Part shown: in pieces, positions 1 to 40,954 of the stretch
How the letters are laid out: every line of letters begins with the position of its first letter
Position numbering within the stretch: position 1 is the stretch's first letter
Source: a virus
Reading direction: 5' to 3' (one strand)
UHGV virus genome: UHGV-0187710
DNA: 40,954 nucleotides
Notes under the pieces: model-generated
What the model saw: the letters and a program-made list of their open reading frames with translations, nothing else
The model's database searches: none
What the model was told of the DNA's origin: nothing
Made by a program: the position numbers and the translations under genes

Positions 1-32
1 GAGCAAACCAGTAGCGCTCGAAGGAGAGGTGA

Positions 33-1283
33 ATGGAAAGTAAAGTAGTTGTTCCGGCACAAGGCAAGAAGATCACCCTGCAAAACGGCAAACTCAACGT
101 TCCTGAAAATCCGATTATCCCTTACATTGAAGGTGATGGAATCGGTGTAGATGTAACCCCAGCCATGCTGAAAGTGGTCGACGCTGCAGTCGAGAAAGCC
201 TATAAAGGCGAGCGTAAAATCTCCTGGATGGAAATTTACACCGGTGAAAAATCCACACAGGTTTACGGTCAGGATGTCTGGCTGCCTGCTGAAACCCTTG
301 ATCTGATTCGTGAATATCGCGTTGCCATTAAAGGCCCTCTGACCACTCCGGTTGGTGGCGGTATTCGTTCTCTGAACGTTGCCCTGCGCCAGGAACTGGA
401 TCTCTACATCTGCCTGCGTCCGGTACGTTACTATCAGGGCACCCCAAGCCCGGTTAAACACCCTGAACTGACCGATATGGTTATCTTCCGTGAAAACTCG
501 GAAGACATTTATGCGGGTATCGAATGGAAAGCAGACTCTGCCGACGCTGAGAAAGTGATTAAATTCCTGCGTGAAGAGATGGGCGTGAAGAAAATTCGCT
601 TCCCGGAACATTGCGGCATCGGTATTAAGCCGTGTTCTGAAGAAGGTACCAAACGTCTGGTTCGTGCAGCGATCGAATACGCAATTGCTAACGATCGTGA
701 CTCTGTGACCCTGGTGCACAAAGGCAACATCATGAAGTTCACCGAAGGCGCGTTTAAAGACTGGGGCTACCAGCTGGCGCGTGAAGAGTTTGGCGGTGAA
801 CTGATCGACGGCGGCCCGTGGCTGAAAGTTAAAAACCCGAATACCGGCAAAGAGATCGTCATTAAAGATGTGATTGCTGATGCATTCCTGCAACAGATCC
901 TGCTGCGTCCGGCTGAATATGATGTTATCGCCTGTATGAACCTGAACGGTGACTACATTTCTGACGCTCTGGCTGCACAGGTCGGCGGTATCGGTATCGC
1001 CCCAGGCGCAAACATCGGTGACGAATGCGCCCTGTTTGAAGCCACCCACGGTACTGCGCCGAAATATGCCGGTCAGGACAAAGTAAACCCAGGCTCTATT
1101 ATTCTCTCCGCTGAGATGATGTTACGCCATATGGGTTGGACTGAAGCGGCTGACCTGATTGTTAAAGGTATGGAAGGCGCAATCAATGCCAAGACCGTAA
1201 CCTATGACTTCGAACGTCTGATGGAAGGCGCTAAACTGCTGAAATGTTCAGAATTTGGTGACGCGATCATCGAAAACATGTAA
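33..1283 (+). CDS. icd: NADP-dependent isocitrate dehydrogenase; the 3' end is the known lambdoid integration target, so the last part may be phage-supplied
   Basis: 416-aa ORF whose full-length sequence is recognisable as enterobacterial Icd (ends ...[16 protein letters not shown]); GC-balanced host-like composition; followed by a hairpin terminator. Confidence 0.97.
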
Positions 1284-1307
1284 TGTAGGAATTTGTTAAA
1301 ATCATTA

Positions 1308-1339
1308 ACGGGGGCGTAACGCTCCCGTTGTTTTTTGTT
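1308..1339 (+). terminator. rho-independent terminator downstream of icd
   Basis: 8-bp GC-rich stem (acgggggc / gctcccgt, one G-U pair) with short loop, followed by tgttttttgtt, 25 nt after the icd stop. Confidence 0.6.
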
Positions 1340-1395
1340 AGGCTGCTAACGGTTATCAAAACTTTATCAAAATAAGTTATCAAAACGAGGTTGAA

Positions 1396-2013
1396 GTGAA
1401 ACGCATAAGGATAAAGAAACCAAGATGGATTTTTGTTATTTTATTTTTTGTATTTTTAGGTATTCCATTATTTATTGATGGTATCAAGTATACTGATTAC
1501 GCTTCAGAGAATTTGCTGCCTGAATTTACTGGTGTAATACTTGAGTTTGTAATCATTCTTTATGTTATTGATTATATTCAAAAGAAAAATGAGCGTGATA
1601 ATAAAATAAAAGCAGAAAAACGTTTGCGTGAAATGTTTATTTTTTTCTTTAATAAACTGAATGACCACGTTCCTGAAAATTGCAGGATCGGATCTTTTTA
1701 CGGGCGAGAGCATGATAAAAATAAGCGTCAAATGTCATTAATGAAAGCCCATATAGAAAAACATGGGCTAGATGAAAAGGCAATAAGAGAAATTCGTATT
1801 CATTGCAAAGGTGATATTGATTTATTCAATAGTTTTATTCCAGTTGTTGCTACATTAGAAGAGCAGCATTTAAAAGCATGGACGAGAATTTCATATTACA
1901 TGAATGCAATAATTACGGAAAGAGAAACTGTACAATTTTCCGTTATAAAAATCATTGATAAAATACAGACATTTGATGATGCATCCTATAATAATAAACT
2001 GATAGTAGATTAA
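1396..2013 (+). CDS. hypothetical membrane-anchored protein, AT-rich cargo gene between icd and int
   Basis: 205-aa ORF with GTG start preceded by GAGG; hydrophobic N-terminal segment (WIFVILFFVFLGIPLF); visibly AT-rich relative to flanking genes; no recognisable motif. Confidence 0.55.
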   Translation: MKRIRIKKPRWIFVILFFVFLGIPLFIDGIKYTDYASENLLPEFTGVILEFVIILYVIDYIQKKNERDNKIKAEKRLREMFIFFFNKLNDHVPENCRIGSFYGREHDKNKRQMSLMKAHIEKHGLDEKAIREIRIHCKGDIDLFNSFIPVVATLEEQHLKAWTRISYYMNAIITERETVQFSVIKIIDKIQTFDDASYNNKLIVD

Positions 2014-3137
2014 GAGGGTATTTTTTGCCATTCTTTACCTCTGTCATCATGATATTTATCTGTTTGATGCTGGGTTTTATGACCCAGCAATTTTTGTGTA
2101 TCAATTCCCTGGTCTTTGTAAAGACGTTCAGACAATGATCTTTGCTCATGGAATGTAGCGGGTGTTCCATCTCCCCATTTAATACAAGCCTTATCCCTCG
2201 CCTTACTGAAATTCATCGTTAATGTGTTCGATTTAACTTGTGCGCCTCGTTTAGCCTGTGATGTAGCTCGGAAAAAGTGAATCAGATAGGGGCTAACTGC
2301 ATAATCTCGACAGCGCGCAACGACGTCACGTAAACTCCAGTTAATCGCATTGAGGCGAAGAGAAAGAGGTATAGCAATTTTGCTGCCGGTTTTTTCCTGT
2401 TCGATATGCAGATGATCATCCCAGATATCGCTAAATTTCATTTTGGATATGTCACCAAGACGTTGCCCAGTCACAAGGGCAAGCAGCATTGCATTTCCCA
2501 TATATTGATGTTTCTTATCTGCGATATCGAAAATCTTCAGCCACTCTTCGAGACTAAGTCGTTGTCTGGTAATCTTGCGCCTGGGCTGTTTAGTAGCAAG
2601 GGCAGGGTTGTGACCAGGCGGCACTTCACCGTAGTGTTGGGCCTCTTTGAAAACATCGATCAGTACTGAACGAACAACTTGTGCCATTCTTGGTTGACCT
2701 GCAGATAGATACTCTTCAAGAATTTGAGCAATATCCCTGACATCAACAGAAGATATGAGCTTCATTCCCGCACGTTCCTTAAGAAGTGCAACTGGCTTGG
2801 CTTTTTGTTTATACGTATTCTCCTTGATATCACCTGAAGCGAATCTTTCCTCCTGAATTTTCCAGTACCGCTCAAGCCAGGTAACAGTGGTAATTGACTT
2901 ACCCTTGCCGGTAGCAATTCGATCGCTTATAGCCAGTACCTGTCTTGAACGCTGCTCAGCAAGTCTTGCGTTTGCCTCAGTAGCAATTGCTTTAGCCTCA
3001 ACTTCATCAGTACCTAGGCTGTGAAATTTCCCCGTTACAGGATGCTTGTACCTCCAATACACTTTATTGACCTTACGACTGTATAGTGGATAGAGGTTAG
3101 GTATTGATACATTATTTTTACGTGGTCTCGCAGCCAT
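2010..3137 (-). CDS. int: tyrosine-recombinase integrase, lambda Int family
   Basis: N-terminus MAARPRKNNVSIPNLYP and C-terminus FHEQRSLSERLY...LLGHKTQHQTDKYHDDRGKEWQKI resemble lambda Int as recalled; start taken at the internal Met at 3137 (the track ORF extends to 3215); overlaps the xis 3' end as in lambda. Confidence 0.93.
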   Translation of the reverse strand: MAARPRKNNVSIPNLYPLYSRKVNKVYWRYKHPVTGKFHSLGTDEVEAKAIATEANARLAEQRSRQVLAISDRIATGKGKSITTVTWLERYWKIQEERFASGDIKENTYKQKAKPVALLKERAGMKLISSVDVRDIAQILEEYLSAGQPRMAQVVRSVLIDVFKEAQHYGEVPPGHNPALATKQPRRKITRQRLSLEEWLKIFDIADKKHQYMGNAMLLALVTGQRLGDISKMKFSDIWDDHLHIEQEKTGSKIAIPLSLRLNAINWSLRDVVARCRDYAVSPYLIHFFRATSQAKRGAQVKSNTLTMNFSKARDKACIKWGDGTPATFHEQRSLSERLYKDQGIDTQKLLGHKTQHQTDKYHDDRGKEWQKIPS

Positions 3138-3363
3138 CGCTGAGGATCCTTTGCAATTTTGGTGAATCAGATTTCTTGATAACCGGCGCAGCAAGTTCTC
3201 CAACCAATTCCGCATCCTCCCTAACTCTCCAGAGCCTACCTTGCTTCATTGCTGGTGGAGAAAAGAGATTTTGCTTAGCGTAACGGCGCAATGTCGAGAC
3301 GCTAGGTGGATTACTTCTGTATTTATCGGTTGCCCATTCTTCAAGAGTTAACATCTGAATCAT
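3118..3363 (-). CDS. xis: excisionase (Xis-like)
   Basis: 81-aa ORF directly upstream of and overlapping int; N-terminal LTLEEWA...PPAMKQGRLW resembles lambda Xis as recalled; GGAG 8 nt upstream of the ATG. Confidence 0.75.
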   Translation of the reverse strand: MIQMLTLEEWATDKYRSNPPSVSTLRRYAKQNLFSPPAMKQGRLWRVREDAELVGELAAPVIKKSDSPKLQRILSDGCETT

Positions 3364-3408
3364 GCGTTATTCTCCATTTAATAACCCGGCTGCACCCGGC
3401 ATACGTCA

Positions 3409-3711
3409 TTATAAATTATCGCTGGTTAGCTTTGGTGGAACAGCATAGAGAGGCCCAGGTGAGACATCAAAACGGCGCCAGCGTATATTACAGGTTCTCT
3501 CTTCACCTTTTTTGTGCCAGGCAACGACATCTGCCACTGGCTCGGCGTTCCTACCTGCCAACACCTCATCTACTACCTTCAACATATCCGCGAGAATGTA
3601 AGCTCTGTTCCCGCCGTTTGAGTACTGGGTATCATGCAGTAGGTGTTCACGTATCTGGTGTAGGCGATCGAGTGATACAGAACCGTTCGCCGGGTGGTTG
3701 TTAGTTGTCAT
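3409..3711 (-). CDS. hypothetical phage early protein
   Basis: 100-aa ORF in the leftward early block, 4-bp overlap with the upstream gene. Confidence 0.6.
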   Translation of the reverse strand: MTTNNHPANGSVSLDRLHQIREHLLHDTQYSNGGNRAYILADMLKVVDEVLAGRNAEPVADVVAWHKKGEERTCNIRWRRFDVSPGPLYAVPPKLTSDNL

Positions 3712-4037
3712 GCTGCCCCCCTACGTTGATGGCCCAGTGCGTGACGCGCTTCTATCGGGTCCTCTTCTTCGTATTCACCATTGACGCTTTTCACCATCGC
3801 CACGCAGCATTCGTTGCAGCACCGATAGGACATAAGTTCGCCGTCGAATTTCCACGCCGTACTACGGTGAATTTCATCCTTTAAAATTACGCCAGCGCAA
3901 ATGTGGCATTTGTATTCACCTCGAGAGGTAACGATTTTGTTCGATAGTTCTGTATCGCATGGCGTACCGAAATCACCTTCGAAAAGATCAAAGTCCAGTG
4001 CGTCGTCTAAATCCTGTTTGTTGAGTGAGTTAGTCAT
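3708..4037 (-). CDS. hypothetical Cys-rich (putative zinc-binding) protein
   Basis: ORF with CxxC ... CCxxCC pattern (CHIC ... CCNECC); start chosen at the internal ATG 4037; 8-nt overlap with the upstream gene stop. Confidence 0.55.
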   Translation of the reverse strand: MTNSLNKQDLDDALDFDLFEGDFGTPCDTELSNKIVTSRGEYKCHICAGVILKDEIHRSTAWKFDGELMSYRCCNECCVAMVKSVNGEYEEEDPIEARHALGHQRRGAA

Positions 4038-4374
4038 TCCAGGCCTCCAGCTCATTCTGAATCTCTTCGTCGATTTCGTCATTGGTGGCGTCTTCGTTCA
4101 GATAGGCGTGCGCCTCTTTGAAATACTTGTCGCGGCGTTCGTCATACCAGGCAGAGAACTCAGGCGACCAGGCATGGGTATGTCCGAAAAAATCGACTCT
4201 GGCGTTATCTTCTGCGAGACGCTCAACCATGCAGTAAGCTGTGATCAAACCGCATTCACGGATGTACCCACGCAGGTCGCGCTTGCGCCAGTACGGGCTA
4301 TATTTCGAGTCGCAGCGGCTTTTAAATTCGACAGTCCAGCGACGGATGCAACGTGCGTTCAGTGATTTACTCAT
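4030..4374 (-). CDS. hypothetical phage early protein
   Basis: 114-aa ORF, acidic C-terminus, tightly packed in the leftward operon. Confidence 0.6.
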   Translation of the reverse strand: MSKSLNARCIRRWTVEFKSRCDSKYSPYWRKRDLRGYIRECGLITAYCMVERLAEDNARVDFFGHTHAWSPEFSAWYDERRDKYFKEAHAYLNEDATNDEIDEEIQNELEAWND

Positions 4375-4625
4375 TGAGTTGCTCCCTGTCTGGCTCTATT
4401 CAATAACTGGTTAAACATCATGGTTAGGCTGTTACTGCACCCAAATGGCATATCGTTAACACGGTATGTTGGAATGCCCTTGCGAACACCTGACTTCACG
4501 ATCCGGCCGGTGCCATAGAGTTGCGATAATGCGCCAGCGACCGCGGGTGTCTTTTTGTTCATACCTTTGGCGATTTCACCGCTGGTGGTATTCGGATGAG
4601 CCTGGAGATATTCAAATACGGTCAT
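4371..4625 (-). CDS. small putative DNA-binding protein (winged-helix-like)
   Basis: 84-aa ORF; the start ATG overlaps the upstream stop (ATGA). Confidence 0.6.
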   Translation of the reverse strand: MTVFEYLQAHPNTTSGEIAKGMNKKTPAVAGALSQLYGTGRIVKSGVRKGIPTYRVNDMPFGCSNSLTMMFNQLLNRARQGATQ

Positions 4626-4789
4626 GGCGTTTTACCTTTACGTTCCTGTTCCAGTTGCACCAGAGACTCTTTTAATGCTGCGAACGTAGCGTCCAGTCTG
4701 GTGGCAACTTCGCGCATAAGCGGTGCATGCTTTGGTGGCAGTTCAGCAACGGAGGCAAAAGCCTCCGTAACGAGTTCTTTTACCTTCAT
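4622..4789 (-). CDS. small hypothetical protein (55 aa), missing from the 60-aa-minimum ORF track
   Basis: ORF MKVKELVTEAFASVAELPPKHAPLMREVATRLDATFAALKESLVQLEQERKGKTP; ATGA start/stop overlaps on both sides (coupled with the HD gene and with 4371..4625). Confidence 0.4.
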   Translation of the reverse strand: MKVKELVTEAFASVAELPPKHAPLMREVATRLDATFAALKESLVQLEQERKGKTP

Positions 4790-5325
4790 GCGGCGCATTG
4801 GCGCAGCTCCGCCAGTTCGTTAAAGCGGTTCATGAACAGGCCATAGGATTGACCTGGACGGAGAGGGATAACCTGAACGAGATCAGAGCAGGGAATACCT
4901 TCGAGAATTTCCCACTTCGAACCGTTATCGATTTCCAGATCACGGCGCTCGGTAGCTAACATGGTTAGATCGGCGTATTTCACGACGGCAGATTGCTCAA
5001 GCGGGATACCGAATTTAAAGCGGATAAGACCATCAACATAAGTTTCCATGCGCTGGTAGTCAGGCAGCAAGGCTTTGAGCGGGGCTGGAATATCCTGGCA
5101 ATATGCCTCCGCAGCGTCGTGCATCAACGCTTCAAAGGCGAACTCTGGCGGCACAATCTGGCTTACAAGCACAGAGTGCTGGGCCACGCTGTAGAACTCT
5201 GGCAGATGCCCAGCGAATCGACAGATGTTGGAAAGAGCAGTCGCGATATCCTCAACATCGATATCGTCGATTGTGGCGGTCAGGTAGTTAAATTTTTTAC
5301 CGGATAATGTCTGAATGTAGCTCAT
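4786..5325 (-). CDS. HD-domain phosphohydrolase (YfdR-like)
   Basis: H...HD...E metal-binding pattern (AQHSVLV ... ALMHDAAEAY); start at ATG 5325 with GGAG 6 nt upstream. Confidence 0.75.
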   Translation of the reverse strand: MSYIQTLSGKKFNYLTATIDDIDVEDIATALSNICRFAGHLPEFYSVAQHSVLVSQIVPPEFAFEALMHDAAEAYCQDIPAPLKALLPDYQRMETYVDGLIRFKFGIPLEQSAVVKYADLTMLATERRDLEIDNGSKWEILEGIPCSDLVQVIPLRPGQSYGLFMNRFNELAELRQCAA

Positions 5326-5417
5326 GGTTTTCTCCATATTGGCGCGCTGCACCACGCAGATTTTGGTTGCACGAATCCCTCGCCGGATGGCGATAATTAA
5401 TGGAATTACGCTTCAAT

Positions 5418-5441
5418 AAATCCCCGCGGCGCCGGGGATTT
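5418..5441. other. stem-loop between the HD and DUF2303-like genes
   Basis: perfect 9-bp inverted repeat aaatccccg / cggggattt with a 6-nt loop; no strong U-tract on either strand. Confidence 0.4.
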
Positions 5442-5453
5442 AATGCAGAGCAA

Positions 5454-6281
5454 TTAGGCTTTAAAGTTACCGATGAAAGTTTCCACTGATTCACCTTCGA
5501 ACTTGCTGATCAGCAAATCGCGGAATTCATTGGCGATAGCTTCTTCCTGGGCTTCCAGTTGTACTATGCGCAGTACAAAACGAGGTTCATCACCTGTAAG
5601 CAAACTGTTGCGTAAGCTAAAGCGGCGTTCGCCTAAACCTTCATACGGCACACATTTGAATTCGAACGTTACCGGCATTACGTCTTTGCTGCTGGCTTCA
5701 ATACTCTGCATAAGCGATTTTTTGCCGCTGAAATCGCTGTCTTCATGATCCTGCTGGGTTGCCTGCTGGATAGTGATACGACGAACGGACTGAGCGGCTT
5801 GTGAAATCTGCATCGTTCCACCTTCAGCGTCGAACGCTAAGAGGTAATCGCTCCAGTCTTCCAGCCACTCGGCGATTTGTTTTTGTTTCAGACGTTCACC
5901 GTTGATCTGGAGAAGAGCACGGAATGGTGCGGTCTGTTTTAGGGTGATGGATGCAACATTGTCCGCATGACCGGGGTTATCGAGTGTGCCAATGTTGAAT
6001 ACTGAACGGGCTGTCATATGGTCAGCGTCAATAAAGCAGCGTGCTTTTTCAGTGGCGCTGGCATAGCCTTTTGAATAACGAGCAAAATCTTCAATGCTGG
6101 TCGTGGTCATGGCACCGCGGAAGCGGAAACGCTCCAGAGAAAAACGCTCGAGGCTTTCAATGCCGGTACCCTCTGGCAGTAATGCGGTCGGGCAAGCCAG
6201 GCCATGAATATCATTCAGGTGGTAGCCAGAAAGGACCAGGTCTTTTACCTGCTGAAATGTACCGCTGTCTAACTGGGACAT
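5454..6281 (-). CDS. DUF2303 / YfdQ-like phage protein
   Basis: 275-aa ORF; length, position and sequence character fit the YfdQ-type family that sits next to YfdR-like HD proteins in P22/lambdoid prophages (from memory, unverified). Confidence 0.7.
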   Translation of the reverse strand: MSQLDSGTFQQVKDLVLSGYHLNDIHGLACPTALLPEGTGIESLERFSLERFRFRGAMTTTSIEDFARYSKGYASATEKARCFIDADHMTARSVFNIGTLDNPGHADNVASITLKQTAPFRALLQINGERLKQKQIAEWLEDWSDYLLAFDAEGGTMQISQAAQSVRRITIQQATQQDHEDSDFSGKKSLMQSIEASSKDVMPVTFEFKCVPYEGLGERRFSLRNSLLTGDEPRFVLRIVQLEAQEEAIANEFRDLLISKFEGESVETFIGNFKA

Positions 6282-6337
6282 ATAAATTCCTTATTAACTG
6301 ATGATCGAAGAGGTATCAGTGAATTTTTTGTTGCGGA

Positions 6338-6709
6338 TCACTGAGCCGCTTTAAGCTTTCCGTCCACCGCGCCGGTGATGCCGAAGAGTTGCCCCTGATC
6401 CTCCTGGAGGATGGTGAGCTTCCCGCCTTTGTTGACCCACATTGGTGTTTCGGTGGTGTCTTCTTCAGAGACTTTGCCGCGCGGCGTTGGTGTGCTGTAT
6501 TTCAGCTTGTGCTTGATCTTGACGCGTTTCTCTTCGACAGAGTTACCCATGCGCTCAAAATCAAAGGTGAGAACTACCTGGCCTTTGTTACCGTTGTTCA
6601 GAACGCCGAGCGCAGTGGTATTAAGCGCTCCTGCTATTTTGTTCATGAACACTCCGGCATCCAGTTCGCTCAGAAAGTCGGGTACTACGGTCGTGCGGTC
6701 ATTACTCAT
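6338..6709 (-). CDS. hypothetical phage early protein, first gene of the leftward block
   Basis: start taken at internal ATG 6709 (MSNDRTTVVPDFLSELD...); the longer track ORF to 6796 begins with an implausible Cys/Trp-rich extension. Confidence 0.6.
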   Translation of the reverse strand: MSNDRTTVVPDFLSELDAGVFMNKIAGALNTTALGVLNNGNKGQVVLTFDFERMGNSVEEKRVKIKHKLKYSTPTPRGKVSEEDTTETPMWVNKGGKLTILQEDQGQLFGITGAVDGKLKAAQ

Positions 6710-7523
6710 GGTTTTACCCTCGTTAAGGCGGCTGCCACCGCCGTGTTTTCTCCATACACAACAGAGAAGGGCACCTGCAATTGTTGGCGACTGCAATCGC
6801 TATCCTCTTGCCCGGGTGGATTGGGTTATGAGCCCGTCACACGGTGATACCCTTTTCTGTTGCGTAAAAAGGGCGGTACCGAGGTAGAACATTATCTTCG
6901 TCCCCCTTGCATAAGGTTGAAGACCCTGGTACCGCCAAGACTACACACAGCAATACTGGAACTACGGTTATCACGGTCCTAAGCGTGATTTGGTTGTGGT
7001 GGCCGGTACTACGATATTCCGGCATGGGTTGATTATCAGTGACGCACCCTTTCGGGACACTACCTCACGGTTTAGCGCATCAGCCTGCGCATTCACCACA
7101 ACGAAGAGAGCACTGCCGGTGTTCGAATCGAACGAACCTTTTCCCTGCCCAACCCTCCCAACTGAATGGGACTGTCTGGAATCGAACCAGCACTTATGCC
7201 TTGCTCGTCAATGCTCTCGTCGTTGTGCCCTGAAAAAGGCTGGCGGTGACCGGACAAGTGGGAAAACACCGGGCCGCCAGAACAGGGAAGTACTTGTTAT
7301 TGCTTTGGCCTGCTTTTAACCACATCAGGCGCGGTGGTAAGCCATTTGCGAATCATCCGGTTATTCATATGCCACCGGCGGCTACTTCGTGGGCGTCCTG
7401 CCTGTTCGCTGTTGATGAGTTGAATATACTTGTGAGTAATTTTTGTGTAAATACCTTTTGGTATATTTTTATTTACTTTTATAGCAACTAATTGCTTTTA
7501 ATTGGATTTTAATTAAGCAGGTG

Positions 7524-7759
7524 ATGGGTGTTATGCTCAAAAAAACACCAGGTGGCTTGGTATAGAACGTGATGAACTGGAAGAAGACCGTGCGGCATTC
7601 ATCGCTGGTGAAATTGGCGGTGCAGTTTTCGAGTTGATAATCAACGGTGTGGTGATAAGTCGAGATGCGATTGTACATAGCTTGGAGACTAAGCGTCGCG
7701 CGGTTGGAAATGTGATTCACAAAGGAGTGTTGCGGGATGCTGCTATGGTGAGAAAATAA
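7524..7759 (+). pseudogene. small cargo ORF next to cI, interrupted at an A7 homopolymer (needs -1 slippage or one extra A); function unknown
   Basis: ATG 7524/7533 opens a 13-codon frame that stops at 7563; the -1 frame is open from 7517 to the TAA at 7757 and reads as plausible protein (ELEEDRAAFIAGEIGGAVFELIINGVVISRDAIVHSLETKRRAVGNVIHKGVLRDAAMVRK); A7 run at 7539..7545; a terminator follows the stop. Confidence 0.3.
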
Positions 7760-7760
7760 T

Positions 7761-7790
7761 ATTTAACCCGGCGCTTGCGCCGGGTTAAAT
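7761..7790. terminator. bidirectional rho-independent terminator shared by the small plus-strand ORF and cI
   Basis: perfect 14-bp inverted repeat atttaacccggcgc / gcgccgggttaaat around a 2-nt centre, T-rich on the plus side (gttattttct) and A-rich upstream (T-rich on the minus strand). Confidence 0.6.
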
Positions 7791-7838
7791 GTTATTTTCT
7801 AGAAGATGTTAAGTCTGTTTCAAATTCTAACACCAAAA

Positions 7839-8549
7839 TTACAATTTGTTGTAAGCTATTGATTCGTGTAGTAATGCTTTACCCATAATGTACAATTGAT
7901 CCTGGTTTTCTTCTGTTATGTACCAGTCTTTGTACACCGGGTTATCGGATAAAACTGCAAGTTGCAAGCCCTGCATCTGCAAGCGCTTCACATGGAAGTG
8001 CTGTCCGAATACAAACGCATAAACACCATCAACCTTGAAGTTTCTTACCGAAACATCAAAAAACAACCTGTCTCCAGACTGTATAGTTGGACACATGCTG
8101 TCGCCATCGACAGTCATCACTTTTACGTCTTCCTGAGAACGATTTCCGAAAAGTGAACGAGCGTGCTCGGTGGTGAATTCAATGGCGTGTAGAACCTCAA
8201 CAAATTCAGAGAGCATAAAACATCCAGGACCAGCACTCACAGTAAGGTCGAGAACTTCTACACGATAATTGTCGGCTTTGTGAGTGGGTACATCAACATC
8301 CATTTTTGAAGTTGGACTAAGACCATCCATCCATCCCCGGCTGATTTTCAAAGCATCCTCGATCTGCCGAGCAGCCTGCTCCCCAATATTCCGCTTATTA
8401 GGTTTACCAGCAGGGTAAAGCATCCGAGAAACAACAGTCGGATCAAGTCCTGCCTTTTCAGCAAACTCTCTTTGGGTCTTAAAGCGAGTTACTAACTCCT
8501 GAAGTTTGAGGCGTCGTAACTCGAAGATCTTAGGCGTTTCCGTTTTCAT
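7839..8549 (-). CDS. cI: CI-type prophage repressor (HTH N-terminus, LexA/S24 autocleavage C-terminus)
   Basis: N-terminal HTH-like region (FAEKAGLDPTVVSRML); Ala-Gly cleavage site (VSAGPG), Ser motif GDSM and Lys in HVKRL; divergent from a cro-like gene. Confidence 0.9.
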   Translation of the reverse strand: MKTETPKIFELRRLKLQELVTRFKTQREFAEKAGLDPTVVSRMLYPAGKPNKRNIGEQAARQIEDALKISRGWMDGLSPTSKMDVDVPTHKADNYRVEVLDLTVSAGPGCFMLSEFVEVLHAIEFTTEHARSLFGNRSQEDVKVMTVDGDSMCPTIQSGDRLFFDVSVRNFKVDGVYAFVFGQHFHVKRLQMQGLQLAVLSDNPVYKDWYITEENQDQLYIMGKALLHESIAYNKL

Positions 8550-8648
8550 AATTTCATCTTACTTAAATCTACCTTGAGGTAAATGACTTGTGGGTATTGA
8601 CTTGTGTTTACTTGGGGGTATATTTGCTTTTTAAGCACAGGAGGCGTG
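8550..8648. promoter_or_regulatory. cI/cro intergenic switch region with putative rightward promoter and operator-like repeats
   Basis: TTGACT (8597..8602), 16 nt, TATATT (8619..8624), then AGGAGG and the cro ATG; direct repeats TGACTTGTG at 8584..8592 and 8598..8606; imperfect 18-bp palindrome ATCTACCTTGAGGTAAAT at 8567..8584. Confidence 0.5.
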
Positions 8649-8891
8649 ATGGAAACGTTAAGAAATTACCTAAACGCTTTGTCGCTCGAAAAACAGAGAG
8701 AGTTTGCATCACGATGCGAAACCTCTCTTGAGTACTTGCGTAAAGCCATAAGCAAAAAACAAAAGTTGGGAGCTGCTCTATCTGTTTCTATCGAAACGCA
8801 TTCGGGCGGCTCAGTTAGCAGGAAAAACCTCCACCCAGATGATTGGGAAAAGATTTGGCCTGAACTTGATCATAAAAAAACAGCAGCATGA
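8649..8891 (+). CDS. cro: Cro-like / YdaS-family small DNA-binding regulator
   Basis: 80-aa product from ATG 8649 with AGGAGG 5 nt upstream; C-terminal HSGGSVSRKNLHPDDW resembles the YdaS/Cro family as recalled; divergent from cI. Confidence 0.75.
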   Translation: METLRNYLNALSLEKQREFASRCETSLEYLRKAISKKQKLGAALSVSIETHSGGSVSRKNLHPDDWEKIWPELDHKKTAA

Positions 8892-8919
8892 AAGTAACCA
8901 CAGAAGAGAGGAGTTAACC

Positions 8920-9165
8920 GTGGGTAACAGCAGCGAGACAAAAGATACAAACAGCGTGACCGCTAAAAGCGATGAAGGACAAATAACCATTTCCGAAGGA
9001 AAGATGCGGGTTTACATGTCATTCCAGCCAATTGTCCTTCCCCTTATTGGCGAGCTGATAAACGAGATGATCCTTAGAGGGAGATCCGCGGAGGAAATAC
9101 AGGCGGCAGTTGAAAGCGCCGCCCGTGGTTATTCAACGTTCTATCTTTCGTTTGTTCATGGCTAG
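8920..9165 (+). CDS. hypothetical small protein downstream of cro (start uncertain; alternative ATG at 9004)
   Basis: GTG 8920 with AGAGGAG 7 nt upstream; low-complexity N-terminus then a hydrophobic/helical C-terminus. Confidence 0.35.
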   Translation: MGNSSETKDTNSVTAKSDEGQITISEGKMRVYMSFQPIVLPLIGELINEMILRGRSAEEIQAAVESAARGYSTFYLSFVHG

Positions 9166-9398
9166 CACTGCGTACGTTGATATTGCTCTTCGGTTTCTTT
9201 TGATCTGGCGGACTCTATTTCCTTCAGTTTGTTTCGGTAAAGCTCACTGAAGACCAGTTCTGCATTGGTGATCAACTGAAAAACCTCTTCTGGCGACTTC
9301 TGGAATGTTTTGAAGTGACCAGACAAGACAAGATTCATGGCCAGATCGTGAGCGGCTTCTTCGGGAGACTTGCCGTAAGGCAGTGAATTTACAGACAT
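9162..9398 (-). CDS. hypothetical small protein encoded antisense to the rightward early operon
   Basis: 78-aa ORF from ATG 9398 with a strong AAGGAGG 6 nt upstream; its stop overlaps the stop of the convergent gene 8920..9165 (shared CTAG). Confidence 0.45.
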   Translation of the reverse strand: MSVNSLPYGKSPEEAAHDLAMNLVLSGHFKTFQKSPEEVFQLITNAELVFSELYRNKLKEIESARSKETEEQYQRTQC

Positions 9399-9483
9399 GT
9401 CGAACCTCCTTCGGTTCTGTTGGTGTGAGAGCTTGCAGGCTATCACCGTCAGGAAGTTCGGCGCCAATAATGGAGTTGCAGTA

Positions 9484-10032
9484 ATGAACGAACCGCAATG
9501 GAAAGTCGAACGTCAGCCAGCCTGGCTGGTGGTAGCGATTAAAAAAACGATTACCGATCTGCCAGGTGGCTACGCCGAAGCGGCGGAATGGTTGGGGGTG
9601 ACAGAGAACGCATTGTTTAACCGCCTTCGCGTCGACGGGGATCAGATCTTCCCTATGGGATGGGCGATGGTGTTACAGAAAGCCGCCGGTGTCAGCTACA
9701 TAGCTGATGCGTTTTCTCGTCAAACAGATAACGGGATACACGTTCCGGGTGCGGTGCCAGATGACGAAAACGAAGAAATTGGCTTAAAGCTGGCCGAGCT
9801 GGTGGGGCGTCTAGGAGAACTGGTCAACGCTTACCGTTGGTATATCGACGATGGGGTTGTTGATAAGGGTGAGTGGCAGAGCCTTAACGACATTGCATAT
9901 CAGTTCAGGGTAACTCTGATGACCTTTCTGAATTTGATTGCCCGTGTTTACTGCCTTCCAGAAAAGAGTGACGCCCGCGAGTGTGCAGCTCCGGGCGCCT
10001 TGGCGAACAACTCTTCGAGTATGGAGAAATAA
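9484..10032 (+). CDS. phage regulatory protein, CII-like (CP76-type) family, tentative
   Basis: start at internal ATG 9484 (MNEPQWKVERQPAWLVVAIKK...); segment LPGGYAEAAEWLGVTENALFNRLRVDGDQ is typical of that family as recalled; position after cro. Confidence 0.55.
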   Translation: MNEPQWKVERQPAWLVVAIKKTITDLPGGYAEAAEWLGVTENALFNRLRVDGDQIFPMGWAMVLQKAAGVSYIADAFSRQTDNGIHVPGAVPDDENEEIGLKLAELVGRLGELVNAYRWYIDDGVVDKGEWQSLNDIAYQFRVTLMTFLNLIARVYCLPEKSDARECAAPGALANNSSSMEK

Positions 10033-10037
10033 TCCGC

Positions 10038-10364
10038 ATGAACAGTTTAACGGCTTTTAACCGTCTACCGCAACTCAGGATGATCCCTGTTTCGGGTACT
10101 CCGTTGTTTCGGTATGAACGCAGATTATCAAACCGCTGGGTTCCGTGTAACCACAGTAGGGCGGTTTCAATTGTGGGGGTCTACAACCGGAGGGCAAAAC
10201 GCCTGTGCGCGAACTTAACCGAAGGTTCAAAGACTACCGTGGAGTGCCAGTCCGTGATATCCGCTGGGAACCTGAAACACAGCGCGTTATCTATCTGCGT
10301 GATGGCTACCCGCACTAATGCTTCAGCCCACTTGAGCATTTCAGGCGAAAGTTCAGGGAGATAA
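10038..10364 (+). CDS. coding status uncertain: track ORF with atypical composition; an alternative small ORF lies in another frame (GTG 10205..10318)
   Basis: 109-codon open frame rich in Ser/Arg/Cys and rare codons; the other frame reads VRELNRRFKDYRGVPVRDIRWEPETQRVIYLRDGYPH and looks more protein-like. Confidence 0.25.
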   Translation: MNSLTAFNRLPQLRMIPVSGTPLFRYERRLSNRWVPCNHSRAVSIVGVYNRRAKRLCANLTEGSKTTVECQSVISAGNLKHSALSICVMATRTNASAHLSISGESSGR

Positions 10365-10373
10365 CGGACGATC

Positions 10374-11240
10374 ATGAGCCAGATATTTGAAATCGTTCAA
10401 TCGCTGTCGGGGCAAAGGAATAGCATCACCATTCCGGTCCCGTACCTCGATTATTTCTCCGGCGATCAGCAGGCGCATGCTTTGGGCGCTGTGCTAAACC
10501 AGCTCGTGTTCTGGTCTGGTAAATCAGATCTGAATGATGGCTGGTTTTATAAAGAGCACAGCGAGCTTGCGGCAGAGATTCGCGGCGTGAGTGAAGATCA
10601 GGTGCAGCGCCTGGTAAACAAGATTTGTACCCGCTGGCTACCAGGGGTTGTTGAAAAGGCGCAGCGACAGGTAAACGGCACGAAAAAGACGCATTACCGT
10701 ATCAATGGCGAAGCGCTAATCAATGTTTTATTCCCGGCAACGCTGGATTCCGCAGAATCGCGGAACGGGAAACGCGAAGTCGCGGAACCTATTCTCTATA
10801 CAGATCATTACTCAGATCACCACAAACAGATCATTAACCCCTCTTGTCCGGTTGCGCCGCAACCAGACCCTGAGGTGTTGATCACTGATAACGCCATCCT
10901 GGTTTTAACTCATTTGAACCAGGTAAGCGGCTCCCGGTACCAGAAATCTAAAACCTCTCTGGAAAACATACGTGCCCGTCTGCGTGAAGGTTATACCGTC
11001 AGCGACTTAACGCTGGTGATTGACCTCAAGCATGAACACTGGAACGGCAATGACGCGCAGTATCAGTACATGCGGCCTGAAACTCTGTTTGGGCCGAAAA
11101 AATTTGAGGGTTATCTGCAAAGCGGGCTCCGCTGGGATAAGAAAGGCCGTCCCCCTCGTGAAAGCTGGGGCGAGAAGAAACATGACCCGATGAAGTTCGG
11201 CCCGGTAGATACCAAAATTCCAGAGGGATTCAGAGGATGA
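10374..11240 (+). CDS. replication initiation protein (replisome organiser with conserved phage C-terminal domain)
   Basis: 288-aa ORF at the O-gene position; C-terminal region (LTHLNQVSGSRYQKSKTSLENIRARLREGYTVSDL...) resembles the conserved phage replication C-terminus as recalled. Confidence 0.8.
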   Translation: MSQIFEIVQSLSGQRNSITIPVPYLDYFSGDQQAHALGAVLNQLVFWSGKSDLNDGWFYKEHSELAAEIRGVSEDQVQRLVNKICTRWLPGVVEKAQRQVNGTKKTHYRINGEALINVLFPATLDSAESRNGKREVAEPILYTDHYSDHHKQIINPSCPVAPQPDPEVLITDNAILVLTHLNQVSGSRYQKSKTSLENIRARLREGYTVSDLTLVIDLKHEHWNGNDAQYQYMRPETLFGPKKFEGYLQSGLRWDKKGRPPRESWGEKKHDPMKFGPVDTKIPEGFRG

Positions 11241-12559
11241 TTGAAAACAAATACTGCCGCGCGCTGGCCGAACTGCGTTCAAAACCAGCTCACGAATTGA
11301 AAGAAGTTGGCGATCAGTGGCGGACACCGGATCTGCTTTTCTGGGGTATCAACGCGCTATTTGGTCCATTAGTTCTGGACTTGTTTGCTGACGACGACAA
11401 CGCGAAATGCCCGGCATGGTGCACCGCCGAAGATAACGCACTGACGCAGGACTGGACTGAACGTCTGGCAGAACTGGGTGGCGCGGCTTTTGCCAACCCT
11501 CCATATAGCTGCTCGCAGTACCACGAGAAACAGGCGATCACTGGTATGACGCACATCATGAAGTACGCAGCAACCCAGCGCGAGAAGGGCGGTCGCTATG
11601 TATTCCTGATAAAAGCCGCGCCGAGTGAAACGTGGTGGCCGGAAGATGCCGATCACATTGTATTCATTCGCGGGCGCATTGGTTTCGATCTGCCAGTGTG
11701 GTTTGTACCTGCTGACGAAAAACAGAAGCCCACCAGCGCGTTTTTTTCCGGAGCCATAGCTGTATTCGATAAGTCATGGCGTGGCGAGCGATTCAGCTAT
11801 ATCAACCGCACAGAACTGGAAACAAAAGGGCGAGCGTTTATGGCTTTGGCACAGTTTGCCACCAGCAAACCTCAGCCAGCAACCGCCACACCACCTGTAG
11901 CTGACAAGCCAGAAGCAGAGTTGCCACTTACCCAGAAAGATATTTTTGATATCAGCGGTGTTGAGGCGTGGGCATGCGTTAGAGCTGCGTTCGGCGATAA
12001 AGAAGAATACACATTCAGTGAATCGAAGTTTGGGCATACCTGGGCGGCGGATTCTGTCGAAGCACCGGAATTCACTCAGGTATCACCATTAACGATCGAC
12101 AAAGCGAAGCTGCTTATTCGTGAGAGTATTTTGCTCGGTGTGGATGAGTGGCTGTTGTCGATTGAATTCGATGACGCTGCTGCGCGCCTGGATATGTCGG
12201 AACGTATTCGTACTGTTGCCCTTGAAGCATCTGGTGAATATGGCATGAACAGTACTGATTTCATTGCAGCTATGGGAAGCCTGGATGTTTCCAGTTGGTC
12301 CAATATTCGCCAGATCCGCATGCACATCCGTGAGAAAGCTAAACCAGTAGCCGATCAGCTTCCCGAGTCCCGTATATGGCCACTGGAGGTTGGAATTGTA
12401 TTCGACCAGGTGGATGGTGCTGACATGCTGGATGAATCACAGCAGAACAAGCTGAAAGCCAACATCAATCAACTCTGGCTGGAACGAACGGCCACCAGCG
12501 AAATTATCACAATTGCGCAAGGTCTTGTCGACAGCATGCAGGGGGTAACTCATGCGTGA
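11237..12559 (+). CDS. phage Dam-type N6-adenine DNA methyltransferase fused to a roughly 220-aa C-terminal domain of unknown function
   Basis: N-terminal WRTPDLLF ... FADDDN ... FANPPYS motifs; Pro/Ala-rich linker (KPQPATATPPVADKPEAE) then a long extension; ATGA overlap with the preceding gene. Confidence 0.8.
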   Translation: MIENKYCRALAELRSKPAHELKEVGDQWRTPDLLFWGINALFGPLVLDLFADDDNAKCPAWCTAEDNALTQDWTERLAELGGAAFANPPYSCSQYHEKQAITGMTHIMKYAATQREKGGRYVFLIKAAPSETWWPEDADHIVFIRGRIGFDLPVWFVPADEKQKPTSAFFSGAIAVFDKSWRGERFSYINRTELETKGRAFMALAQFATSKPQPATATPPVADKPEAELPLTQKDIFDISGVEAWACVRAAFGDKEEYTFSESKFGHTWAADSVEAPEFTQVSPLTIDKAKLLIRESILLGVDEWLLSIEFDDAAARLDMSERIRTVALEASGEYGMNSTDFIAAMGSLDVSSWSNIRQIRMHIREKAKPVADQLPESRIWPLEVGIVFDQVDGADMLDESQQNKLKANINQLWLERTATSEIITIAQGLVDSMQGVTHA

Positions 12560-12674
12560 AACAGTCTTTTATCGCCCTGCCGGTATAGCGCCTATTTCGG
12601 ATGTTGTTCAACGTGTTCGTCACTATAGCGGGAAAGTTGAGGTATGTTTCAGGAATTATGACGGAGGCTTTTAA
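12552..12674 (+). CDS. small hypothetical protein (40 aa), coupled between the methyltransferase and rusA
   Basis: ATG 12552 preceded by AGGGGG; its stop overlaps the rusA start (TAATG); reads MRETVFYRPAGIAPISDVVQRVRHYSGKVEVCFRNYDGGF. Confidence 0.35.
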   Translation: MRETVFYRPAGIAPISDVVQRVRHYSGKVEVCFRNYDGGF

Positions 12675-13060
12675 TGAGGCTCATACTCCCATTTCCACCC
12701 AGCGTGAACACTTACTGGCGCGCTCCTAACAAGGGGGCGCAGGCTGGTCGTCACCTCATTAGCGCTGAAGGCCGTAAATACCAGAGCGCTGCCTGCGTGG
12801 CGATCATTGAGCAATTACGACGTCTCCCGAAGCCATCGACTGAACTGGCAGCGGTAGAAATCACTCTGTACCCGCCGGATGCGCGCCGCCGGGATATCGA
12901 TAATTACAACAAAGCCCTGTTTGACGCGCTGACGCATGCGGGTGTCTGGGAAGATGACAGCCAGATTAAGCGCATGCTGGTGGAATGGGGACCCGTAGTG
13001 CCGAAAGGTCGGGTAGAGATAACGATCAGCAGATATGAACCGGCGGGTGCAGCCGCCTGA
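12674..13060 (+). CDS. rusA: RusA-family Holliday junction resolvase
   Basis: 128-aa protein with the characteristic RusA N-terminus MRLILPFPPSVNTYW and nin-region position. Confidence 0.92.
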   Translation: MRLILPFPPSVNTYWRAPNKGAQAGRHLISAEGRKYQSAACVAIIEQLRRLPKPSTELAAVEITLYPPDARRRDIDNYNKALFDALTHAGVWEDDSQIKRMLVEWGPVVPKGRVEITISRYEPAGAAA

Positions 13061-13073
13061 TATGGAGAAAAGT

Positions 13074-13760
13074 ATGAGCCAGTTAATCGTGAATGGTGTA
13101 GTAACAATGTCCAGCCGTGATATTGCGGATCTGGTTCAGAGTAAACACAGTGACGTGAAACGCTCGGCTGAGCGTCTTGTTGCTGCGGGAATTTTAACCG
13201 CGCCATTGGCGCAGTTCGATTTTGAGCATAACGGTAATGTGTACCAGGAGTATCGTTTTAACAAACGCGACTCTCTGGTGATTGTTGCCAGACTGTCACC
13301 TGAATTTACCGCCGCGGTCGTCGATCGCTGGCAGGAACTGGAAGAAGGGCAGAGTGTCAGTGTTCCCCGCTCATTACCGGAAGCGCTTCGCCTGGCTGCT
13401 GATTTAGCCGAGCAGAAAGAGCAACTGACGATCCAACTGGCAGCCGCGGCGCCAAAAGTGGAGTTTGTTGATCGTTATTGCTCAGCAAAAGGCTCCATGT
13501 CATTCCGGCAGGTAGCCAAATTGCTTAACGCAAAAGAAACTGAGTTTCGTCTGTTCCTTATTGAACGCAATATCCTGTATCGCCTCGGCGGCACACTTAC
13601 CCCCATGGCGCAGCACATTTCCGCGGGAAGATTTGAAGTTAAGACGGGAACATCGAGCACATCCAATCACGCATTCAGCCAGACGCGTTTCACTGCCAAG
13701 GGAGTACGCTGGATTGGTGGTTTGTGGGCTGAACATATTGCAGGGGGGCAAGCGGCGTGA
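13074..13760 (+). CDS. antirepressor-type regulator (Rha-like N-terminus, KilA-C-like C-terminus)
   Basis: N-terminal MSSRDIADLVQSKHSDVKRSAERLV (Rha-like) and C-terminal EFVDRYCSAKGSMSFRQVAKLL...ILYRLGG (KilAC-like) as recalled; GGAG 6 nt upstream of ATG 13074. Confidence 0.8.
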   Translation: MSQLIVNGVVTMSSRDIADLVQSKHSDVKRSAERLVAAGILTAPLAQFDFEHNGNVYQEYRFNKRDSLVIVARLSPEFTAAVVDRWQELEEGQSVSVPRSLPEALRLAADLAEQKEQLTIQLAAAAPKVEFVDRYCSAKGSMSFRQVAKLLNAKETEFRLFLIERNILYRLGGTLTPMAQHISAGRFEVKTGTSSTSNHAFSQTRFTAKGVRWIGGLWAEHIAGGQAA

Positions 13761-14752
13761 GGGCTTTGTTAACTCCTGAAGTAGCCCATCGCATGGGGAT
13801 TGTGTTGTTTCGTCCCGGCGCGGAACTGATGCACCTCTTCATGCGCGGTCGCGTCCTTCTCGAACCTGAACCAGAAGAAATGGCGTCATTCAGTACAGGA
13901 GCTGTTCCCGCCGCCATTCAGCCGCTGGCTGATGATCCGGTAATGCGGCAGGTCTTCGGGAATGAGCGGGTTATTCAGCGTGCCGGTGGGCTTCCTTCCC
14001 TTGAGCAATGGTTGAGTACCCGGTTTGATTGCCAGTGGCCACATTCATCGTGGCACGACAAGAACTTCACAACAATGCGGCACCCACCAGGAAGCATTCG
14101 CCTGTGCTGGCATTGCGATCACACTTTGTCCGGGCAGCATACTGAACAGCTTGCAGTTATAGCTGCCGGAAACCTGGTATCCTGGATTCTGGAAGTCATT
14201 CGGCGTGATTCTGGTTTTCCCGAGTCGCATATCCTGACGCTTCCGGAACTGTGCTGGTGGATGGTCAGAAACGACCTGGCTGATGTTATTCCGGAAAGCG
14301 TTGCGCACAGGGGGTTGCGCCTTCCGGATGAGAAGATCCGCTCTGTCATGAGGGAAAGCGACATAGTGCCTTCCCCGTCTGCAACCAGCCTCGTGCAGAA
14401 GAAAGCGAAGAAGATCCTCACGCTCTCTGTTGATCCGGAGTCTCCTGAATCTTTCATGCTCAGGCCAAAACGCCGCCGCTGGGTAAATGAGACATACACC
14501 CGCTGGGTTAAAACACAACCCTGTGAGTGTTGCCGACGGCCAGCAGATGATCCGCACCATATCGTAGGGCACGGTTTGGGTGGTACAGCAACAAAAGCCC
14601 ATGACCTCTTCGTGATCCCTCTGTGCAGAGAGTGCCACGACGAGTTACACGCCGATGTACCGGCATTCGAGCAGAAGCATGGTACGCAGCTTGAGCTGCT
14701 ACTGCGTTTTATGGATCGGGCGCTGGCGATCGGCGTAATTGCGAAAGCTTAA
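13757..14752 (+). CDS. DUF968-like phage protein with HNH-like Cys/His C-terminus
   Basis: 331-aa ORF; C-terminal CECCRRPADDPHHIVGHGLGG...CRECHDELH metal-binding pattern; ATGA overlap with the antirepressor gene. Confidence 0.65.
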   Translation: MRALLTPEVAHRMGIVLFRPGAELMHLFMRGRVLLEPEPEEMASFSTGAVPAAIQPLADDPVMRQVFGNERVIQRAGGLPSLEQWLSTRFDCQWPHSSWHDKNFTTMRHPPGSIRLCWHCDHTLSGQHTEQLAVIAAGNLVSWILEVIRRDSGFPESHILTLPELCWWMVRNDLADVIPESVAHRGLRLPDEKIRSVMRESDIVPSPSATSLVQKKAKKILTLSVDPESPESFMLRPKRRRWVNETYTRWVKTQPCECCRRPADDPHHIVGHGLGGTATKAHDLFVIPLCRECHDELHADVPAFEQKHGTQLELLLRFMDRALAIGVIAKA

Positions 14753-15463
14753 GTGTATGGAGCGCAAAGAAGCATGAATCAACAAGACCTGAATTTTGTA
14801 AGAATAGAATTGCGCCGCGCGCTACCTGACCTCTCTGGGGGAACAAAAGGGCAGCTTGAGGCTTTCAGTGAACACCCACCAGCAGACAAAAATGCCACCC
14901 CGCGCCGTGGAATTCATCTCGTCGAACTCGAAGGAGAGAAGGGGCCTCGCTTTGTTAACTCGCTTTCCGCGCCATTGTATGTATTGGAAACACGCAGCCG
15001 CTGCAGGCCAATGCCGCCGATAAAAGATGCGGAATTTGAGTCCGCGCCGTGGCGTAGGGCAGTGTCCGCGCTTAGTGGATACCAGCAGGCCTGGTTGCGG
15101 TACTGCTACGGTTTTGACCTTAGCTATAAGCACCAGGTGATGATGTGTGAATACGTCTGGAAAACTTATCAGAAATGTCTGGGTGATAATTCCCTTCAGG
15201 AGCGCGTAGTAAAGAAACTGATTGGCCTGGTATGGCTGGCAGGGCAGGAAATTGCCGCAACCAGAAATAATGAAACCTATAAAGACTATGCTGGTGCAGC
15301 GTTGGCCCGCATGGTTAGCGTTGATCGTTCGACATGGTTGCGTGTCTATTCAGGGCACTGGGCTGGGTTAAAGGCCGCTTTTACCCAGCTTGATGAATCT
15401 GCGTTGGCAATGGCTCTTGAATACTATGAGGAAGAAGAAGCCCTCAAAGTGGCAGAAATGTAA
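14753..15463 (+). CDS. late-gene antiterminator, Q-like (assignment mainly positional)
   Basis: 236-aa ORF immediately upstream of a short intergenic region with a terminator and then the lysis region; family not confirmed from sequence. Confidence 0.5.
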   Translation: MYGAQRSMNQQDLNFVRIELRRALPDLSGGTKGQLEAFSEHPPADKNATPRRGIHLVELEGEKGPRFVNSLSAPLYVLETRSRCRPMPPIKDAEFESAPWRRAVSALSGYQQAWLRYCYGFDLSYKHQVMMCEYVWKTYQKCLGDNSLQERVVKKLIGLVWLAGQEIAATRNNETYKDYAGAALARMVSVDRSTWLRVYSGHWAGLKAAFTQLDESALAMALEYYEEEEALKVAEM

Positions 15464-15556
15464 AGTAAATTTCACTATCTCCTTCAAACGCGCTTGCAAA
15501 ATGCAACAAAATAAGCCATATTTAAAGCGTATTTGATATGTTGCCAAAGTTTTATA

Positions 15557-15580
15557 AACCCGCCAATGAGCGGGTTTTTG
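15557..15580 (+). terminator. rho-independent terminator downstream of the Q-like gene (tR'-like)
   Basis: 7-bp stem aacccgc / gcgggtt with loop caatga followed by tttttg; a TATAAT hexamer lies just downstream at 15584..15589. Confidence 0.6.
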
Positions 15581-15626
15581 CGTTATAATTCACCGATTTA
15601 AACCAATTGTTTTAAATAGGTGAAGT

Positions 15627-16478
15627 ATGAAAATAGATAATCCCGAAAATCCACTTGAACGAAACGATTTTTCGATGGATGACTTCCATCACTACTTAAG
15701 GGAGTTTGATAAAGCTGTATGTGAAGCGAATGCTGTAAGTCAGGGGGTTGGTGTGCGAATGGCTGAGGCTTTTAAAGGGTGGTCTACATACATTTTTTCA
15801 CGAATCTGCATTCATGCTTCAATAATGATTTCCAACGTACCAAAATCAAGATGGGCTAAGCGGGATTATGACTTTTGGGATTTTTCGGCGATTGCACCTC
15901 ATGTAAGAGCGATTCTGGAAGCTGAGTTATTGTTTATGTATTTATCTGAGAATCCAGATTCAACTGAGGAGTGGTCAGCAAAGTTGAATGTCATGCACAT
16001 GAATGATTGTGTAAAGAGAATTGAGTTATTTACATCTAGTGATAATACGAAAGCATTGGATTTTTATCATGAACAAAAAGATATAATAACTGAGAGACTT
16101 AATAACAACCCTGTTTTTTTATCCCTTGAACAAGGAACCAGAAAACGTTGCTTGACTGGAAAAGCGCTTATGATTCCAAATCGAGATGAGTTATTGGTTA
16201 AACTGGGAAAAGATCCAAAGTCATTTAAAATAATGTTCGATTTTTTATCTCATTATACGCATATACTACCTATGTCATATTATAAAATGGAGCCAAACGG
16301 AAGAGGAACTGGTTGTTTTAACAACTATGACTTTGGCTATATGATTATGGGGATGATTATTTGTACTGAATCCTTGACTAAGTGTACAGATAGATTAGTA
16401 GAACTTTTTCCTGATGTTAGACGGTTGCGAAAAGGAACTAAATCAAAATTCACGTTAGGTCCTAAACCTACAAAATAA
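15627..16478 (+). CDS. hypothetical cytoplasmic protein, AT-rich cargo gene between the Q-like gene and the lysis cassette
   Basis: 283-aa ORF, strongly AT-rich compared with neighbours, no recognisable catalytic motif; followed by a hairpin terminator. Confidence 0.65.
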   Translation: MKIDNPENPLERNDFSMDDFHHYLREFDKAVCEANAVSQGVGVRMAEAFKGWSTYIFSRICIHASIMISNVPKSRWAKRDYDFWDFSAIAPHVRAILEAELLFMYLSENPDSTEEWSAKLNVMHMNDCVKRIELFTSSDNTKALDFYHEQKDIITERLNNNPVFLSLEQGTRKRCLTGKALMIPNRDELLVKLGKDPKSFKIMFDFLSHYTHILPMSYYKMEPNGRGTGCFNNYDFGYMIMGMIICTESLTKCTDRLVELFPDVRRLRKGTKSKFTLGPKPTK

Positions 16479-16505
16479 CAATGAGTCGCTTGCTGCTATT
16501 TTAAA

Positions 16506-16530
16506 GGCTTCCAAATGGAAGTCTTTTATA
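16506..16530 (+). terminator. putative terminator after the 15627..16478 cargo gene
   Basis: stem ggcttcc / ggaagtc with a 4-nt loop followed by ttttata. Confidence 0.45.
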
Positions 16531-16696
16531 ATTTCAGGTTTCGCAAATTATACTTATCTTCACATTTTCATAATAGCGCATAAGCCAGCCCCCCCTCCAT
16601 CAACCACAGCGCCATACGAACTATCGGAGGTGAGGCTAAATTAGTAATCGTTCTTACCTGCACAGGTGCATAAAAATCAGCCTAAAATGCGAGTTT

Positions 16697-17359
16697 TTAT
16701 GAAGAGAGCAGCATGACTTTTTCTTTTGCGGGCGAAGGTGACTGCTCTTTCAAAGGGAAAATTATAAATGCTATAAATGCAGTAAATAATACTATGAAAG
16801 CTAGCACTGTAACTTTCCTTGAAGATGATAGGGCTTTGTTATATTCCTTGGCTATTTTGTTCGTTATATGGATCTTAGTGCTATTTATTTCATCTTTTAG
16901 TATGGATAATTTATTTATAAATTCCTGTGTTTCTTCTCGAGAGTAAAGTTCTGAAGCATCTCTTGGGGTTTCATGTGGATGCCGAGTATAACCAAGTATT
17001 TGTGGTATTAAATTACCATGCGATTGAACTACAGATTCATATTTCTTATAGCAAGCATTATCAAAAAATCTCATTCTTATGCTAAGTTCTCTGAGTTTGT
17101 CAACGTCTAGAGAAACTTGTTCGTTGGCAATAATTAAATCTCCGCGGTTTAATGTATTCTTGTGTTGAAAAATTAGTAAAAGCCATTCTGTATTATTGTA
17201 AAGCTTTTCAAGATTGGCATGTATATCAAGTCCGAGTTTTTCATATGCGGATAATTTGACCTCTTTTTCCTTTGCAGAAAGAGAAGATGAATAAGCCAGT
17301 AATCCGCTTATTATGGCAACAATAAATGTTCCTATAATGGTTAAGGTATTCGAGTCCAT
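16697..17359 (-). CDS. hypothetical membrane protein with hydrophobic segments at both termini, AT-rich cargo gene
   Basis: start at internal ATG 17359 (MDSNTLTIIGTFIVAIISGLLAY...); C-terminal VTVLAFIVLFTAFIAFIIFPL; helical/coiled middle; convergent with 15627..16478. Confidence 0.6.
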   Translation of the reverse strand: MDSNTLTIIGTFIVAIISGLLAYSSSLSAKEKEVKLSAYEKLGLDIHANLEKLYNNTEWLLLIFQHKNTLNRGDLIIANEQVSLDVDKLRELSIRMRFFDNACYKKYESVVQSHGNLIPQILGYTRHPHETPRDASELYSREETQEFINKLSILKDEINSTKIHITNKIAKEYNKALSSSRKVTVLAFIVLFTAFIAFIIFPLKEQSPSPAKEKVMLLSS

Positions 17360-17466
17360 TGTATTCTTCAAAAGTTGGTCAAAAATATATTGTAATATTT
17401 TAATGTATAAAATCAATCATTTCCCCTCATTCTGAGAGGACTCCCAGCAACAAAGAGGGGGGCTAA

Positions 17467-17853
17467 ATGTCCGATCCGATTTCCGGTTCTGGGATGGCTG
17501 GTGGTGTCCTGACGGGGGCCAGCGTCTATGGATTTCTGTCCGGAACCGATTACGGCGTGGTGTTTGGCGCATTTGCCGGGGCTGTATTTTACATTGCAAC
17601 CGCAGCGGATCTAAGTGCAGCGCGCCGACTGGCATATTTTCTGGTGTCGTATATTGCGGGGATCCTTTGTTCCGGGCTGGTGGGTTCAAAGCTGGCTCAG
17701 GCTACCGGCTACAGTGATAAACCACTGGATGCCATTGGCGCCGTAATCGTTTCTGCTTTAGCCGTCAAAATCCTGACATTCCTGAATAATCAGGATGTCG
17801 GCTCGCTGGTGGCGCTGATAACGCGCCGGGGAGGTTCAGGTGGTACAAAATGA
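17467..17853 (+). CDS. putative holin (multi-pass small membrane protein)
   Basis: 128-aa ORF with several hydrophobic helices and charged C-terminus, first gene of the lysis cassette. Confidence 0.6.
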   Translation: MSDPISGSGMAGGVLTGASVYGFLSGTDYGVVFGAFAGAVFYIATAADLSAARRLAYFLVSYIAGILCSGLVGSKLAQATGYSDKPLDAIGAVIVSALAVKILTFLNNQDVGSLVALITRRGGSGGTK

Positions 17854-18121
17854 CCCATCGGCAACTTTTAATGCATTGCTTTGTGCTGGGGTAGTGTTAA
17901 CCCTGATGTTTTACCGTCGCGGCGACTCGCGACATCGACCGTGGATATCTCGCTTAGCGTGGCTGCTTACGGTCATCTACAGCGCCGTTCCGCTGGCGTA
18001 TCTGTGCGGTATTTACCCGTACTCATCATGGGCCACTATCGGGGCCAACTTTATTTTCCTGTCCGTGCTGGTCGCCGTAAGAGGCAACGTGGCACGTCTG
18101 GTTGATCATCTGAGGCACTAA
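17840..18121 (+). CDS. second small lysis-cassette membrane protein (holin/antiholin-like)
   Basis: 93-aa hydrophobic ORF overlapping the previous gene end and ending at the endolysin start. Confidence 0.5.
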   Translation: MVQNDPSATFNALLCAGVVLTLMFYRRGDSRHRPWISRLAWLLTVIYSAVPLAYLCGIYPYSSWATIGANFIFLSVLVAVRGNVARLVDHLRH

Positions 18122-18735
18122 TGAACCAATCACAATTTCAGCAGGCGGCTGGTATCAGCGCCGGGCTTTCTGCGCGCTGGTTTCCGCACATTGACGCGGC
18201 AATGAAAGAGTTTGGCATTACAGCTACGAACGATCTGGCTATGTTCATCGCCCAGGTTGGGCATGAGTCTGCTGGCTTTACCTCGCTGGTGGAAAGCTTC
18301 AACTACTCGGTAGAGGGGCTGAAGAAAACCTTTGGTAAACGGCTTACTCCTTATCAGTGTGAAATGCTGGGTCGTGTCGATGGTAAGCAGGTGGCCCACC
18401 AGCCGCAAATAGCCAATCTGGTTTATGGTGACCGCATGGGGAATAACAGCCAGGGTGACGGCTGGAAATATCGCGGTCGCGGCCTGCTGCAAATCACGGG
18501 TCGTGAGAACTACACCAAATGCGGCACGGCGCTGAAACTTGACCTTATCAGTACGCCAGAATTGCTAACGCAAGAGCGACATGCGGCTCGTTCGGCTGCG
18601 TGGTACTTCACGTTACGCGGTTGCCTGATGTATTCGGGTGACGTGGCACGCGTTACGCAGATTATTAACGGCGGACAGAACGGCATTAAAGACCGCCGTG
18701 AACGTTACGCCAAAGCTAAAGCTGCACTGGTGTGA
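18121..18735 (+). CDS. endolysin, glycoside hydrolase family 19 (chitinase-like lysozyme)
   Basis: FIAQVGHESAGF ... YGDRMGNNSQGDGWKYRGRGLLQITGRENY motifs typical of GH19 phage lysozymes. Confidence 0.9.
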   Translation: MNQSQFQQAAGISAGLSARWFPHIDAAMKEFGITATNDLAMFIAQVGHESAGFTSLVESFNYSVEGLKKTFGKRLTPYQCEMLGRVDGKQVAHQPQIANLVYGDRMGNNSQGDGWKYRGRGLLQITGRENYTKCGTALKLDLISTPELLTQERHAARSAAWYFTLRGCLMYSGDVARVTQIINGGQNGIKDRRERYAKAKAALV

Positions 18736-18742
18736 GGTCAGT

Positions 18743-19012
18743 ATGGGGCTTGAAATGATTATCGGCCTGGTTGTTGCTGTGCTGGCTGCAATTGCAGGTG
18801 CTTTTGGGCTGGGCAAATCACGCGGTACCAGTATCGCTGAAACAAAAGCGGACCAACAACGCACTGAAGAACGTGCAATAGCTATTGAAGCGGTTGCAGA
18901 ACGCCGGGTAGAAACAACAAAAGGAGCCAGGGATGTACAACAGACTGTTAACCATATGCCTGATGACGCTGCTGATCGCGAGCTGCGCAAAAACTGGACA
19001 CGTAAGGATTGA
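18743..19012 (+). CDS. i-spanin (Rz-like)
   Basis: N-terminal transmembrane helix (MIIGLVVAVLAAIAGAFGL) then a charged helical periplasmic region; GAGG 5 nt upstream of the ATG; directly after the endolysin. Confidence 0.7.
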   Translation: MGLEMIIGLVVAVLAAIAGAFGLGKSRGTSIAETKADQQRTEERAIAIEAVAERRVETTKGARDVQQTVNHMPDDAADRELRKNWTRKD

Positions 19013-19154
19013 GGTTATTGACACCGGCTGCGATTGGGTAAAACCCATCTACGGCACTGCTCATGATTGGGAAGTGCTGGACAGGCAGACCAAGAAAGAC
19101 ATTCTTATGCATAACAAAGTGTGGATGTCAAACTGTGGCTCTATAACTTATTGA
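18933..19154 (+). CDS. o-spanin (Rz1-like lipoprotein), overlapping the i-spanin 3' end in another frame
   Basis: signal peptide with lipobox LIASC; overlapped spanin architecture. Confidence 0.65.
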   Translation: MYNRLLTICLMTLLIASCAKTGHVRIEVIDTGCDWVKPIYGTAHDWEVLDRQTKKDILMHNKVWMSNCGSITY

Positions 19155-19805
19155 TTTTGTTTTTTTGTTGTCTACCATATCAGGCAATGTGAAGGCATAT
19201 AGAAGAAATACTTCGGTGAAACCAATCATTTCTTGAGCATCTTCTTTTGAAAATTCTTCATCAGAATGAACTGCTCCATTGGAATCGATTCGAACTATAT
19301 GTGCCCATTCCCTCATTTGATCTGTAATCAGTCCCTTAGCATGCAACATAGAAATCCGTTTAACCAATTTTTCATCTTTTGAGTCATTTCCCAGTAACTC
19401 CCGTGTAGCAATGTCCAAGACTTTACGGCAAAGCATAACGGATGTGTCGAAACGACAGCGCCCTAAGTTGTCTTTTGCTTCTATGAAAGCCATAGCAGCA
19501 CGTGGCGGAGTGTGTTCGGGGGCGTTAAGGAGGGTGGGTTTCGGGATGATATCAATCAACTGGTACTCAGTATTTCCAGGAATGATTACGTTTACATCAT
19601 TATTTTGCCTAGATTTTGCACGAGGTAAATAACCACCGGGATTATTCATTTTTACAATAGCAATACCTGATTGAAAACAGCTTCGACAACAAAATGCAAT
19701 ATTAACTAAAGGCCCGGCGTTGATACGCAGTTCTGCCCATCCTTCAAGGACAGCATTTTCCCTCAGACAATGTGGGCAAGTGATATCGAAAGTGAGAATT
19801 CGCAT
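19128..19805 (-). CDS. zinc-ribbon protein with DUF4145-like (HEPN-superfamily-like) C-terminal domain; candidate abortive-infection/defence cargo
   Basis: start at internal ATG 19805; N-terminal CPHC ... CCRSC; C-terminal FIEAKDNLGRCRFDTSVMLCRKVLDIATRELL ... HIVRIDSNGAVHSDEEFSKEDAQE pattern recalled as DUF4145; opposite strand to the lysis genes. Confidence 0.7.
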   Translation of the reverse strand: MRILTFDITCPHCLRENAVLEGWAELRINAGPLVNIAFCCRSCFQSGIAIVKMNNPGGYLPRAKSRQNNDVNVIIPGNTEYQLIDIIPKPTLLNAPEHTPPRAAMAFIEAKDNLGRCRFDTSVMLCRKVLDIATRELLGNDSKDEKLVKRISMLHAKGLITDQMREWAHIVRIDSNGAVHSDEEFSKEDAQEMIGFTEVFLLYAFTLPDMVDNKKTKSISYRATV

Positions 19806-20550
19806 GACTCTACTCCATACATTAAAAGAAATTGAAAATGAATTACACAATGCACAACGACCTGAGTCTACACTCCTTCAACGATATGAAGTATCGAATG
19901 AGATTAAAAAAAAGGAGTTTGTAGTCGCTTTGATCGGTAAACTGATAGAATTGGACCGCCGTCTCTATGTCACATCATTGAAGCCTTAGTTTCAATTTTA
20001 CCGATTTATCGCTTAAGGGGTAGGACTTCAACACTACTAAGTGAGCATTGCAGCAGGCATTCAGGGGAATGCTGTGACAGTAGTTAGCTAGGGTAAACCG
20101 TTTGCGCCTGGGGATTTTACTTTGCGACGGAAAATTAAAAAACTATATGATTTCTTATCCCACTAGGATGTCTGCGGACTACTACTGACTGTTTAGGCTA
20201 TTACGAGGGGCTCAAACTCAACGTCTGGCATCAACGCAGAACTGAAAAAGTCGCCATGAATGTGGTTACGGTATTTGGTGGGATATAAACGTACCTTCAT
20301 TTCTAAGCTTGATAATCACCTTTGTCCGAATTGCCTACGCGATAGTCATGTAGTTTTAGTCATAACCGTTTACCCTATTGATGTCAAGATAAATTGGATA
20401 ACACTGATGAATCGAACCTCTAAATCCTTTGATGGGCCACTCATAGCTGACTGGTTCAAAAAAGTGTTATCAATGGTATGATAAGTTGAGATGAAAGGTG
20501 TAAATGAACTATAATAATTCAACAGTTAATCTGAGAAAAATGGATTATGT

Positions 20551-20820
20551 ATGTCGAATGTAAAAAAAATAGATGCTATAGTTCAAAATTTATTTGAATT
20601 CAGAGATGCTACAGGTGAACTTACGGATAAAAATATTGTTTTAATACAAAAAATCATAACGAACTTACCTGACTATGCTGGTAAGGATCCATATGAATTT
20701 TATTCATCATTTTCTGAAGATATTAATGAGTCGCTCAAAGCAATTGCCAATTATCATAAGGCACATGCTAAATACATTAATGCCCTCGATAAATTAGCAG
20801 AGCTTAGGTCGGAGGGGTAA
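20551..20820 (+). CDS. hypothetical small soluble protein, gene 1 of an AT-rich two-gene cassette
   Basis: 89-aa ORF, very AT-rich, predicted all-helical; 2-nt gap to the next gene. Confidence 0.55.
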   Translation: MSNVKKIDAIVQNLFEFRDATGELTDKNIVLIQKIITNLPDYAGKDPYEFYSSFSEDINESLKAIANYHKAHAKYINALDKLAELRSEG

Positions 20821-20822
20821 TA

Positions 20823-21200
20823 ATGGCTACGGAAGATATTCAGGCTTTGTTATCTAAAGTTAATGCGTTAAGATTTGAAGATAAAAGAATAGAGAAGGAA
20901 ACAGGAGAGATTGAAAATGAAATTCAGGCTCAATTTCTTCGTGATGGTAAAACAAGGAGTACATTAACCATAACATTTATGAGAGGCTTTTTTGGTCTTA
21001 TCGTTTTTTCTTTTATATTTGTGATAGCTTATAACTATTGCGCAGTGCAATGGGTACTTCAATTACAAAGCAAAGGGCTCATGGAGGCTTCTAAAAGTAT
21101 CGCACTACTTGAGTTAGATAAGGTGTTATCTATTATGGTTAGTGCGTTAGGAACATCTCTTGGGTTTATAATTGGCTATTATTTTAAAGACAAAAAATAA
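20823..21200 (+). CDS. hypothetical small membrane protein, gene 2 of the AT-rich cassette
   Basis: 125-aa ORF: charged helical N-terminus then two hydrophobic segments (FFGLIVFSFIFVIAY and VLSIMVSALGTSLGFIIGYYF); followed by a strong terminator. Confidence 0.6.
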   Translation: MATEDIQALLSKVNALRFEDKRIEKETGEIENEIQAQFLRDGKTRSTLTITFMRGFFGLIVFSFIFVIAYNYCAVQWVLQLQSKGLMEASKSIALLELDKVLSIMVSALGTSLGFIIGYYFKDKK

Positions 21201-21273
21201 ATAATTTAATTTTACATTGCTATTTATGTTTTGCTTTTAAGATTTTTAACTTTCTAGATGTAGAGTTATTGTT

Positions 21274-21305
21274 AAAGCACTGGTATTTGCCAGTGCTTTT
21301 TTATT
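21274..21305 (+). terminator. rho-independent terminator after the AT-rich two-gene cassette
   Basis: 10-bp stem aaagcactgg / ccagtgcttt with loop tatttg followed by ttttatt. Confidence 0.65.
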
Positions 21306-21599
21306 AAAATCCGCGGATTAATGACGGCAATCATGAATACTCCTCCAAAGACTGATCCAACGATACGGGTGTATAAGTCACACTTGTTTAATCTGTGATT
21401 GATGGCACTATAATTTATGTTGCACAACATAAACTGCCGATGGAGGGAATTGAGTGCTGAGCATGTCAGACATAAGTGTGTTGTCGAAGGTCTCCTCAGG
21501 CATGGTTTCTGCATAACGTCGACACTTGAAAGCCTCCATAATGACAATAAAGTATAAGTATTATCATTATTAATTGTCACTTGCCGTTGCGACATGCTT

Positions 21600-21611
21600 G
21601 GGCGGCGACCG
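21600..21611. other. candidate cosN cohesive-end site
   Basis: GGGCGGCGACCG matches the lambda 12-nt cohesive end GGGCGGCGACCT at 11 of 12 positions; sits inside an imperfect inverted repeat cttgggcgg cga ccgcctaag, about 100 bp upstream of the HNH and terminase genes. Confidence 0.5.
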
Positions 21612-21700
21612 CCTAAGTTCTCTTTATAAATGAGAAGTTCCCGCTAGCGACCGTTTCTGATTCTTTTTTTCTACTAAGTTTGTATCAAATAAACAGGATA

Positions 21701-22069
21701 ATGCCGATGCCAGCACGAGCAAAGCGTCCATGCCGGCACAAGGGCTGTGCGGCAGTTACCAACGATGCCAGTGGCTATTGTGATCAACACCGACAGCGGC
21801 ATGCTGGTGATGGCTGGCGTAACTATCAGGCAGGAAAGAGCAGGCAGGAACGTGGATATGGGCGGACCTGGGAAATTAAACGGGTGCGTATCCTTCAGCG
21901 TGATAAGTACCTGTGTCAGAACCATCGCCGGCAGAAGATTGCAAAAAAGGCGACCAGCGTTGACCACATCATTCCAAAAGCTCATGGCGGTACTGATGAC
22001 GATTTCAATCTTGAGTCGTTGTGCTGGGACTGCCACAGAGCGAAGACGGCAAGAGAGCGTATCCGATGA
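21701..22069 (+). CDS. HNH endonuclease (packaging-associated)
   Basis: Cys/His-rich ORF with CQNHRRQKIAKKATSVDHIIPKAHGGTDDDFNLESLCWDCHRAKT; directly upstream of terminase genes. Confidence 0.85.
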   Translation: MPMPARAKRPCRHKGCAAVTNDASGYCDQHRQRHAGDGWRNYQAGKSRQERGYGRTWEIKRVRILQRDKYLCQNHRRQKIAKKATSVDHIIPKAHGGTDDDFNLESLCWDCHRAKTARERIR

Positions 22070-22404
22070 GTTAGACCCATTGCACATATTTTGGTTCACG
22101 GCTCTATACAATAGCTAACTGCCCAAAATAATGGGGTGGTTCATCGCGCCGCGCCAACCTGCACTGCAGCTATTGTGGGCAGTCAGGGCATAACTCTAGT
22201 GCCTGTCCACATAATGAGAGCTGCGGTCGTCGGCGCAGCCTGAATGATGACTTCCATCTTGATTGATGCCCACACAGGCCAGGGGAAGGGGGGATCAAAT
22301 CCCTGACCCCTTTCGCCTTCCAGGACTGCCGCCTGAAGGACATTTTTATACGCAAGAAATAAGGATCTTTTTTCCGGTAGGTTTTAACTATTAATAGAGG
22401 TGTT

Positions 22405-22839
22405 ATGGCTGGTGGAATTCGATCATCAGGCGGAGGGCGAAAGCCCGTTTTACCTTCAGGACAAAAAAGCAAACTGACCAGAATCGCACCTCCCGCTGAG
22501 TTAATGGGGGAGAATGCAATAAGACTGTGGAAAACCCAAAGTAAAATTCTGATCGAAAGAGGCGTGTTTGAACTGGAGGATGCGCCCCTGCTTCTGGCTT
22601 ACTGCAATGCCTTCCATTTAATGCTTGAAGCTGAAAAATTGCTCTCGTCAAGCCTGACGACCGAAAGTGAAATGGGGGGATTAAAGAAACATCCCGCCGT
22701 TAACATCAGAAATGATTCTGTTTCCCAGATAGCCCGTCTTGGCTCGCTTCTGGGGTTGGATCCACTCAGCCGAATTAGGATGCGTGGCAGTGGAAATGAT
22801 CCGGACGACGACGGGAATGAATTTGATGAGTTTGACTGA
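22405..22839 (+). CDS. terminase small subunit (P27-type)
   Basis: 144-aa ORF with basic N-terminus and central LLLAYCNAFHLMLEAEK motif; acidic tail; ATGA-coupled to the large subunit. Confidence 0.85.
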   Translation: MAGGIRSSGGGRKPVLPSGQKSKLTRIAPPAELMGENAIRLWKTQSKILIERGVFELEDAPLLLAYCNAFHLMLEAEKLLSSSLTTESEMGGLKKHPAVNIRNDSVSQIARLGSLLGLDPLSRIRMRGSGNDPDDDGNEFDEFD

Positions 22840-24560
22840 TGGCTACATATCCGAACGTCAATGCAGCGAACCAGTATGCAAGAGATGTTGTTGGCGGGAA
22901 GATCCTTGCTTGTCAGTTAACTGTGCTTGCCTGTCAAAGACACCTTGATGATTTGGAACGTGCGAAGGATCCTGCCTGGCCTTACCGGTTTGATAAAAAC
23001 AAGGCCGAGCGATTTTTGCGCTTTGCTCAGAAGATGCCTCATACGGCCGGTGAATGGGCCAGGAAGAAACTACGAATAGAATTTGAGCCCTGGCAAAAGT
23101 TTGCCCTTGGTGTGCCATTTGGATGGGTTAATAAGAAGTCCGGATTCCGGCGTTTTTCTGAAATATATATTGAGGTGCCCAGGAAAAATGGGAAATCCGC
23201 AATTGCAGCTGCCGTTGGTAATTATATGTTTTGCGCCGATGGTGAACATGGTGCAGAAGTGTACTGTGGCGCCACTACTGAAAAACAAGCCTGGAAAGTC
23301 TTCTCTCCCGCTCTACAAATGGTAAAAAAACTCCCGGCATTGCGACAAAAATACTCAGTCAAACCCTGGGCGAAGAAAATGACCCGTCCGGATGGCTCTG
23401 TTTTTGCGCCAGTCATCGGCGATCCTGGTGACGGCGATTCCCCTTCATGTGCAATTATTGATGAATATCACGAGCATCAGACTGATGCACTTTATACAAC
23501 GATGACTACCGGGATGGGGGCAAGGGAGCAGCCTGTTACTCTGATTATTACTACAGCGGGTTATGACATTACTTCGCCCTGTTACGAGAAGCGTGTGCAG
23601 ATAGTGGAAATTCTCCGCCGTAACCGGACAGGAGAAGAAAACGAGACAATATTTGGCATTATATACGGTCTGGATGACGATGATGACTGGACCAGGCCCG
23701 AAGCGCTGATTAAAGCAAATCCCAACTTTGGTGTTTCTGTTAAAGAGCATTTTCTTCGGGCGAAGCAGTTACTGGGAATATCCAATCCCAGCCAGACTAA
23801 CAAAATTCTGACCAAGCACTTTAACCGGTGGGTAAGTGCAAAAACGGTTTTTTATGACCTGCAAAGATGGATGGCTGCTGCGGATAAAAACCTTAAATTA
23901 TCTGATTTTGTTGATGAGGATTGCTGGCTGGGTATTGATCTGGCCTCGAAAGTAGACCTGAATGCCGTAGTGCCAGTGTTCAGGAGAGAGGTTGCTGGTA
24001 TAACCCATTTTTACTGTGTGGGGCCGCTGTTCTGGGCGCCTGAAGATACAATTTATTCACCAGATCCCACGCTGAAAACCATTTCTGAACGTTACCAGTC
24101 ATTTGTGAAACAGGGGGTATTGATACCTACTGAAGGGGCTGAGGTGGATTATCGGTTAATTTTTGAGTCAATTCTTCAGTTACGCCAGCAGGTTAAAATT
24201 GTCCAGTGCCCGATAGATCCTTACGGGGCAACATCATTGCGCCATCTGCTTGAAGAGGAGGGGCTGGAATCCGTTGAGATCAGGCAAAATTTTACACATA
24301 TGAGTGATCCAATGCGTGAAATTGAGGCGGCGCTGGCATCAGGACGCTTTCATCATGACGGTAACCCTATCATGAACTGGTGCATCCAGAATGTTATAGG
24401 GCGTTACTTACCAGGAAGCGATGACATTGTTCGCCCAGGGAAGGAGAGAAAGCAAAACAAAATAGATGGCGCGGTAGGACTAATGATGGGAGTCGGGCGA
24501 GCCATGCTGAACGGAACTGTCAGTAAATCGGCTTATGATGAGGAAGATATTACATGTTGA
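22839..24560 (+). CDS. terminase large subunit
   Basis: 573-aa ORF following the small subunit, with ATPase-like N-terminal region and nuclease-like C-terminal region. Confidence 0.95.
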   Translation: MATYPNVNAANQYARDVVGGKILACQLTVLACQRHLDDLERAKDPAWPYRFDKNKAERFLRFAQKMPHTAGEWARKKLRIEFEPWQKFALGVPFGWVNKKSGFRRFSEIYIEVPRKNGKSAIAAAVGNYMFCADGEHGAEVYCGATTEKQAWKVFSPALQMVKKLPALRQKYSVKPWAKKMTRPDGSVFAPVIGDPGDGDSPSCAIIDEYHEHQTDALYTTMTTGMGAREQPVTLIITTAGYDITSPCYEKRVQIVEILRRNRTGEENETIFGIIYGLDDDDDWTRPEALIKANPNFGVSVKEHFLRAKQLLGISNPSQTNKILTKHFNRWVSAKTVFYDLQRWMAAADKNLKLSDFVDEDCWLGIDLASKVDLNAVVPVFRREVAGITHFYCVGPLFWAPEDTIYSPDPTLKTISERYQSFVKQGVLIPTEGAEVDYRLIFESILQLRQQVKIVQCPIDPYGATSLRHLLEEEGLESVEIRQNFTHMSDPMREIEAALASGRFHHDGNPIMNWCIQNVIGRYLPGSDDIVRPGKERKQNKIDGAVGLMMGVGRAMLNGTVSKSAYDEEDITC

Positions 24561-24733
24561 TCACTCTTTTAAGTTTTATTATCGGCCTCGCCGGAGCCGG
24601 GTTAGTGTCTGCCGGTGCCTGGCTTATTTCACCTGCAGCCGGGCTTATTACTGGCGGTTCAATCTGCCTGCTGTGGTCATTTTTAATCGCGAAATCGATG
24701 TCCGCCAGCGTAATTAAATCAGGGGGTGAATAA
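24554..24733 (+). CDS. small hydrophobic protein (59 aa) between the large terminase and portal genes
   Basis: ORF MLITLLSFIIGLAGAGLVSAGAWLISPAAGLITGGSICLLWSFLIAKSMSASVIKSGGE; start overlaps the terL stop and its stop overlaps the portal start (TAATG). Confidence 0.4.
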   Translation: MLITLLSFIIGLAGAGLVSAGAWLISPAAGLITGGSICLLWSFLIAKSMSASVIKSGGE

Positions 24734-25992
24734 TGTTCATTCCCCAGATGTTTCGGGGTAAATCTCAGTCTGGTGGTGGTTTCTGGCAGGCGATGCTGGG
24801 TGGGGTGAGTTCCAGCCAGAGCAAGGCGGGGATCATTATCACTCCTGAAACCGCACTGGCGTTATCGGCGGTCCGGGCATGCGTAACGCTTCTGGCAGAA
24901 TCGGTGGCGCAGTTGCCGTGTGAACTTTACAGGCGAGGCGCTAACGGAGGCCGTGAACGGGCGACTGACCACCCTGTTTATGATCTGATTCATTCCCAGC
25001 CCAACAAAAAAGACACCTCGTTTGAATACTTTGAGCAGCAACAGGGCCTGCTCGGGCTGGAGGGAAATTGCTACTCGATCATCGACAGGGACGGGAAAGG
25101 GTATCCCCGCGAATTAATCCCGGTTAATCCCAAAAAAGTCATCGTCCTGAAAGGGCCTGACGGGATGCCCTATTATGAACTCCCCGAAATTGGCGAAACG
25201 TTGCCAATGCGCATGATGCATCATGTGAAGGTTTTCTCGCTGGATGGTTATATCGGTAGCTCTCCGATCCAGACGAACGCAGACGTTCTTGGGCTGAACC
25301 TGGCCGTTGAAGAGCATGCTTCTCAGGTTTTTCGCCGTGGCACAACGATGAGCGGCGTTATTGAGCGACCAAAGGAGGCTCCGACAATAAAGAACCAGGA
25401 GAAGATTGACCAACTTCTTGCTAAATGGACGGATCGTTATTCCGGTATGCGTAATGCCTTTTCTGTCGCATTGCTTCAGGAAGGGATGAGCTACAAACAG
25501 CTATCTCAGGATAATGAGAAAGCGCAGCTGTTGCAGTCCCGCCAGTGGGGCGTGGAGGAAGTTTGCCGACTCTATAAAATCCCGCCTCATATGGTGCAGA
25601 TGCTGGCGAAAGCCACAAATAACAACATTGAGCATCAGGGGCTGCAGTTCGTCATGTATACGCTTTTAGCCTGGCTGAAACGCCATGAAGGCGCATTAAT
25701 GCGCGATCTGCTTTTACCCAGCGAGCGCGGTAGTCTGTACATTGAATTCAATGTATCCGGCCTGCTGCGCGGGGATCAGAAGTCACGCTATGAATCTTAT
25801 GCGCTGGGCCGTCAGTGGGGCTGGTTATCGGTTAATGACATTCGCCGCATGGAGAACCTTCCTCCCATCGCCGGTGGGGACAAATACCTGACGCCTCTGA
25901 ATATGGTCGACAGTAAACAAATCTTACCTGGCAATAACGCGCCAACAGCTAAACAACTGGCAGAAATCGAAACTATTCTGGCCAGAGCCTGA
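24733..25992 (+). CDS. portal protein (HK97 family)
   Basis: 419-aa ORF at the canonical position after terminase; sequence character of HK97-type portals. Confidence 0.93.
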   Translation: MFIPQMFRGKSQSGGGFWQAMLGGVSSSQSKAGIIITPETALALSAVRACVTLLAESVAQLPCELYRRGANGGRERATDHPVYDLIHSQPNKKDTSFEYFEQQQGLLGLEGNCYSIIDRDGKGYPRELIPVNPKKVIVLKGPDGMPYYELPEIGETLPMRMMHHVKVFSLDGYIGSSPIQTNADVLGLNLAVEEHASQVFRRGTTMSGVIERPKEAPTIKNQEKIDQLLAKWTDRYSGMRNAFSVALLQEGMSYKQLSQDNEKAQLLQSRQWGVEEVCRLYKIPPHMVQMLAKATNNNIEHQGLQFVMYTLLAWLKRHEGALMRDLLLPSERGSLYIEFNVSGLLRGDQKSRYESYALGRQWGWLSVNDIRRMENLPPIAGGDKYLTPLNMVDSKQILPGNNAPTAKQLAEIETILARA

Positions 25993-26004
25993 TTATTCCC
26001 CGCT

Positions 26005-26949
26005 ATGCGGGCTGACCTGGTATATCTCATGACAACAAAATTACTTAACCTGCCGCACCTCGCAGAAATGGTCTTCGGTGTGCCTCATTACGCAACACAA
26101 CAGACGATGGACGCCGTGAAGGCGGTATTGCTTCCCCGTATTCAGGGAACGGTGACGGATCCGGTCATTACGATGGCGCTAAATCCGGATGATTCGCCAT
26201 CCCCGGAAGAGCTTCAGCCAGCCGGTGGTATCGCGGTTATTCCCGTTCACGGGATTCTGGTCCCCCGGCGCGGGCAAATTACAGCGATGTGTACCGAACT
26301 GACAAGCTATGAGCGAATCCGCAGCCAGCTGCATTCGGCATTAAATGACCCATCCATCAGTGAAATCGTTCTGGATATTAATTCAGGCGGCGGTTTAGCG
26401 CCCGGGTGCAAAGAGCTGGCTGATTATATTTATCAGTCGCGAGAAATGAAACCGATCACCGCTATTGTGAACTTTAATGCCTTCTCTGCCGCGTATTTTA
26501 TCGCGTCGGCCTGCAGCAAGATTGTCGCCAGTCAGACCAGTGGCGTTGGCTCTATCGGGGTGATCATGGAGCACCTTGATACGTCAAAGCTGGAAGAGAT
26601 CATGGGCGTAAAATTTACTGCACTCTACCGGGGAGATAACAAGAATAATGGCACGTCACATGCCGCGTTGAGTGAATCGGCTCTGACGATGTTCAACAAA
26701 ATGCTCGACGACATGTACGAGACATTTACCTCCTCAGTGGCTGAGTATCGTGGTCTTAAACAGCAGGCAGTGACAGATACCCAGGCGGGAATCTACTTCG
26801 GCGCTGATGCTATTTCTGCTGGTCTTGCTGATGAAGTTTCGGATCCTCAGTCTGCGATTAATGCCATTGCGGCAAAGTACAAACAACCTTCACAAACCAC
26901 TTCCATAAAGCTGCAGGCAGCCGCGATGGACCTGCAAACCAGAATGTAA
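26005..26949 (+). CDS. prohead protease, peptidase S49 (ClpP/SppA-like); alternative start at 26029
   Basis: 314-aa ORF between portal and capsid with S49-like core (DINSGGG ... AYFIASACSKIVASQTSGVGSIGV). Confidence 0.9.
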   Translation: MRADLVYLMTTKLLNLPHLAEMVFGVPHYATQQTMDAVKAVLLPRIQGTVTDPVITMALNPDDSPSPEELQPAGGIAVIPVHGILVPRRGQITAMCTELTSYERIRSQLHSALNDPSISEIVLDINSGGGLAPGCKELADYIYQSREMKPITAIVNFNAFSAAYFIASACSKIVASQTSGVGSIGVIMEHLDTSKLEEIMGVKFTALYRGDNKNNGTSHAALSESALTMFNKMLDDMYETFTSSVAEYRGLKQQAVTDTQAGIYFGADAISAGLADEVSDPQSAINAIAAKYKQPSQTTSIKLQAAAMDLQTRM

Positions 26950-27024
26950 CCCGGCGCTCACGCGTCATTACCACCAGAAAGCAGCCTTAGTGCTGTTTTT
27001 TTATACCTGAAAAGAGAGAAAACT

Positions 27025-28308
27025 ATGCCACAGATTGAAGAATTACGTCGTCAGCGTGCGGGTATTAATGAGCAGGTTCAGGCCCTGGCCACGATTGAAA
27101 CTACCGGTGGAACGCTGACAGCGGAGCAGTTAACCGAATTTGCCAGCATGCAGCAGCAGTTCACGGATATCAGCGCCAAAATTGAGCGTCTGGAAGCGGC
27201 TGAACGTGCCGCGGCGCTTGTTGCCACACCGGTTAGAGGCACACAGCAGGCTCCTGGTGTCATCGTTAAGGCGGAGCCAAAGCAATATACCGGGGCAGGC
27301 ATGACCCGTCTGGTGATGTCGATTGCAGCAGCGGAGGGTAACATCCAGGAGGCTGCAAAATTTGCGGCGGAAGAACTGAATGACCCGTCTGTCTCGATGG
27401 CCATCAGCACTGCCGCTGCGTCAGGCGGCGTTCTTATTCCGCAAAACCTTCACAGCGAAGTGATTGAGCTACTGCGCGATCGTACCATCGTTCGTAAGCT
27501 GGGCGCGCGCTCCATTCCGCTGCCGAACGGCAATATGGCGCTGCCGCGTCTGGCCGGTGGAGCGACGGCGAACTATACCGGGGAAGGTAAGGATGCGAAA
27601 ACATCAGAAGCGCGCTTTGACGATGTGAAACTCACTGCGAAAACCATGATTGCGATGGTGCCCATCTCAAATCAGCTCATTGGCCGCGCAGGTTTTAACG
27701 TTGAACAACTGGTATTGCAGGATATTCTGACGGCGATTTCTGTTCGCGAAGATAAAGCTTTTCTGCGTGATGATGGTACCGGTGATACGCCGATCGGTAT
27801 GAAAGCGCGTGCAACGGAGTGGAATCGCCTTAAACAATGGGCTGGCGCAGATTTATCCCTGAATTCTATTGATGCATACCTGGATGACATCATCCTGATG
27901 GCTATGGACGGGAACAGCAACATGATCAGCTGCGGCTGGGGCATGTCGAACCGGACCTACATGAAACTGTTCGGGCTGCGCGACGGTAACGGCAACAAGG
28001 TTTACCCGGAAATGGCCCTGGGGCTGCTGAAGGGATATCCGGTTCAGCGCACCAGCGCTATCCCGGCAAACCTCGGTGACACCGGCAAAGAGTCAGAAAT
28101 TTACTTCGCTGACTTCAATGATGTGGTTATCGGTGAAGACGGCAGCATGAAAGTGGCATTCTCTCAGCAAGCCGCCTACCAGGACGGGGACGGCAATATG
28201 GTTTCCGCGTTCTCCCGTAACCAGTCATTGATCCGTGTGGTGACTGAGCACGATATCGGCTTCCGTCATCCGGAAGGTCTTGTACTCGGGACAAAAGTGC
28301 TGTTTTAA
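27025..28308 (+). CDS. major capsid protein, HK97-type with N-terminal helical delta (scaffold-like) domain
   Basis: 427-aa ORF after the protease; coiled-coil-like N-terminus then capsid-like body; followed by two hairpins. Confidence 0.9.
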   Translation: MPQIEELRRQRAGINEQVQALATIETTGGTLTAEQLTEFASMQQQFTDISAKIERLEAAERAAALVATPVRGTQQAPGVIVKAEPKQYTGAGMTRLVMSIAAAEGNIQEAAKFAAEELNDPSVSMAISTAAASGGVLIPQNLHSEVIELLRDRTIVRKLGARSIPLPNGNMALPRLAGGATANYTGEGKDAKTSEARFDDVKLTAKTMIAMVPISNQLIGRAGFNVEQLVLQDILTAISVREDKAFLRDDGTGDTPIGMKARATEWNRLKQWAGADLSLNSIDAYLDDIILMAMDGNSNMISCGWGMSNRTYMKLFGLRDGNGNKVYPEMALGLLKGYPVQRTSAIPANLGDTGKESEIYFADFNDVVIGEDGSMKVAFSQQAAYQDGDGNMVSAFSRNQSLIRVVTEHDIGFRHPEGLVLGTKVLF

Positions 28309-28320
28309 CCGGTCCTGCAC

Positions 28321-28344
28321 GCTGTGCGACCACGGTCGCACAGC
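28321..28344 (+). other. perfect 10-bp stem-loop immediately downstream of the capsid gene
   Basis: gctgtgcgac cacg gtcgcacagc; no U-tract directly after it. Confidence 0.5.
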
Positions 28345-28368
28345 GTAAAAAGCACGTAATCCCCCAGG

Positions 28369-28390
28369 CCCGCAGCAGCGGGTTTTTTCT
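28369..28390 (+). terminator. rho-independent terminator after the capsid gene
   Basis: stem cccgc / gcggg with loop agca followed by ttttttctttt. Confidence 0.6.
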
Positions 28391-28406
28391 TTTCAGGAGC
28401 AAAACG

Positions 28407-28781
28407 ATGACAACGAAAGCGAAAAAAGAAGCGGCGGCGGCTGCAGCCGTTGATGTGAAAAAGCAGGATGACCTGCCGACGGAACATACGGTGGACGGGG
28501 ATGGCGGCCAGAATACTGCCGCTGGTTCAGGTAATGACGGTGTTGATCTGACCGGAAGTGAAACAAACGGGGCCGCGGGCCTGACGGGAGCAGAAGTGAT
28601 GCGGAAAGCGGTTTTTTTCCTGGGACCATACCATCGTTATTCACGCGGTGATACGGCCTGTTTTGATGCTGAGTACGCAGAGGAACTGGTTGAACGCCAT
28701 ATCGCGGTATGGCCAAAAGATGCGAAAAAGGCGATGAGTCCCCGCAAGGGAGCCGATAACCATGATACTGAAATTGGATGA
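28407..28781 (+). CDS. hypothetical head-module protein
   Basis: 124-aa ORF with Ala/Gly-rich low-complexity N-terminus, between capsid and connector genes. Confidence 0.5.
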   Translation: MTTKAKKEAAAAAAVDVKKQDDLPTEHTVDGDGGQNTAAGSGNDGVDLTGSETNGAAGLTGAEVMRKAVFFLGPYHRYSRGDTACFDAEYAEELVERHIAVWPKDAKKAMSPRKGADNHDTEIG

Positions 28782-29079
28782 TGTGAAAACCCAGCTCCGT
28801 CTGGAGCCGGAGTTTACGGAGCATGACGACATGCTCCGTAAAATGATGGCGGCTGCGCAGAAGAGTATTGAGCGTGACTACTACTGCAGACTGGTGAGAA
28901 GCGATGACGAACTGCAGGCGCTACCGGAAGGGGTACGCGGTTTTGTGGCGAATGAAGATATCCAGCTGGCCATGCAGTACCTGGTCGGGGATGCGTATCT
29001 GAATGGTTTCACTGGTCAGTGGCTGGAGACGGATGCCGTCCAGTCTCTTCTTTTCCCGTTGCAGGAGAATACCGTATGA
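28762..29079 (+). CDS. head-tail connector protein (gp6-like)
   Basis: 105-aa ORF with N-terminal LKLDDVKTQLRLEPEFTEHDDML typical of this family as recalled; position. Confidence 0.7.
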   Translation: MILKLDDVKTQLRLEPEFTEHDDMLRKMMAAAQKSIERDYYCRLVRSDDELQALPEGVRGFVANEDIQLAMQYLVGDAYLNGFTGQWLETDAVQSLLFPLQENTV

Positions 29080-29426
29080 GCCTGAAGCCGGAGGAGATGA
29101 CCTGCCGCCTTTCGATTGGGTATATGCAATCCGGACGGGGGCCGCTGGGTGAACACCTGCCGGAAAAACTGGTCACGACCGGGAAAGCCTGGGCGAAGCG
29201 CGAACTGGTGTCAGGCAGAAAGGTTCGCACACTGGATCAGCAGCAGGTTGTTGAAACGTGTCTTTTTACCACTCATCCGAACCTGAATATTGATATCGAC
29301 TGGAAAATAACGACGTCTGACCGGGTTTATACCGTTCGTAACGTCGAACGTCTTACTGACCGCATTATCATCACGGGGGAGGCAGACGCACGTCATGATC
29401 GAGCTGGCATTAAAGACATCACTTGA
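29076..29426 (+). CDS. head-tail adaptor / head closure protein
   Basis: start at internal ATG 29076 with AGGAG 8 nt upstream; about 116 aa; position after the connector. Confidence 0.65.
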   Translation: MSLKPEEMTCRLSIGYMQSGRGPLGEHLPEKLVTTGKAWAKRELVSGRKVRTLDQQQVVETCLFTTHPNLNIDIDWKITTSDRVYTVRNVERLTDRIIITGEADARHDRAGIKDIT

Positions 29427-29823
29427 ACGCCTGACCGGGCTGGTTGTTTACCCTCTGCTCCTGCCCGATAAGCTGCTGGAGGGGGTTACTTACCAGCGGA
29501 TTTCCGATCCTGAAATTGAAGTGGGTCTGGTACGTACGGGTCTTGTCACGGCGCGATTCCAGATAACCCTGTATCTCACCGATGATTACACCGGACTGTT
29601 ACGACTGGATCAAAAAATCTGGCGTGCATGGCGGCCGGTTGTCCACGGGCAGATAGAAGGGTTTCCGGTGCAGTACGTGGCGCGGGGCAGCATTCAGCAG
29701 GATAAAAATGTGCTGACCAGCGGCAGTGTGCAGTACCGGCTGGCACGTGACTTTTTCTTTACGTACGCGCAAAGCGCTGACGCTAATGGTGTCGGGGAGG
29801 TCGGCGATGAGAATATCCGTTGA
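29395..29823 (+). CDS. tail completion / head-tail joining component
   Basis: 142-aa ORF in the conserved structural order, overlapping both neighbours. Confidence 0.6.
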   Translation: MIELALKTSLERLTGLVVYPLLLPDKLLEGVTYQRISDPEIEVGLVRTGLVTARFQITLYLTDDYTGLLRLDQKIWRAWRPVVHGQIEGFPVQYVARGSIQQDKNVLTSGSVQYRLARDFFFTYAQSADANGVGEVGDENIR

Positions 29824-30223
29824 GGTTGAAGGACTGGCGGAGCTGGAGAAAAGCCTGCTGGCGCTCGGGGAAAACATTGCCCTGAATATCGTACGCGACG
29901 CCGGTACGAAAGCCATGCAGCCGGTGGTGGATGAAATGATAAGGCACGCGGGATTTAACCCTGATAATGACGGGGAGCATATGCGTGACACCATCCGGGT
30001 AAGAAGCCGTAGCCGTGTCAGGGATGGCCGCTGGCCGACCCTGATGACATTCCGGGCGGGCCCCTCAGCACCGCACACGATAAAAGCCCGCGCGCAGGAG
30101 TACGGTACGTATAAACAGGTCGCCATACCCTTTATGCGACCAGCTCTCGATAACAATATTCCCAAAATCCTTAGCACGCTTGCACGTGAAATTCGTGCGG
30201 GCATTAACAGTTATAAACAATAA
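29807..30223 (+). CDS. HK97 gp10-like tail-attachment protein
   Basis: start at ATG 29807 with GGGGAGG 6 nt upstream; N-terminus MRISVEVEGLAELEKSL... typical of the gp10-like family as recalled. Confidence 0.7.
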   Translation: MRISVEVEGLAELEKSLLALGENIALNIVRDAGTKAMQPVVDEMIRHAGFNPDNDGEHMRDTIRVRSRSRVRDGRWPTLMTFRAGPSAPHTIKARAQEYGTYKQVAIPFMRPALDNNIPKILSTLAREIRAGINSYKQ

Positions 30224-30237
30224 GCACGAGGTCAGAC

Positions 30238-30708
30238 ATGACAGGTAAAACATCATCTGAGTACGCGACCCTTCCGGCAGGATCGGCCGTGAAGTGGGGG
30301 ATGCCCGGCGACAATGTCGCGGCGCTGAAGCCACTGAAAAGCTGTACCGGCGTGGGGGCGATGGGGTTACAGGGTGGTTTTGTTGACTGTACCACGCTGC
30401 TGGACACCCAGAAGCAGTACATTTCGGATCTGCCTGACGGACCGGATAAGACGCTGACGTTTGTTGATGATCCGGAAGACCAGAATCTGACGGATTTTCT
30501 GAACGCAGCAGAGCGTCGCGAGGTGGTGCAGTTTTACGTTGAACTGCCCAATGGTCGCACATCAACGTCAGTTATTGCGCTGGCGGGCTGGCAGATGGCG
30601 GAAATCAAGGCTCCGGCGAGCGCAGCCATCCAGCTCGAGGTGAAGGGTAAGCAAAACTCCATTACATGGGGAAGTAAAGCCACTACCCCGGTTACCCCAA
30701 AACCATAA
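30238..30708 (+). CDS. major tail (tube) protein
   Basis: 156-aa ORF immediately upstream of the G/GT chaperone pair and tape measure gene. Confidence 0.6.
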   Translation: MTGKTSSEYATLPAGSAVKWGMPGDNVAALKPLKSCTGVGAMGLQGGFVDCTTLLDTQKQYISDLPDGPDKTLTFVDDPEDQNLTDFLNAAERREVVQFYVELPNGRTSTSVIALAGWQMAEIKAPASAAIQLEVKGKQNSITWGSKATTPVTPKP

Positions 30709-30775
30709 TCGCCCGGCGCCACACGTTAAACGCATCATTTCCTGTTACCCCTTCTGTAAATAAGGACTCTGATAA

Positions 30776-31123
30776 ATGAAAAATCTGAAAAGCGCGCTGC
30801 TGTCTGCCACCCGTACGGTTGCGGACTGTACCCTGCTGGGCGTGCCGGTGCACATCCGTCGTATGAGTGCACTCGAGGCGGCAGACTACGACGATGCCAT
30901 CGCAGATGCCCGCGCAGCGAATAATGCGCTGGTCCCCGCCCGACTCAGTGCCGGACTCATCCTTTCAGTGCTGGTGGATGAAAACGGGAATGCCATTCCA
31001 CCCAAAAGCCTCCCCACCGTGGATGAGTTGCTGGCCGTACATGATAACGCCGCCCTGATTGAGGCTGTGTCAGTTATTCAGCGGCACAGTTACGGGACGC
31101 TGGAGGAGGCGCAAAAAAACTGA
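30776..31123 (+). CDS. tail assembly chaperone (G-like)
   Basis: 115-aa ORF ending at a slippery A AAA AAC heptamer directly upstream of the tape measure gene. Confidence 0.75.
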   Translation: MKNLKSALLSATRTVADCTLLGVPVHIRRMSALEAADYDDAIADARAANNALVPARLSAGLILSVLVDENGNAIPPKSLPTVDELLAVHDNAALIEAVSVIQRHSYGTLEEAQKN

Positions 31124-31362
31124 GGCAATCTCCCTGGCTGTTGCTGGCTTACCAGCTGGCTGACCGCCTGGGAGAACCCGATCCACTGAAAATTCTGTCT
31201 CTGCCAGCTTCTGTTCTGATGGGGTGGCTGGCGTTTCTTAATCTTCCGGAAATTAATGGTATGGCACCTGGCGACCCGCCCGACAGCGGACTGAATGTAC
31301 CTGCCATTTCACCGGATGATACTGCCGCGGCCTGCGCTGCTTTTATGAGGGTGATGAAATGA
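30776..31362 (+). CDS. tail assembly chaperone G-T fusion made by programmed -1 frameshift at about 31114..31120
   Basis: -1 frame after the A AAA AAC site (a7 run 31113..31119) is open and continues as ...KKLRQSPWLLLAYQLADRLGEPDPLKIL... to 31362, where it overlaps the tape measure start. Confidence 0.6.
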
Positions 31363-34331
31363 GTGGTAATGCCGGAACGCTGGCGGTCAGTCTGCATGTG
31401 AACAGCGCCTCTTTCAAAGCCGACCTTATGGATGCTTATCAGACCGGCAGCCGTGAGGCCCGGCGATTTGCTGAGTCCACTCGCAGGGAAATGAAAGAGA
31501 CCGGGGATGCCATCGGCAGTGTGGGTACCAGTGCCGGAGGGCTGGGACGCACTTTCGAAGGCCTTTCCTCGCGCCTGAAAACAGGAAGCGGCGGCTTTGA
31601 TCAACTGCGTAGTGCTCTCAATGGTTTTGCTGCCACGGGGAATGTGTCCGCCAGTACGCTGGCTAATGCCCTGGTACCGGCGATATCCCGGACGCTGACG
31701 GGGGCTGAACAACTGAAAGGTGTGCTCGCTCAACAGCGGGACGCGTTCAGCAAAACCGCTCAGGCGGCATATGATGCCGCCCGGGCGCAAATCCAGTCGG
31801 CGCAGGCGGCAAAGCAAAAAGCACTGGATGTGGCACAGAGCGCGGCAAAAGACTATGAAGCAGCGAAGGCTGTCGAAGAAAATGCCGTGGCGCTGGCGCG
31901 TCATTACGATCAGCAGCAGAAAGTCAATAAAGAGTACGGTCTTGCGGTCAGTTACAGAGAGGAATACCGGAAGATAAACGCGCAGCTTAAAGAGTCAGAC
32001 ATGGCGGCCAGCGTCGCCAAACAACGGGTGGCTGCGGCGGGAAAGGCAGCGGCAGAAGCGGAGGCACTGGAAGCACTCGGAAAGTCGAAGCTCTCGGATG
32101 CCATGCGTCTTATCAGCGCCAGGAACTATGAGATTTCTCTGTCAGCGCGTGCCGCCGCTGCGGGTACCGCGTTGCTGAACGGTGCACTGGCGATGGTAGG
32201 CGGGCCGGTCGGTCTGGGGATTATTGCGCTGGTTTCTGGCGTGACGGCACTGTGGTCTGCCTACAGCAAAGCTGAAGAAAAAACGAAAGCCCTGAATGCG
32301 GCATTACTGCAAGGCAATAGTGGCGCGTCACTCAGCCTGACCCGGATCCGGGCGCTGAATAAAAGCCTGGGTGACACGGATGGCTCCATGAAGGCAGTGA
32401 CGGCTGCGGTTAAGGCCGGGTTCAGCGGCGAGATGCTGGATCGCGTGTCCTCAGTCGGTAGCCAGCTGGAATCACTGGGGGGGAATGCGGATGAGCTGGT
32501 CCGACAGCTGTCATCCATCAGTGGCGATCCGGTCAAAGCGATGCAGGATGCCACGCAGCAGGGGTACGAATTTAATGCTGCGCAGATAGAGCAGATTGCC
32601 ACCCTGGCCCGCCTGGGTAAAACCGCCGAGGCGGTGGCGCTGGTGCAGAAAATCATGCTTGATGACGTTGCGGACAAAATGAAGGAGCAACAGCGTCAGA
32701 CTGAGGAGAGCATTGGCTGGTGGGAGAAGCTGAAGAAAGCTGTTTCTGAAGGGCTTGAGGGCTACGCTTCAGCGCAGATTGAGACCAGTCGCGCGATGGC
32801 GGCCGCGGTGGGGGTGGATATTGATGAGCCCGCCCGAAAGCTCAAAGAGAAGCGGGACGAAGAGAAAAAACAGGAGGAAGACCGGGCTCAGGCCGCCCGT
32901 CAGCGCCAGGATGAGCAGAGCAAAGAAATCACCGCCCAGATAAATCTGGCCGCCTGGATCAAGGCCGGGACGGATAAAACCCGTCTTGCAGCAGAAGCCA
33001 CCGCCGATCTCAGTACCCGCTATAAGGCCGGAAAAATCACCGCTGATGAGTACGCTTCTGCCCTGAGAGGGATAGACAAACTCTACGGTGATAAAAAAAC
33101 CGGGGTGTCCGCCCATCAGGACAGCGAGGGTGTTCGCCGTCTGGCGCAACTGAAGCAACAGGAAGTGGTGCTGAAAGCGCAGGGGCGTGAAACGGAGCGG
33201 ATGGGTGAAAGTCAGAAAAAATTACTGGCTTTTGAACAGGAAATCGCGTCTTACGCCGGGAAAAAACTGACAAAGGCCCAGGAAAGCGTACTGGCTATGC
33301 AGGATCAACTGCGTGCCCAGCTTGAAACTAACGCAGCCCTGGAGAAGCAAAACGCACAACGTAATCTGGCTGTGACGCTTGAAAAACAACTCCGGGATGT
33401 CAGGGAGGAAACGGCACGCCGTCAGCAGGAGCAGAATAACGCTGCTGCTCAGGTGACGATGAGCGACCGGGAATATGAGCAGATGGTCACCCTGCAACAG
33501 ATCCGTGAGGATTTTGCGCAGAAACAGAAAGCGCTCGATGAGGAGGTAAAAGACCATTCATCAGTGCTTTACCAGGCACAGACACAGGCGCTTGCCGAAG
33601 AAATGCAGAGGCAGACTGAAATCGTCAAAAAAGGCGCCGAAGACAAAAAAGCGGCTGAGGAGGATTTTGCGGGAGCCGCCGCCGCAGGCATGAAGAACTG
33701 GATGGACAAGGCCGGTAACTATGCACAGCAGATAAAGGACGCAGTGTCGAACGCCATGGACGGGCTGGCGGATAACATTGTCGCCACCCTTAACGGCAAT
33801 AAAAGCTCATGGCGTGACTGGGGGACGATGATACTCCAGACCATTCAGAAAATTCTGGTGAATGCCGCGCTGGTTAACGGCCTGAAGGCACTGGGCGGAT
33901 CACTGGGTGGTGCCGGAGGGATCCTGGGAGGGATTGGCAGTGCAATTTCCGGTGTGGTGGGTAATGCCCGGGGGGGCGTCTATGACTCTCCGGGACTCAG
34001 TGCTTACAGCTCTACTGTCGTCGACAGGCCCACGCTGTTTCCGTTTGCCAAAGGGGCGGGACTGATGGGGGAAGCGGGGCCGGAAGCGATTATGCCGCTG
34101 ACCAGAGACAGTAAAGGTCGTCTGGCCGTCACCGCGACGGGAATGGAAGGGACGGGAGGTGGCGTGGTGGTTAATCAGCAGTTCAGTGTGCACATACAGA
34201 ATGACGGCAGTAACGGTGAAATAGGCCCCGGCGCGCTGAAGATGGTGTATGAGATTGCCGAACAGGCAGCAATGAAAACACTGACTGTGCAGGGGCGTGA
34301 TGGTGGCAGGCTGAGCGGAGCATACAGATGA
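31359..34331 (+). CDS. tail tape measure protein
   Basis: 990-aa ORF, long Ala/Gln/Glu-rich helical regions and Gly-rich C-terminal part, positioned after G/GT. Confidence 0.93.
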   Translation: MSGNAGTLAVSLHVNSASFKADLMDAYQTGSREARRFAESTRREMKETGDAIGSVGTSAGGLGRTFEGLSSRLKTGSGGFDQLRSALNGFAATGNVSASTLANALVPAISRTLTGAEQLKGVLAQQRDAFSKTAQAAYDAARAQIQSAQAAKQKALDVAQSAAKDYEAAKAVEENAVALARHYDQQQKVNKEYGLAVSYREEYRKINAQLKESDMAASVAKQRVAAAGKAAAEAEALEALGKSKLSDAMRLISARNYEISLSARAAAAGTALLNGALAMVGGPVGLGIIALVSGVTALWSAYSKAEEKTKALNAALLQGNSGASLSLTRIRALNKSLGDTDGSMKAVTAAVKAGFSGEMLDRVSSVGSQLESLGGNADELVRQLSSISGDPVKAMQDATQQGYEFNAAQIEQIATLARLGKTAEAVALVQKIMLDDVADKMKEQQRQTEESIGWWEKLKKAVSEGLEGYASAQIETSRAMAAAVGVDIDEPARKLKEKRDEEKKQEEDRAQAARQRQDEQSKEITAQINLAAWIKAGTDKTRLAAEATADLSTRYKAGKITADEYASALRGIDKLYGDKKTGVSAHQDSEGVRRLAQLKQQEVVLKAQGRETERMGESQKKLLAFEQEIASYAGKKLTKAQESVLAMQDQLRAQLETNAALEKQNAQRNLAVTLEKQLRDVREETARRQQEQNNAAAQVTMSDREYEQMVTLQQIREDFAQKQKALDEEVKDHSSVLYQAQTQALAEEMQRQTEIVKKGAEDKKAAEEDFAGAAAAGMKNWMDKAGNYAQQIKDAVSNAMDGLADNIVATLNGNKSSWRDWGTMILQTIQKILVNAALVNGLKALGGSLGGAGGILGGIGSAISGVVGNARGGVYDSPGLSAYSSTVVDRPTLFPFAKGAGLMGEAGPEAIMPLTRDSKGRLAVTATGMEGTGGGVVVNQQFSVHIQNDGSNGEIGPGALKMVYEIAEQAAMKTLTVQGRDGGRLSGAYR

Positions 34332-34672
34332 CAGCGCAACTGAAAACATTTCACTGGTCGCCCAGAGAAGGGATGAAGATGGCATCAAAGCCGTCTGTTG
34401 TCACGGTGAGATTTGGTGACGGGTATTCGCAGCGCAGGGCGGCAGGGCTGAATGCGCAACTGAAAACGTGGTCGCCGGTATTCCGGGTTCAGGGGGAAAG
34501 GGAGATTCGCGCCCTGAACGATTTTCTGGATGCGCATGCAGGGTACCGGGCTTTTTTGTGGCGACCGCCGCTGGTGAACCGGCTGGTCAGAGTGATATGC
34601 CCTGAATGGGATGTCAGCAATCTGGGGGGGTACACTGATTTCTCATGCAGGTTTGAGCAGGTCGTGATTTAA
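34328..34672 (+). CDS. minor tail protein M
   Basis: 114-aa ORF, ATGA-coupled to the tape measure gene; lambda M-like size and position. Confidence 0.85.
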   Translation: MTAQLKTFHWSPREGMKMASKPSVVTVRFGDGYSQRRAAGLNAQLKTWSPVFRVQGEREIRALNDFLDAHAGYRAFLWRPPLVNRLVRVICPEWDVSNLGGYTDFSCRFEQVVI

Positions 34673-34788
34673 AGATCGAAGAATCGATCTGATCGATCGA
34701 TATATTTAATTGAACTTATTCAGCTGCTGGTGATGTTGTTCAGGCGCACGCCATGGTGCGCCTTATAAACAAACTGAAGGGAAACAAT

Positions 34789-35319
34789 ATGAATAAGTTA
34801 GCAGTGGCTGTTCTGGCTATGTCGGTTCTTGGTGGTGTCGGGGTTGCAAGTGCCGCTGATTATAAAAATACCGTGTCTCTGGGATATGCACATACACATT
34901 TGTCTGGTTTGATTTCAGGAAATGCAGCTGGTGCGAATCTGAAATATAACTGGGAACATCTGAATAGCGGGTTTGGCGTAGTGGGATCGCTTACCTATAC
35001 CGAAGCTGATCTTAATAATTATTATTACGGCTATCGGGTTGGCGAAGTTAACTACACGTCTTTCCTTGTGGGGCCGTCATATCGTTTTAATGATTTTCTG
35101 AGTACCTACATCATGCTCGGAGGGGCCAGTGGCGAAGTGAAAGATAATTTTGGGCACAGTGAATCTAAAACGAGTTTCGCCTATGGGATCGGTATCCAGG
35201 TTAACCCGGTAGAGCATTTTGCAATCAATGCCTCATATGAGCATGCTAAATTCAGTACTCAACTGGGTGATGATATTGATGCCGGAACCTGGGTTTTGGG
35301 TGTGGGTTACAGTTTCTGA
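34789..35319 (+). CDS. Ail/Lom/OmpX-family outer membrane beta-barrel protein (virulence-type moron)
   Basis: signal peptide MNKLAVAVLAMSVLGGVGVASA, alternating beta-strand pattern and C-terminal aromatic (GVGYSF); inserted between tail genes M and L. Confidence 0.88.
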   Translation: MNKLAVAVLAMSVLGGVGVASAADYKNTVSLGYAHTHLSGLISGNAAGANLKYNWEHLNSGFGVVGSLTYTEADLNNYYYGYRVGEVNYTSFLVGPSYRFNDFLSTYIMLGGASGEVKDNFGHSESKTSFAYGIGIQVNPVEHFAINASYEHAKFSTQLGDDIDAGTWVLGVGYSF

Positions 35320-35340
35320 CAGTATTCAATATTCCAATAA

Positions 35341-35368
35341 AAAACCCTCCACTGTGAGGGTTTTTTAT
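35341..35368. terminator. terminator between the ail/lom-like gene and convergent sodC
   Basis: stem aaaaccctc / gagggtttt with loop cactgt, flanked by T-run (plus strand) and A-run. Confidence 0.65.
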
Positions 35369-35433
35369 TGGGTAAATTTTCCGGCCTCCTCCTAAAGGTG
35401 CTGTCCGGTGTCTTTTTGTTGTATTACCTGCTG

Positions 35434-40954: not shown

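What the first reader, a model, noticed from the sequence alone, without database searches (positions are those of the whole stretch)
1284..3363. Prophage integration at the icd 3' end, with an AT-rich membrane-protein cargo gene between icd and int
An intact-looking icd is followed directly by a terminator, one AT-rich ORF (1396..2013, N-terminal hydrophobic helix) and then xis and int on the opposite strand. Lambdoid elements such as e14 integrate into the icd 3' end and supply a replacement 3' segment, and in e14 the genes between icd and int include the Lit exclusion protease. The ORF here is therefore in a known defence/cargo position, though it shows no Lit-like metalloprotease motif.
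Basis: partly seen in the sequence, partly recalled or inferred. Interest (0 to 1): 0.42.

Follow-up and report, generated by a model that had tools for sequence, protein, structure and literature searches.

The report
e14-type prophage junction with unknown cargo
This is the left end of a lambda-like prophage sitting in the E. coli icd gene, a textbook arrangement, but between the attachment site and the integrase it carries one small membrane-protein gene of an undescribed family, in the slot where sister prophages keep anti-phage genes.

Summary
Window 1120..3363 is attL of an e14-family lambdoid prophage in E. coli icd. E. coli hosts with other icd alleles (22 differences up to 1112) are identical to the window from 1113 to 3400. 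In the closest complete-genome relative the displaced icd fragment starts at window position 1120, giving a 16-bp core at 1120..1135.

Phage DNA supplies, in order:
- the last 164 nt of icd (one change, K414E)
- its own icd terminator
- three GGTTATCAAAAC arm-type repeats
- a one-gene cassette (ORF205, 1396..2013, 29% GC)
- int and xis on the opposite strand

The window's own attR lies outside the window.

Sister prophages fill the same slot with Lit, RexA/RexB, an AbiP/putAbiC-like protein or an AriA-like ATPase pair.

ORF205 has two transmembrane helices and a cytoplasmic helical bundle. It matches nothing in Pfam, PHROGs, PADLOC, NCBIfam, PDB or BFVD. Its family is small (54 cluster representatives in 1.84 billion), mostly on temperate phages or integrase-bearing elements where context was readable, and under purifying selection.

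The most likely role is membrane-level exclusion or abortive infection (about 0.5), untested. The integration is ordinary; the cargo is a moderately interesting candidate.

The parts
33..1283 (+). icd (NADP isocitrate dehydrogenase), 416 aa, intact. 33..1119 is host DNA and 1120..1283 is phage-supplied.
   Evidence: ORF and translation. It is 97-100% identical to E. coli icd. Against a prophage-free allele only K414E falls in the phage-supplied part.
1120..1135 (.). Inferred att core / crossover region, TGTTACGCCATATGGG.
   Evidence: In PCP07014 the attR match to icd starts exactly at window position 1120, and attL and attR are identical up to 1135. Host-allele differences stop at 1112 in L004 and L005. 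A Citrobacter attR starts at the same place.
1120..1283 (+). Phage-borne replacement of the last 164 nt of icd.
   Evidence: Identical in hosts with different icd alleles. Five nucleotide differences and one amino-acid difference from the native end. The published e14 figure is 163 bp (PMC6379469).
1306..1336 (+). Phage copy of the icd intrinsic terminator: 11-pair hairpin plus T-run.
   Evidence: The native terminator in L013 has the same architecture with a different stem sequence.
1352..1386 (+). Three direct repeats, (G/T)TTATCAAAA(C/T), probably the P' arm-type Int binding sites.
   Evidence: The copies lie at +233, +244 and +257 from the core in the window, PCP07014 and the Citrobacter element, and one further exact GGTTATCAAAAC lies at -128 in the PCP07014 P arm. 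They are conserved in all e14-type attL sequences examined. They are replaced by 3x TTCCCCAAAAC next to the 58.6%-identical integrase of an O157 prophage.
1387..2009 (.). Exchangeable cargo slot between the P' arm repeats and the last codons of int.
   Evidence: Similarity among e14-type attL sequences ends at about 1386. It resumes within the last ~6 codons of int.
1396..2013 (+). ORF205: a 205-aa protein with two transmembrane helices and a cytoplasmic helical bundle, of an unannotated family.
   Evidence: No hit in Pfam, PADLOC, PHROGs or NCBIfam.
2068..2099 (+). Hairpin plus T-run inside the 3' coding end of int, on the ORF205 strand. It may terminate the ORF205 transcript (unverified).
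   Evidence: -15.4 kcal/mol, z = -3.5. The stem lies in a conserved int coding stretch, so coding constraint alone could explain it.
2010..3137 (-). int: lambda-type tyrosine integrase, 375 aa.
   Evidence: Pfam Arm-DNA-bind_1 and Phage_integrase. It is 85.8% identical to e14 IntE, 91.7% to PCP07014 int and 58.6% to the O157 icd-site int.
3118..3363 (-). xis: excisionase, 81 aa, overlapping the int start by 20 nt.
   Evidence: Pfam Exc, 3e-12. Annotated as xisE in the homologous E. coli loci.

Best explanation
Window 1120..3363 is the attL end of an e14-family lambdoid prophage integrated in the E. coli icd gene.

Int-mediated recombination at a 16-bp core (1120..1135) cut off the native last 164 nt of icd. 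The phage replaced it with its own near-identical copy plus its own terminator, so Icd stays functional. Next come three arm-type Int-binding repeats that close the functional attP. Immediately after them sits a one-gene cassette (ORF205), convergent with int and overlapping its stop codon.

Because the slot is flanked by conserved attP-arm and int sequences, related phages can swap its content by homologous recombination. Sister prophages hold Lit, RexAB, an AbiP/putAbiC-like protein or an AriA-like ATPase pair there.

ORF205 is an inner-membrane protein with both termini in the cytoplasm. It has two transmembrane helices, with E43 and G46 invariant and E50 nearly invariant in the second, followed by a cytoplasmic four-helix bundle. 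I infer that it is expressed from the prophage and protects the lysogen against other phages at the membrane. It would do this either by blocking genome entry (superinfection exclusion) or by opening an ion leak on infection (abortive infection, as RexB does).

Shown: the attL anatomy, the cassette slot, the protein architecture, the conservation, and the mobile-element association of the family members whose context was readable. Inferred: expression, any defence function, and the mechanism.
For: attL anatomy:
- Allele switch at 1113-1120 in independent hosts.
- attR with a displaced icd fragment in PCP07014 and in a Citrobacter element that carries an ORF205 homologue.
- Prophage-free attB for comparison.
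- Arm repeats on both arms, and covarying with integrase type.
- The literature records icd as the e14 / phage 21 site, with a 163-bp duplicated end.

Cargo slot:
- Lit in K-12.
- putAbiC / PADLOC AbiP.
- RexA/RexB, PADLOC 1e-103 and 4e-55.
- AriA-like ATPase plus a partner.

ORF205:
- The exact protein and every close homologue examined (down to 35% identity) sit in icd -> ORF <- int.
- More distant members sit in other phages or integrase-bearing elements, twice alongside Abi-type genes; one context (P0041) was uninformative.
- dN/dS is 0.11 against the Raoultella copy.
- AlphaFold2 model pLDDT 79.5, above 90 in the bundle.
- Conserved residues E43, G46, E50, R78, H158, W162.
- Positive-inside charge pattern.
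- GC 0.29.
Against: - No direct evidence of any anti-phage activity.
- No similarity to any known defence protein: PADLOC gives 0 hits, and hhalign against RexB, putAbiC and YmfE gives probability below 1%.
- No convincing sigma-70 promoter between the icd terminator and the start codon, so expression is unexplained.
- The gene could persist in decayed prophages simply because it adjoins the icd end, which must be kept.
- The window's own attR was not seen.
Confidence: 0.55

Rival explanations
1. ORF205 is a lysogenic-conversion membrane protein unrelated to phage defence, for example envelope or stress physiology, colonisation, or immunity to a bacteriocin or toxin.
For: This prophage carries other host-benefit cargo genes, Lom and SodC. 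Two family members are fused to an extra transmembrane segment and an OmpA-like peptidoglycan-binding domain, which points to envelope biology. A non-significant profile hit to the lactococcin-A immunity protein, another helical bundle, has E = 0.07.
Against: Every identifiable cargo found in this exact slot in sister prophages is an anti-phage system. The OmpA and immunity-protein hits are below threshold.
Confidence: 0.25
2. ORF205 serves the phage's own life cycle. It could tune int expression through convergent, overlapping transcription, or act as a membrane factor in the lysis-lysogeny or lysis pathway.
For: The stop codons of ORF205 and int overlap. A hairpin plus T-run for the ORF205 strand lies inside the int 3' end. 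The start codon is 10 nt from the last arm-type site.
Against: Sister phages with 86-92% identical int carry unrelated genes in the slot, or none in the phage-21-like case. So the slot content is dispensable for integration. Distant family members sit away from integrases.
Confidence: 0.1
3. ORF205 is a non-functional hitchhiker. It is kept only because it lies next to the phage-supplied icd 3' end, which cannot be deleted.
For: In Raoultella and Citrobacter the homologue survives next to icd while int is truncated or replaced by an IS. Truncated copies of 85-185 aa also exist.
Against: The length of 205 aa is conserved at 63-75% identity across genera. dN/dS is 0.11. There are 54 cluster representatives, including members in unrelated phages with no icd nearby. 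Specific residues are invariant.
Confidence: 0.07
4. There is no site-specific integration in icd. The element merely lies downstream of an unaltered icd.
For: The phage-supplied end differs from a native allele at only 5 of 164 nt, so by itself it looks almost native.
Against: There is a sharp allele switch at 1113-1120 across hosts. The post-stop sequence and terminator stem differ from those of a prophage-free strain. Displaced icd fragments are present in relatives.
Confidence: 0.02

Closest known systems
e14 cryptic prophage of E. coli K-12 (intE, xisE, lit; attachment in icd)
   Same: Same attachment site and layout: icd 3' end replaced, cargo, then convergent int and xis. Int is 85.8% identical, and the arm repeats are the same.
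   Different: The e14 slot holds ymfD, ymfE and lit (3.3 kb), while here it holds a single unrelated 205-aa gene. The core differs at 3 of 16 positions. This prophage has full lambdoid replication, lysis, head and tail modules, as far as the window reaches.
Phage 21 / O157-type icd-integrating prophages
   Same: Integration at the same place in icd, with a replacement 3' end and terminator.
   Different: Int is only 58.6% identical. The arm repeats are TTCCCCAAAAC rather than TTATCAAAAC. There is no cargo between the repeats and int.
Lit (peptidase U49) of e14
   Same: Same genomic slot, and expressed from a prophage.
   Different: ORF205 has no protease motif or Pfam hit and is a membrane protein. 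Lit is a soluble metalloprotease that cleaves EF-Tu (established knowledge, not tested here).
RexB of lambda (membrane component of RexAB abortive infection)
   Same: A small helical inner-membrane protein encoded by a lambdoid prophage. A RexAB pair occupies this very slot in strain GPEC617.
   Different: No sequence or profile similarity. RexB has four transmembrane helices and needs RexA, whereas ORF205 has two plus a cytoplasmic bundle and stands alone here.
PD-T7-4 (Vassallo et al. 2022)
   Same: A single-gene prophage-associated defence gene reported to often overlap an integrase gene (PMC9519451).
   Different: ORF205 has no PADLOC hit, and that library includes PD-T7 models.
Csx28 (membrane pore accessory of Cas13b)
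   Different: The score is no better than for dozens of unrelated helical bundles, there is no conserved HEPN motif across the family, and there is no CRISPR context.

Membership tests
e14 / phage-21-type prophage integrated in icd (attL) | Lambda-type tyrosine integrase with an arm-binding N-domain, plus an excisionase, adjacent to icd. | tested here: met
   Pfam PF09003, PF00589 and PF07825. 85.8% identity to IntE.
e14 / phage-21-type prophage integrated in icd (attL) | The icd 3' end (about 163-165 nt) is supplied by the phage, with a switch of ancestry at the core. | tested here: met
   Differences between hosts stop at 1112, and sequences are identical from 1113 to 3400. Core at 1120..1135.
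e14 / phage-21-type prophage integrated in icd (attL) | A displaced native icd 3' fragment at the other prophage end (attR). | not testable with these tools
   The window and all matching contigs end after the J tail gene. The fragment is present in PCP07014 and in a Citrobacter element with an ORF205 homologue.
e14 / phage-21-type prophage integrated in icd (attL) | Repeated arm-type sites flanking the core on both arms. | tested here: met
   Three copies at 1352..1386, and an exact copy at -128 in the P arm of PCP07014. Actual binding by Int was not tested.
e14 / phage-21-type prophage integrated in icd (attL) | Int/Xis-dependent excision that regenerates attB. | not testable with these tools
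   Needs induction followed by PCR or sequencing.
Lit / peptidase U49 | HExxH metalloprotease domain. | tested here: not met
   No Pfam hit. The only His-rich stretch, HIEKH, is not HExxH and is not conserved.
RexB, putAbiC/AbiP, YmfE (other proteins found in this slot) | Sequence or profile similarity. | tested here: not met
   PADLOC and PHROGs give no hits. hhalign probability is below 1% for each.
Any curated protein family (Pfam, NCBIfam, PHROGs, PADLOC, PDB) | A hit above the curated threshold. | tested here: not met
   The only hit is DUF3671 at 17.8 bits against a cut-off of 34, on the hydrophobic N-terminus.
Prophage-encoded anti-phage (exclusion or abortive infection) gene | Reduces infection by other phages when expressed. 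| not testable with these tools
   Only indirect support: the slot content in sister prophages and the mobile-element association of the family.

The most novel reading that the evidence does not exclude
ORF205 founds a new single-gene, inner-membrane anti-phage family (two transmembrane helices with conserved glutamates, plus a cytoplasmic four-helix bundle). The family is carried as an exchangeable cassette by lambdoid, other tailed and corticovirus-like temperate phages. Its members act at the membrane, by blocking genome entry or by infection-triggered ion leak. The OmpA-fused relatives would be cell-wall-anchored versions.
Probability: 0.4. Interest if true: 0.6.

Novelty: new variant of a known kind. 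Interest (0 to 1): 0.4.

Why it matters
The integration itself adds nothing new, because icd is the classic e14 / phage 21 site.

The useful result is the precise definition of a cassette slot. It runs from the last arm-type repeat to the last codons of int, and e14-type phages fill it with Lit, RexAB, AbiP-like or AriA-like systems. That makes any unknown gene found there, such as ORF205, a well-motivated defence candidate that is cheap to test.

ORF205 belongs to a small family that is annotated only as 'hypothetical protein' in every source record read here. In Enterobacteriaceae it was recorded in E. coli, Salmonella, Citrobacter, Enterobacter and Raoultella. It is absent from current defence-system libraries and from 5,426 complete RefSeq E. 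coli genomes.

Tried and rejected
- Self-search of the window for a second icd fragment: none, because the window ends in the tail genes.
- Walking to attR through the J and I tail proteins: all contigs with this J break about 100 bp after it, and contigs with the same I protein carry other tail ends and no icd fragment.
- Fetching CP057166.1 from the annotated collections: not held.
- ORF205 against Pfam, PADLOC, PHROGs and NCBIfam: nothing above threshold.
- Family profile against PDB sequences: nothing significant.
- All 39 aligned members against Pfam: only two sub-threshold OmpA hits in fusion proteins.
- Foldseek against BFVD: nothing at E <= 0.001.
- The afdb50 structure library was unavailable.
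- HEPN idea (R131-x4-H136): rejected, because neither residue is conserved across the family.
- hhalign against YmfE, RexB and putAbiC: no relation.
- DNA and protein searches of 50,697 phage records and of complete E. coli genomes for ORF205: no match.
- Promoter scan: no site between 1336 and 1395, and counts in the region equal those of shuffles.
- Rfam on the whole window: no family.
- Wang et al. 1997 and Mehta et al. 2004 could not be read. My recollection that the former describes repeated dodecamer arm sites and a roughly 209-bp icd-homologous stretch in attP is memory only.
Full report
**1. What is in the sequence**

The window starts with a complete icd gene (33..1283, 416 aa).
- 23 nt after its stop lies an 11-pair hairpin with a T-run (1306..1336). 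It folds at -17.2 kcal/mol, z = -3.6.
- An ORF of 205 codons follows at 1396..2013. It has a GTG start and a GAGG 5 nt upstream.
- Its GC content is 0.294, against 0.50 for icd and 0.43 for int (profile).
- On the other strand lie an integrase and an excisionase. Pfam gives Arm-DNA-bind_1 at 5e-36, Phage_integrase at 2e-15 and Exc at 3e-12.
- The integrase reading frame used by gene callers and by all homologues is 2010..3137, 375 aa, starting MAARPRKNN. It overlaps xis (3118..3363) by 20 nt.
- The stop codons of ORF205 and int overlap (TTAA at 2010..2013).

**2. Host and prophage**

The icd sequence is 97-100% identical to E. coli icd, so the host is E. coli. Downstream, the window holds a lambdoid gene set:
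- an S24/LexA-type repressor
- Dam, RusA and the Q antiterminator
- holins and an endolysin
- terminase, portal, capsid, tape measure and J

The window ends inside the prophage. A self-search finds no second icd fragment.

**3. Mapping attL**

Six other contigs carry exactly the same ORF205 protein downstream of a full-length icd.
- In two E. coli with a different icd allele (L004, L005) there are 22 differences from the window between 266 and 1112. From 1113 to 3400 there are none in L005 and one in L004.
- In L007 the last difference within icd is at 1136, in L008 at 1190, and in a member of another genus (L009, icd about 88% identical) at 1253.
- A prophage-free E. coli (L013, where icd is followed directly by iraM) matches the window through the coding end. 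Its spacer and terminator-stem sequences differ, and similarity is lost after about 1340.

The closest integrase relative in a complete genome is strain PCP07014 (int 91.7% identical). It has a roughly 46-kb prophage between icd and a 168-bp icd pseudogene next to iraM.
- The similarity of its attR to icd starts exactly at window position 1120.
- Its attL and attR share TGTTACGCCATATGGG (1120..1135).

A decayed Citrobacter element that carries an ORF205 homologue also has both an intact icd and a displaced fragment starting at the same place (L018 9854..10011).

The last 164 nt of icd in the window are therefore phage DNA. They differ from the native allele at 5 nucleotides and one residue (K414E). 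This agrees with the 163-bp figure published for e14 (PMC6379469). It also agrees with the description of icd as the attachment site of e14 and phage 21 (PMC12803456; PMC10111431).

The variable end-point of host-specific differences (1112 to 1253) suggests additional homologous exchange within the 164-nt duplicated stretch.

**4. Arm-type sites and the cassette slot**

Three direct repeats, (G/T)TTATCAAAA(C/T), lie at 1352..1386.
- They are at +233, +244 and +257 from the core in the window, PCP07014 and the Citrobacter element.
- An exact GGTTATCAAAAC is present at -128 in the P arm of the PCP07014 attR.
- An O157 prophage at the same icd site has an integrase only 58.6% identical. It carries three TTCCCCAAAAC repeats at the equivalent place, directly next to its int stop codon.

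Repeats on both arms, covarying with integrase type, are what arm-type Int sites look like. Binding itself is not shown.

Similarity among e14-type attL sequences ends at about 1386. It resumes within the last six or so codons of int. That defines an exchangeable slot, 1387..2009.

**5. What other prophages keep in that slot**

| Strain | Slot content | Evidence |
|---|---|---|
| K-12 e14 | ymfD, ymfE, lit | |
| PCP07014 | 278-aa protein: Pfam putAbiC 2e-18, PADLOC AbiP 1.5e-9 | |
| GPEC617 | RexA and RexB: PADLOC 1e-103 and 4e-55 | |
| elppa4 | AAA_15 ATPase (best PADLOC match AriA, 7e-27) plus a 188-aa partner | |
| O157 (phage-21-like) | nothing | |

Every identifiable cargo is an anti-phage system.

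**6. The ORF205 protein**

It has no hit above threshold in Pfam, PADLOC, PHROGs or NCBIfam.

Distribution:
- A word-indexed search of 5.8 billion proteins finds 10 relatives, all from Enterobacteriaceae.
- A full profile search of 1.84 billion cluster representatives finds only 54 at E <= 0.001.
- Source annotations are uniformly 'hypothetical protein', in E. coli, Salmonella, Citrobacter, Enterobacter and Raoultella.
- It is absent from 5,426 complete RefSeq E. coli genomes and from 50,697 phage records.

Structure and topology:
- The AlphaFold2 model has mean pLDDT 79.5, and above 90 in the C-terminal part. It shows helices at 10-26 and 40-89, followed by a helical bundle.
- Charges place both termini in the cytoplasm: six K/R in the first ten residues, an acidic 12-residue loop, and eight K/R after the second helix.
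- Across 39 diverse members E43, G46 and W162 are invariant. E50, R78, H158 and F193 are nearly so. E43 and E50 lie seven residues apart in the second membrane helix, on one face of it.

Structure comparison is uninformative:
- Nothing turns up in BFVD.
- Nothing significant turns up among PDB sequences.
- Profile comparison with RexB, putAbiC and YmfE gives probabilities below 1%.

**7. Evidence that it is a real, selected gene linked to mobile elements**

- The 205-aa length is kept at 63-75% identity across genera.
- dN/dS against the Raoultella copy is 0.11. dS is 1.75, near saturation, so the ratio is only approximate.
- Close homologues, and one at 35% identity (P0011), all sit in the same icd -> ORF <- int arrangement. 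In Raoultella and Citrobacter the integrase has decayed but the ORF is intact.
- More distant members lie in other settings:
  - in a tailed-phage region between terminase and portal genes, followed by a co-directional 401-aa unknown gene
  - in an element with two integrases and a putAbiC gene (this member is fused to extra membrane segments and a sub-threshold OmpA-like domain)
  - inside a corticovirus-like prophage with a PM2-type capsid protein, which also carries an Abi_C gene
  - next to a UvrD helicase

**8. Mechanism**

Shown: the attL structure, the slot, the protein architecture, its conservation, and the phage or integrase-element context of most family members examined.

Inferred: ORF205 is made in the lysogen and acts at the inner membrane against superinfecting phages. 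It would either prevent genome entry or form an ion leak upon infection, using the conserved glutamates of the second helix. I put this at about 0.5.

Expression is unresolved. No promoter-like site lies between the terminator and the start codon. Read-through of the icd terminator, or initiation within the arm-repeat region, are the options. A hairpin with a T-run at 2068..2099 on the ORF205 strand could end its transcript inside int. However, it lies in a conserved int coding stretch, so coding constraint alone may explain it.

**9. Rivals**

- A non-defence conversion function, such as envelope physiology or immunity: 0.25.
- A role in the phage's own integration or lysis control: 0.1. This is weakened because sister phages replace or lack the gene.
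- A hitchhiking non-functional ORF: 0.07. This is contradicted by the conservation.
- No integration in icd at all: about 0.02. This is contradicted.

**10. Comparison with the known, and verdict**

The integration module is a member of the e14 family. Four defining features were tested and met. attR and excision could not be tested for this copy.

ORF205 is not Lit, RexB, putAbiC/AbiP, YmfE or PD-T7-4. PD-T7-4 is noted in PMC9519451 as often overlapping an integrase gene, but ORF205 has no PADLOC hit.

The finding is therefore a known kind of arrangement (a prophage in icd with a defence-type cargo slot) holding an uncharacterised cargo family. That makes it a reasonable but unproven defence candidate. 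Interest 0.4.

Noticed in passing
L015 3552..5638 (E. coli elppa4, same icd-int slot): The slot holds a 507-aa AAA_15 ATPase (best PADLOC match AriA, 7e-27; also PD-T4-4_A and GajA-like) plus a 188-aa protein with no hit. This may be a variant two-gene defence system.
   Followed up: partly
L014 1885..1997 (E. coli O157:H7 attL at icd): This prophage's integrase is 58.6% identical. It has three TTCCCCAAAAC repeats instead of TTATCAAAAC at the same position, and no cargo between them and int. This suggests arm-site and integrase co-variation at a shared attB.
   Followed up: partly
window 1113..1253, compared with L007, L008 and L009: The point where host-specific icd differences stop varies (1112, 1136, 1190, 1253) among carriers of the identical downstream element. 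This implies homologous exchange inside the 164-nt duplicated icd stretch and mosaic icd 3' ends.
   Followed up: partly
window 15500..17500: An AT-rich island (GC 0.33-0.38) lies just after the Q antiterminator gene. It has a 283-aa ORF (15627..16478, sub-threshold DUF5677) and a 239-aa ORF on the minus strand (16697..17416, no hit). This is a second cargo position of unknown function.
   Followed up: partly
window 19000..21500: An AT-rich stretch (GC 0.31-0.41) lies between the lysis and terminase genes. It has a DUF4145 protein (19128..19850, minus strand, 8e-11) and a 125-aa ORF with no hit (20823..21200).
   Followed up: partly
window 34753..35961: Ail/Lom-family outer-membrane protein (34753..35319) and periplasmic Cu/Zn superoxide dismutase SodC (35434..35961, minus strand) are inserted among the tail genes. 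These are classic virulence-type prophage cargo genes.
   Followed up: partly
window 38179..40954: The J-type tail tip protein is 905 aa here (the PCP07014 prophage also has a 905-aa TipJ-family protein, not compared), but 1166 aa, with extra C-terminal tip domains, in prophages sharing the identical neighbouring tail protein. All public contigs with this J end about 100 bp after it, presumably at a repeat.
   Followed up: partly
L022-L025 (Raoultella), L018-L021 (Citrobacter): ORF205 homologues stay intact next to icd while the integrase is reduced to a fragment, or replaced by an IS, and the rest of the prophage is gone. Truncated copies of 85-185 aa also occur in Enterobacter and Raoultella.
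   Followed up: partly
P0022 and P0025 (L031 326..1816): Two distant family members carry additional membrane segments and a C-terminal OmpA-like domain (sub-threshold, best 1.3e-4). In L031 and L032 (P0025) an overlapping 352-aa unknown gene follows, and in L031 two integrases and a putAbiC gene lie further downstream.
   Followed up: partly
window 2068..2099: A 9-pair hairpin plus T-run on the plus strand lies inside the int 3' coding region (-15.4 kcal/mol, z = -3.5). The stem is largely conserved in other e14-type int genes, where it encodes a conserved stretch near the integrase C-terminus.
   Followed up: partly

What the first reader, a model, noticed from the sequence alone, without database searches (positions are those of the whole stretch)
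7400..7790. Small ORF next to cI (rex-equivalent position) interrupted at an A7 tract, with operator-like motifs upstream and a terminator shared with cI
Between cI and the leftward early region an ATG (7524) opens a frame that stops after 13 codons, but the -1 frame is open for about 80 codons of plausible protein and ends exactly at a perfect 14-bp hairpin terminator. The two frames meet at an A7 homopolymer (7539..7545); one extra A or a -1 slip would give a roughly 78-aa product. The AT-rich upstream region (7421..7520) carries TTGAAT and an ACTTGTG motif (7428..7434) that also occurs twice in the cI/cro operator region. This could be a phase-variable or recently inactivated repressor-controlled accessory gene.
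Basis: seen in the sequence. Interest (0 to 1): 0.5.

Follow-up and report, generated by a model that had tools for sequence, protein, structure and literature searches.

The report
Small prophage gene with ATA start
The small reading frame next to the prophage repressor is a real, widespread 68-residue phage gene, but in this prophage it is damaged at its start codon (ATG changed to ATA) and not interrupted at the run of seven A's, so it is a weakened or dying copy of an ordinary accessory gene, not a phase-variable switch.

Summary

The long frame belongs to a conserved phage family of about 68 residues (PHROG 3975, function unknown; 563 clusters in Salmonella, Citrobacter and E. coli, also phages HK225, HK639 and phi80). 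In all 59 distinct relatives the protein starts with its own ATG (rarely GTG), at the position of window 7562-7564. This lineage has ATA there.

The A7 run lies upstream of that start. It is part of a leader conserved as nucleotides, not as peptide. The run is interrupted in many relatives, and its frame relative to the gene varies (spacings 28-50 nt). A7 and ATA are identical in all eight independent copies of this lineage.

The allele also lost one helix-3 residue and the conserved C-terminal Gly-Gln. Most likely it is silent or expressed at a few percent, by AUA initiation.

Interest is low to moderate.

The parts
7423..7451 (-). PL-like leftward early promoter (TTTACA-17-TATATT)
   Evidence: Consensus scan, 10 of 12 matches. 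Same position relative to the small gene as the annotated pL of phi80 and HK639 and the promoter annotated in HK225.
7427..7463 (.). OL-like operator pair: TACTTGTGAGTA (7427-7438) and TACCTTTTGGTA (7452-7463)
Evidence: Same 11-mer pattern as four sites in the cI/cro intergenic region at 8571-8620. The pattern was defined post hoc.
7524..7565 (+). 13-codon upstream frame (MGVMLKKTPGGLV*). Its TAG overlaps the ATA of the gene. Probably not a conserved peptide.
   Evidence: In relatives this frame gives peptides of 6-41 residues or lacks its ATG. The conservation pattern (NCA NCA, ANA; third positions fixed, first positions free) is not coding-like.
7529..7537 (+). TG-T-TATGCT, a candidate extended -10 element of the gene's own promoter (inferred)
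   Evidence: TATGnT is the most conserved block of the leader in 59 distinct relatives, and also in phi80 and HK639. TG stands one base upstream in 28 of 51 distinct sequences. Variants without the ATG keep TAnnnT (L043 TAAGCT, L012 TAAGTT, L014 TATCGT). The two-hexamer scan does not flag it, because there is no -35.
7539..7545 (+). A7 run, part of the conserved A/CA-rich leader (A.AAAA.CA.CA). Likely lies at or near the transcription start or in the 5' UTR.
   Evidence: Run length is 4-7 among relatives. It is A7 in all 8 copies of this lineage.
7550..7555 (+). Shine-Dalgarno AGGTGG, 6 nt before the ATA
   Evidence: Read from the sequence. Aligned with the conserved GGG/GGTGG block of relatives. 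This lineage is 2 nt shorter here (29 instead of 31 nt from the leader ATG to the start).
7562..7759 (+). Small gene of the phrog_3975 family (YmgB/AriR-like three-helix protein), 65 codons. Start codon is ATA instead of ATG, one Ala codon is missing in helix 3, and the C-terminal Gly-Gln is lost. Stop is TAA 7757-7759.
   Evidence: family and lesions; fold.
7761..7790 (.). Hairpin terminator, bidirectional by shape, shared with the convergent cI transcript
   Evidence: One search lists it on the minus strand. The + strand tail GTTATTTT is also T-rich. An equivalent AAAAACCCGGC..GCCGGGTT hairpin follows the stop codon in at least 42 of 48 distinct relatives, whatever gene lies downstream.
7839..8549 (-). 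cI-type repressor (HTH + Peptidase_S24), convergent with the small gene
   Evidence: Pfam PF00717, E 5e-17. Annotated as a LexA-family regulator in the E. coli relative.

Best explanation
Window 7562-7759 is a copy of a conserved lambdoid-phage gene of about 68 codons. It encodes a small three-helix protein related to E. coli YmgB/AriR.

In this phage group the gene always sits at the left edge of the immunity region. It lies immediately to the right of OL/PL and is transcribed rightwards, towards the repressor. Its stop codon abuts the hairpin that also ends the leftward repressor or cargo transcript.

Its expression signals are a conserved linear leader: TG-n-TATGnT, then an A/CA-rich stretch, then a GGG-type Shine-Dalgarno sequence, then ATG. 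I read the first block as an extended -10 promoter with the start site in or near the A-run. This is inference, not shown.

In this prophage lineage the start codon has mutated from ATG to ATA. The leader is 2 nt shorter, one helix-3 residue is deleted and the conserved C-terminal Gly-Gln is gone. No frameshift is involved, and the A7 run is an ancestral part of the leader.

Consequence (inferred): the protein is either not made or made at roughly 1-2% of normal by AUA initiation. This is a decaying or strongly attenuated allele.

The protein's role (inferred from the fold only) would be a small protein-binding 'connector' acting on a host regulator, as YmgB does on SpoT and the Rcs relay.
For: Family membership: phrog_3975, E 9.7e-33, profile positions 2-66 of 68 on residues 15-78 of the fused conceptual protein. 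There are 563 clusters, mostly 68 residues, all beginning M[ED]RDELEEDRAAF.

Start codon: ATG in 76 loci, GTG in 3, and ATA only in the window lineage. Direct alignment shows gatATGgaacgt in the E. coli relative against ggtATAgaacgt here.

Frame relation: the spacing from the leader ATG to the gene start is 31 nt in most relatives, and 28, 29, 30, 32, 33, 34 or 50 in others, so the frame relation is not conserved. A-run length is 4-7.

Nature of the leader: it is conserved as nucleotides, also in phi80 and HK639 where the protein is only about 44% identical. It has no conserved RNA structure.

Selection on the family: 23-25 synonymous against 6-7 non-synonymous differences.

Lineage-specific lesions.

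Fixed allele: ATA and A7 are identical in eight independent assemblies of two sublineages.

Synteny. Terminator.

AUA initiation runs at 1-2% (range 0.02-3%) of AUG in E. coli (bioRxiv 10.1101/063800).

The same gene is a pseudogene elsewhere: an internal TAG in five E. coli genomes, and truncated copies in L012, L016 and L017.
Against: No transcription or translation data exist for any family member.

The promoter assignment rests only on the conservation pattern. The consensus scan does not flag it in the window or in four relatives.

SD-like purine runs precede the leader ATG in about half of the lineages (AGGTG in the window, AAGGAGGTG in L042). The short upstream frame may therefore be transcribed and translated.

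The 65-codon frame is still intact. All 8 differences between the two sublineages fall outside it (about 0.014 if neutral, though the differences are clustered). Every residue substitution is also seen in other family members. The allele may therefore still be under selection and not dead.

The functional inference from YmgB rests on 19% identity.
Confidence: 0.75

Rival explanations
1. Translation starts at ATG 7524 (or 7533). The product reaches the long frame by a -1 ribosomal or transcriptional slip on A7, or after gain of one A. This gives a 78-residue protein and makes the gene phase-variable.
For: The geometry is right: in this lineage alone the leader-to-gene spacing is 29 nt, so the gene lies in the -1 frame of the upstream ATG. 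tRNA-Lys on AAA AAA A can slip (general knowledge). AGGTG lies 9 nt before ATG 7533. One relative, L076, shows an A6 variant, so the run can change length.
Against: Relatives with the same A7 and the same leader (L042, L045, L048, L051, phi80) have their own ATG and stand in a +1, not -1, relation to the upstream ATG.

The zero-frame context CTC AAA AAA ACA is not an X XXY YYZ heptamer. No stimulatory structure is conserved.

The N-terminal extension is not part of the family. Annotated long forms have unrelated extensions.

A7 is invariant in 8 of 8 copies.

If TATGCT is the -10, the upstream ATGs are not transcribed at all.
Confidence: 0.05
2. The short upstream frame is a genuine translated leader. 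The gene is expressed by translational coupling: ribosomes terminating at UAG 7563-7565 re-initiate on the overlapping AUA 7562-7564. The start-codon change would then matter less than it seems.
For: The upstream frame stops within a few bases of the gene's start in several lineages: TAATG overlap in phi80, TGAtATG in the E. coli O157:H16 relative, ATAG overlap here. SD-like runs precede the leader ATG in about half of the lineages. The ORF is intact and unchanged between sublineages.
Against: In the commonest arrangement (31 nt) the upstream frame ends 11-14 nt inside the gene, at a TGA created by the gene's own Arg-Asp codons. In other lineages it runs 76 nt into the gene or ends 10 nt before it.

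Three lineages lack the upstream ATG but keep TAnnnT.

The conservation is not codon-like.
Confidence: 0.15
3. The copy is a dead pseudogene. It is still open only because the start-codon loss is recent, and no protein is made.
For: Three lineage-specific lesions hit conserved features: the start codon, a one-residue deletion in helix 3, and loss of the nearly invariant C-terminal Gly. The gene decays independently in other prophages. The neighbouring PL-proximal region of this prophage is also rearranged.
Against: There is no stop or frameshift in 65 codons. None of the 8 sublineage differences falls in the ORF. The SD is retained with good spacing and is if anything closer to consensus (AGGTG against GAGAGGG). 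AUA supports measurable initiation.
Confidence: 0.35

Closest known systems
phrog_3975, the 'hypothetical / bacteriophage protein' family. Members include HK225 gp42 (AFH20353), HK639_46 (ADV02474), E. coli WP_000438990, and an unannotated ORF of phage phi80 (JX871397, about 33339-33557).
   Same: Sequence: 85-94% identity to the Salmonella, Citrobacter and E. coli members. Same position to the right of OL/PL, same orientation, same leader motif, and the same hairpin right after the stop.
   Different: ATA instead of ATG. 65 residues instead of 68: one Ala is missing and Gly-Gln is lost. The leader is 2 nt shorter. No member has a described function.
E. coli YmgB/AriR (PDB 2OXL; Pfam PF10798). 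A small connector protein that activates the Rcs relay and binds SpoT to raise ppGpp (PMC10704370).
   Different: About 19% identity. The window protein does not reach Pfam's threshold; the best member has E 0.016. YmgB is 88 residues with an extra N-terminal segment and is chromosomal, in the ycgZ-ymgA-ariR-ymgC operon. No evidence here for SpoT or Rcs binding.
Lambda rexA-rexB (accessory genes between cI and PL)
   Same: Map position inside the immunity region, next to cI.
   Different: Opposite strand to cI. Own expression signals instead of co-transcription from PRM. No sequence or size similarity. In relatives the true 'rex slot' of variable cargo genes lies between this gene and the repressor.
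dnaX- or IS-type programmed -1 frameshift sites (A AAA AAG) and homopolymer phase-variable contingency genes
   Same: A run of seven A's lies at the junction of two overlapping frames.
   Different: The zero-frame register is not X XXY YYZ. There is no conserved stimulator, no conserved frame relation among relatives, and no length variation in the lineage. The run lies upstream of the family's N-terminus.
Genes with near-cognate start codons (for example infC AUU; established knowledge)
   Same: A near-cognate AUN start behind a good Shine-Dalgarno sequence gives low initiation.
   Different: In infC the odd codon is conserved and regulatory. Here it is confined to one lineage of a family that otherwise uses ATG, so it is a mutation and not a design feature.

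Membership tests
phrog_3975 small phage protein family | Significant full-length profile match | tested here: met
   E 9.7e-33, profile 2-66 of 68. 85-94% identity to members.
phrog_3975 small phage protein family | Own ATG/GTG start at profile position 1 (M[ED]RDEL...) | tested here: not met
   ATA at 7562-7564. ATG in 76 related loci and GTG in 3.
phrog_3975 small phage protein family | Conserved C-terminus ...RDAAxxVRKG[QK] | tested here: not met
   The window has RDAA-MVRK*. One residue is deleted and Gly-Gln is lost.
phrog_3975 small phage protein family | Position to the right of OL/PL, rightward orientation, hairpin directly after the stop, repressor module downstream on the other strand | tested here: met
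YmgB/AriR (PF10798) | Pfam gathering score | tested here: not met
   No hit for the window protein. 2 of 33 family members hit at E 0.016, below the cut-off.
YmgB/AriR (PF10798) | Three-helix YmgB fold | tested here: met
YmgB/AriR (PF10798) | Dimerisation, and binding of SpoT or activation of Rcs | not testable with these tools
   Requires two-hybrid or ppGpp assays as in PMC10704370.
Programmed -1 ribosomal frameshift site | Slippery heptamer X XXY YYZ in the zero frame | tested here: not met
   The zero frame is CTC AAA AAA ACA. Only single-tRNA slippage is conceivable.
Programmed -1 ribosomal frameshift site | Frame relation and slippery run conserved in relatives, with a stimulatory element | tested here: not met
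   Spacings 28-50 nt in all three frame relations. The run is interrupted in many relatives. RNAalifold finds no structure.
Homopolymer phase-variable (contingency) gene | Tract inside the coding sequence and length-polymorphic among close isolates | tested here: not met
   The tract lies upstream of the family's N-terminus. It is A7 in 8 of 8 lineage copies. Read-level data are not available.
Lambda Rex-type exclusion genes | Co-transcribed with cI; RexA/RexB homology | tested here: not met
   Opposite strand. No Pfam, NCBIfam or PADLOC match.

The most novel reading that the evidence does not exclude
Lambdoid phages of many immunity types, including the classic phage phi80 where the gene is unannotated, carry a core gene bolted onto OL/PL. 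It encodes a YmgB/AriR-like connector protein that reprograms a host regulator: SpoT and ppGpp, or the Rcs relay. It is expressed from a conserved -35-less promoter whose position next to the third OL operator would let the repressor control it, as at PRM. The ATA allele in this window would then be a naturally down-tuned version that is still under selection.
Probability: 0.2. Interest if true: 0.55.

Novelty: new member of a known kind. Interest (0 to 1): 0.27.

Why it matters
For the scan: an apparent 'frameshift at a homopolymer' can be an artefact of reading one sequence. Comparison with relatives moved the lesion 20 nt downstream, to the start codon.

Biologically, the allele itself is ordinary prophage decay or attenuation.

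Two by-products have some value. First, a very common and never characterised small gene of the lambdoid immunity region (missed in the phi80 annotation) turns out to be related to YmgB/AriR. That gives a testable hypothesis for what it does in lysogens. Second, the gene marks the fixed left border of the variable cargo slot next to the repressor, which is useful for finding prophage-borne defence genes.

Tried and rejected
- Rfam, whole window at gathering scores: no match. At E<=1 on 6650-7800: only a chance terminator-like hit to rnk_pseudo, below threshold.
- tRNA scan of the window: none at default thresholds.
- Pfam, NCBIfam and PADLOC on the protein: no significant family. The weak HTH_13 hit (E 0.026) and PDC-M09A/M64B hits (1 member each) are rejected as chance.
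- RNA structure in the leader, as an SD-sequestering or frameshift-stimulating hairpin: no consensus structure.
- Two-hexamer promoter scan of the leader in the window and four relatives: not flagged. A conserved TTGGCG-16-GATAAT inside the ORF is explained by codon conservation.
- Metagenome scan for more copies of the ATA lineage: no hit. The IMG/VR scan found only the contig already held.
- Cluster look-up to find a model strain with transcription-start data: names only, no model strain.
- Literature search for phi80 or HK639 work on this ORF: nothing found.

Full report
**What is in the sequence.** The window carries a lambdoid immunity region.
- A cI-type repressor (HTH plus Peptidase_S24) lies at 7839-8549 on the minus strand, and a cro-like gene starts at about 8604.
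- A 13-bp hairpin sits at 7761-7790. It extends to 17 bp if the stop codon is included.
- ACTTGTG occurs at 7428, 8586 and 8600. As a 7-mer it is not enriched in the window.
- It is part of a longer repeated site, ACYTKNNNKTA. Six of that site's eleven window matches flank cI, at 7428-7463 and 8571-8620 (the pattern was defined post hoc).
- A PL-like promoter on the minus strand (TTTACA-17-TATATT, 7451..7423) overlaps the left pair of sites.

The AT-rich stretch is therefore OL/PL, and the small frame lies between OL/PL and cI.

**The long frame is a known gene family with its own start.**
- The conceptual fused protein matches PHROG 3975 (68 positions, function unknown) at E 9.7e-33. Only its residues 15-78 match, on profile positions 2-66.
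- The large protein collection holds 563 clusters, mostly of exactly 68 residues, from Salmonella, Citrobacter and E. coli. All begin M[ED]RDELEEDRAAF.
- In the closest complete E. coli genome the gene is annotated (WP_000438990). The alignment shows gatATGgaacgt where the window has ggtATAgaacgt.
- Across 97 fetched loci (59 distinct sequences) the start is ATG in 76 loci and GTG in 3. It is ATA only in the window lineage.
- Some database entries are 77-109 residues long because an upstream ATG happens to be in frame. Their extensions differ from each other (MLCSKKHQRGLG-, MVTKSPKMGGG-, MYMIKKTISKGWV-), and all retain the internal Met.

**The A-run is not a frameshift site.** The stretch upstream of the start is conserved as TG-n-TATGnT-n-A-n-AAAA-n-CA-n-CA...GGG...ATG. 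This holds in all immunity types sampled, including phi80 and HK639, whose proteins are only about 44% identical.
- The distance from the leader ATG to the gene's start is 31 nt in most relatives. It is 28, 29, 30, 32, 33, 34 or 50 nt in others, so the two frames stand in every possible relation. The window lineage alone has 29 nt.
- The A-run is AGAAAAG, ATAAAAT or ACAAAAT in many relatives, and A6 in one (L076).
- Close relatives with the identical A7 leader (L042, L045, L048, L051) have an ATG start and a +1 relation.
- The peptides of the upstream frame range from 6 to 41 residues.
- The conserved bases are codon positions 2-3 (NCA NCA) or 1 and 3 (ANA), the opposite of coding constraint.
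- Three lineages have lost the upstream ATG but keep TAnnnT (TAAGCT, TAAGTT, TATCGT).
- RNAalifold finds no common structure.

I therefore read TGnTATGnT as an extended -10 element, with transcription starting in or near the A-run and a short unstructured A/CA-rich 5' UTR. This is an inference. The two-hexamer scan does not flag it, and SD-like runs before the leader ATG in about half the lineages leave room for a translated leader. Either way, a conserved slip at the A-run is excluded.

Within the lineage, A7 and ATA are identical in the window, in six contigs with the same cI (two sublineages) and in one IMG/VR contig.

**State of this allele.** The family is under purifying selection: 23-25 synonymous against 6-7 non-synonymous differences to distant members. 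The window lineage carries four private changes:
- ATG changed to ATA;
- a 2-nt shorter leader, which leaves AGGTGG 6 nt before the ATA;
- loss of one Ala in RDAAAMVRK;
- replacement of the C-terminal KGQ* by K*, with a remodelled, longer hairpin.

AUA initiates at about 1-2% (range 0.02-3%) of AUG in E. coli (10.1101/063800).

For residual function: the frame is intact, its substitutions all occur in other members, and none of the 8 differences between the two sublineages falls in the 198-nt ORF. That would be about 0.014 if neutral, but the differences are clustered.

For decay: three conserved features are hit, and the same gene is a pseudogene elsewhere. Five E. coli genomes have an internal TAG, and L012, L016 and L017 are truncated copies.

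I cannot decide between 'attenuated' and 'dead', and put them at roughly even odds.

**What the gene is.**
- With a deeper alignment (A5, from a profile search of 1.8 billion representatives), AlphaFold gives a confident three-helix model: pLDDT 91.6, helices 3-27, 34-47 and 51-64.
- Independently, the family profile finds the 2oxl sequence at E 7e-6.
- Pfam's YmgB model is not reached.
- YmgB is a small connector protein that activates the Rcs relay and binds SpoT to raise ppGpp. Arg74 in helix 3 is required for SpoT binding (PMC10704370). The family's nearly invariant Arg58 aligns with that Arg in the HMMER alignment. The numbering is by my own count and should be checked.

A role as a small host-regulator-binding protein is thus a reasoned guess, not a result.

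**Context in relatives.**
- In phi80 the homologous ORF is unannotated. It lies about 45 nt to the right of the third annotated OL operator, and pL points the other way.
- In HK639 and HK225 it is an 'unknown' CDS next to the annotated pL.
- In 17 sampled loci it is followed by 0-3 unrelated minus-strand cargo genes and then the repressor. The repressor is either the S24 type or the short Gifsy type.
- The AAAAACCCGGC...GCCGGGTT hairpin follows its stop codon in at least 42 of 48 distinct sequences. The scan places its T-tract mainly on the minus strand, so it is chiefly the terminator of the repressor/cargo transcript.

The gene is thus a fixed landmark at the left border of the variable 'rex slot', and not itself a variable moron.

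**Verdict.** The lesion is the start codon. Novelty is low, since this is an allele of a known hypothetical family. The added value is the YmgB/AriR relationship and the conserved leader.

Noticed in passing
window 6740-7400 (minus strand), core 7060-7245: About 660 nt without a convincing ORF lie directly downstream of PL and before the yfdP-like gene. Minus-strand RNA 7245..7060 folds into a 17-bp closing stem around three hairpins, two with T-loop-like UUCGAUU loops (MFE -73.1, z -3.7). ARAGORN at 90% threshold calls a tRNA-Asn(gtt)-like unit at 7113-7192; at default thresholds it calls nothing. There is no Rfam match. The core is 92-93% identical to the same intergenic position in Stx2 phages, and to DNA just upstream of tRNA-Arg(tct) in SPN1S/SPN9TCW. 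It looks like a degenerate tRNA-like array in the early-left leader.
   Followed up: partly
window 6997-7107 (minus strand): A second module has the closing stem GUUGUGGUG/CACCACAAC, a D-arm-like GCGC-AGGCUGAU-GCGC hairpin and a GCCGG...CCGGC hairpin. Its first 40 nt (GTTGTGGTGAATGCGCAGGCTGATGCGC...) are 90-95% identical in more than 100 phage records of very different types, including virulent Klebsiella phages. In ZCKP8 it sits next to a tRNA-like sequence, and in SPN9TCW a real tRNA-Arg occupies its place. It is not in Rfam. It could be an undescribed tRNA-associated phage RNA, or a mobile tRNA-gene fragment.
   Followed up: partly
window 6865-7221 versus L007/L008: Prophages with the identical cI are mosaic here. 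This 357-nt segment is replaced in L007/L008 by a 652-nt segment carrying two ORFs of 102 and 113 residues. In E. coli ECONIH4 the equivalent place holds a 'ClpX C4-type zinc finger protein' gene.
   Followed up: partly
L001 1227-2342 (E. coli O157:H16 relative); similar 378-380-residue ORF in L090: In the closest E. coli relative the first gene downstream of PL is a RelA/SpoT-domain protein. This is curious given that the small gene's structural relative YmgB binds SpoT. It is seen in only two of the sampled loci and may be coincidence.
   Followed up: no
window 7614-7641 (+): A promoter-like TTGGCG-16-GATAAT lies inside the small ORF. It is present in all relatives scanned. The most simple explanation is conservation of the codons for IGGAV.ELII, and nothing but the terminator lies downstream.
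   Followed up: partly
L098 (phage phi80, JX871397) 2489-2707: The reference annotation of phi80 has no feature for this conserved ORF, although it has the leader motif, an AAGGAG Shine-Dalgarno sequence, an ATG and a terminator hairpin. The short upstream frame ends in a TAATG overlap with its start.
   Followed up: yes
loci L004, L028, L037, L040, L041, L013, L086 (between the small gene and the repressor): The slot between the small gene and the repressor holds unrelated cargo in different prophages: a ParA-like ATPase, a 272+167-residue pair, paired 116-171-residue proteins resembling HK97 gp48/gp49, a lipoprotein, and others. This is a likely hot spot for exclusion or defence genes.
   Followed up: no

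What the first reader, a model, noticed from the sequence alone, without database searches (positions are those of the whole stretch)
6710..7440. Roughly 0.7 kb with no convincing protein-coding frame between the leftward early genes and the cI-adjacent region, rich in hairpins and repeats
All ORFs here are short or compositionally implausible, yet the DNA is structured. A 9-bp inverted repeat ggcggtacc / ggtaccgcc (6872..6880 and 6928..6936) is present. Two hairpins about 55 bp apart share the loop AATCGAA (gttcg-aatcgaa-cgaac at 7121..7137 and ctgg-aatcgaa-ccag at 7176..7190). A GC-rich stem ctggcgg ... ccgccag lies near 7240..7280. The region could be a long leader holding the leftward early promoter/operator and nut-like antitermination elements, a prophage-encoded small RNA, or the remains of deleted genes.
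Basis: seen in the sequence. Interest (0 to 1): 0.38.

Follow-up and report, generated by a model that had tools for sequence, protein, structure and literature searches.

The report
Unannotated tRNA-like RNA cassette in prophage leader
The "empty" 0.7 kb next to the prophage repressor gene is the leader of the leftward early operon and is filled with conserved folded RNA modules, including a non-decoding tRNA look-alike that sits where a related phage carries a real tRNA; the same modules occur unannotated in hundreds of phages (phage lambda has the first module plus a degenerate look-alike) and their function is unknown.

Summary
All belong to conserved RNA structures on the minus strand, downstream of a pL-like promoter (7451-7423).

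Map, read 5'->3' on the minus strand:
- T1, hairpin plus U-run: 7281-7232
- D1, a 133-nt cloverleaf with a ~22-bp closing stem and two T-arm-like hairpins: 7229-7097
- A tRNA-shaped "core" (7-bp acceptor stem, D-arm, variable insert, 5-bp T-stem, ACCA): 7100-6991
- Trailer hairpin: 6989-6970
- D1', a second long-stem element: 6865-6755
- The ribosome-binding site of the first early gene

Compensatory base changes support D1 and the core. In Salmonella phage SPN9TCW a genuine tRNA-Arg occupies the core's slot between homologous flanks.

Rfam 15, ARAGORN, record annotations and the literature searches gave no name for any module. The core's 25-mer is identical in prophages from Enterobacterales to Burkholderiales.

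Best reading: a phage tRNA-gene cassette whose tRNA has become a non-decoding tRNA mimic, probably released by tRNA-processing enzymes. The structure is well supported. Processing is inferred and the function is unknown. It is not a nut or put site, not a known sRNA, and not gene debris.

The parts
7423..7451 (-). pL-like promoter: -35 TTTACA at 7451-7446, -10 TATATT at 7428-7423. The operator-like 11-mer 7428-7438 is repeated at 8586-8596 beside the cI/cro promoters.
7232..7281 (-). T1: GC-rich hairpin (CUGGCGG...CCGCCAG) followed by CCUUUUUC, directly abutting D1. Terminator-like. Conserved in the window's lineage.
   Evidence: z -2.9
7097..7229 (-). D1: a 133-nt cloverleaf-like element. It has a closing stem of about 22 bp with bulges (CACAACGACGAGAGCAUUGACG / CCGGCAGUGCUCUCUUCGUUGUG) and three hairpins. 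Conserved single strands GCAAGGCAUAA and GGUUGGGCAGGGAAAAG link them.
   Evidence: 16 of 36 pairs with compensatory changes; z -5.2
7176..7190 (-). D1 hairpin A: T-arm-like, CUGG-UUCGAUU-CCAG.
   Evidence: pairs 41-55 and 42-54 compensatory in 8 and 17 of 32 sequences
7156..7171 (-). D1 hairpin B: UCCCA-UUCAGU-UGGGA. The stem covaries strongly; the loop is variable.
   Evidence: pairs 60-76 to 64-72
7121..7137 (-). D1 hairpin C: T-arm-like, GUUCG-UUCGAUU-CGAAC. It lies one nucleotide from the 3' strand of the closing stem, as a tRNA T-arm lies next to the acceptor stem.
   Evidence: pairs 95-111 and 97-109 compensatory
6991..7100 (-). tRNA-shaped core.
- Acceptor-like stem UGUGGUG (7100-7094) / CACCACA (7001-6995)
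- Linker AAU
- D-arm GCGCA-GGCUGA-UGCGC (7090-7075)
- Variable insert (7074-7024)
- T-arm-like GCCGG-AAUAUCGUAGUA-CCGGC (7023-7002), abutting the acceptor 3' strand
- A + CCA (6994-6991)

Loop 1 GCUG can pair with loop 2 UAGU (CAGC in most homologues).
   Evidence: 9 pairs changed on both sides; 0 of 500 shuffles; the MFE is this cloverleaf
6970..6989 (-). Trailer hairpin AUCACGCUUAGGACCGUGAU. The same hairpin follows the CCA end of tRNA-Arg in SPN9TCW.
6866..6936 (-). T2: long hairpin closed by GGCGGUACC/GGUACCGCC, then CUUUUU. Intrinsic-terminator-like. Homologous in SPN9TCW and many loci.
   Evidence: weak DicF-terminator-like hit; z -3.5
6755..6865 (-). D1': a second long-stem element (ACGCAACAGAAAAGGGUAUCACC / GGUGCCCUUCUCUGUUGUGU) enclosing two hairpins and the conserved string GACGGGCUCAUAACCCAAUCCACCCGGGC.
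   Evidence: z -5.3; 43 distinct homologues; stem variants CAACACACGAGAGCA/UGCUCUCCUGUGUUG and AAACAGAGAAGAGCA/UGUUCUUCUCUGUUU
6707..6742 (-). Hairpin GGCGGUGGCAGCCGCC (6742-6727), a GAGGG Shine-Dalgarno sequence, and the ATG (6709-6707) of the first early-left gene (123 aa, no Pfam family).

Best explanation
The region 7451-6707 (minus strand) is the untranslated leader of the repressor-controlled leftward early operon. It is assembled from conserved RNA modules.

Its centre (7229-6866) is a phage tRNA-gene cassette with four parts:
- a structured 5' leader, D1
- a slot for a tRNA
- a trailer hairpin
- a terminator, T2

In this prophage the slot holds a tRNA-derived RNA of about 110 nt that cannot decode. 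It keeps a 7-bp acceptor stem stacked on a 5-bp T-stem, a D-arm and an ACCA tail. It has no anticodon arm. The usual D-loop/T-loop contact is replaced by Watson-Crick loop-loop pairing (GCUG:CAGC).

Inferred mechanism: RNA polymerase starting at pL reads through T1. The nascent RNA folds into D1 and the core. Host tRNA-maturation enzymes then release the core as a stable tRNA mimic: RNase P at the 5' end of the acceptor stem, and RNase E plus exonucleases at the 3' end, trimming to CCA. The long D1 and D1' stems are possibly cut by RNase III. Release of the core would also separate the upstream leader from the downstream early mRNA.

What the released mimic binds is unknown. The invariance of its stems and loops across bacterial orders points to a conserved host tRNA-handling component.

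Shown: the structures, their conservation, the strand, and the equivalence of the slot to a tRNA. Inferred: transcription from pL, processing, and stability. Unknown: the target.
For: 1. Strand and transcription. The promoter and operator-like repeat are on the minus strand. All flanking genes are on the minus strand. The T-loop sequence UUCGAUU reads correctly only on the minus strand. Many G.U pairs in homologues would be A.C mismatches on the other strand.

2. Core structure. In 77 distinct homologues, 94.3% of cells pair. Nine pairs show changes on both sides. 0 of 500 shuffles reach any of the five measures, and slid controls collapse to 26-54% pairing. Hairpin variants include GCGUA/UACGU, GCGAA/UUCGC, GCCAA/UUGGC and GCAGG/CCUGC, GCCAG/CUGGC, GCUGG/CCAGC, GCCGA/UCGGC. 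The loop-loop pair goes U-A to U.G (L221) to C-G (L241). The window's own variant has UAGU, which gives two G.U pairs.

3. D1 structure. 16 of 36 predicted pairs carry compensatory changes.

4. tRNA slot.
- In SPN9TCW, D1 is about 93% identical up to GUUGUGG. A real tRNA-Arg(UCU) then replaces the core. Similarity resumes at the CCA end, followed by the same trailer hairpin and a T2-like hairpin with U-run.
- In L233 the slot holds a 124-nt sequence scoring 45.9 bits against the Rfam tRNA model (cut-off 29). It has acceptor UGUGUUG/CAGCACA and canonical D- and T-arms but no anticodon loop.
- L235, L201 and L236 hold further intermediates with canonical T-arms and the same acceptor sequence.

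5. The window's core folds on its own into the cloverleaf with a free ACCA tail.

6. Copies lie among tRNA genes in lytic phages and in Burkholderiales prophages.

7. Conservation. The exact 25-mer occurs in more than 120 viral contigs and in 50 species-representative genomes.
Against: - There are no expression or processing data. Every step after folding is inference.
- The sequences were retrieved with exact-match patterns, so variation is under-sampled and lineages are not independent.
- The loop-loop pairing has only one observed double change.
- An encoded NCCA after the acceptor stem is present in only 18 of 140 distinct cores, so a tRNA-like 3' end is not a family-wide feature.
- The last three nucleotides of the D1 stem (GUG) are also the first nucleotides of the acceptor stem, so the two helices compete. 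RNase P access would need D1 to open at its base.
- The core alone has a modest folding z-score of -2.2.
- T1 may stop most transcription, so expression could be low without an antiterminator. I did not identify one.
Confidence: 0.5

Rival explanations
1. Trans-acting decoy. The tRNA mimic, with or without tRNA-type processing, works by titrating a host or defence protein that recognises the tRNA acceptor/T-arm or elbow. Candidates include tRNA-targeting abortive-infection toxins, CCA-modifying enzymes, SmpB/EF-Tu, and tRNA-modification enzymes. This is less a rival to the structural reading than a specific proposal for the function of the product.
For: - The stems and loops are invariant across phage families and bacterial orders: the exact 25-mer is found in Enterobacterales, Aeromonas, Burkholderiales and Lysobacterales.
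- There is no anticodon arm, but the acceptor and T-stem stack is kept.
- D1 carries two T-loops next to conserved GG-containing strands, which would allow elbow mimicry.
- Some relatives carry a tmRNA-like tag module beside the core.
Against: - No partner was identified.
- No defence or anti-defence gene association was tested.
- The acceptor stem lacks the G3.U70 alanine identity pair, so it is not a tmRNA-type tRNA-like domain.
- The variable insert differs in sequence and ranges from 6 to 162 nt.
Confidence: 0.2
2. Cis-acting leader. The modules act only in cis. They would control termination at T1 or T2, shield the long untranslated leader from Rho and RNases, or gate translation of the first gene, as the RNase III-sensitive stem in the phage lambda N leader does.
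For: - The position is in operon leaders: the pL leader here, and the late leader in lambda and HK620.
- In L184, L165, L106 and L111 the core sits at the top of an extended 20-bp stem that ends 10-15 nt before a ribosome-binding site. This arrangement is like the lambda N leader stem GGCUUUGGGGUGUGUG...CACACACCACCAAAGC (the 5' arm of the lambda stem is, the 3' arm is from my own recollection of the lambda sequence).
- GUUGUG can pair either with the 5' strand of D1 or with the 3' strand of the acceptor stem, which gives a possible switch.
- D1 and D1' are long duplexes of RNase III-substrate type.
Against: - In the window the core is separated from the first gene by a terminator and by D1'.
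- The same modules occur beside tRNAs in lytic phages, with no downstream gene to regulate.
- The SPN9TCW cassette lies on the opposite strand between two structural genes; its leader contains a promoter-like TTGACA hexamer read by eye, not scanned.
- No ligand-pocket-like conserved junction is evident.
Confidence: 0.17
3. Decaying tRNA genes. The region is a string of tRNA pseudogenes and fragments left by recombination, with no present function.
For: - tRNA-derived sequence: T-arms, an acceptor stem and a D-arm.
- ARAGORN and Rfam do not call a tRNA.
- Lambda carries a visibly degenerate core.
Against: - Compensatory changes maintain every helix.
- There is exact sequence conservation across distant hosts.
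- The derived loops (GGCUGA and AGAUCAGCA) are themselves conserved and complementary, which decay would not produce.
Confidence: 0.05
4. DNA-level element. The conserved blocks would be recombination linkers at module boundaries, or an attachment or target site for integrases or homing enzymes, rather than RNA.
For: - High nucleotide identity in unrelated phages.
- Cassette-like swaps with sharp boundaries.
- CACAAC-type short repeats flank the modules.
Against: - G.U-tolerant covariation is specific to one strand.
- The orientation matches local transcription in the loci where flanking genes or tRNAs were checked.
- No integrase or endonuclease is consistently adjacent; this was not tested systematically.
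Confidence: 0.05
5. Protein-coding. One of the short ORFs is a real gene: for example 7377-7306 (minus strand, 23 codons), or the 109-aa (6990-7319) and 81-aa (7246-7491) ORFs on the plus strand.
For: The ORFs exist. Relatives have a real gene inserted nearby.
Against: - No Pfam match.
- Annotators of about 1,800 E. coli genomes and of the phage records place no conserved CDS over the modules.
- The substitution pattern follows base pairing, not codons.
Confidence: 0.03

Closest known systems
Phage-encoded tRNA genes at the start of lambdoid late operons and in tRNA clusters of lytic phages
   Same: - Same genomic niches: after pR'/tR', beside tRNAs in T1-like and N4-like phages, and inside tRNA arrays in Burkholderiales prophages. 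PMC8022706 describes tRNAs at the 5' end of the late operon of phage L and Sf6.
- Same acceptor/D/T architecture.
- Interchangeable with a real tRNA-Arg in SPN9TCW.
   Different: - No anticodon arm.
- T-loop of 9-12 nt instead of 7.
- D-loop and T-loop joined by Watson-Crick pairs.
- A 6-162-nt variable insert.
- Not detected by ARAGORN or by the Rfam tRNA model.
tmRNA and 'tRNA-like-domain-only' phage RNAs (for example mycobacteriophage DS6A, listed in PMC4131195)
   Same: A tRNA-like domain lacking an anticodon, with a large insertion where the anticodon arm would be. Some relatives carry a tmRNA-like tag module next to the core.
   Different: - The window has no tag reading frame.
- The acceptor stem has U3-A70 rather than G3.U70.
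- It has a true D-stem.
- ARAGORN and Rfam tmRNA models give no hit.
- The tag module can occur without the core.
GOLLD and ROOL large non-coding RNAs of prophages (own knowledge; structures in bioRxiv 10.1101/2024.12.08.627333)
   Same: Structured, function-unknown RNAs carried by phages. They are often next to tRNAs or contain them, with variable inserts inside a conserved scaffold.
   Different: No sequence or model similarity: Rfam gave no hit at E<=10. The hosts differ (Proteobacteria rather than mainly Firmicutes). These modules are much smaller, at 110-135 nt.
Phage lambda N-leader RNase III stem, and nut/put antitermination sites (own knowledge of the lambda and HK022 literature)
   Same: Position in the pL leader. 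In some relatives the core is embedded in an extended stem just upstream of the first gene's ribosome-binding site, like the lambda N leader.
   Different: - No boxA/boxB seen by inspection of the transcribed strand.
- HK022 lacks the modules.
- boxA or put-like elements coexist with the core as separate units.
- The interior of the lambda N-leader stem is unrelated in sequence.
Interdigitated double T-loop modules (T-box stem I distal region, RNase P S-domain, L1 stalk) and the T-large motif (own knowledge)
   Same: D1 carries two T-loops in one compact domain with conserved purine-rich strands beside them.
   Different: Here the T-loops cap hairpins rather than lying in internal loops. No structural or binding test was possible. 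There is no Rfam match.

Membership tests
tRNA (Rfam RF00005 / ARAGORN) | 7-bp acceptor stem directly stacked on a 5-bp T-stem | tested here: met
   UGUGGUG/CACCACA followed without a spacer by GCCGG...CCGGC. The pairs covary and the MFE fold shows the arrangement.
tRNA (Rfam RF00005 / ARAGORN) | D-arm two or three nucleotides after the acceptor strand | tested here: met
   The AAU linker is followed by GCGCA-GGCUGA-UGCGC. Compensatory variants appear and the pair counts.
tRNA (Rfam RF00005 / ARAGORN) | Anticodon arm with a 7-nt loop and an anticodon | tested here: not met
   This position holds a 51-nt insert in the window and 6-162 nt in homologues, with no conserved sequence.
tRNA (Rfam RF00005 / ARAGORN) | Canonical 7-nt T-loop (UUCRANN) and detection by tRNA models | tested here: not met
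   The core's T-loop is AAUAUCGUAGUA (AGAUCAGCA in most copies). ARAGORN finds no genes. There is no RF00005 hit at E<=10.
tmRNA | Tag reading frame (mRNA-like domain) | tested here: not met
   No match to the tag-module motifs anywhere in the window. ARAGORN finds no tmRNA.
tmRNA | G3.U70 alanine identity pair in the acceptor stem | tested here: not met
   Position 3:70 is U-A in the 7-bp register, or G-C in the 6-bp register.
lambda-type nut site | boxA (CGCUCUUA / UGCUCUUUAACAA) followed by a boxB hairpin on the transcribed strand | tested here: not met
   By inspection of the sequence, not a formal scan, there is no boxA/boxB on the minus strand of 7416-6710. The UGCUCUCUU in the 3' strand of D1 is base-paired and is replaced by unrelated sequences in homologues. 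A GCCCUGAAAAAGGC string exists only on the plus strand at 7229-7242.
HK022-type put RNA | Sequence or structure homology to putL/putR | tested here: not met
   The HK022 genome has no match to any module at up to 6 substitutions.
Known Rfam sRNAs and large RNAs (DicF, IsrK, STnc100, AgvB, AsxR, C4, GOLLD, ROOL, Y RNA-like and others) | Covariance-model match | tested here: not met
   No hit at gathering score in the whole window. At E<=10 there were only six chance-level hits, and the DicF hit (16.6 bits against a cut-off of 48) is just the T2 hairpin.
Rho-independent terminator (T1, T2) | GC-rich hairpin immediately followed by a U-run | tested here: met
   In T2, GGUACCGCC is followed by CUUUUU. 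In T1, CCGCCAG is followed by CCUUUUUC. Termination activity itself is not testable here.
RNase P / tRNA-type processing substrate | Cleavage at the 5' end of the acceptor stem and a mature CCA 3' end | not testable with these tools
   Only indirect support: the boundaries of the tRNA-Arg/core swap fall at the tRNA's first nucleotide and at its CCA.

The most novel reading that the evidence does not exclude
D1 and the core define a widespread, previously unnamed class of phage non-coding RNA: a non-decoding tRNA mimic with its own structured leader. It has been kept almost letter-for-letter from Enterobacterales to Burkholderiales phages because it engages a universally conserved tRNA-handling machine. 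It would act either as a counter-defence decoy against tRNA-targeting immunity or as a partner of the equally unannotated phage tmRNA-like tag modules found beside it in HK620-, T1- and N4-like phages.
Probability: 0.25. Interest if true: 0.85.

Novelty: new variant of a known kind. Interest (0 to 1): 0.62.

Why it matters
Phage lambda and its relatives are among the best-studied genomes in biology. Even so, this analysis indicates that their operon leaders carry conserved, covariation-supported RNA structures that no database names: about 1,800 of 5,426 complete E. coli genomes match part of this region, and lambda's own late leader carries a related copy.

If the tRNA mimic is a processed, stable RNA, it adds a new player to the interplay between phages and the host's tRNA and translation machinery. 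That interplay is now central to anti-phage defence and counter-defence. The mimic would also explain why tRNA genes and these elements share the same genomic slots.

Practically, the modules give annotators a way to label hundreds of "empty" intergenic regions. They also give experimentalists a short, well-defined RNA with clear mutational tests, namely the compensatory pairs and the loop-loop contact.

Tried and rejected
- **Rfam and ARAGORN.** Rfam at gathering score and at E<=10, and ARAGORN, found nothing relevant.
- **Literature.** Searches for the conserved 17-20-mers, for tRNA-like or T-loop phage RNAs, for phage tmRNA and for the tag peptides gave no description. The Pas sRNA preprint and the phage L paper concern other elements.
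- **HK022 put hypothesis.** Rejected, because HK022 has no copy.
- **"D1 always follows a terminator".** Dropped. Only 14 of 98 distinct D1 copies have a hairpin plus T-run directly upstream. Most have a short non-terminator hairpin instead.
- **"Encoded CCA is a family feature".** Dropped: 18 of 140.
- **tmRNA topology.** The idea was that two D1 copies flanking the tag module pair with each other to give a tmRNA topology. It was rejected because the distal stem bases covary within each D1, not between them.
- **tRNA-like partner for the tag module.** I searched for a T-arm followed by a strand complementary to the module's 5' end and then NCCA. Nothing consistent was found.
- **boxA reading of UGCUCUUU in D1.** Rejected as a general feature, because other D1 stems have unrelated sequences.
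- **Self-cleaving ribozyme or riboswitch.** No matching core motifs and no Rfam hit.
- **One failed call.** One search failed on a frame error and was repeated.
Full report
**1. Observation**

I read window 6300-7900 on both strands.
- the inverted repeat 6872-6880 / 6928-6936
- the two hairpins with loop AATCGAA at 7121-7137 and 7176-7190
- the GC-rich stem 7241-7247 / 7275-7281

The stretch has only short ORFs, none with a Pfam match. A Peptidase_S24 repressor gene lies at 7839-8549 on the minus strand. Leftward genes begin at 6709. ARAGORN finds no tRNA or tmRNA. Rfam 15 finds nothing at curated thresholds, and only chance-level hits at E<=10.

**2. Strand and transcription**

Read on the minus strand, the two 'AATCGAA' loops are UUCGAUU, the canonical T-loop of tRNAs. 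A sigma-70-like promoter scoring 10 of 12 lies on the minus strand at 7451-7423. An 11-mer inside it (7428-7438) recurs at 8586-8596 next to the cI/cro promoters, as expected for shared operators. The region is therefore the leader of the repressor-controlled leftward operon. Transcription itself is inferred, not shown.

**3. Anatomy** (minus strand, 5' to 3')

- **T1 (7281-7232).** A GC-rich hairpin followed by CCUUUUUC.
- **D1 (7229-7097).** A closing stem of about 22 bp encloses three hairpins. The first and third are T-arm-like: CUGG-UUCGAUU-CCAG and GUUCG-UUCGAUU-CGAAC.
- **Core (7100-6991).** Described in section 5.
- **Trailer hairpin (6989-6970).**
- **T2 (6936-6866).**
- **D1' (6865-6755).** A second long-stem element.
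- **Start of the first gene.** A small hairpin, a GAGGG Shine-Dalgarno sequence and the ATG at 6709.

Folding z-scores against dinucleotide shuffles:

| Element | z-score |
|---|---|
| D1 | -5.2 |
| D1' | -5.3 |
| T2 | -3.5 |
| T1 | -2.9 |
| Core | -2.2 |

**4. Homologues**

BLAST against phage records and E. coli genomes showed the region to be a mosaic of blocks shared with very different phages. 1,779 of 5,426 complete E. coli genomes match some part of it. Over the modules, none of the listed records annotates anything other than a ClpX-type zinc-finger gene or hypothetical proteins. The zinc-finger gene lies in a 0.46-kb segment that relatives carry between window positions 7339 and 7348 and that the window lacks.

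- the 5' block of the core
- the 3' block of the core
- a D1-specific 16-mer

The contexts are:
- downstream of pL, to the left of the repressor gene (window, mEp460, Stx2a phages)
- between qut and the late terminator in HK620
- next to tRNA genes in a T1-like and an N4-like lytic phage
- in SPN9TCW, between terminase and portal genes, fused to tRNA-Arg

Phage lambda itself carries a D1-type stem-loop immediately after tR' (44777-44863). It is followed by a degenerate core whose closing helix is GUGCUG/CAGCAC instead of GUGGUG/CACCAC, a compensatory difference.

**5. The core is tRNA-shaped**

Its consensus is:
- GUGGUG (extended on the 5' side by U or GUU)
- AAU
- GCGCA-GGCUGA-UGCGC
- a variable insert of 6-162 nt (median 74)
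- GCCGG-AGAUCAGCA-CCGGC
- CACCAC(A)

This topology is an acceptor stem, a D-arm, an insert where the anticodon arm would be, and a T-arm with a 5-bp stem that abuts the 3' acceptor strand. The window's copy folds by minimum free energy into exactly this cloverleaf with a free ACCA tail.

I built an alignment of 77 distinct copies with the insert collapsed. On it:
- 94.3% of cells pair.
- Nine pairs show changes on both sides.
- None of 500 column shuffles reaches the observed values.
- Sliding the partners drops pairing to 26-54%.

Loci retrieved on the 3' block alone show D-arm variants GCGUA/UACGU, GCGAA/UUCGC and GCCAA/UUGGC. Loci retrieved on the 5' block show T-stem variants GCAGG/CCUGC, GCCAG/CUGGC, GCUGG/CCAGC and GCCGA/UCGGC, plus many G.U pairs.

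The two loops are complementary (GCUG with CAGC). In one search this helix varies only by C-to-U changes, that is G.U pairs; the window's own UAGU is such a case. In another lineage the pair runs U-A, then U.G (L221), then C-G (L241). That is one true compensatory event for the loop-loop contact.

**6. The slot is a tRNA slot**

In SPN9TCW the sequence is about 93% identical to the window through D1 up to GUUGUGG. A genuine tRNA-Arg(UCU) follows. Similarity resumes at its CCA end with the same trailer hairpin and a T2-like hairpin with U-run.

Among 57 distinct copies of this D1 subtype, the following unit always starts GUGGUG, GUGGCA, GUGUUG or GUGAUG. It can be any of the following:
- the standard core
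- core variants with other D- and T-stems
- shortened forms
- real tRNAs
- intermediates

The L233 intermediate scores 45.9 bits on the Rfam tRNA model (cut-off 29). It has canonical D- and T-arms and acceptor UGUGUUG/CAGCACA, but it has a tetraloop in place of an anticodon loop and a long insert. L235 has a canonical T-arm followed by CAUCACA-A-CCA. This continuum is the main reason I call the core tRNA-derived rather than merely tRNA-shaped.

**7. D1 and D1'**

For 32 diverse D1 copies, RNAalifold predicts the closing stem and the three hairpins. 16 of 36 pairs carry compensatory changes. The linking strands GCAAGGCAUAA and GGUUGGGCA..GAAAAG are nearly invariant.

D1-type stem-loops with other inserts precede most cores: 111 of 140 by a duplex-energy criterion. 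Only 12 contain T-arm-like hairpins.

D1' has 43 distinct homologues, with clearly compensatory stem variants and a conserved interior.

Only 14 of 98 distinct D1 copies are directly preceded by a terminator-like hairpin plus T-run, so that association is lineage-specific.

**8. Distribution**

The exact 25-mer GTGGTGAATGCGCAGGCTGATGCGC occurs in 50 of the species-representative genomes:
- many Enterobacterales
- Aeromonas, Marinobacterium, a Moraxellaceae MAG and a Lysobacterales MAG
- several Janthinobacterium, plus Massilia, Undibacterium and Xenophilus
- single Geobacteraceae (MAG) and Martelella contigs

In the Burkholderiales copies the core lies between tRNA genes or tRNA-like units. 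Such letter-perfect conservation, loops included, suggests either very recent spread or a conserved interaction partner. The variation in flanks and inserts argues that it is not only recent spread.

**9. Interpretation**

I regard the following as shown:
- The region is non-coding leader.
- It consists of conserved RNA structures on the minus strand.
- The central unit is homologous to a tRNA-gene cassette.
- The unit in the tRNA slot is a non-decoding tRNA derivative.

I infer the following without data:
- The core is released by tRNA-maturation enzymes as a stable RNA.
- Processing also resets the 5' end of the downstream mRNA.
- The long D1 and D1' duplexes are RNase III substrates.

The biological role is unknown. 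The main candidates are a decoy for a tRNA-binding host or defence factor, or a purely cis-acting leader structure.

Points against over-reading:
- An encoded NCCA is found in only 18 of 140 cores.
- D1 and the acceptor stem compete for three nucleotides.
- The sampling was by exact-match patterns.
- Related sequences are not independent.

**10. Known families**

The core fails the defining tests for all of the following:
- tRNA: no anticodon arm, no canonical T-loop, no model hit
- tmRNA: no tag frame, no G3.U70
- nut and put sites
- every Rfam family

It works like a tRNA-like structure, and it occupies the same niche as phage tRNAs. By association with tRNAs it recalls GOLLD and ROOL, but it is unrelated to them. 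The literature searches found no description. The library lacks most subscription-journal papers, so prior description cannot be excluded.

**11. Side observation**

In HK620-, T1-, N4- and lambda-like relatives, but not in the window, the D1-core unit is preceded by a module that strongly resembles the mRNA-like domain of tmRNA.
- It encodes ten-residue tags: ANDDVVLMAA, ANEEMYLAVA, ANDEQFLAVA, ANDDLMLMAA and others. The E. coli tag, from my own knowledge, is ANDENYALAA.
- The tags show synonymous variation.
- The stop codon lies in a hairpin loop.
- The module is present in 350 E. coli genomes with no annotation in any listed record.
- The Rfam permuted-tmRNA model gives it weak hits.
- It can occur without the core.
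- I could not find its tRNA-like partner.

**12. Verdict**

This is a real, structured and widely conserved feature. I rate it a new variant of a known kind (tRNA-like RNA of phages), with interest 0.62. The structure is solid, the niche and conservation are striking, and the function is open.

Noticed in passing
L004 (HK620) about 985-1100; L007 (IME11) about 1000-1100; L006, L011, L020, L025, L029, L032, L045, L048, L049, L071, L114, L130, L359-L460. Not in the window.: A tmRNA-like mRNA-like domain lies upstream of D1-core. It has a conserved UUUUCG..GCGACUUUGCGG..UUUUUAGAAACUGAyCACAAAGAUAAAU leader and then a 10-codon tag ORF: ANDDVVLMAA (22 distinct contexts), ANEEMYLAVA (22), ANDEQFLAVA (16), ANDDLMLMAA (14) and others. 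The ORFs show synonymous variation. There are more than 90 distinct viral contexts and 350 E. coli genomes, with no annotation in any listed record. Rfam tmRNA_permuted gives 33 bits at L007 903-1051. No tRNA-like partner was found, and no paper mentions these tags.
   Followed up: partly
L192 (phage lambda) 44777-44950: Lambda's late leader, directly after tR', has a D1-type stem-loop (CACAACAGGUAAGAGCAUU...AGUGCUCUUUCCGUUGUG). A degenerate core follows, closed by GUUGUGCUG/CAGCACAAC. The record has no annotation there.
   Followed up: partly
L184, L165, L106, L111, L339: In these pL-type leaders the core sits on top of an extended stem of about 20 bp, for example AAGUGGCUUUGGGGUGUGGUG / CACCACACCACCAAAGCCACUU. 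The stem ends 10-15 nt before a ribosome-binding site and lies downstream of a boxA (L184) or a put-like sequence. The arrangement resembles the RNase III-sensitive stem of the lambda N leader.
   Followed up: partly
L001 3012-3475, versus window 7339/7348: Relatives (E. coli FAM21845, Nissle 1917 and others) carry an extra 0.46-kb segment with a ClpX C4-type zinc-finger protein gene between the pL region and T1. The window lacks it cleanly.
   Followed up: partly
window 7440-7838: An AT-rich 0.4-kb segment lies between the pL-like promoter and the end of cI. It contains a 41-codon plus-strand ORF (7634-7759) and a perfect 24-nt inverted repeat at 7751-7800 that looks like a bidirectional terminator. 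It may be a small moron or the cI terminator region.
   Followed up: no
L310, L331-L335, L340, L345, L351 (Massilia, Janthinobacterium, Undibacterium); L349; L324; L321: The core's exact 25-mer is present outside the Enterobacterales, embedded in arrays of tRNAs and of tRNA-like units with large insertions. D1-like stems of unrelated sequence precede it.
   Followed up: partly
window 7377-7306 (minus strand): A 23-codon ORF (MNNRMIRKWLTTAPDVVKSRPKQ) lies in the leader between the promoter and T1. I did not assess whether it is translated or conserved as a peptide.
   Followed up: no
L193, L231, L262, L285: Close relatives of the window's cassette carry a shortened core of about 55 nt. It lacks the D-arm, and its T-loop reads AGAUAAGCA. 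This suggests repeated reduction of the tRNA-like unit.
   Followed up: no
window 7229-7242 (plus strand): GCCCTGAAAAAGGC resembles the lambda boxB hairpin, but it is on the non-transcribed strand. It is the complement of the T1 U-run and the start of D1, and is probably coincidental.
   Followed up: no

What the first reader, a model, noticed from the sequence alone, without database searches (positions are those of the whole stretch)
8550..9483. Immunity region architecture: operator repeats and a strongly initiated antisense small gene facing the rightward early operon
The cI/cro intergenic region contains two direct TGACTTGTG repeats and an imperfect 18-bp palindrome overlapping a good sigma70-like promoter for cro. 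Downstream, a 78-aa gene on the opposite strand (9162..9398) has the strongest ribosome-binding site in the region (AAGGAGG) and ends stop-to-stop against the gene after cro. Rightward transcripts must therefore read antisense through it before reaching the CII-like and replication genes, which suggests the replication block has its own promoter in 9399..9483 or that there is convergent-transcription control.
Basis: seen in the sequence. Interest (0 to 1): 0.36.

Follow-up and report, generated by a model that had tools for sequence, protein, structure and literature searches.

The report
Prophage switch with inserted backward gene
This is an ordinary lambda-type repressor/cro switch of an E. 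coli prophage. A 557-bp two-gene insertion sits just after cro, and one of its genes is a real, conserved, backward-facing small gene of unknown function that seems to carry its own promoter.

Summary
cI (7839..8549, -) and cro (8649..8891, +) diverge from a 99-bp region holding PR (TTGACT/16/TATATT, 8597..8624) and two exact TGACTTGTG copies.

The operators are better described as dyads, TACY-N4-RGTA. All four exact copies in the 41-kb window lie at OL and OR. A 95%-identical relative keeps the half-sites and varies only the centre, and does not keep the direct repeats.

The 78-codon antisense ORF (9162..9398, -) is a real gene: dN/dS is 0.05-0.12 with synonymous sites saturated. Its AAGGAGGT ribosome site is essentially invariant. 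About 70 nt upstream are conserved, ending at a weak -35 and extended -10.

Together with orf81 (8920..9165, +) it forms a 557-bp insertion. Relatives run cro directly into ymfL (the CII-like gene). orf81 took over the original ymfL start, and ymfL gained a new ATG.

No rightward promoter or terminator was found, so PR most likely reads through orf78 to ymfL and the replication genes. A separate replication promoter in 9399..9483 is not supported. Convergent PR/P78 transcription is real in layout but untested.

Both small proteins are predicted helical hairpins with no known family. Verdict: ordinary immunity region plus a moron-like accessory gene; modest interest.

The parts
7839..8549 (-). 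cI-like repressor, 236 aa, with an N-terminal HTH and a C-terminal S24 self-cleaving peptidase domain
   Evidence: Peptidase_S24 E=5e-17. phrog_4 transcriptional repressor E=2e-44.
7423..7451 (-). Candidate PL: TTTACA, 17-nt spacer, TATATT
   Evidence: Matches 10 of 12 promoter positions. It is flanked and overlapped by the two OL dyads.
7427..7438 (.). OL dyad TACTTGTGAGTA, overlapping the PL -10
   Evidence: Exact TACY-N4-RGTA match. A homologous site is kept in L023.
7452..7463 (.). OL dyad TACCTTTTGGTA, just upstream of the PL -35
8570..8581 (.). OR dyad TACCTTGAGGTA on the cI-proximal side, in an OR3-like position. It is the core of the best 18-bp palindrome, 8567..8584.
8585..8596 (.). 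OR dyad with one mismatch, GACTTGTGGGTA, abutting the PR -35 in an OR2-like position
   Evidence: In L023 only the central 4 bp differ.
8609..8620 (.). OR dyad TACTTGGGGGTA, overlapping the PR spacer and -10 in an OR1-like position
8584..8606 (+).
   Evidence: Both copies are exact. They are not conserved in L023.
8597..8624 (+). PR: TTGACT, 16-nt spacer, TATATT
   Evidence: Matches 10 of 12 positions.
8649..8891 (+). cro-like gene, 80 aa, with SD AGGAGG at 8638..8643
   Evidence: phrog_35 E=1e-12. Weak YdaS_toxin hit. Start position as called in L009.
8920..9165 (+). orf81, 81 aa with a GTG start. It is a small early-operon protein, a predicted helical hairpin, with no known family. Its start (GTG GGT AA) matches the ymfL start seen in relatives.
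   Evidence: 28 homologue clusters, all enterobacterial. dN/dS 0.2-0.5. AF2 pLDDT 72. Junction.
8924..9484 (.). The orf81-orf78 cassette with its flanking repeats: a 557-bp insertion relative to L022 and L023, shown here with both GTAA copies (8924..8927 and 9481..9484)
   Evidence: Alignment with relatives that lack the cassette.
9100..9125 (-). GC-rich hairpin (dG -15 kcal/mol) followed by UAUUUCCUC, 37 nt past the orf78 stop and inside orf81. Candidate leftward terminator or 3' stabiliser.
   Evidence: The GGCGGC..GCCGCC stem is kept across the whole orf81 family.
9162..9398 (-). orf78, 78 aa, acidic (pI 5.3), predicted two-helix hairpin, no known family
   Evidence: dN/dS 0.05-0.12. Homologues. 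AF2 pLDDT 80. No Pfam, PHROG, NCBIfam, PADLOC, PDB or fold match.
9404..9411 (-). Shine-Dalgarno AAGGAGGT, 5 nt before the orf78 ATG
   Evidence: Read from the sequence. The AAGGAGG core is kept in 5 of 6 aligned relatives; L001 and L003 have AAGGAAG. L020 has a recognisable variant, AAGGAGAT.
9399..9467 (-). Conserved block upstream of orf78. It holds a candidate promoter P78: -35 TTGGCG (9467..9462) and extended -10 TGATAGCCT (9445..9437). The predicted transcription start is near 9430.
   Evidence: 69-83% identity across lineages whose synonymous sites are saturated. Similarity stops at the -35. By consensus the match is weak.
9484..10032 (+). CII-like regulator of the YmfL family, 182 aa. 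Its ATG and RBS were created at the right-hand junction of the insertion.
   Evidence: NF041471 E=3e-38. phrog_101 E=8e-43. Junction.

Best explanation
The region is a standard lambdoid immunity switch.

**The switch (inferred from sequence).** An S24-type cI repressor binds dyad operators TACY-N4-RGTA, three at OR and two at OL. These overlap PR and PL, so PR and PL are shut in the lysogen.

**The insertion (shown by comparison).** Between cro and the CII-like gene ymfL lies a 557-bp two-gene insertion.
- orf81 joined the PR operon by taking over the original ymfL start.
- orf78 faces leftward as a self-contained unit. It has a weak but conserved promoter, a near-perfect ribosome site, and a hairpin just past its stop.

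**How it most likely works (inferred).**
- In the lysogen PR is silent. The weak P78 is then unopposed and orf78 is made, as for a moron-type accessory gene.
- On induction, PR transcripts run through orf81, antisense through orf78, and on to ymfL and the replication genes. There is no terminator or second promoter on the way.
- That traffic is expected to lower orf78 expression by collision, occlusion and antisense pairing.

The biochemical role of the 9-kDa acidic helical orf78 protein is not known. My guess is a small protein-binding modulator that benefits the lysogen.
For: **Switch**
- cI, cro, CII-like and O-like identities come.
- All 4 exact TACY-N4-RGTA matches in 41 kb lie in OL and OR. 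The chance expectation is 0.93, and 0 of 100 shuffles reach 4.
- The motif follows the cI allele. It is present in L009, L010, L012 and L016, which share this immunity region (the 236-aa cI is called in L009, L010 and L012). It is absent in L011 and L013-L015 and L017, where L011, L013 and L014 carry a different cI yet share orf81-orf78-ymfL.
- In L023, whose cI region is 95% identical, four sites sit at homologous places. The differences are confined to the N4 centre or the Y/R positions.

**orf78 is a real gene**
- pN is 0.11-0.18 against pS 0.60-0.75, giving dN/dS 0.05-0.12.

**orf78 as a self-contained unit**
- The 70 nt upstream are 69-83% identical despite saturated synonymous sites. Similarity ends at the -35-like hexamer, beyond which the flanks are unrelated.
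- Distant homologues in L018 to L021 also sit reversed relative to both neighbours.
- A hairpin with a U-containing tail lies 37 nt past the stop.

**Insertion**
- L022 and L023 run cro, then 23-28 nt, then ymfL starting GTG GGT AAT. orf81 starts GTG GGT AAC.

**Read-through**
- No + strand promoter lies in 9399..9483.
- No + strand terminator lies in 8560..9560.

**Accessory slot**
- Other prophages carry different reversed genes after orf81: a 158-aa gene, a 153-aa gene, or VapBC. VapBC replaced part of an orf78 homologue.
Against: - By consensus the putative P78 is weak: TTGGCG, then GATAGC or TAGCCT. It did not pass the standard promoter scan. Its support is conservation only.
- The U-tract after the hairpin is poor. 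The stem is also conserved in orf81 homologues that have no orf78, so it may serve another purpose.
- The GC content of the cassette (0.476) does not stand out from its flanks.
- orf78 and orf81 recur together in five lineages. That hints at a functional link which the plain moron picture does not explain.
- There are no expression data of any kind, and no functional clue for the protein.
- The dyad pattern was derived by looking at these same sites. Its window-wide count is therefore partly circular. L023 and the allele controls are the independent support.
Confidence: 0.6

Rival explanations
1. orf81 and orf78 are a functional pair, such as regulator and antagonist or a toxin-antidote-like couple. 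Their convergent, overlapping 3' ends would couple expression in opposite phases: orf81 with the lytic PR operon, orf78 in the lysogen. The proteins may bind each other.
For: - The convergent pairing recurs in five diverged lineages: the window type, L001-L004, L005, L006-L008 and L032. The two proteins have diverged in parallel, orf78 down to 50% identity and orf81 down to 51-58%.
- The 4-nt stop overlap is kept in the window and in L001 to L005.
- Both families are tiny. orf78 has 8 representatives among 1.84 billion proteins, and orf81 has 28 clusters.
- There is a weak profile-profile similarity over helix-G..S.EE-helix: probability 36-50%, E about 2-4e-4.
Against: - Each gene occurs without the other. 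orf78 relatives stand alone in L018 to L021.
- orf81 is followed by unrelated genes in L024 to L031.
- orf78 was partly replaced by VapBC in L030 and L031 while orf81 stayed intact.
- There is no match to any TA or defence model.
- The profile similarity fell when more diverse sequences were added.
Confidence: 0.22
2. The leftward promoter is a PRE-like establishment promoter. The adjacent CII-like YmfL would activate it, and its transcript (orf78, then anti-orf81, then anti-cro) would continue into cI, as in lambda.
For: - The position resembles lambda PRE, which is leftward and lies at the start of cII (my own knowledge).
- The hexamers are weak, as expected for an activator-dependent promoter.
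- A TTGC-N6-TTCA lies on the minus strand over the ymfL start, followed by 12 nt and then CATTAT (read).
Against: - The conserved promoter block travels with orf78 into prophages that have no YmfL next to it, such as L001 to L006.
- The TTGC-like repeat is absent in L022 and L023, which lack the cassette, and it lies outside the conserved block.
- YmfL is not a lambda CII (PF05269) homologue; it gives only a sub-threshold match to a different Pfam family, Phage_CP76.
- Two minus-strand hairpins with U-containing tails lie between orf78 and cI, at 9125..9100 and 8727..8696.
Confidence: 0.07
3. The replication block (ymfL, O-like gene and so on) has its own rightward promoter in 9399..9483.
For: It would remove the need to transcribe through an opposing gene. 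The only hints are weak, such as an AGTAAT preceded by TG that overlaps the ymfL ATG.
Against: - No + strand site passes the promoter scan.
- The best relaxed candidates would start at or inside the ymfL start codon.
- Relatives keep cro and ymfL in a single operon.
- No terminator on the + strand would need bypassing.
Confidence: 0.05
4. The 78-codon ORF is a chance open frame, and only an antisense RNA, or nothing at all, is made.
For: It is short and matches no known family.
Against: - dN/dS is 0.05-0.12 with saturated synonymous sites.
- The SD and ATG context is conserved across relatives, with single-base variants in L001 and L020.
- Homologues down to 33-48% identity keep the same length and motif.
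Confidence: 0.02

Closest known systems
Phage lambda immunity region (cI, OR1-3, PRM/PR, cro, cII; OL/PL)
   Same: - A divergent S24-type repressor and cro.
- Three dyad sites at OR and at least two at OL, overlapping PR and PL.
- The OR1-like to OR2-like centre spacing is 24 bp.
- The CII-like and replication genes lie downstream in the PR operon.
   Different: - The operator sequence is different: a 12-bp core TACY-N4-RGTA.
- The OR2-like to OR3-like spacing is only 15 bp.
- The CII analogue belongs to the YmfL family, with a sub-threshold Pfam CP76 match, not the lambda CII family.
- Two extra small genes lie between cro and the CII-like gene.
- No N-like gene was identified.
Prophage morons (e.g. 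HK97 gene 15; defined in PMC3594210)
   Same: - Extra DNA that is absent from close relatives.
- A unit oriented independently of the surrounding operon.
- Apparently its own promoter and a hairpin after the stop.
- Different prophages carry different cargo at the same slot.
   Different: - The GC content does not deviate.
- The promoter and terminator are weak by consensus.
- The insertion brought a second gene, orf81, which is fused into the host operon rather than insulated from it.
e14-type prophages of E. coli (cro followed directly by ymfL), represented here by L022 and L023
   Same: - The same cI/cro allele (L023).
- The same ymfL, DUF4222, O-like, Dam and RusA block (L022).
   Different: They lack orf81 and orf78. 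There ymfL starts at the GTG that serves orf81 in the window.
Convergent-promoter interference in temperate phages (lambda PR/PRE; coliphage 186 pR/pL; reviewed in PMC5001618 and PMC5423467)
   Same: A strong lytic promoter faces a weak leftward promoter, with no terminator between them on the rightward strand.
   Different: - The leftward unit encodes an accessory protein, not the repressor.
- The promoters are about 810 bp apart.
- Interference has not been measured.

Membership tests
Lambdoid cI/cro immunity switch | A repressor with an HTH and a LexA-like S24 self-cleavage domain | tested here: met
   Peptidase_S24 E=5e-17, plus a weak HTH_3 hit. phrog_4 E=2e-44.
Lambdoid cI/cro immunity switch | A divergently transcribed cro-like gene sharing the intergenic control region | tested here: met
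   The 80-aa ORF at 8649..8891 matches phrog_35 at E=1e-12. The intergenic region is 99 bp and contains PR.
Lambdoid cI/cro immunity switch | Repeated dyad operators at both OR and OL, overlapping the early promoters | tested here: met
   TACY-N4-RGTA occurs 4 times, only at OL and OR. It is specific to the cI allele. The half-sites are conserved in L023.
Lambdoid cI/cro immunity switch | The repressor actually binds these sites and represses PR and PL | not testable with these tools
   Needs EMSA, footprinting or reporter assays.
Moron (independent accessory transcription unit in a prophage) | Extra DNA absent from otherwise similar phages | tested here: met
   The 557 bp are absent in L022 and L023.
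Moron (independent accessory transcription unit in a prophage) | Own promoter | tested here: inconclusive
   The conserved upstream block ends at a -35-like hexamer. The consensus match is weak.
Moron (independent accessory transcription unit in a prophage) | Own terminator | tested here: inconclusive
   A hairpin at 9125..9100 (dG -15) is followed by UAUUUCCUC. The U-tract is poor, and the stem is also present where orf78 is absent.
Moron (independent accessory transcription unit in a prophage) | Base composition differs from the neighbouring genes | tested here: not met
   GC is 0.476, against 0.42-0.53 in the flanks.
Moron (independent accessory transcription unit in a prophage) | Expressed from the repressed prophage | not testable with these tools
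   Needs RNA-seq or TSS mapping of a lysogen.
Lambda PRE / CII-activated establishment promoter | Activator-binding direct repeats flanking the -35 of a leftward promoter, conserved together with the CII gene | tested here: not met
   The conserved promoter block occurs without YmfL. The TTGC-N6-TTCA at the ymfL start is absent from L022 and L023.
Type II toxin-antitoxin pair | Two small co-directional, co-transcribed genes matching known TA or defence families | tested here: not met
   The genes are convergent. There is no Pfam or PADLOC match.
Arc/Mnt ribbon-helix-helix repressor (considered for orf81) | An N-terminal beta strand followed by two helices, with an RHH profile match | tested here: not met
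   AF2 gives two long helices (26-52 and 57-79) and no strand of three or more residues. No Pfam, PDB or fold match was found.

The most novel reading that the evidence does not exclude
orf81 and orf78 form a previously undescribed two-protein module that rides in the early-right operon of enterobacterial lambdoid prophages. The two small helical-hairpin proteins, possibly distant paralogues, would be expressed in opposite phases through convergent, terminator-free transcription. Together they would influence the lysis-lysogeny outcome or a host or defence target. The conserved GGCGGC..GCCGCC hairpin inside orf81 would act as the RNA-level coupling element.
Probability: 0.12. Interest if true: 0.6.

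Novelty: new member of a known kind. Interest (0 to 1): 0.3.

Why it matters
- It gives a testable operator model (TACY-N4-RGTA) for one E. coli prophage immunity type.
- It shows base by base how a small cassette can be spliced into an operon: the incoming gene takes over the host gene's start, and the displaced gene acquires a new one.
- It marks the slot after orf81 as a hotspot for backward-facing accessory genes, including VapBC. Such places are where new lysogen-benefit or anti-phage functions tend to be found.
- orf78 and orf81 are two tiny protein families with no known function. If orf78 is expressed in lysogens it becomes a candidate for a new small effector.
- Nothing here challenges current understanding of lambdoid regulation.

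Tried and rejected
- **Family searches for orf78 and orf81.** Pfam, PHROGs, NCBIfam and PADLOC gave nothing.
- **Solved structures.** PDB profile searches returned only a designed helical repeat sharing a GKSxEE cap and other noise.
- **Fold searches.** Foldseek against PDB and BFVD with AF2 models gave no hit at E<=0.001.
- **RHH idea for orf81.** I inferred it from the G-R-S-x-E-E motif. The model shows a long helix rather than a beta strand, so I dropped it.
- **YmgB/AriR-like idea for orf78.** This came from memory; no profile support, so I dropped it.
- **Phage and genome searches.** Megablast and tblastn against 50,697 phage genomes found no match for the cassette. None of 5,426 complete E. 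coli genomes carries it at about 85% identity or more. The genome-contig scan confirmed no loci.
- **Rfam.** Nothing passed the gathering threshold anywhere in the window. The one match at E<=1 near the region (rnk leader, E=0.62, 7694..7796) lies outside the finding and I take it as chance.
- **Lambda-style TTGC-N6-TTGC site at the ymfL start.** Rejected because it is not conserved.
- **Paralogy of orf78 and orf81.** hhalign probability was 50%, falling to 36% with broader alignments. Left as unproven.
- **Frameshift at the A7 run 7539..7545.** Considered to explain the truncated phrog_3975 ORF. Replaced by a simpler finding: the start codon is ATG in L023 and ATA in the window.
Full report
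**What is in the region**

ORF listing and profile searches identify the genes as follows.
- A 236-aa repressor with an S24 self-cleavage domain lies at 7839..8549 on the minus strand (Peptidase_S24 E=5e-17; phrog_4 E=2e-44).
- A divergent cro-like gene follows (phrog_35 E=1e-12).
- Two small ORFs with no family follow cro.
- A CII-like regulator of the YmfL family lies at 9484..10032 (NF041471 E=3e-38; phrog_101 E=8e-43).
- An O-like replication gene lies at 10374..11240.

The window is identical across 8550..9483 to draft E. coli prophage contigs L009, L010 and L012. It has no near match among 50,697 phage genomes. Complete E. coli genomes match only over the cI/cro part or a short stretch of ymfL.

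Reading the sequence corrects one coordinate. cro starts at ATG 8649 and is 80 aa long, preceded by AGGAGG at 8638..8643.

**Checking the operator observation**

The two TGACTTGTG copies are exact, at 8584..8592 and 8598..8606. An exact 9-mer repeat appears in 2.8% of shuffles of this 99-bp region. PR is the best rightward promoter match in 7200..10400: TTGACT 8597, 16-nt spacer, TATATT 8624, 10 of 12 positions. A leftward PL candidate at 7451..7423 scores the same.

The repeat does not recur at OL. The motif shared by both control regions is the dyad TACY-N4-RGTA.
- Its four exact matches in the 41-kb window are 7427, 7452, 8570 and 8609, all at OL or OR. The chance expectation is 0.93, and no shuffle out of 100 reached four.
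- A one-mismatch copy at 8585 abuts the PR -35.
- I derived the pattern from these same sites, so the window count is partly circular.

Two independent controls support it.
- The motif is present in loci that share this immunity region (L009, L010, L012, L016; the 236-aa cI is called in the first three). It is absent in L011, L013, L014, L015 and L017, which share the downstream genes; L011, L013 and L014 carry a different cI.
- In L023, whose cI region is 95% identical (E. coli O157:H16), four matches sit at homologous OL and OR positions. Every difference from the window falls in the central N4 or at the degenerate Y/R positions. The TGACTTGTG copies themselves change there to TGACTCCTG and TGACTTGTA.

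The layout resembles lambda.
- 8609..8620 lies over the PR -10, in an OR1-like position.
- 8585..8596 abuts the PR -35, in an OR2-like position.
- 8570..8581 lies on the cI side, in an OR3-like position.
- At OL, one site lies over the PL -10 and the other just beyond its -35.

The best 18-bp palindrome (8567..8584, 7 of 9 pairs) is the OR3-like site and does not overlap PR. Actual binding remains an inference.

**The antisense gene is real**

orf78 (9162..9398, minus strand) has few relatives: five clusters among 5.8 billion proteins, and eight representatives among 1.84 billion in an exhaustive profile search.

Between the window and the Salmonella and metagenomic copies, synonymous sites are saturated (pS 0.60-0.75). 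Non-synonymous change is low (pN 0.11-0.18), giving dN/dS of 0.05-0.12. The N-terminal motif LPxGK(S/T)PxEAAHxL...SGHF is kept down to 33-48% identity.

The ribosome site AAGGAGGT (9411..9404) lies 5 nt before the ATG. Its AAGGAGG core is kept in five of the six aligned relatives (L001 and L003 have AAGGAAG), and a variant (AAGGAGAT) is still recognisable in the distant L020 copy. The stops of orf81 and orf78 share CTAG at 9162..9165.

**orf78 appears to carry its own leftward promoter**

The 70 nt upstream of orf78 are 69% identical to L001 and 83% identical to L006. In L032 the block is almost the same as in L006 even though the protein is only 50% identical to the window's. Synonymous sites in these same lineages are saturated, so the conservation is meaningful.

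Similarity ends just beyond a -35-like TTGGCG (9467..9462), and the flanks beyond it are unrelated. The associated -10 is TGATAGCCT (9445..9437). The positions T-A-N-N-C-T are kept in the window, L001, L005, L006 and L019, and three of these five have the upstream TG.

By consensus this is a weak promoter, and it failed the standard scan. The evidence for it is conservation and position, not sequence strength.

A minus-strand hairpin at 9125..9100 (dG -15 kcal/mol) followed by UAUUUCCUC lies 37 nt past the orf78 stop. It is a possible terminator or 3' stabiliser.

**The cassette is an insertion**

Two relatives lack both small genes.
- L023 has the same cI and cro.
- L022 has the same ymfL, DUF4222, O-like, Dam and RusA block.
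- In both, cro is followed after 23-28 nt by ymfL, which begins GTG GGT AAT.

In the window the same ribosome site and GTG GGT AA begin orf81. ymfL starts instead at a new ATG (9484) inside GTAATGAAC. A 4-nt GAAC duplication restores its reading frame. The extra DNA is 557 bp, bounded by GTAA at 8924..8927 and GTAA at 9481..9484. Its GC content (0.476) does not differ from the flanks.

**Consequences for rightward transcription**

No promoter-like site lies on the + strand in 9399..9483. The best relaxed candidates would start on or inside the ymfL ATG. No terminator-like structure lies on the + strand between 8560 and 9560. The relatives keep cro and ymfL in a single operon.

The simplest reading is that PR transcripts run through orf81, antisense through orf78, and on to ymfL and the replication genes. 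PR and P78 are therefore convergent, about 810 bp apart. Interference and antisense pairing are expected from work on convergent promoters (PMC5001618, PMC5423467), but they were not measured here.

**Context in other prophages**

orf81 relatives form 28 clusters, all from Salmonella, E. coli and Klebsiella. They always sit in the early-right operon, after cro or after YdaS-YdaT.

The slot after orf81 holds varied cargo:
- orf78 in five lineages, including an uncalled copy in L032;
- a reversed 158-aa gene;
- a reversed 153-aa gene;
- a reversed VapBC pair that left only a 3' remnant of an orf78 homologue;
- a same-strand gene.

More distant orf78 relatives in L018 to L021 stand without orf81. 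They are again reversed relative to both of their neighbours.

This fits the definition of a moron as an independently transcribed add-on (PMC3594210). It also fits the observation that genes antisense to lytic operons are typical accessory loci expressed in lysogens (PMC7067206). The recurrent orf78-orf81 pairing keeps a functional link between them open.

**What the proteins are**

Both are acidic 9-kDa proteins. AlphaFold models give helical hairpins, with pLDDT 80 for orf78 and 72 for orf81.

Searches returned nothing informative, whether against Pfam, PHROGs, NCBIfam or PADLOC, against PDB sequences, or by fold comparison. A weak profile-profile similarity between the two families (probability 50%, then 36% with broader alignments) is not enough to call them paralogues.

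**Verdict**

This is an ordinary lambdoid immunity region with a well-supported dyad operator model. It carries a small, rare insertion whose backward gene is real and probably self-transcribed.
- The proposal of a separate replication promoter is not supported.
- The convergent-transcription idea is plausible but untested.
- The function of orf78 is unknown. I commit to a lysogen-expressed accessory protein (confidence 0.6), with a paired orf81/orf78 module as the main rival.

Noticed in passing
window 7562..7759 (+), with a terminator at 7751..7800: A phrog_3975-type small gene lies between OL and the end of cI. In L023 it starts with ATG, but the window has ATA at 7562..7564, so the first canonical start leaves only 41 of about 68 codons. 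It is followed by a strong hairpin with 24-nt arms, 96% complementary (dG -25).
   Followed up: partly
window 9100..9125, and the homologous codons in L001, L005, L006, L024, L027 and L030: The stem GGCGGC..GCCGCC is built from the two Ala-Ala codon pairs of orf81. It is kept in every family member although synonymous sites elsewhere are saturated. One change (GCG to GCA in L001) keeps pairing only as G-U in the antisense RNA. This suggests selection on a nucleic-acid structure.
   Followed up: partly
window 9481..9498, compared with L022 3483.. and L023 4021..: ymfL gained a new ATG start by reading the ancestral AAT GAA codons in the +1 frame. A 4-nt GAAC duplication restores the reading frame.
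   Followed up: yes
L030 and L031 3738..3834; L032 3768..3953: L032 has an uncalled 66-aa orf78 homologue convergent with its orf81 homologue. In L030 and L031 a reversed VapBC pair has replaced all but about 55 nt of its 3' end.
   Followed up: yes
L001-L004 6745..7212: A reversed 155-aa predicted membrane protein (phrog_6315; very weak SLATT_4 hit, E=0.1) lies between cro and the orf81 homologue. The early-right region of these Salmonella prophages is thus broken into alternating-strand units.
   Followed up: partly
window 7483..7496: A near-perfect 14-bp palindrome, AGCAACTAATTGCT (6 of 7 pairs), lies next to the OL region. It is unrelated to the cI dyad motif, and its role is unknown.
   Followed up: no
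window 10033..10373: A 340-bp gap lies between ymfL and the O-like gene. Relatives (L012-L014, L022) have a DUF4222 gene called there. A weak minus-strand promoter-like site (10151..10124, 9 of 12 positions) would read antisense into ymfL, in an OOP-like position.
   Followed up: no
window 8727..8696 (-): A hairpin (dG -12) followed by UGUUUUUCG lies antisense inside cro. It could stop leftward transcripts before they reach PR and cI.
   Followed up: no

What the first reader, a model, noticed from the sequence alone, without database searches (positions are those of the whole stretch)
11237..12559. Dam-like N6-adenine methyltransferase fused to a long C-terminal domain of unknown function
The N-terminal roughly 190 aa carries the phage Dam family hallmarks, including the NPPY catalytic motif (FANPPYS). 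A Pro/Ala-rich linker and about 220 further residues follow, with no motif I recognise. Phage Dam enzymes of this family are usually stand-alone and about half this length. The extension could retarget the enzyme or be an unrelated fused protein; the gene is tightly coupled to the replication gene upstream and a 40-codon ORF downstream.
Basis: partly seen in the sequence, partly recalled or inferred. Interest (0 to 1): 0.45.

Follow-up and report, generated by a model that had tools for sequence, protein, structure and literature searches.

The report
Phage Dam methylase with two add-ons
A prophage DNA adenine methyltransferase carries two extra helical modules: one is a fused copy of a small protein that normally sits just before a phage cytosine methyltransferase gene (lost here), and the other is an uncatalogued domain also found on ParB-like proteins in the same genome slot.

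Summary
ORF 11237..12559 (+) encodes 440 aa. Residues 16-199 are a PF05869/TIGR01712 phage Dam with NPPY; the rest has no Pfam or NCBIfam match.

The "long C-terminal domain" is two independent helical, acidic modules joined by disordered linkers, M (228-367) and T (381-440). Both are under purifying selection.

Neither looks like a target-recognition domain. Relatives with near-identical Dam cores occur as Dam, Dam-T, Dam-M and Dam-M-T.

T is the fused form of an ~85-aa stand-alone protein (PHROG 16025). In 69 of 79 loci chosen only through a large phage C5-cytosine methyltransferase (all the Enterobacterales ones), a T-bearing gene sits immediately upstream, usually with overlapping stop and start codons. 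There T is free or fused to Dam, MT-A70, another methyltransferase or a ParB-like head.

M has no family in four libraries and no fold match. It is an optional add-on to Dam or ParB-like heads in the same slot after the replication initiator.

This copy also carries Y62C and R92C at near-invariant Dam positions.

The biochemical roles of M and T are inferred, not shown.

The parts
10374..11240 (+). Upstream replication initiator (Phg_2220_C type, 288 aa). Its TGA stop overlaps the Dam ATG.
   Evidence: PF09524, E 7.7e-24, and PHROG 428 'replication initiation protein'. It lies immediately upstream of the Dam/ParB slot in nearly all related loci.
11237..12559 (+). Whole gene: Dam-M-T fusion protein, 440 aa.
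   Evidence: ORF. Full-length homologues at 65-94% identity occur in Citrobacter, E. coli, Salmonella, Klebsiella, Pantoea and Erwinia. Escherichia phages Eeyore and Flotzy carry the same architecture.
11237..11860 (+). Dam catalytic core, residues 1-208 (motif I-like VLDLFAD 46-52; motif IV NPPY 87-90).
   Evidence: PF05869 and TIGR01712 above their cut-offs. dN/dS 0.076.
11420..11422 (+). Codon 62, TGC (Cys), where relatives have Tyr.
   Evidence: Y in 278 of 283 unique Dam domains. C occurs only here and in the identical L012.
11510..11512 (+). Codon 92, TGC (Cys), directly after NPPYS, where relatives have Arg.
   Evidence: R in 276 of 280 unique Dam domains. C occurs only here and in L012.
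11861..11917 (+). Variable Pro/Ala/Thr-rich linker, residues 209-227.
   Evidence: Variable in length and sequence in A1. pLDDT below 50. dN/dS 0.35.
11918..12337 (+). Module M, residues 228-367: all-helical, acidic (pI 4.5). Conserved core motif WAC..AAFGDK.EYTFSESKFxHTWAADS, and C-terminal W.NIR..R.
   Evidence: AlphaFold2 pLDDT about 90. No hit in Pfam, NCBIfam, PHROGs or PADLOC. No fold match. dN/dS 0.17, with M1 at 0.09. Also found C-terminal to ParB-HTH heads.
12338..12376 (+). Second linker, residues 368-380.
   Evidence: pLDDT below 50 at residues 372-381. dN/dS 0.46.
12377..12556 (+). Module T, residues 381-440: three-helix, acidic (pI 4.2). Motif WPxEV..VF.Q...L...Q..L...IN..WLE.
   Evidence: Matches PHROG 16025 (E 2e-10) and the tail of PHROG 111. 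Stand-alone 85-aa homologues match PHROG 16025 over 1-85/85. dN/dS 0.15. Lies immediately upstream of the C5-MTase in 69 of 79 loci picked through the C5-MTase.
12552..12674 (+). 40-codon ORF, a junction segment. Its first 8 nt (ATGCGTGA) are the conserved start of the C5-MTase gene of relatives (MRE...). The remaining 126-nt spacer is unrelated filler.
   Evidence: Against Dam-T loci, homology runs to 12559 and then resumes at 12686 (RusA, 97%), while L005 has a 1,935-nt C5-MTase in between. The spacer is found in only 6 of ~170 loci. No family hit.
12674..13060 (+). RusA Holliday-junction resolvase, the downstream backbone gene.
   Evidence: PF05866, E 1.5e-16. Conserved position in related loci.

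Best explanation
The gene is a three-part mosaic in a hypervariable DNA-modification slot of e14/ST64B-like lambdoid prophages. That slot lies between the Phg_2220_C replication initiator and RusA.

Part 1 (shown). Residues 1-208 are an orphan PF05869 phage N6-adenine methyltransferase. It is translationally coupled to the replication gene, so it is made early, when phage DNA replicates. GATC is the family precedent for its target, but this is only inferred here.

Part 2 (shown). T, residues 381-440, was once a separate ~85-aa gene (PHROG 16025). That gene is the constant upstream neighbour of a large phage C5-cytosine methyltransferase, with overlapping stop and start codons. It has repeatedly fused to whatever gene lies upstream of it: Dam, PAPS-reductase-Dam, MT-A70, a small FDPPH methyltransferase, or a ParB-like protein.

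Part 2 (inferred). T is a protein-protein adaptor or accessory subunit that the C5-methyltransferase needs. When fused to Dam, it would join adenine and cytosine methylation in one complex, protecting phage DNA against several restriction systems.

In this window the C5-methyltransferase has been replaced by 126 nt, so T is an orphaned but intact tail.

Part 3 (shown). M, residues 228-367, is an optional helical acidic add-on. It occurs on two unrelated DNA-binding heads, Dam and ParB-like, in the same slot.

Part 3 (inferred). M is an interaction or oligomerisation module, possibly tethering the head to the initiator or replisome. It is not a DNA-sequence reader.

This particular copy may be catalytically weakened by Y62C and R92C.
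For: Dam core: Pfam and TIGRFAM matches are far above their cut-offs, and NPPY is present.

Modularity:
- Alignment A1 shows Dam-T (293 aa), Dam-M (397-412 aa) and Dam-M-T (439-460 aa) with closely similar Dam cores (58-92% whole-protein identity to the window) and variable linkers.
- AlphaFold2 gives two confident helical domains with disordered linkers.
- dN/dS is 0.17 for M and 0.15 for T, against 0.35-0.46 for the linkers.

T and the C5-MTase:
- 80 loci were fetched only through the C5-MTase, one genome per species. Of the 79 with a recognisable C5-MTase, 69 have a T-bearing ORF immediately upstream.
- The gap from the T stop to the C5-MTase start is -4 nt in 39 loci and -8 nt in 15.
- T is fused to five different heads or stands alone.
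- Stand-alone T equals PHROG 16025 over its full length.
- Fusions keep the whole small protein, including its N-terminal coil.
- Published phages show the same layout: Klebsiella phage 5 LV-2017 and Escherichia phage Eeyore.

Loss in the window: homology to Dam-T loci ends at the Dam stop and resumes at RusA, and there is no C5-MTase anywhere in the window.

M on ParB heads in the identical slot.

Not a TRD: both modules are acidic, there is no fold or sequence match to any solved structure, they are dispensable, and they occur on non-methyltransferase heads.
Against: - No direct evidence shows that T binds the C5-MTase or that M binds anything. No multimer prediction or experiment was possible.
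- 39 of 70 informative Dam-M-T loci, and ST64B (Dam-T), lack the C5-MTase yet keep an intact T. There is no rise in dN/dS (0.16 against 0.14). T must therefore have, or retain, some value without the adjacent C5-MTase, unless the pairwise statistic mostly reflects older divergence.
- No natural T-C5-MTase fusion was seen.
- The association of M with the initiator is confounded by relatedness of the phages, and Dam-T phages have the same initiator without M.
- The closest characterised GATC enzyme, VT2-Sakai Dam, is only ~40% identical over 77 residues.
Confidence: 0.6

Rival explanations
1. The C-terminal region is a target-recognition or DNA-binding extension, like the C-terminal TRD of gamma-class enzymes such as M.TaqI. 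It would retarget the Dam core or make it processive.
For: - The motif order in the core (motif I-like before NPPY) would place a TRD at the C-terminus. This rests on established MTase classification, not on a test here.
- The conserved basic helix end of M (W.NIR..R..I) could touch DNA.
Against: - M has pI 4.5 (net -11) and T has pI 4.2 (net -6).
- Both are separated from the core by disordered, fast-evolving linkers.
- Dam cores 81-90% identical occur with no M and/or no T.
- M sits on ParB-like proteins, and T occurs alone or on MT-A70 and other heads.
- There is no structural similarity to any solved MTase TRD.
Confidence: 0.08
2. In this copy M and T are functionless passengers. They would be relics of recombination in a mosaic region, with T orphaned by loss of the C5-MTase, and retained only because they are in frame.
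For: - The C5-MTase is missing here.
- The Dam core itself carries two private substitutions at near-invariant sites, which suggests decay.
- The region is highly mosaic.
Against: - dN/dS of M and T is well below that of the linkers, and T is no more relaxed in loci without the C5-MTase.
- All invariant T and M positions are intact in the window.
- The same architecture occurs in plaque-forming phages such as Eeyore and Flotzy.
Confidence: 0.12
3. T is an anti-restriction or immunity factor that travels with methyltransferases. For example, it could inhibit methylation-dependent (type IV, McrBC/Mrr-like) nucleases that would otherwise attack the phage's own methylated DNA.
For: - T is small and acidic, is always co-transcribed and translationally coupled with a promiscuous-looking C5-MTase, and is fused to several adenine MTases.
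- It persists under purifying selection beside Dam alone.
- The precedent of small acidic inhibitors such as T4 Arn comes from memory and was not tested.
Against: - No similarity to any known anti-restriction protein.
- Stand-alone T proteins are only mildly acidic.
- This idea does not explain why T must directly abut the C5-MTase start codon.
Confidence: 0.1
4. M is a replisome or initiator tether. It would dock whichever DNA-acting head it carries (Dam or ParB-like) onto the Phg_2220_C initiator or a host replication protein, so that nascent phage DNA is acted on at the fork.
For: - All ~98 M-bearing loci place the gene directly after, or one gene after, a window-like initiator. Stop and start codons overlap in the window.
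- 18 of 20 ParB-M loci have that initiator, against about 20 of 59 ParB-only loci.
- There is no helicase-loader gene in the module.
Against: - The association is confounded by phage relatedness.
- Dam-T and ParB-only phages have the same initiator without M.
- There is no interaction evidence.
Confidence: 0.1

Closest known systems
Stand-alone phage Dam methyltransferases of PF05869/TIGR01712 (for example VT2-Sakai orf32 = M.EcoVT2Dam, reported to target GATC, PMC6602927; T1 and HP1 Dam from memory)
   Same: Same catalytic family, with NPPY motif IV. It is an orphan enzyme in the early-right/nin region of a temperate phage.
   Different: Those enzymes are ~170-200 aa with nothing after the core; VT2-Sakai's is 175 aa. 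The window core is only ~40% identical to VT2-Sakai Dam over 77 residues. It carries M and T, and has Y62C and R92C.
Salmonella phage ST64B Sb44 and the 293-aa 'phage N-6-adenine-methyltransferase' of Citrobacter and Salmonella prophages (PADLOC profile PDLC03332)
   Same: Dam core 81-90% identical, followed by a linker and the same T module. Same slot after a Phg_2220_C initiator.
   Different: They lack M. The 293-aa forms are followed by the 644-aa C5-MTase, whereas ST64B, like the window, goes straight to RusA.
PHROG 16025 small proteins (about 85 aa, labelled 'DNA methyltransferase'), for example ARB15724 of Klebsiella phage 5 LV-2017
   Same: Homologous to module T. Same WPxEV...INRxWLE motif.
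   Different: They are free-standing, have an extra N-terminal coil, and always overlap the start of a C5-MTase gene. They have no methyltransferase motifs, so the label is guilt by association.
PAPS-reductase-like/Dam fusions (PHROG 33262; SfV, SfII, mEp460 and Stx2-phage 'dam')
   Same: Another example of the PF05869 core fused to an extra domain. The Dam part is 73-74% identical.
   Different: The extra domain is N-terminal and belongs to a known family (PF01507). Some of these also end in T (L094, L126).
ParB-like proteins of lambdoid prophages (PHROG 1033) with a C-terminal M module (P0228 and relatives)
   Same: Same M module at 37-44% identity. Same slot: Init | X | RusA | Ant | DUF968.
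   Different: The head is a ParB/HTH_ParB protein, not a methyltransferase. There is no T and no C5-MTase nearby.
E. coli K-12 YfdM (b2356, CPS-53 cryptic prophage)
   Same: 79% identical to residues 2-90 of the window protein. It is the only relative with a reported phenotype, propagation of phage SW1 (bioRxiv 10.1101/413146).
   Different: It is a 91-aa stump that ends right after NPPY, with no M or T. It cannot be a complete methyltransferase.

Membership tests
PF05869 / TIGR01712 phage N6-adenine methyltransferase (Dam) | Profile match above the curated cut-off | tested here: met
   PF05869: 148.1 bits against 28.1. TIGR01712 (equivalog): 197.1 bits against 97.05.
PF05869 / TIGR01712 phage N6-adenine methyltransferase (Dam) | Catalytic motif IV (D/N)PPY and the motif I-like acidic loop (D48, D52) | tested here: met
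   NPPY at residues 87-90. D48 and D52 are present and invariant among relatives.
PF05869 / TIGR01712 phage N6-adenine methyltransferase (Dam) | All near-invariant core residues retained | tested here: not met
   Y62C and R92C: Y in 278/283 and R in 276/280 unique domains. Whether activity survives is unknown.
PF05869 / TIGR01712 phage N6-adenine methyltransferase (Dam) | m6A methylation of DNA, at GATC in characterised members | not testable with these tools
   Needs a methylome or an enzyme assay. The nearest characterised member is only ~40% identical over 77 residues. GATC is not depleted in the window (175 observed, 189 expected).
Orphan (solitary) phage methyltransferase, as opposed to a restriction-modification system | No cognate restriction endonuclease adjacent | tested here: met
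   The neighbours are a replication initiator, a 40-aa ORF, RusA, Ant, DUF968 and Q. The same backbone appears in about 250 related loci.
C-terminal target-recognition domain of gamma-class N6-adenine MTases | A DNA-contacting domain that is integral to and co-inherited with the catalytic core, with structural resemblance to known TRDs | tested here: not met
PHROG 16025 small protein (module T) | Profile match to PHROG 16025 | tested here: met
   Window residues 379-434 match profile positions 26-81 of 85, E 2.7e-10. Stand-alone homologues cover 1-85/85.
PHROG 16025 small protein (module T) | Encoded immediately upstream of a large phage C5-cytosine MTase, with the stop overlapping its start | tested here: not met
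   Only the first 8 nt of the C5-MTase start survive in the window; the gene itself is absent. The feature is met in 69 of 79 C5-MTase-selected loci and in 31 of 70 informative Dam-M-T loci.
Module M (no named family) | Membership of any curated family in Pfam, NCBIfam, PHROGs or PADLOC, or of a solved fold | tested here: not met

The most novel reading that the evidence does not exclude
T is an obligate accessory subunit (adaptor, activator or toxicity moderator) of a family of large, multi-repeat phage C5-cytosine methyltransferases. Its repeated fusion to four different adenine-methyltransferase families and to ParB would build bifunctional m6A+m5C protection complexes. M would be a previously unrecognised domain that docks DNA-acting phage proteins onto the Phg_2220_C replication initiator or the host replisome.
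Probability: 0.25. Interest if true: 0.7.

Novelty: new variant of a known kind. Interest (0 to 1): 0.45.

Why it matters
Orphan phage methyltransferases are a main counter-defence against restriction systems, and they are normally treated as single-domain enzymes.

This work shows that in a widespread group of Enterobacterales prophages, including the one in probiotic E. coli Nissle 1917, the "methyltransferase" gene is a cassette of exchangeable parts.

A small uncharacterised protein, T, is tied genetically to a C5-cytosine methyltransferase tightly enough to suggest a two-component enzyme or a regulatory pair.

That gives a directly testable hypothesis: does the C5-methyltransferase need T?

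It also corrects database labels. Dam-M-T is called "PAPS reductase" and the 85-aa T protein is called "DNA methyltransferase". M is flagged as an unclassified domain family.

For this particular window, the practical message is that the enzyme has lost its cytosine-methylase partner and may itself be impaired.

Tried and rejected
- Internal repeats: a self-BLAST of residues 206-440 found none. This rejects the idea that the size classes reflect repeat number.
- "Dam-less" hits P0009, P0010, P0013 and P0021 are internal deletions or fragments, not free M+T proteins. P0224 is likewise a fragment of a Dam-M protein.
- The 331-344, 405 and 544-aa forms are truncations or frameshift read-throughs into the C5-MTase.
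- Profile searches of M and T against PDB sequences gave nothing below E 0.01.
- The full-length AlphaFold2 run gave a poor Dam core because the alignment was shallow (pLDDT 60.6, pTM 0.35). It says nothing about domain packing.
- The search for related loci with the T alignment failed because no stretch was conserved enough. The C5-MTase was used instead as an independent handle.
- M.EcoGII was considered as a relative. It is a beta-class enzyme of a different family.
- YfdM was considered as a possible T relic. It is the N-terminal stump of the Dam core.
- Origin of the 126-nt spacer: it has no similarity to any C5-MTase or other fetched locus beyond 6 near-identical copies. Whether it codes for anything cannot be decided.
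- T-like tails upstream of non-enterobacterial C5-MTases: none were found, apart from a weak KWPAEV motif in L156.
- Literature searches for PF05869, for prophage adenine/cytosine MTase pairs and for named family members found no description of M or T.
Full report
**Observation.**
The window has an ATG-initiated ORF at 11237..12559 (+) of 440 codons. Residues 19-199 match Pfam PF05869 (Dam; E 2.5e-43, 148 bits against a cut-off of 28), and residues 16-196 match TIGR01712 'phage N-6-adenine-methyltransferase' (197 bits against 97). The catalytic NPPY is at residues 87-90. A Pro/Ala/Thr-rich stretch (209-227) follows, and the remaining ~213 residues match nothing in Pfam or NCBIfam. The start overlaps the stop of the upstream Phg_2220_C replication-initiator gene (ATGA), and the stop overlaps the ATG of a 40-codon ORF (ATGCGTGA).

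**Setting.**
The window is an e14/ST64B-like lambdoid prophage next to icd. It has a lambda-type integrase, an S24 repressor, a Phg_2220_C initiator, then this gene, RusA, Ant, DUF968 and Q. The closest proteins (93-94%) come from Citrobacter. E. coli Nissle 1917 and 24 other complete E. coli genomes carry a ~94% identical gene, annotated 'phage N-6-adenine-methyltransferase'.

**How unusual is the length?**
- In published phage genomes the Dam core is common: 412 records, 357 covering at least 80% of the core. Only 8 of 363 records cover at least 80% of the full protein.
- VT2-Sakai's Dam, the M.EcoVT2Dam type reported to methylate GATC (PMC6602927), is a 175-aa stand-alone PF05869 protein.
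- Within one lineage of Enterobacterales prophages, however, ~440-aa forms are frequent. There are dozens of 90%-identity clusters in Citrobacter, E. coli, Salmonella, Klebsiella, Pantoea and Erwinia and 416 matches in IMG/VR. Plaque-forming phages such as Escherichia phage Eeyore have the same architecture.

**Anatomy of the extension.**
- Aligning the size classes shows a Dam core (1-208), a variable linker, module M (228-367), a second short linker, and module T (381-440).
- Relatives occur as Dam-T (293 aa, very common), Dam-M (397-412 aa, Atlantibacter) and Dam-M-T (439-460 aa). Other lengths are truncations or frameshift read-throughs.
- AlphaFold2 on residues 221-440 gives a confident model (mean pLDDT 86.6) of two all-helical domains separated by a disordered segment. 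The full-length run again shows both linkers as disordered.
- Both modules are acidic: M has pI 4.5 and net charge -11, T has pI 4.2 and net charge -6.
- There is no internal repeat.
- Across 69 unique Dam-M-T genes, dN/dS is 0.08 for Dam, 0.17 for M (0.09 for its first half) and 0.15 for T, against 0.35-0.46 for the linkers. Both modules are therefore real, selected protein domains.

**Not a target-recognition domain.**
- Profile searches of M and T against PDB sequences are empty.
- The modules are acidic, sit on flexible linkers, are dispensable next to closely similar cores, and occur on proteins that are not methyltransferases (see below).

**Module T.**
- The window's T matches PHROG 16025 and the tail of PHROG 111.
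- An exhaustive HMMER scan of 1.84 billion representatives found only 42 clusters matching M+T. These include small Dam-less proteins with T.
- One such protein (L003) directly precedes a 693-aa C5-cytosine methyltransferase that starts MREIIVDNFAGGGG. Dam-T genes are likewise followed by a 644-aa C5-MTase.
- To remove selection bias I fetched 80 loci through the C5-MTase alone, one genome per species.
- Of the 79 with a recognisable C5-MTase, 69 have a T-bearing ORF immediately upstream. These are all the Enterobacterales ones. The T stop lies 4 nt (39 loci) or 8 nt (15 loci) inside the C5-MTase start.
- In those loci T stands alone (~85-98 aa) or forms the C-terminus of another protein. The partners are PF05869 Dam, PAPS-reductase-Dam, MT-A70 enzymes, a small FDPPH methyltransferase (PHROG 954) and a ParB-HTH protein.
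- The fusions retain the entire small protein, including its N-terminal coil, so they arose by fusion of the upstream gene with the T gene.
- Stand-alone T matches PHROG 16025 end to end. Its label 'DNA methyltransferase' is guilt by association.
- The ten C5-MTase loci without T are from Firmicutes and non-enteric Gammaproteobacteria.
- The dependence is asymmetric. The C5-MTase almost never occurs without T upstream, but T fused to Dam often occurs without the C5-MTase: 39 of 70 informative Dam-M-T loci, plus ST64B.

**What happened in the window.**
- Against Dam-T loci, nucleotide homology runs through T exactly to the Dam stop (12559), including the overlapping ATG. It resumes at RusA (12686 onward, 97%). 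In between, L005 has the 1,935-nt C5-MTase and the window has 126 unrelated nucleotides.
- That spacer is found in only 6 of ~170 loci, nearly identical each time, and matches no family.
- No C5-MTase and no second M or T exist elsewhere in the window.

**Module M.**
- M has no family in Pfam, NCBIfam, PHROGs or PADLOC.
- It also occurs, at 37-44% identity, at the C-terminus of ParB-like proteins with a ParB HTH domain (PHROG 1033 heads).
- These ParB-M genes sit in exactly the same slot: initiator | (PerC) | ParB-M | RusA | Ant | DUF968 | Q.
- Across 80 ParB-head loci the head alone (260-280 aa) is the norm. About 19 loci carry M and one carries T. No ParB-M locus has T or a C5-MTase.
- M is thus an optional C-terminal add-on to two unrelated DNA-acting heads.
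- Its most constrained part is the motif WAC..AAFGDK.EYTFSESKFxHTWAADS.
- All M-bearing loci follow a window-like initiator, but so do many M-less loci, and phage relatedness confounds the association.

**Mechanism: shown and inferred.**
- Shown: the Dam core family and motifs; the two-module anatomy; purifying selection; the mobility of M and T; the near-obligate T-then-C5-MTase gene order with overlapping stop and start in Enterobacterales; and the loss of the C5-MTase here.
- Inferred: T is a protein-protein adaptor or accessory factor required by the C5-MTase. Fused to Dam, it would couple m6A and m5C protection of replicating phage DNA. M is an interaction or oligomerisation module, possibly a tether to the initiator or replisome.
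- GATC specificity is only a family-level expectation. VT2-Sakai Dam is ~40% identical over 77 residues, and GATC is not avoided in the window.

**Caveat for this copy.**
The window's Dam has Cys at positions 62 and 92, where 98% of 280-283 unique relatives have Tyr and Arg. Position 92 directly follows NPPYS. Only one identical IMG/VR contig shares these changes, so activity may be reduced.

**Comparison with what is known.**
- The nearest described entities are the stand-alone PF05869 Dam enzymes; ST64B Sb44 (Dam-T); the PAPS-reductase-Dam fusions of SfV and Stx phages; and K-12 YfdM, which is merely the first 89 residues of such a core.
- Literature searches found no description of M, of T, or of the T-C5-MTase pairing.
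- M.EcoGII is a different, beta-class family.

**Verdict.**
It is refined to a three-part mosaic whose tail is the orphaned partner of a lost cytosine methyltransferase. It is a new variant of a known kind (an orphan phage methyltransferase), of moderate interest. The most interesting lead is the T-C5-MTase coupling rather than this gene itself.

Noticed in passing
window 11420-11422 and 11510-11512: Two private substitutions in the Dam core, Y62C and R92C, at positions conserved in about 98% of 280-283 unique relatives. R92 directly follows the catalytic NPPYS. They are shared only with one identical IMG/VR contig (L012), so this copy may be inactive or attenuated.
   Followed up: partly
window 12552-12674: The 40-codon ORF starts with the conserved ATG-CGT-GA of the relatives' C5-MTase gene (MRE...) and then runs into a 126-nt spacer. 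The spacer is found in only 6 of ~170 related loci and matches no protein family. It is probably a deletion or replacement scar rather than a gene.
   Followed up: yes
L003 6402-8483; L005 6875-8809; L091-L153 at about 4001-6100: The phage C5-cytosine methyltransferases downstream of T are unusually large (575-760 aa). Between the catalytic motifs they carry about seven tandem repeats of a (D/E)P..T(V/I)T... unit. This is reminiscent of the multiple TRDs of multispecific Bacillus-phage enzymes, a comparison made from memory. Their specificity is unknown.
   Followed up: no
L173 2352-3686 (Escherichia phage Eeyore); L172 3501-3758 (Klebsiella phage 5 LV-2017); NC_004313 sb44: Systematic mis-annotation in public records. 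Dam-M-T and Dam-T genes are labelled 'phosphoadenosine phosphosulfate reductase', propagated from PHROG 33262 fusions. The 85-aa T protein, which has no methyltransferase motifs, is labelled 'putative DNA methyltransferase'.
   Followed up: partly
L174 6113-6388 (E. coli K-12 yfdM, b2356): [quoted passage not shown] A preprint (10.1101/413146) nevertheless attributes a phage-propagation phenotype to it as a 'putative Dam methylase'. A fragment this short cannot be a complete methyltransferase.
   Followed up: partly
window 33-1283 and 2010-3215: The prophage lies next to an isocitrate dehydrogenase gene (Iso_dh) with a lambda-type integrase beside it. This is the icd integration site used by e14-like elements.
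   Followed up: no
window 15627-16478 and 19128-19850 (-): Between Q and the late genes are ORFs with weak DUF5677 and DUF4145 matches. At the equivalent place, Nissle 1917 and L006 have a Clp-fold protease and a 350-aa PF01555 methyltransferase of M.EcoGII-like size. This appears to be a second variable cargo island.
   Followed up: no
L132 (contig binned as 'Geobacteraceae' MAG) and L154-L169: A contig assigned to a Geobacteraceae MAG carries a typical enterobacterial Init | Dam-M-T | C5-MTase | Ant | DUF968 prophage segment, which is probably a binning error. Separately, close relatives of the C5-MTase (49-56% identity) occur in Paenibacillus and Clostridia without any T module.
   Followed up: no
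L165 (ParB head 274 aa | T 149 aa | C5-MTase) and L111 (ParB-T 349 aa | C5-MTase): The same ParB head and T module are found both as two adjacent genes and as one fused gene, in different species. This catches the fusion process in both states.
   Followed up: partly

What the first reader, a model, noticed from the sequence alone, without database searches (positions are those of the whole stretch)
15584..17359. AT-rich cargo island between the Q-like antiterminator and the holin (the slot where Stx phages carry toxin genes)
Two convergent AT-rich genes of unknown function (283-aa cytoplasmic protein at 15627..16478 and 220-aa protein with hydrophobic ends at 16697..17359) are inserted between the late-operon terminator and the lysis cassette. 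This is the slot lambdoid phages use for morons expressed both from their own promoters and on induction. A TATAAT hexamer lies right after the upstream terminator, and each gene has its own hairpin terminator. Neither protein shows a motif I recognise.
Basis: partly seen in the sequence, partly recalled or inferred. Interest (0 to 1): 0.58.

Follow-up and report, generated by a model that had tools for sequence, protein, structure and literature searches.

The report
Two unrelated cargo genes before prophage holin
Between the late-gene switch (Q) and the lysis genes of an E. coli prophage lie two AT-rich accessory genes of unknown function that were acquired separately; this is an ordinary kind of phage cargo island, mainly useful as a pair of candidates for phage-conflict assays.

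Summary
Window 15580-17420 is a 1.84-kb island at 33-36% GC inside a 52-56% GC lambdoid prophage integrated at icd. It lies exactly between the tR'-like terminator after Q and the leader of the holin gene.

It carries two convergent genes, both under strong purifying selection:
- **A** (15627-16478, +, 283 aa) is a soluble all-alpha protein of the DUF5677 superfamily.
- **B** (16697-17359, -, 220 aa) is an inner-membrane protein built as TM, four-helix bundle, TM. Its family has only 22 clusters in 5.8 billion proteins.

They are not a system. In every other locus examined, each gene occurs without the other:
- A follows Q on the sense strand behind at least three Q families and before two holin types. 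It also occurs on plasmids and beside CRISPR-Cas.
- B always lies antisense between Q and the holin.

A 48-bp fossil of a class-2 holin leader between A and B marks the recombination joint. Sister E. coli prophages carry other cargo in the same slot.

Function is unproven. My best guess is that A is Q-dependent conflict cargo and that B is a membrane protein made in the lysogen, possibly for superinfection exclusion. This is a new member of a known kind, of moderate-to-low interest.

The parts
14753..15463 (+). Q-type late antiterminator gene (left flank, phage backbone)
   Evidence: PF06323 E 3.7e-36; phrog_304 E 2e-71
15556..15579 (+). tR'-like intrinsic terminator (8-bp GC-rich stem plus U-run). 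It is the last backbone element before the cargo.
   Evidence: Fold -12 kcal/mol, z -2.2. An equivalent hairpin precedes the cargo in all 7 loci aligned. Homology to sister prophages ends at 15579.
15580..17420 (.). The AT-rich cargo island as delimited by comparison with sister prophages
   Evidence: blastn break-points 15579/15580 and 17420/17421 against L001 and L039, and 17430 against L040. GC profile.
15584..15589 (+). TATAAT hexamer at the 5' edge of cassette A. It is a possible weak -10 with no matching -35.
   Evidence: Sequence. The same position reads TACAAT in the Hafnia locus and in E. coli L040, which also carry A, but differs in KSC64, which has other cargo. The promoter scan did not report it.
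15627..16478 (+). Gene A: a 283-aa soluble all-alpha protein of a DUF5677-superfamily subfamily, on the sense strand of the late operon
16503..16526 (+). Terminator hairpin of cassette A. It is palindromic and could act in both directions for the convergent pair.
   Evidence: Terminator scan. Fold shows a 10-bp stem. Conserved in 4 loci, with one compensatory pair.
16591..16638 (+). Fossil of the leader and Shine-Dalgarno of a class-2 holin gene, with the start codon lost. It marks the joint between cassette A and cassette B.
   Evidence: 87.5-89.6% identity to the 48 bases ending at the ATG of the holin_2 gene in C. freundii L022-24 and Nissle L039
16697..17359 (-). Gene B: a 220-aa inner-membrane protein (TM1, four-helix bundle, TM2), antisense to the late operon
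17389..17416 (-). Promoter-like site for B (TTGATT, 16 nt, TACAAT)
   Evidence: 9 of 12 matches in the scan, which is not enriched over shuffles. The TTGATT hexamer is conserved in 4 of 5 B-bearing loci.
17423..17439 (.). Conserved inverted repeat (CCCCTCA ttc TGAGAGG) in the divergent region between B and the holin; role unknown
   Evidence: Conserved in all 5 B-bearing loci aligned
17467..17853 (+). Holin (PF16931), the first gene of the lysis cassette (right flank, backbone)
   Evidence: PF16931 E 5.6e-34; phrog_198

Best explanation
The island is a composite of two independently acquired accessory ('moron') cassettes in the variable slot between the Q/pR'/tR' control region and the holin. 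They are not a two-gene system.

**Cassette A (about 15580-16540).**
- It encodes a soluble, all-alpha, 33-kDa protein of the DUF5677 superfamily.
- It lies on the sense strand immediately after tR'. It should therefore be transcribed mainly when Q makes RNA polymerase read through tR', the same wiring as stx in Stx phages.
- At most there is weak constitutive expression from a -10-only site.
- A pocket of conserved polar residues (R94, E98, D127, R131, S208, H212) and an RGxG loop suggest an enzyme or ligand-binding protein.

**Cassette B (about 16650-17420).**
- It encodes an inner-membrane protein in which two transmembrane helices continue into a four-helix bundle. It looks like the sensor module of chemoreceptors and histidine kinases, but has no output domain.
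- It is transcribed antisense from its own promoter, so presumably in the lysogen. Convergent late transcription should silence it after induction.

**Shown versus inferred.**
- Shown: anatomy, boundaries, independence of the two genes, slot variability, purifying selection, and the fold classes.
- Inferred: the expression pattern, and the function. I think the most likely function is inter-element conflict. A would be a conflict or defence effector carried as cargo by prophages and plasmids. B would be a superinfection-exclusion-type membrane protein made in the lysogen.
For: **Boundaries and variable cargo.**

**A occurs without B, on the sense strand directly after Q/tR'.**
- E. coli L040, representing 17 of 5426 complete genomes.
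- Hafnia L036.
- Enterobacter bugandensis L008-13.
- Citrobacter freundii L019-24.
- Yersinia L038.
- Raoultella L031.
- These loci have at least three different Q families (PF06323, PF06530, DUF1133), plus an unclassified 200-aa protein in the Q position in two loci, and two holin types.

**A also occurs outside phages.**
- Next to a type I-F CRISPR-Cas locus on a Pseudomonas megaplasmid.
- Next to a REase-like DUF4365-TPR protein in Vibrio.
- On Shewanella, Photobacterium and Pseudomonas plasmids.
- One relative is fused to a RES toxin domain.

**B occurs without A, always antisense between Q and the lysis genes.** E. mori, Kosakonia, K. oxytoca and C. braakii.

**Further support.**
- Fossil holin_2 leader between A and B.
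- Purifying selection and AT-richness in every host.
- TM1 and the juxtamembrane region of B are its most conserved part, 0.92-0.94 against 0.63 for TM2.
- The promoter-like TTGATT upstream of B is conserved in 4 of 5 loci.
- The Q-to-holin slot and the definition of a moron are established (PMC8065619).
Against: There is no functional evidence for either protein.
- Neither A nor B matches any PADLOC model, and only 1 of 40 wider-family members hits a candidate model.
- A DUF5677 ORF from Bacillota, chosen because the domain is enriched next to defence-linked serine recombinases, was not among the five ORFs that protected E. faecalis against six phages (10.1101/2025.10.07.681051).
- The window's A scores below Pfam's gathering threshold for DUF5677 (21.7 against 27.1 bits).
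- No -35 accompanies the TATAAT upstream of A, and promoter-like sites are not enriched over shuffles (11 found, 7.4 +/- 2.3 expected).
- The topology of B is unresolved. The positive-inside rule (9 K/R on the bundle side, 3 on the termini side) puts the bundle in the cytoplasm, whereas its structural look-alikes are periplasmic.
- The high conservation of B's 5' end may partly reflect recombination linkage with the holin leader.
Confidence: 0.6

Rival explanations
1. A and B form one two-gene system, for example a membrane sensor plus a cytoplasmic effector, or a toxin-antitoxin pair.
For: They are adjacent and similarly AT-rich. The exact pair is conserved at 99.8-100% identity in the E. coli draft assemblies and metagenome contigs that carry this prophage.
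Against: - Apart from copies of this same prophage, every locus examined has one gene without the other. That is 12 A-only contexts (8 via contig look-ups, plus L040 and three plasmid records) and 4 B-only contexts.
- The genes are convergent, not co-transcribed.
- A fossil of a holin leader lies between them.
- The families have different ranges. A is found across Gammaproteobacteria and beyond, with 1261 representative clusters. B has 22 clusters and is named only from Enterobacteriaceae.
Confidence: 0.04
2. A is a genuine late or lysis-accessory function of the phage, for example a regulator of lysis timing or a helper of particle release, rather than cargo.
For: In all 8 prophage contexts A is the first gene of the late transcript, on the sense strand and directly upstream of a holin or of a methylase plus holin.
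Against: - Sister prophages with the same Q and lysis cassette lack it.
- There is no homologue in 50,697 sequenced phage records and no PHROG match.
- Homologues at 45-52% identity sit on plasmids and in chromosomal islets with no phage genes.
Confidence: 0.12
3. A and/or B are host-directed lysogenic-conversion factors. They would act in stress tolerance, envelope physiology or signalling, or virulence (A being released on lysis, as Stx is), rather than in phage-phage conflict.
For: - The same slot carries stx in Stx phages (PMC8065619).
- B looks like a sensor module without an output domain, and could bind or titrate host sensor kinases or chemoreceptors.
- B's TM1 is highly conserved, which suggests an interaction within the membrane.
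Against: - A has no signal peptide, no hydrophobic segment and no similarity to any toxin.
- A's non-phage neighbours are CRISPR-Cas and nuclease-type genes.
- There is no direct evidence either way for B.
Confidence: 0.14
4. B is a regulator of the adjacent holin, an antiholin-like or lysis-timing membrane protein that travels with the holin_8 cassette.
For: - B abuts a PF16931 holin in 4 of 5 contexts.
- The roughly 107-bp divergent region, including a conserved inverted repeat, is co-inherited with both genes.
Against: - B is antisense to the late transcript, so late transcription should oppose its expression.
- Prophages with the same type of holin_8 cassette (83-87% DNA identity) lack B (L001, L040).
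- In E. mori the neighbouring lysis genes are different.
Confidence: 0.08

Closest known systems
stx operon and nanS-p cargo of Stx phages (Q-pR'-tR' to S slot)
   Same: Gene A has the same position and strand: downstream of Q and the tR' terminator and upstream of the holin. It should therefore depend on Q read-through (PMC8065619; anatomy). The slot content varies among related phages.
   Different: There is no sequence or fold similarity to Stx or NanS. A has no signal peptide. Its relatives also live on plasmids and next to CRISPR-Cas.
Morons as defined for lambdoid phages (extra gene with its own promoter and terminator and deviant composition, e.g. HK97 gp15, lambda bor and lom; the lc/nmpC porin gene in the Q-S slot of PA-2/DLP12, cited from my own knowledge)
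   Same: Deviant GC, presence or absence among sister phages, and a self-contained cassette with a terminator (A) or a promoter-like site on the antisense strand (B).
   Different: The promoter of A and the terminator of B are not demonstrable. Expression in the lysogen is untested.
Pfam DUF5677 (PF18928)
   Same: A aligns to profile positions 25-156 of 166. Of the 32 sequences in the close-homologue alignment (A included), 24 match at E <= 0.01. A profile of A's subfamily retrieves 1261 representative clusters, many of them Pfam-positive. NCBI's PGAP pipeline names the 80%-identical E. coli homologue a DUF5677 protein.
   Different: The window protein itself is below the gathering score. Its subfamily adds an N-terminal helix pair, three invariant cysteines and a conserved basic C-terminal tail (RKGxKSKFxxGPK) that are not shared by the wider family. 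The family has no known function.
Four-helix-bundle sensor modules of chemoreceptors and histidine kinases (Tar/Tsr, NarX/NarQ, QseE, TorS)
   Different: B has no HAMP, kinase or signalling domain, only a 17-residue tail. There is no sequence similarity to these proteins or to any Pfam family. The charge distribution suggests the opposite topology. Four-helix bundles are generic, and de novo designs score just as high.
Prophage superinfection-exclusion membrane proteins (HK97 gp15, T4 Imm, P22 SieA; cited from my own knowledge and reference 15 of PMC11364771)
   Same: A small inner-membrane protein encoded by prophage cargo and positioned for expression in the lysogen.
   Different: No sequence relationship was detected (PHROGs and PADLOC negative). 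The function is untested.

Membership tests
Moron / accessory cargo cassette of lambdoid phages | Present in some phages and absent from closely related phages at the same position | tested here: met
   The slot is bounded by the same or a closely related Q (91-98% DNA identity) in KSC64 and Nissle, and by the same type of holin_8 cassette (83-87%) in KSC64 and L040. KSC64, Nissle 1917 and L040 carry other cargo or A alone, with break-points at 15579/15580 and 17420-17430.
Moron / accessory cargo cassette of lambdoid phages | Nucleotide composition different from the phage backbone | tested here: met
   33-36% GC against 52-56%
Moron / accessory cargo cassette of lambdoid phages | Own promoter and own terminator | tested here: inconclusive
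   - A: terminator hairpin present and conserved, but only a -10-like hexamer upstream.
- B: promoter-like TTGATT-16-TACAAT, partly conserved, but no terminator.
Moron / accessory cargo cassette of lambdoid phages | Expressed in the lysogen and dispensable for phage growth | not testable with these tools
   Needs RNA-seq of the lysogen and deletion mutants.
Stx-type Q-dependent late cargo | Gene on the late-operon strand, downstream of the pR'/tR' region and upstream of the holin | tested here: met
   Met for A in the window and in 6 other species or strains. Not met for B, which is antisense.
Pfam DUF5677 (PF18928) | Score at or above the gathering threshold (27.1 bits) | tested here: not met
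   21.7 bits, E 2.3e-4
Pfam DUF5677 (PF18928) | Homology by transitivity: close homologues and profile hits are bona fide members | tested here: met
   24 of the 32 sequences in the close-homologue alignment match at E <= 0.01, best E 1.1e-8. Relatives found by the profile score 35-47 bits on PF18928. R94, S208 and H212 are invariant across 40 diverse members.
HEPN superfamily (considered for A) | Rx4-6H motif on one helix of a four-helix core | tested here: not met
Known or candidate anti-phage defence systems (PADLOC-DB v2) | Match to a system protein model | tested here: not met
   No hit for A or B at E <= 1. Only 1 of 40 wider-family members hits PDC-S12.
Two-gene system (toxin-antitoxin or sensor-effector) | Conserved co-occurrence and co-orientation of the two genes | tested here: not met
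   Each gene occurs alone in all other contexts, and the two are convergent here.
4HB sensor domains (4HB_MCP, NarX/NarQ type), considered for B | TM, four-helix bundle, TM module coupled to a cytoplasmic output domain; sequence match to the family | tested here: not met
   The fold resembles these modules, but there is no output domain, no Pfam or NCBIfam match and no PDB sequence match.

The most novel reading that the evidence does not exclude
Gene A could define a new single-protein conflict effector that is deliberately wired behind tR'. It would then be made only when a Q protein is present, either from its own prophage or from a superinfecting phage with a compatible Q that trans-activates the resident pR'.

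The Q-to-holin slot would then act as a 'Q-sensing' trigger for an abortive or anti-competitor function. B would be a new family of exclusion proteins shaped like a sensor module.

Nothing here excludes this reading, and nothing here tests it.
Probability: 0.12. Interest if true: 0.65.

Novelty: new member of a known kind. Interest (0 to 1): 0.36.

Why it matters
The Q-to-holin slot is a classic place for lysogenic-conversion genes, including Shiga toxin.

This work shows that two uncharacterised protein families return to this slot repeatedly. They do so behind different antiterminators and in front of different holins. One always lies on the sense strand and the other always antisense. That gives two concrete, cheaply testable candidates for prophage-encoded conflict or conversion functions.

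It also adds a clean example of mosaic assembly, with a fossil holin leader at the joint. A is a useful entry point to DUF5677, a family with more than 1,200 representative clusters and no known function. B is a tiny orphan family restricted to Enterobacteriaceae prophages.

Nothing here overturns current understanding.

Tried and rejected
**Searches for the function of A**
- Foldseek against viral structures: nothing at E <= 0.001.
- Profile searches against PDB sequences with the close and the wide alignment: nothing.
- The afdb50 library was not available.

**Searches for the function of B**
- Profile against PDB sequences: nothing.
- A profile search of 5.8 billion proteins added only 4 clusters.

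**Hypotheses tested and dropped**
- HEPN idea for A: rejected on motif and on hhalign.
- Two-gene system: rejected on co-occurrence.

**Other checks**
- RNA elements: no Rfam family and no tRNA in the island.
- Fusion partners of the wide A family: mostly no Pfam domain, apart from single cases of RES, DUF1353 and an MtlR-like domain.
- Literature: DUF5677 appears in only 3 papers of the library, and none gives a function.
- I could not read atomic coordinates of the models. Whether C32, C61, H124 and C128 form a metal site, and whether R94, E98, D127, R131, S208 and H212 line one pocket, therefore remains an inference from helix positions.
Full report
**What is in the sequence**

The window is a lambdoid prophage integrated next to icd. 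The icd gene is at 33..1283 and the integrase at 2010..3215 on the minus strand. The same arrangement appears in L004.

Around the finding the gene order is:
- RusA, an Ant-like protein and a DUF968 protein;
- Q (PF06323, 14753..15463);
- the two ORFs of the finding;
- holin PF16931 (17467..17853), holin PF05449 and a GH19 endolysin.

The two ORFs are 15627..16478 (+, 283 aa, 'A') and 16697..17359 (-, 220 aa, 'B'). GC falls from 51-57% to 32-39% between about 15450 and 17400. The genes are 35.7% and 33.5% GC, with GC3 of 30% and 26%.

After Q there is an intrinsic-terminator hairpin at 15556-15579, followed at 15584-15589 by TATAAT. The exception is that only A has a convincing terminator of its own (16503-16526). 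Nothing terminator-like follows B.

**Both are real genes**

Against homologues from other genera the synonymous sites are saturated (pS 0.69-0.85). Non-synonymous differences are few (pN 0.07-0.38 for A, 0.30-0.41 for B). dN/dS is 0.04 for the one A pair where it can be computed, and 0.14-0.27 for B.

All homologues are equally AT-rich in their enterobacterial hosts. The ten homologues of B that were read start M-D/E-x-N (most MDSNT), and nearly all homologues are 219-222 aa. The ATG at 17359 is therefore the start, not the upstream TTG used in database entries.

**Boundaries and variability of the slot**

- The exact island is absent from 5,426 complete E. coli genomes and from 50,697 phage records.
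- It is present at 99.8-100% identity in E. coli draft assemblies and gut-type metagenome contigs that carry the same icd prophage.
- Sister prophages share the Q region: Nissle 1917 at 98% DNA identity and KSC64 at 91%. Their homology stops at 15579.
- KSC64 has a 261-aa hypothetical in the slot, and its homology resumes at 17421. Nissle 1917 has an SDH-type protease plus a DNA methyltransferase, followed by a different holin.
- Seventeen complete E. coli genomes carry an A homologue (80% nucleotide identity) alone between Q and the same type of holin_8 cassette. There, homology to the window resumes at 17430.

The cargo is therefore 15580-17420, and the slot is variable.

**A and B are independent cassettes**

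A homologues lie on the sense strand, directly after Q and a tR'-like hairpin and without B, in six further settings:
- E. coli L040;
- Hafnia alvei (86% amino-acid identity);
- Enterobacter bugandensis (82%);
- Citrobacter freundii (58%, followed by a methylase);
- Yersinia bercovieri (57%);
- Raoultella terrigena (50%).

These loci have at least three Q families (PF06323, PF06530, DUF1133). Two of them have an unclassified 200-aa protein in the Q position. Two holin types are represented.

B homologues (37-55% identity) lie without A, always antisense, between a Q-type protein (DUF1133 or PF03589) and the lysis genes. This holds in Enterobacter mori, Kosakonia sacchari, Klebsiella oxytoca and Citrobacter braakii.

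Between A and B, bases 16591-16638 are 87.5-89.6% identical to the 48 bases that end at the start codon of the class-2 holin gene in C. freundii and Nissle. The Shine-Dalgarno is included, but in the window the ATG is gone. This is a fossil. Cassette A once abutted a holin_2 lysis cassette, as it still does in Enterobacter, Yersinia and Raoultella. The module of B plus holin_8 was then joined by recombination at that point.

**Protein A**

*Physical character.* It has no hydrophobic segment and a pI of 8.1. The AlphaFold model is confident (pLDDT 88.5, pTM 0.86) and entirely alpha-helical, with 12 helices.

*Family.*
- A scores 21.7 bits on Pfam DUF5677, below the 27.1-bit threshold.
- Of the 32 sequences in the close-homologue alignment (A included), 24 match at E <= 0.01.
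- A profile of the subfamily finds 1,261 representative clusters among 1.84 billion proteins.
- Across 40 diverse members R94, S208 and H212 are invariant. D85, E98, Y105, D127, R131, G178, P215 and G229 are nearly so.
- The close subfamily adds three invariant cysteines (C32, C61, C128), an NGRGTG loop and a conserved basic C-terminal tail.

*Fold and sequence searches.* Fold searches give only generic helical bundles. PDB sequence searches give nothing. The HEPN motif is absent.

*Context outside phages.*
- Beside a type I-F CRISPR-Cas locus on a Pseudomonas megaplasmid.
- Beside a REase-like DUF4365-TPR protein in Vibrio.
- On conjugative or mobilizable plasmids of Shewanella, Photobacterium and Pseudomonas.
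- One relative carries a C-terminal RES domain.

*Published evidence.* One preprint found DUF5677 enriched next to defence-associated serine recombinases in Bacillota. The ORF it tested was not among those that protected against six Enterococcus phages (10.1101/2025.10.07.681051).

*Catalogues.* PADLOC and PHROGs have no model for A.

**Protein B**

*Architecture.* There are two hydrophobic segments, at about residues 5-27 and 181-203. In the model (pLDDT 81.8) each continues into a long helix, and together with two shorter helices they form a four-helix bundle.

*Family size.* The family has 22 clusters in 5.8 billion proteins, and every source name is from Enterobacteriaceae. No phage record has a homologue.

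*Conservation.* TM1 and the next 18 residues are the most conserved part, 0.92-0.94 against 0.63 for TM2. This may reflect an interaction within the membrane. Part of it could instead come from recombination linkage with the adjacent holin leader.

*Topology.* The charge distribution (9 K/R on the bundle side, 3 on the termini side) suggests a cytoplasmic bundle. This is an inference.

*Upstream region.* A TTGATT-16-TACAAT site has its -35-like hexamer conserved in 4 of 5 loci. An inverted repeat in the divergent region between B and the holin is conserved in all five.

**How it most likely works**

*Shown:*
- two separable cassettes in a variable slot;
- A on the sense strand after tR';
- B antisense, with a promoter-like site.

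*Inferred from the established lambda/Stx-phage model (PMC8065619):*
- In the lysogen, transcripts from pR' stop at the hairpin at 15556-15579, so A is largely silent. Leakage from the -10-only site is possible.
- After induction, Q-modified polymerase reads through tR', A's terminator and the antisense B gene into the holin.
- A is then made as the first late protein.
- B would be made in the lysogen and opposed by convergent late transcription.
- The AT-rich composition makes H-NS binding likely (general knowledge, not tested here).

*Function is a guess.* The mobile-element and CRISPR-adjacent contexts, and the RES fusion, point to inter-element conflict for A. The membrane location and lysogen-type wiring point to superinfection exclusion or modulation of envelope signalling for B. 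I put the cargo anatomy at high confidence and the functional part at roughly one in three.

**Comparison with what is known, and novelty**

The slot and the phenomenon are textbook: stx and nanS-p in Stx phages, and morons in general. The two proteins belong to families without known function. A is a divergent DUF5677 subfamily, and B is an orphan. This is a new member of a known kind.

The most interesting details are:
- the strict strand rule for each family across different antiterminator and holin backgrounds;
- the fossil holin leader that dates the assembly.

Noticed in passing
window 19050-22400, especially 19128..19850 (-): There is a second AT-rich cargo island (36-42% GC) between the lysis cassette and the small terminase gene at 22405. 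It includes an antisense 218-240-aa DUF4145 protein (Pfam E 8e-11; phrog_1305; weak PADLOC PD-T7-4, E 0.0019). This is the 'upstream of the packaging module' hotspot where Tai defence genes sit in phi80 (PMC11364771).
   Followed up: partly
window 1396..2013 (+): A 205-aa ORF at 36% GC lies between icd and the integrase gene, at the prophage end. It has no significant family match. It looks like a third moron at the attachment-site edge.
   Followed up: partly
window 16591-16638: A 48-bp fossil of the leader and Shine-Dalgarno of a class-2 holin gene, with the start codon lost. It marks the recombination joint between cassettes A and B.
   Followed up: yes
window 17423-17439, with L014, L018, L032 and L034: An inverted repeat (CCCCTCA ttc TGAGAGG) in the divergent region between B and the holin_8 gene is conserved in all five B-bearing loci. 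It could be an operator, or an RNA hairpin in the holin leader.
   Followed up: no
L039 (E. coli Nissle 1917) 4497-7178; L001 (KSC64) 4258-5043: Behind the same or a very similar Q gene (98% and 91% DNA identity), the slot holds other cargo. Nissle carries an SDH-type ClpP-like serine protease, two small ORFs and a DNA methyltransferase. KSC64 and more than 20 other E. coli carry a 261-aa protein with no family match.
   Followed up: partly
L008 10855-11931; L009 4629-5451; L019 16574 onwards: Related prophages carry other conflict-type cargo:
- a RelA_SpoT-domain gene after the lysis cassette (E. bugandensis);
- a TacA/GNAT toxin-antitoxin pair in the early region;
- a DarT-HD gene next to the C. 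freundii prophage.
   Followed up: no
window 16697..17416 (-), and database entry P0072: Public annotations call B as 239 aa from a TTG start. All other family members are 219-222 aa (two exceptions, at 242 and 194 aa, differ elsewhere), and those read begin M-D/E-x-N. The 19-codon extension is therefore probably an annotation artefact.
   Followed up: yes
L025 6012-7934 (Vibrio cyclitrophicus); L028 7489-7935 (Pseudomonas silesiensis megaplasmid): In both non-phage contexts the A homologue starts 66 nt after an upstream gene on the same strand. In Vibrio that gene encodes a 640-aa REase-like DUF4365-TPR protein, and in Pseudomonas a DUF6957 protein beside type I-F cas genes. These could be operon partners, but this was not examined.
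   Followed up: no
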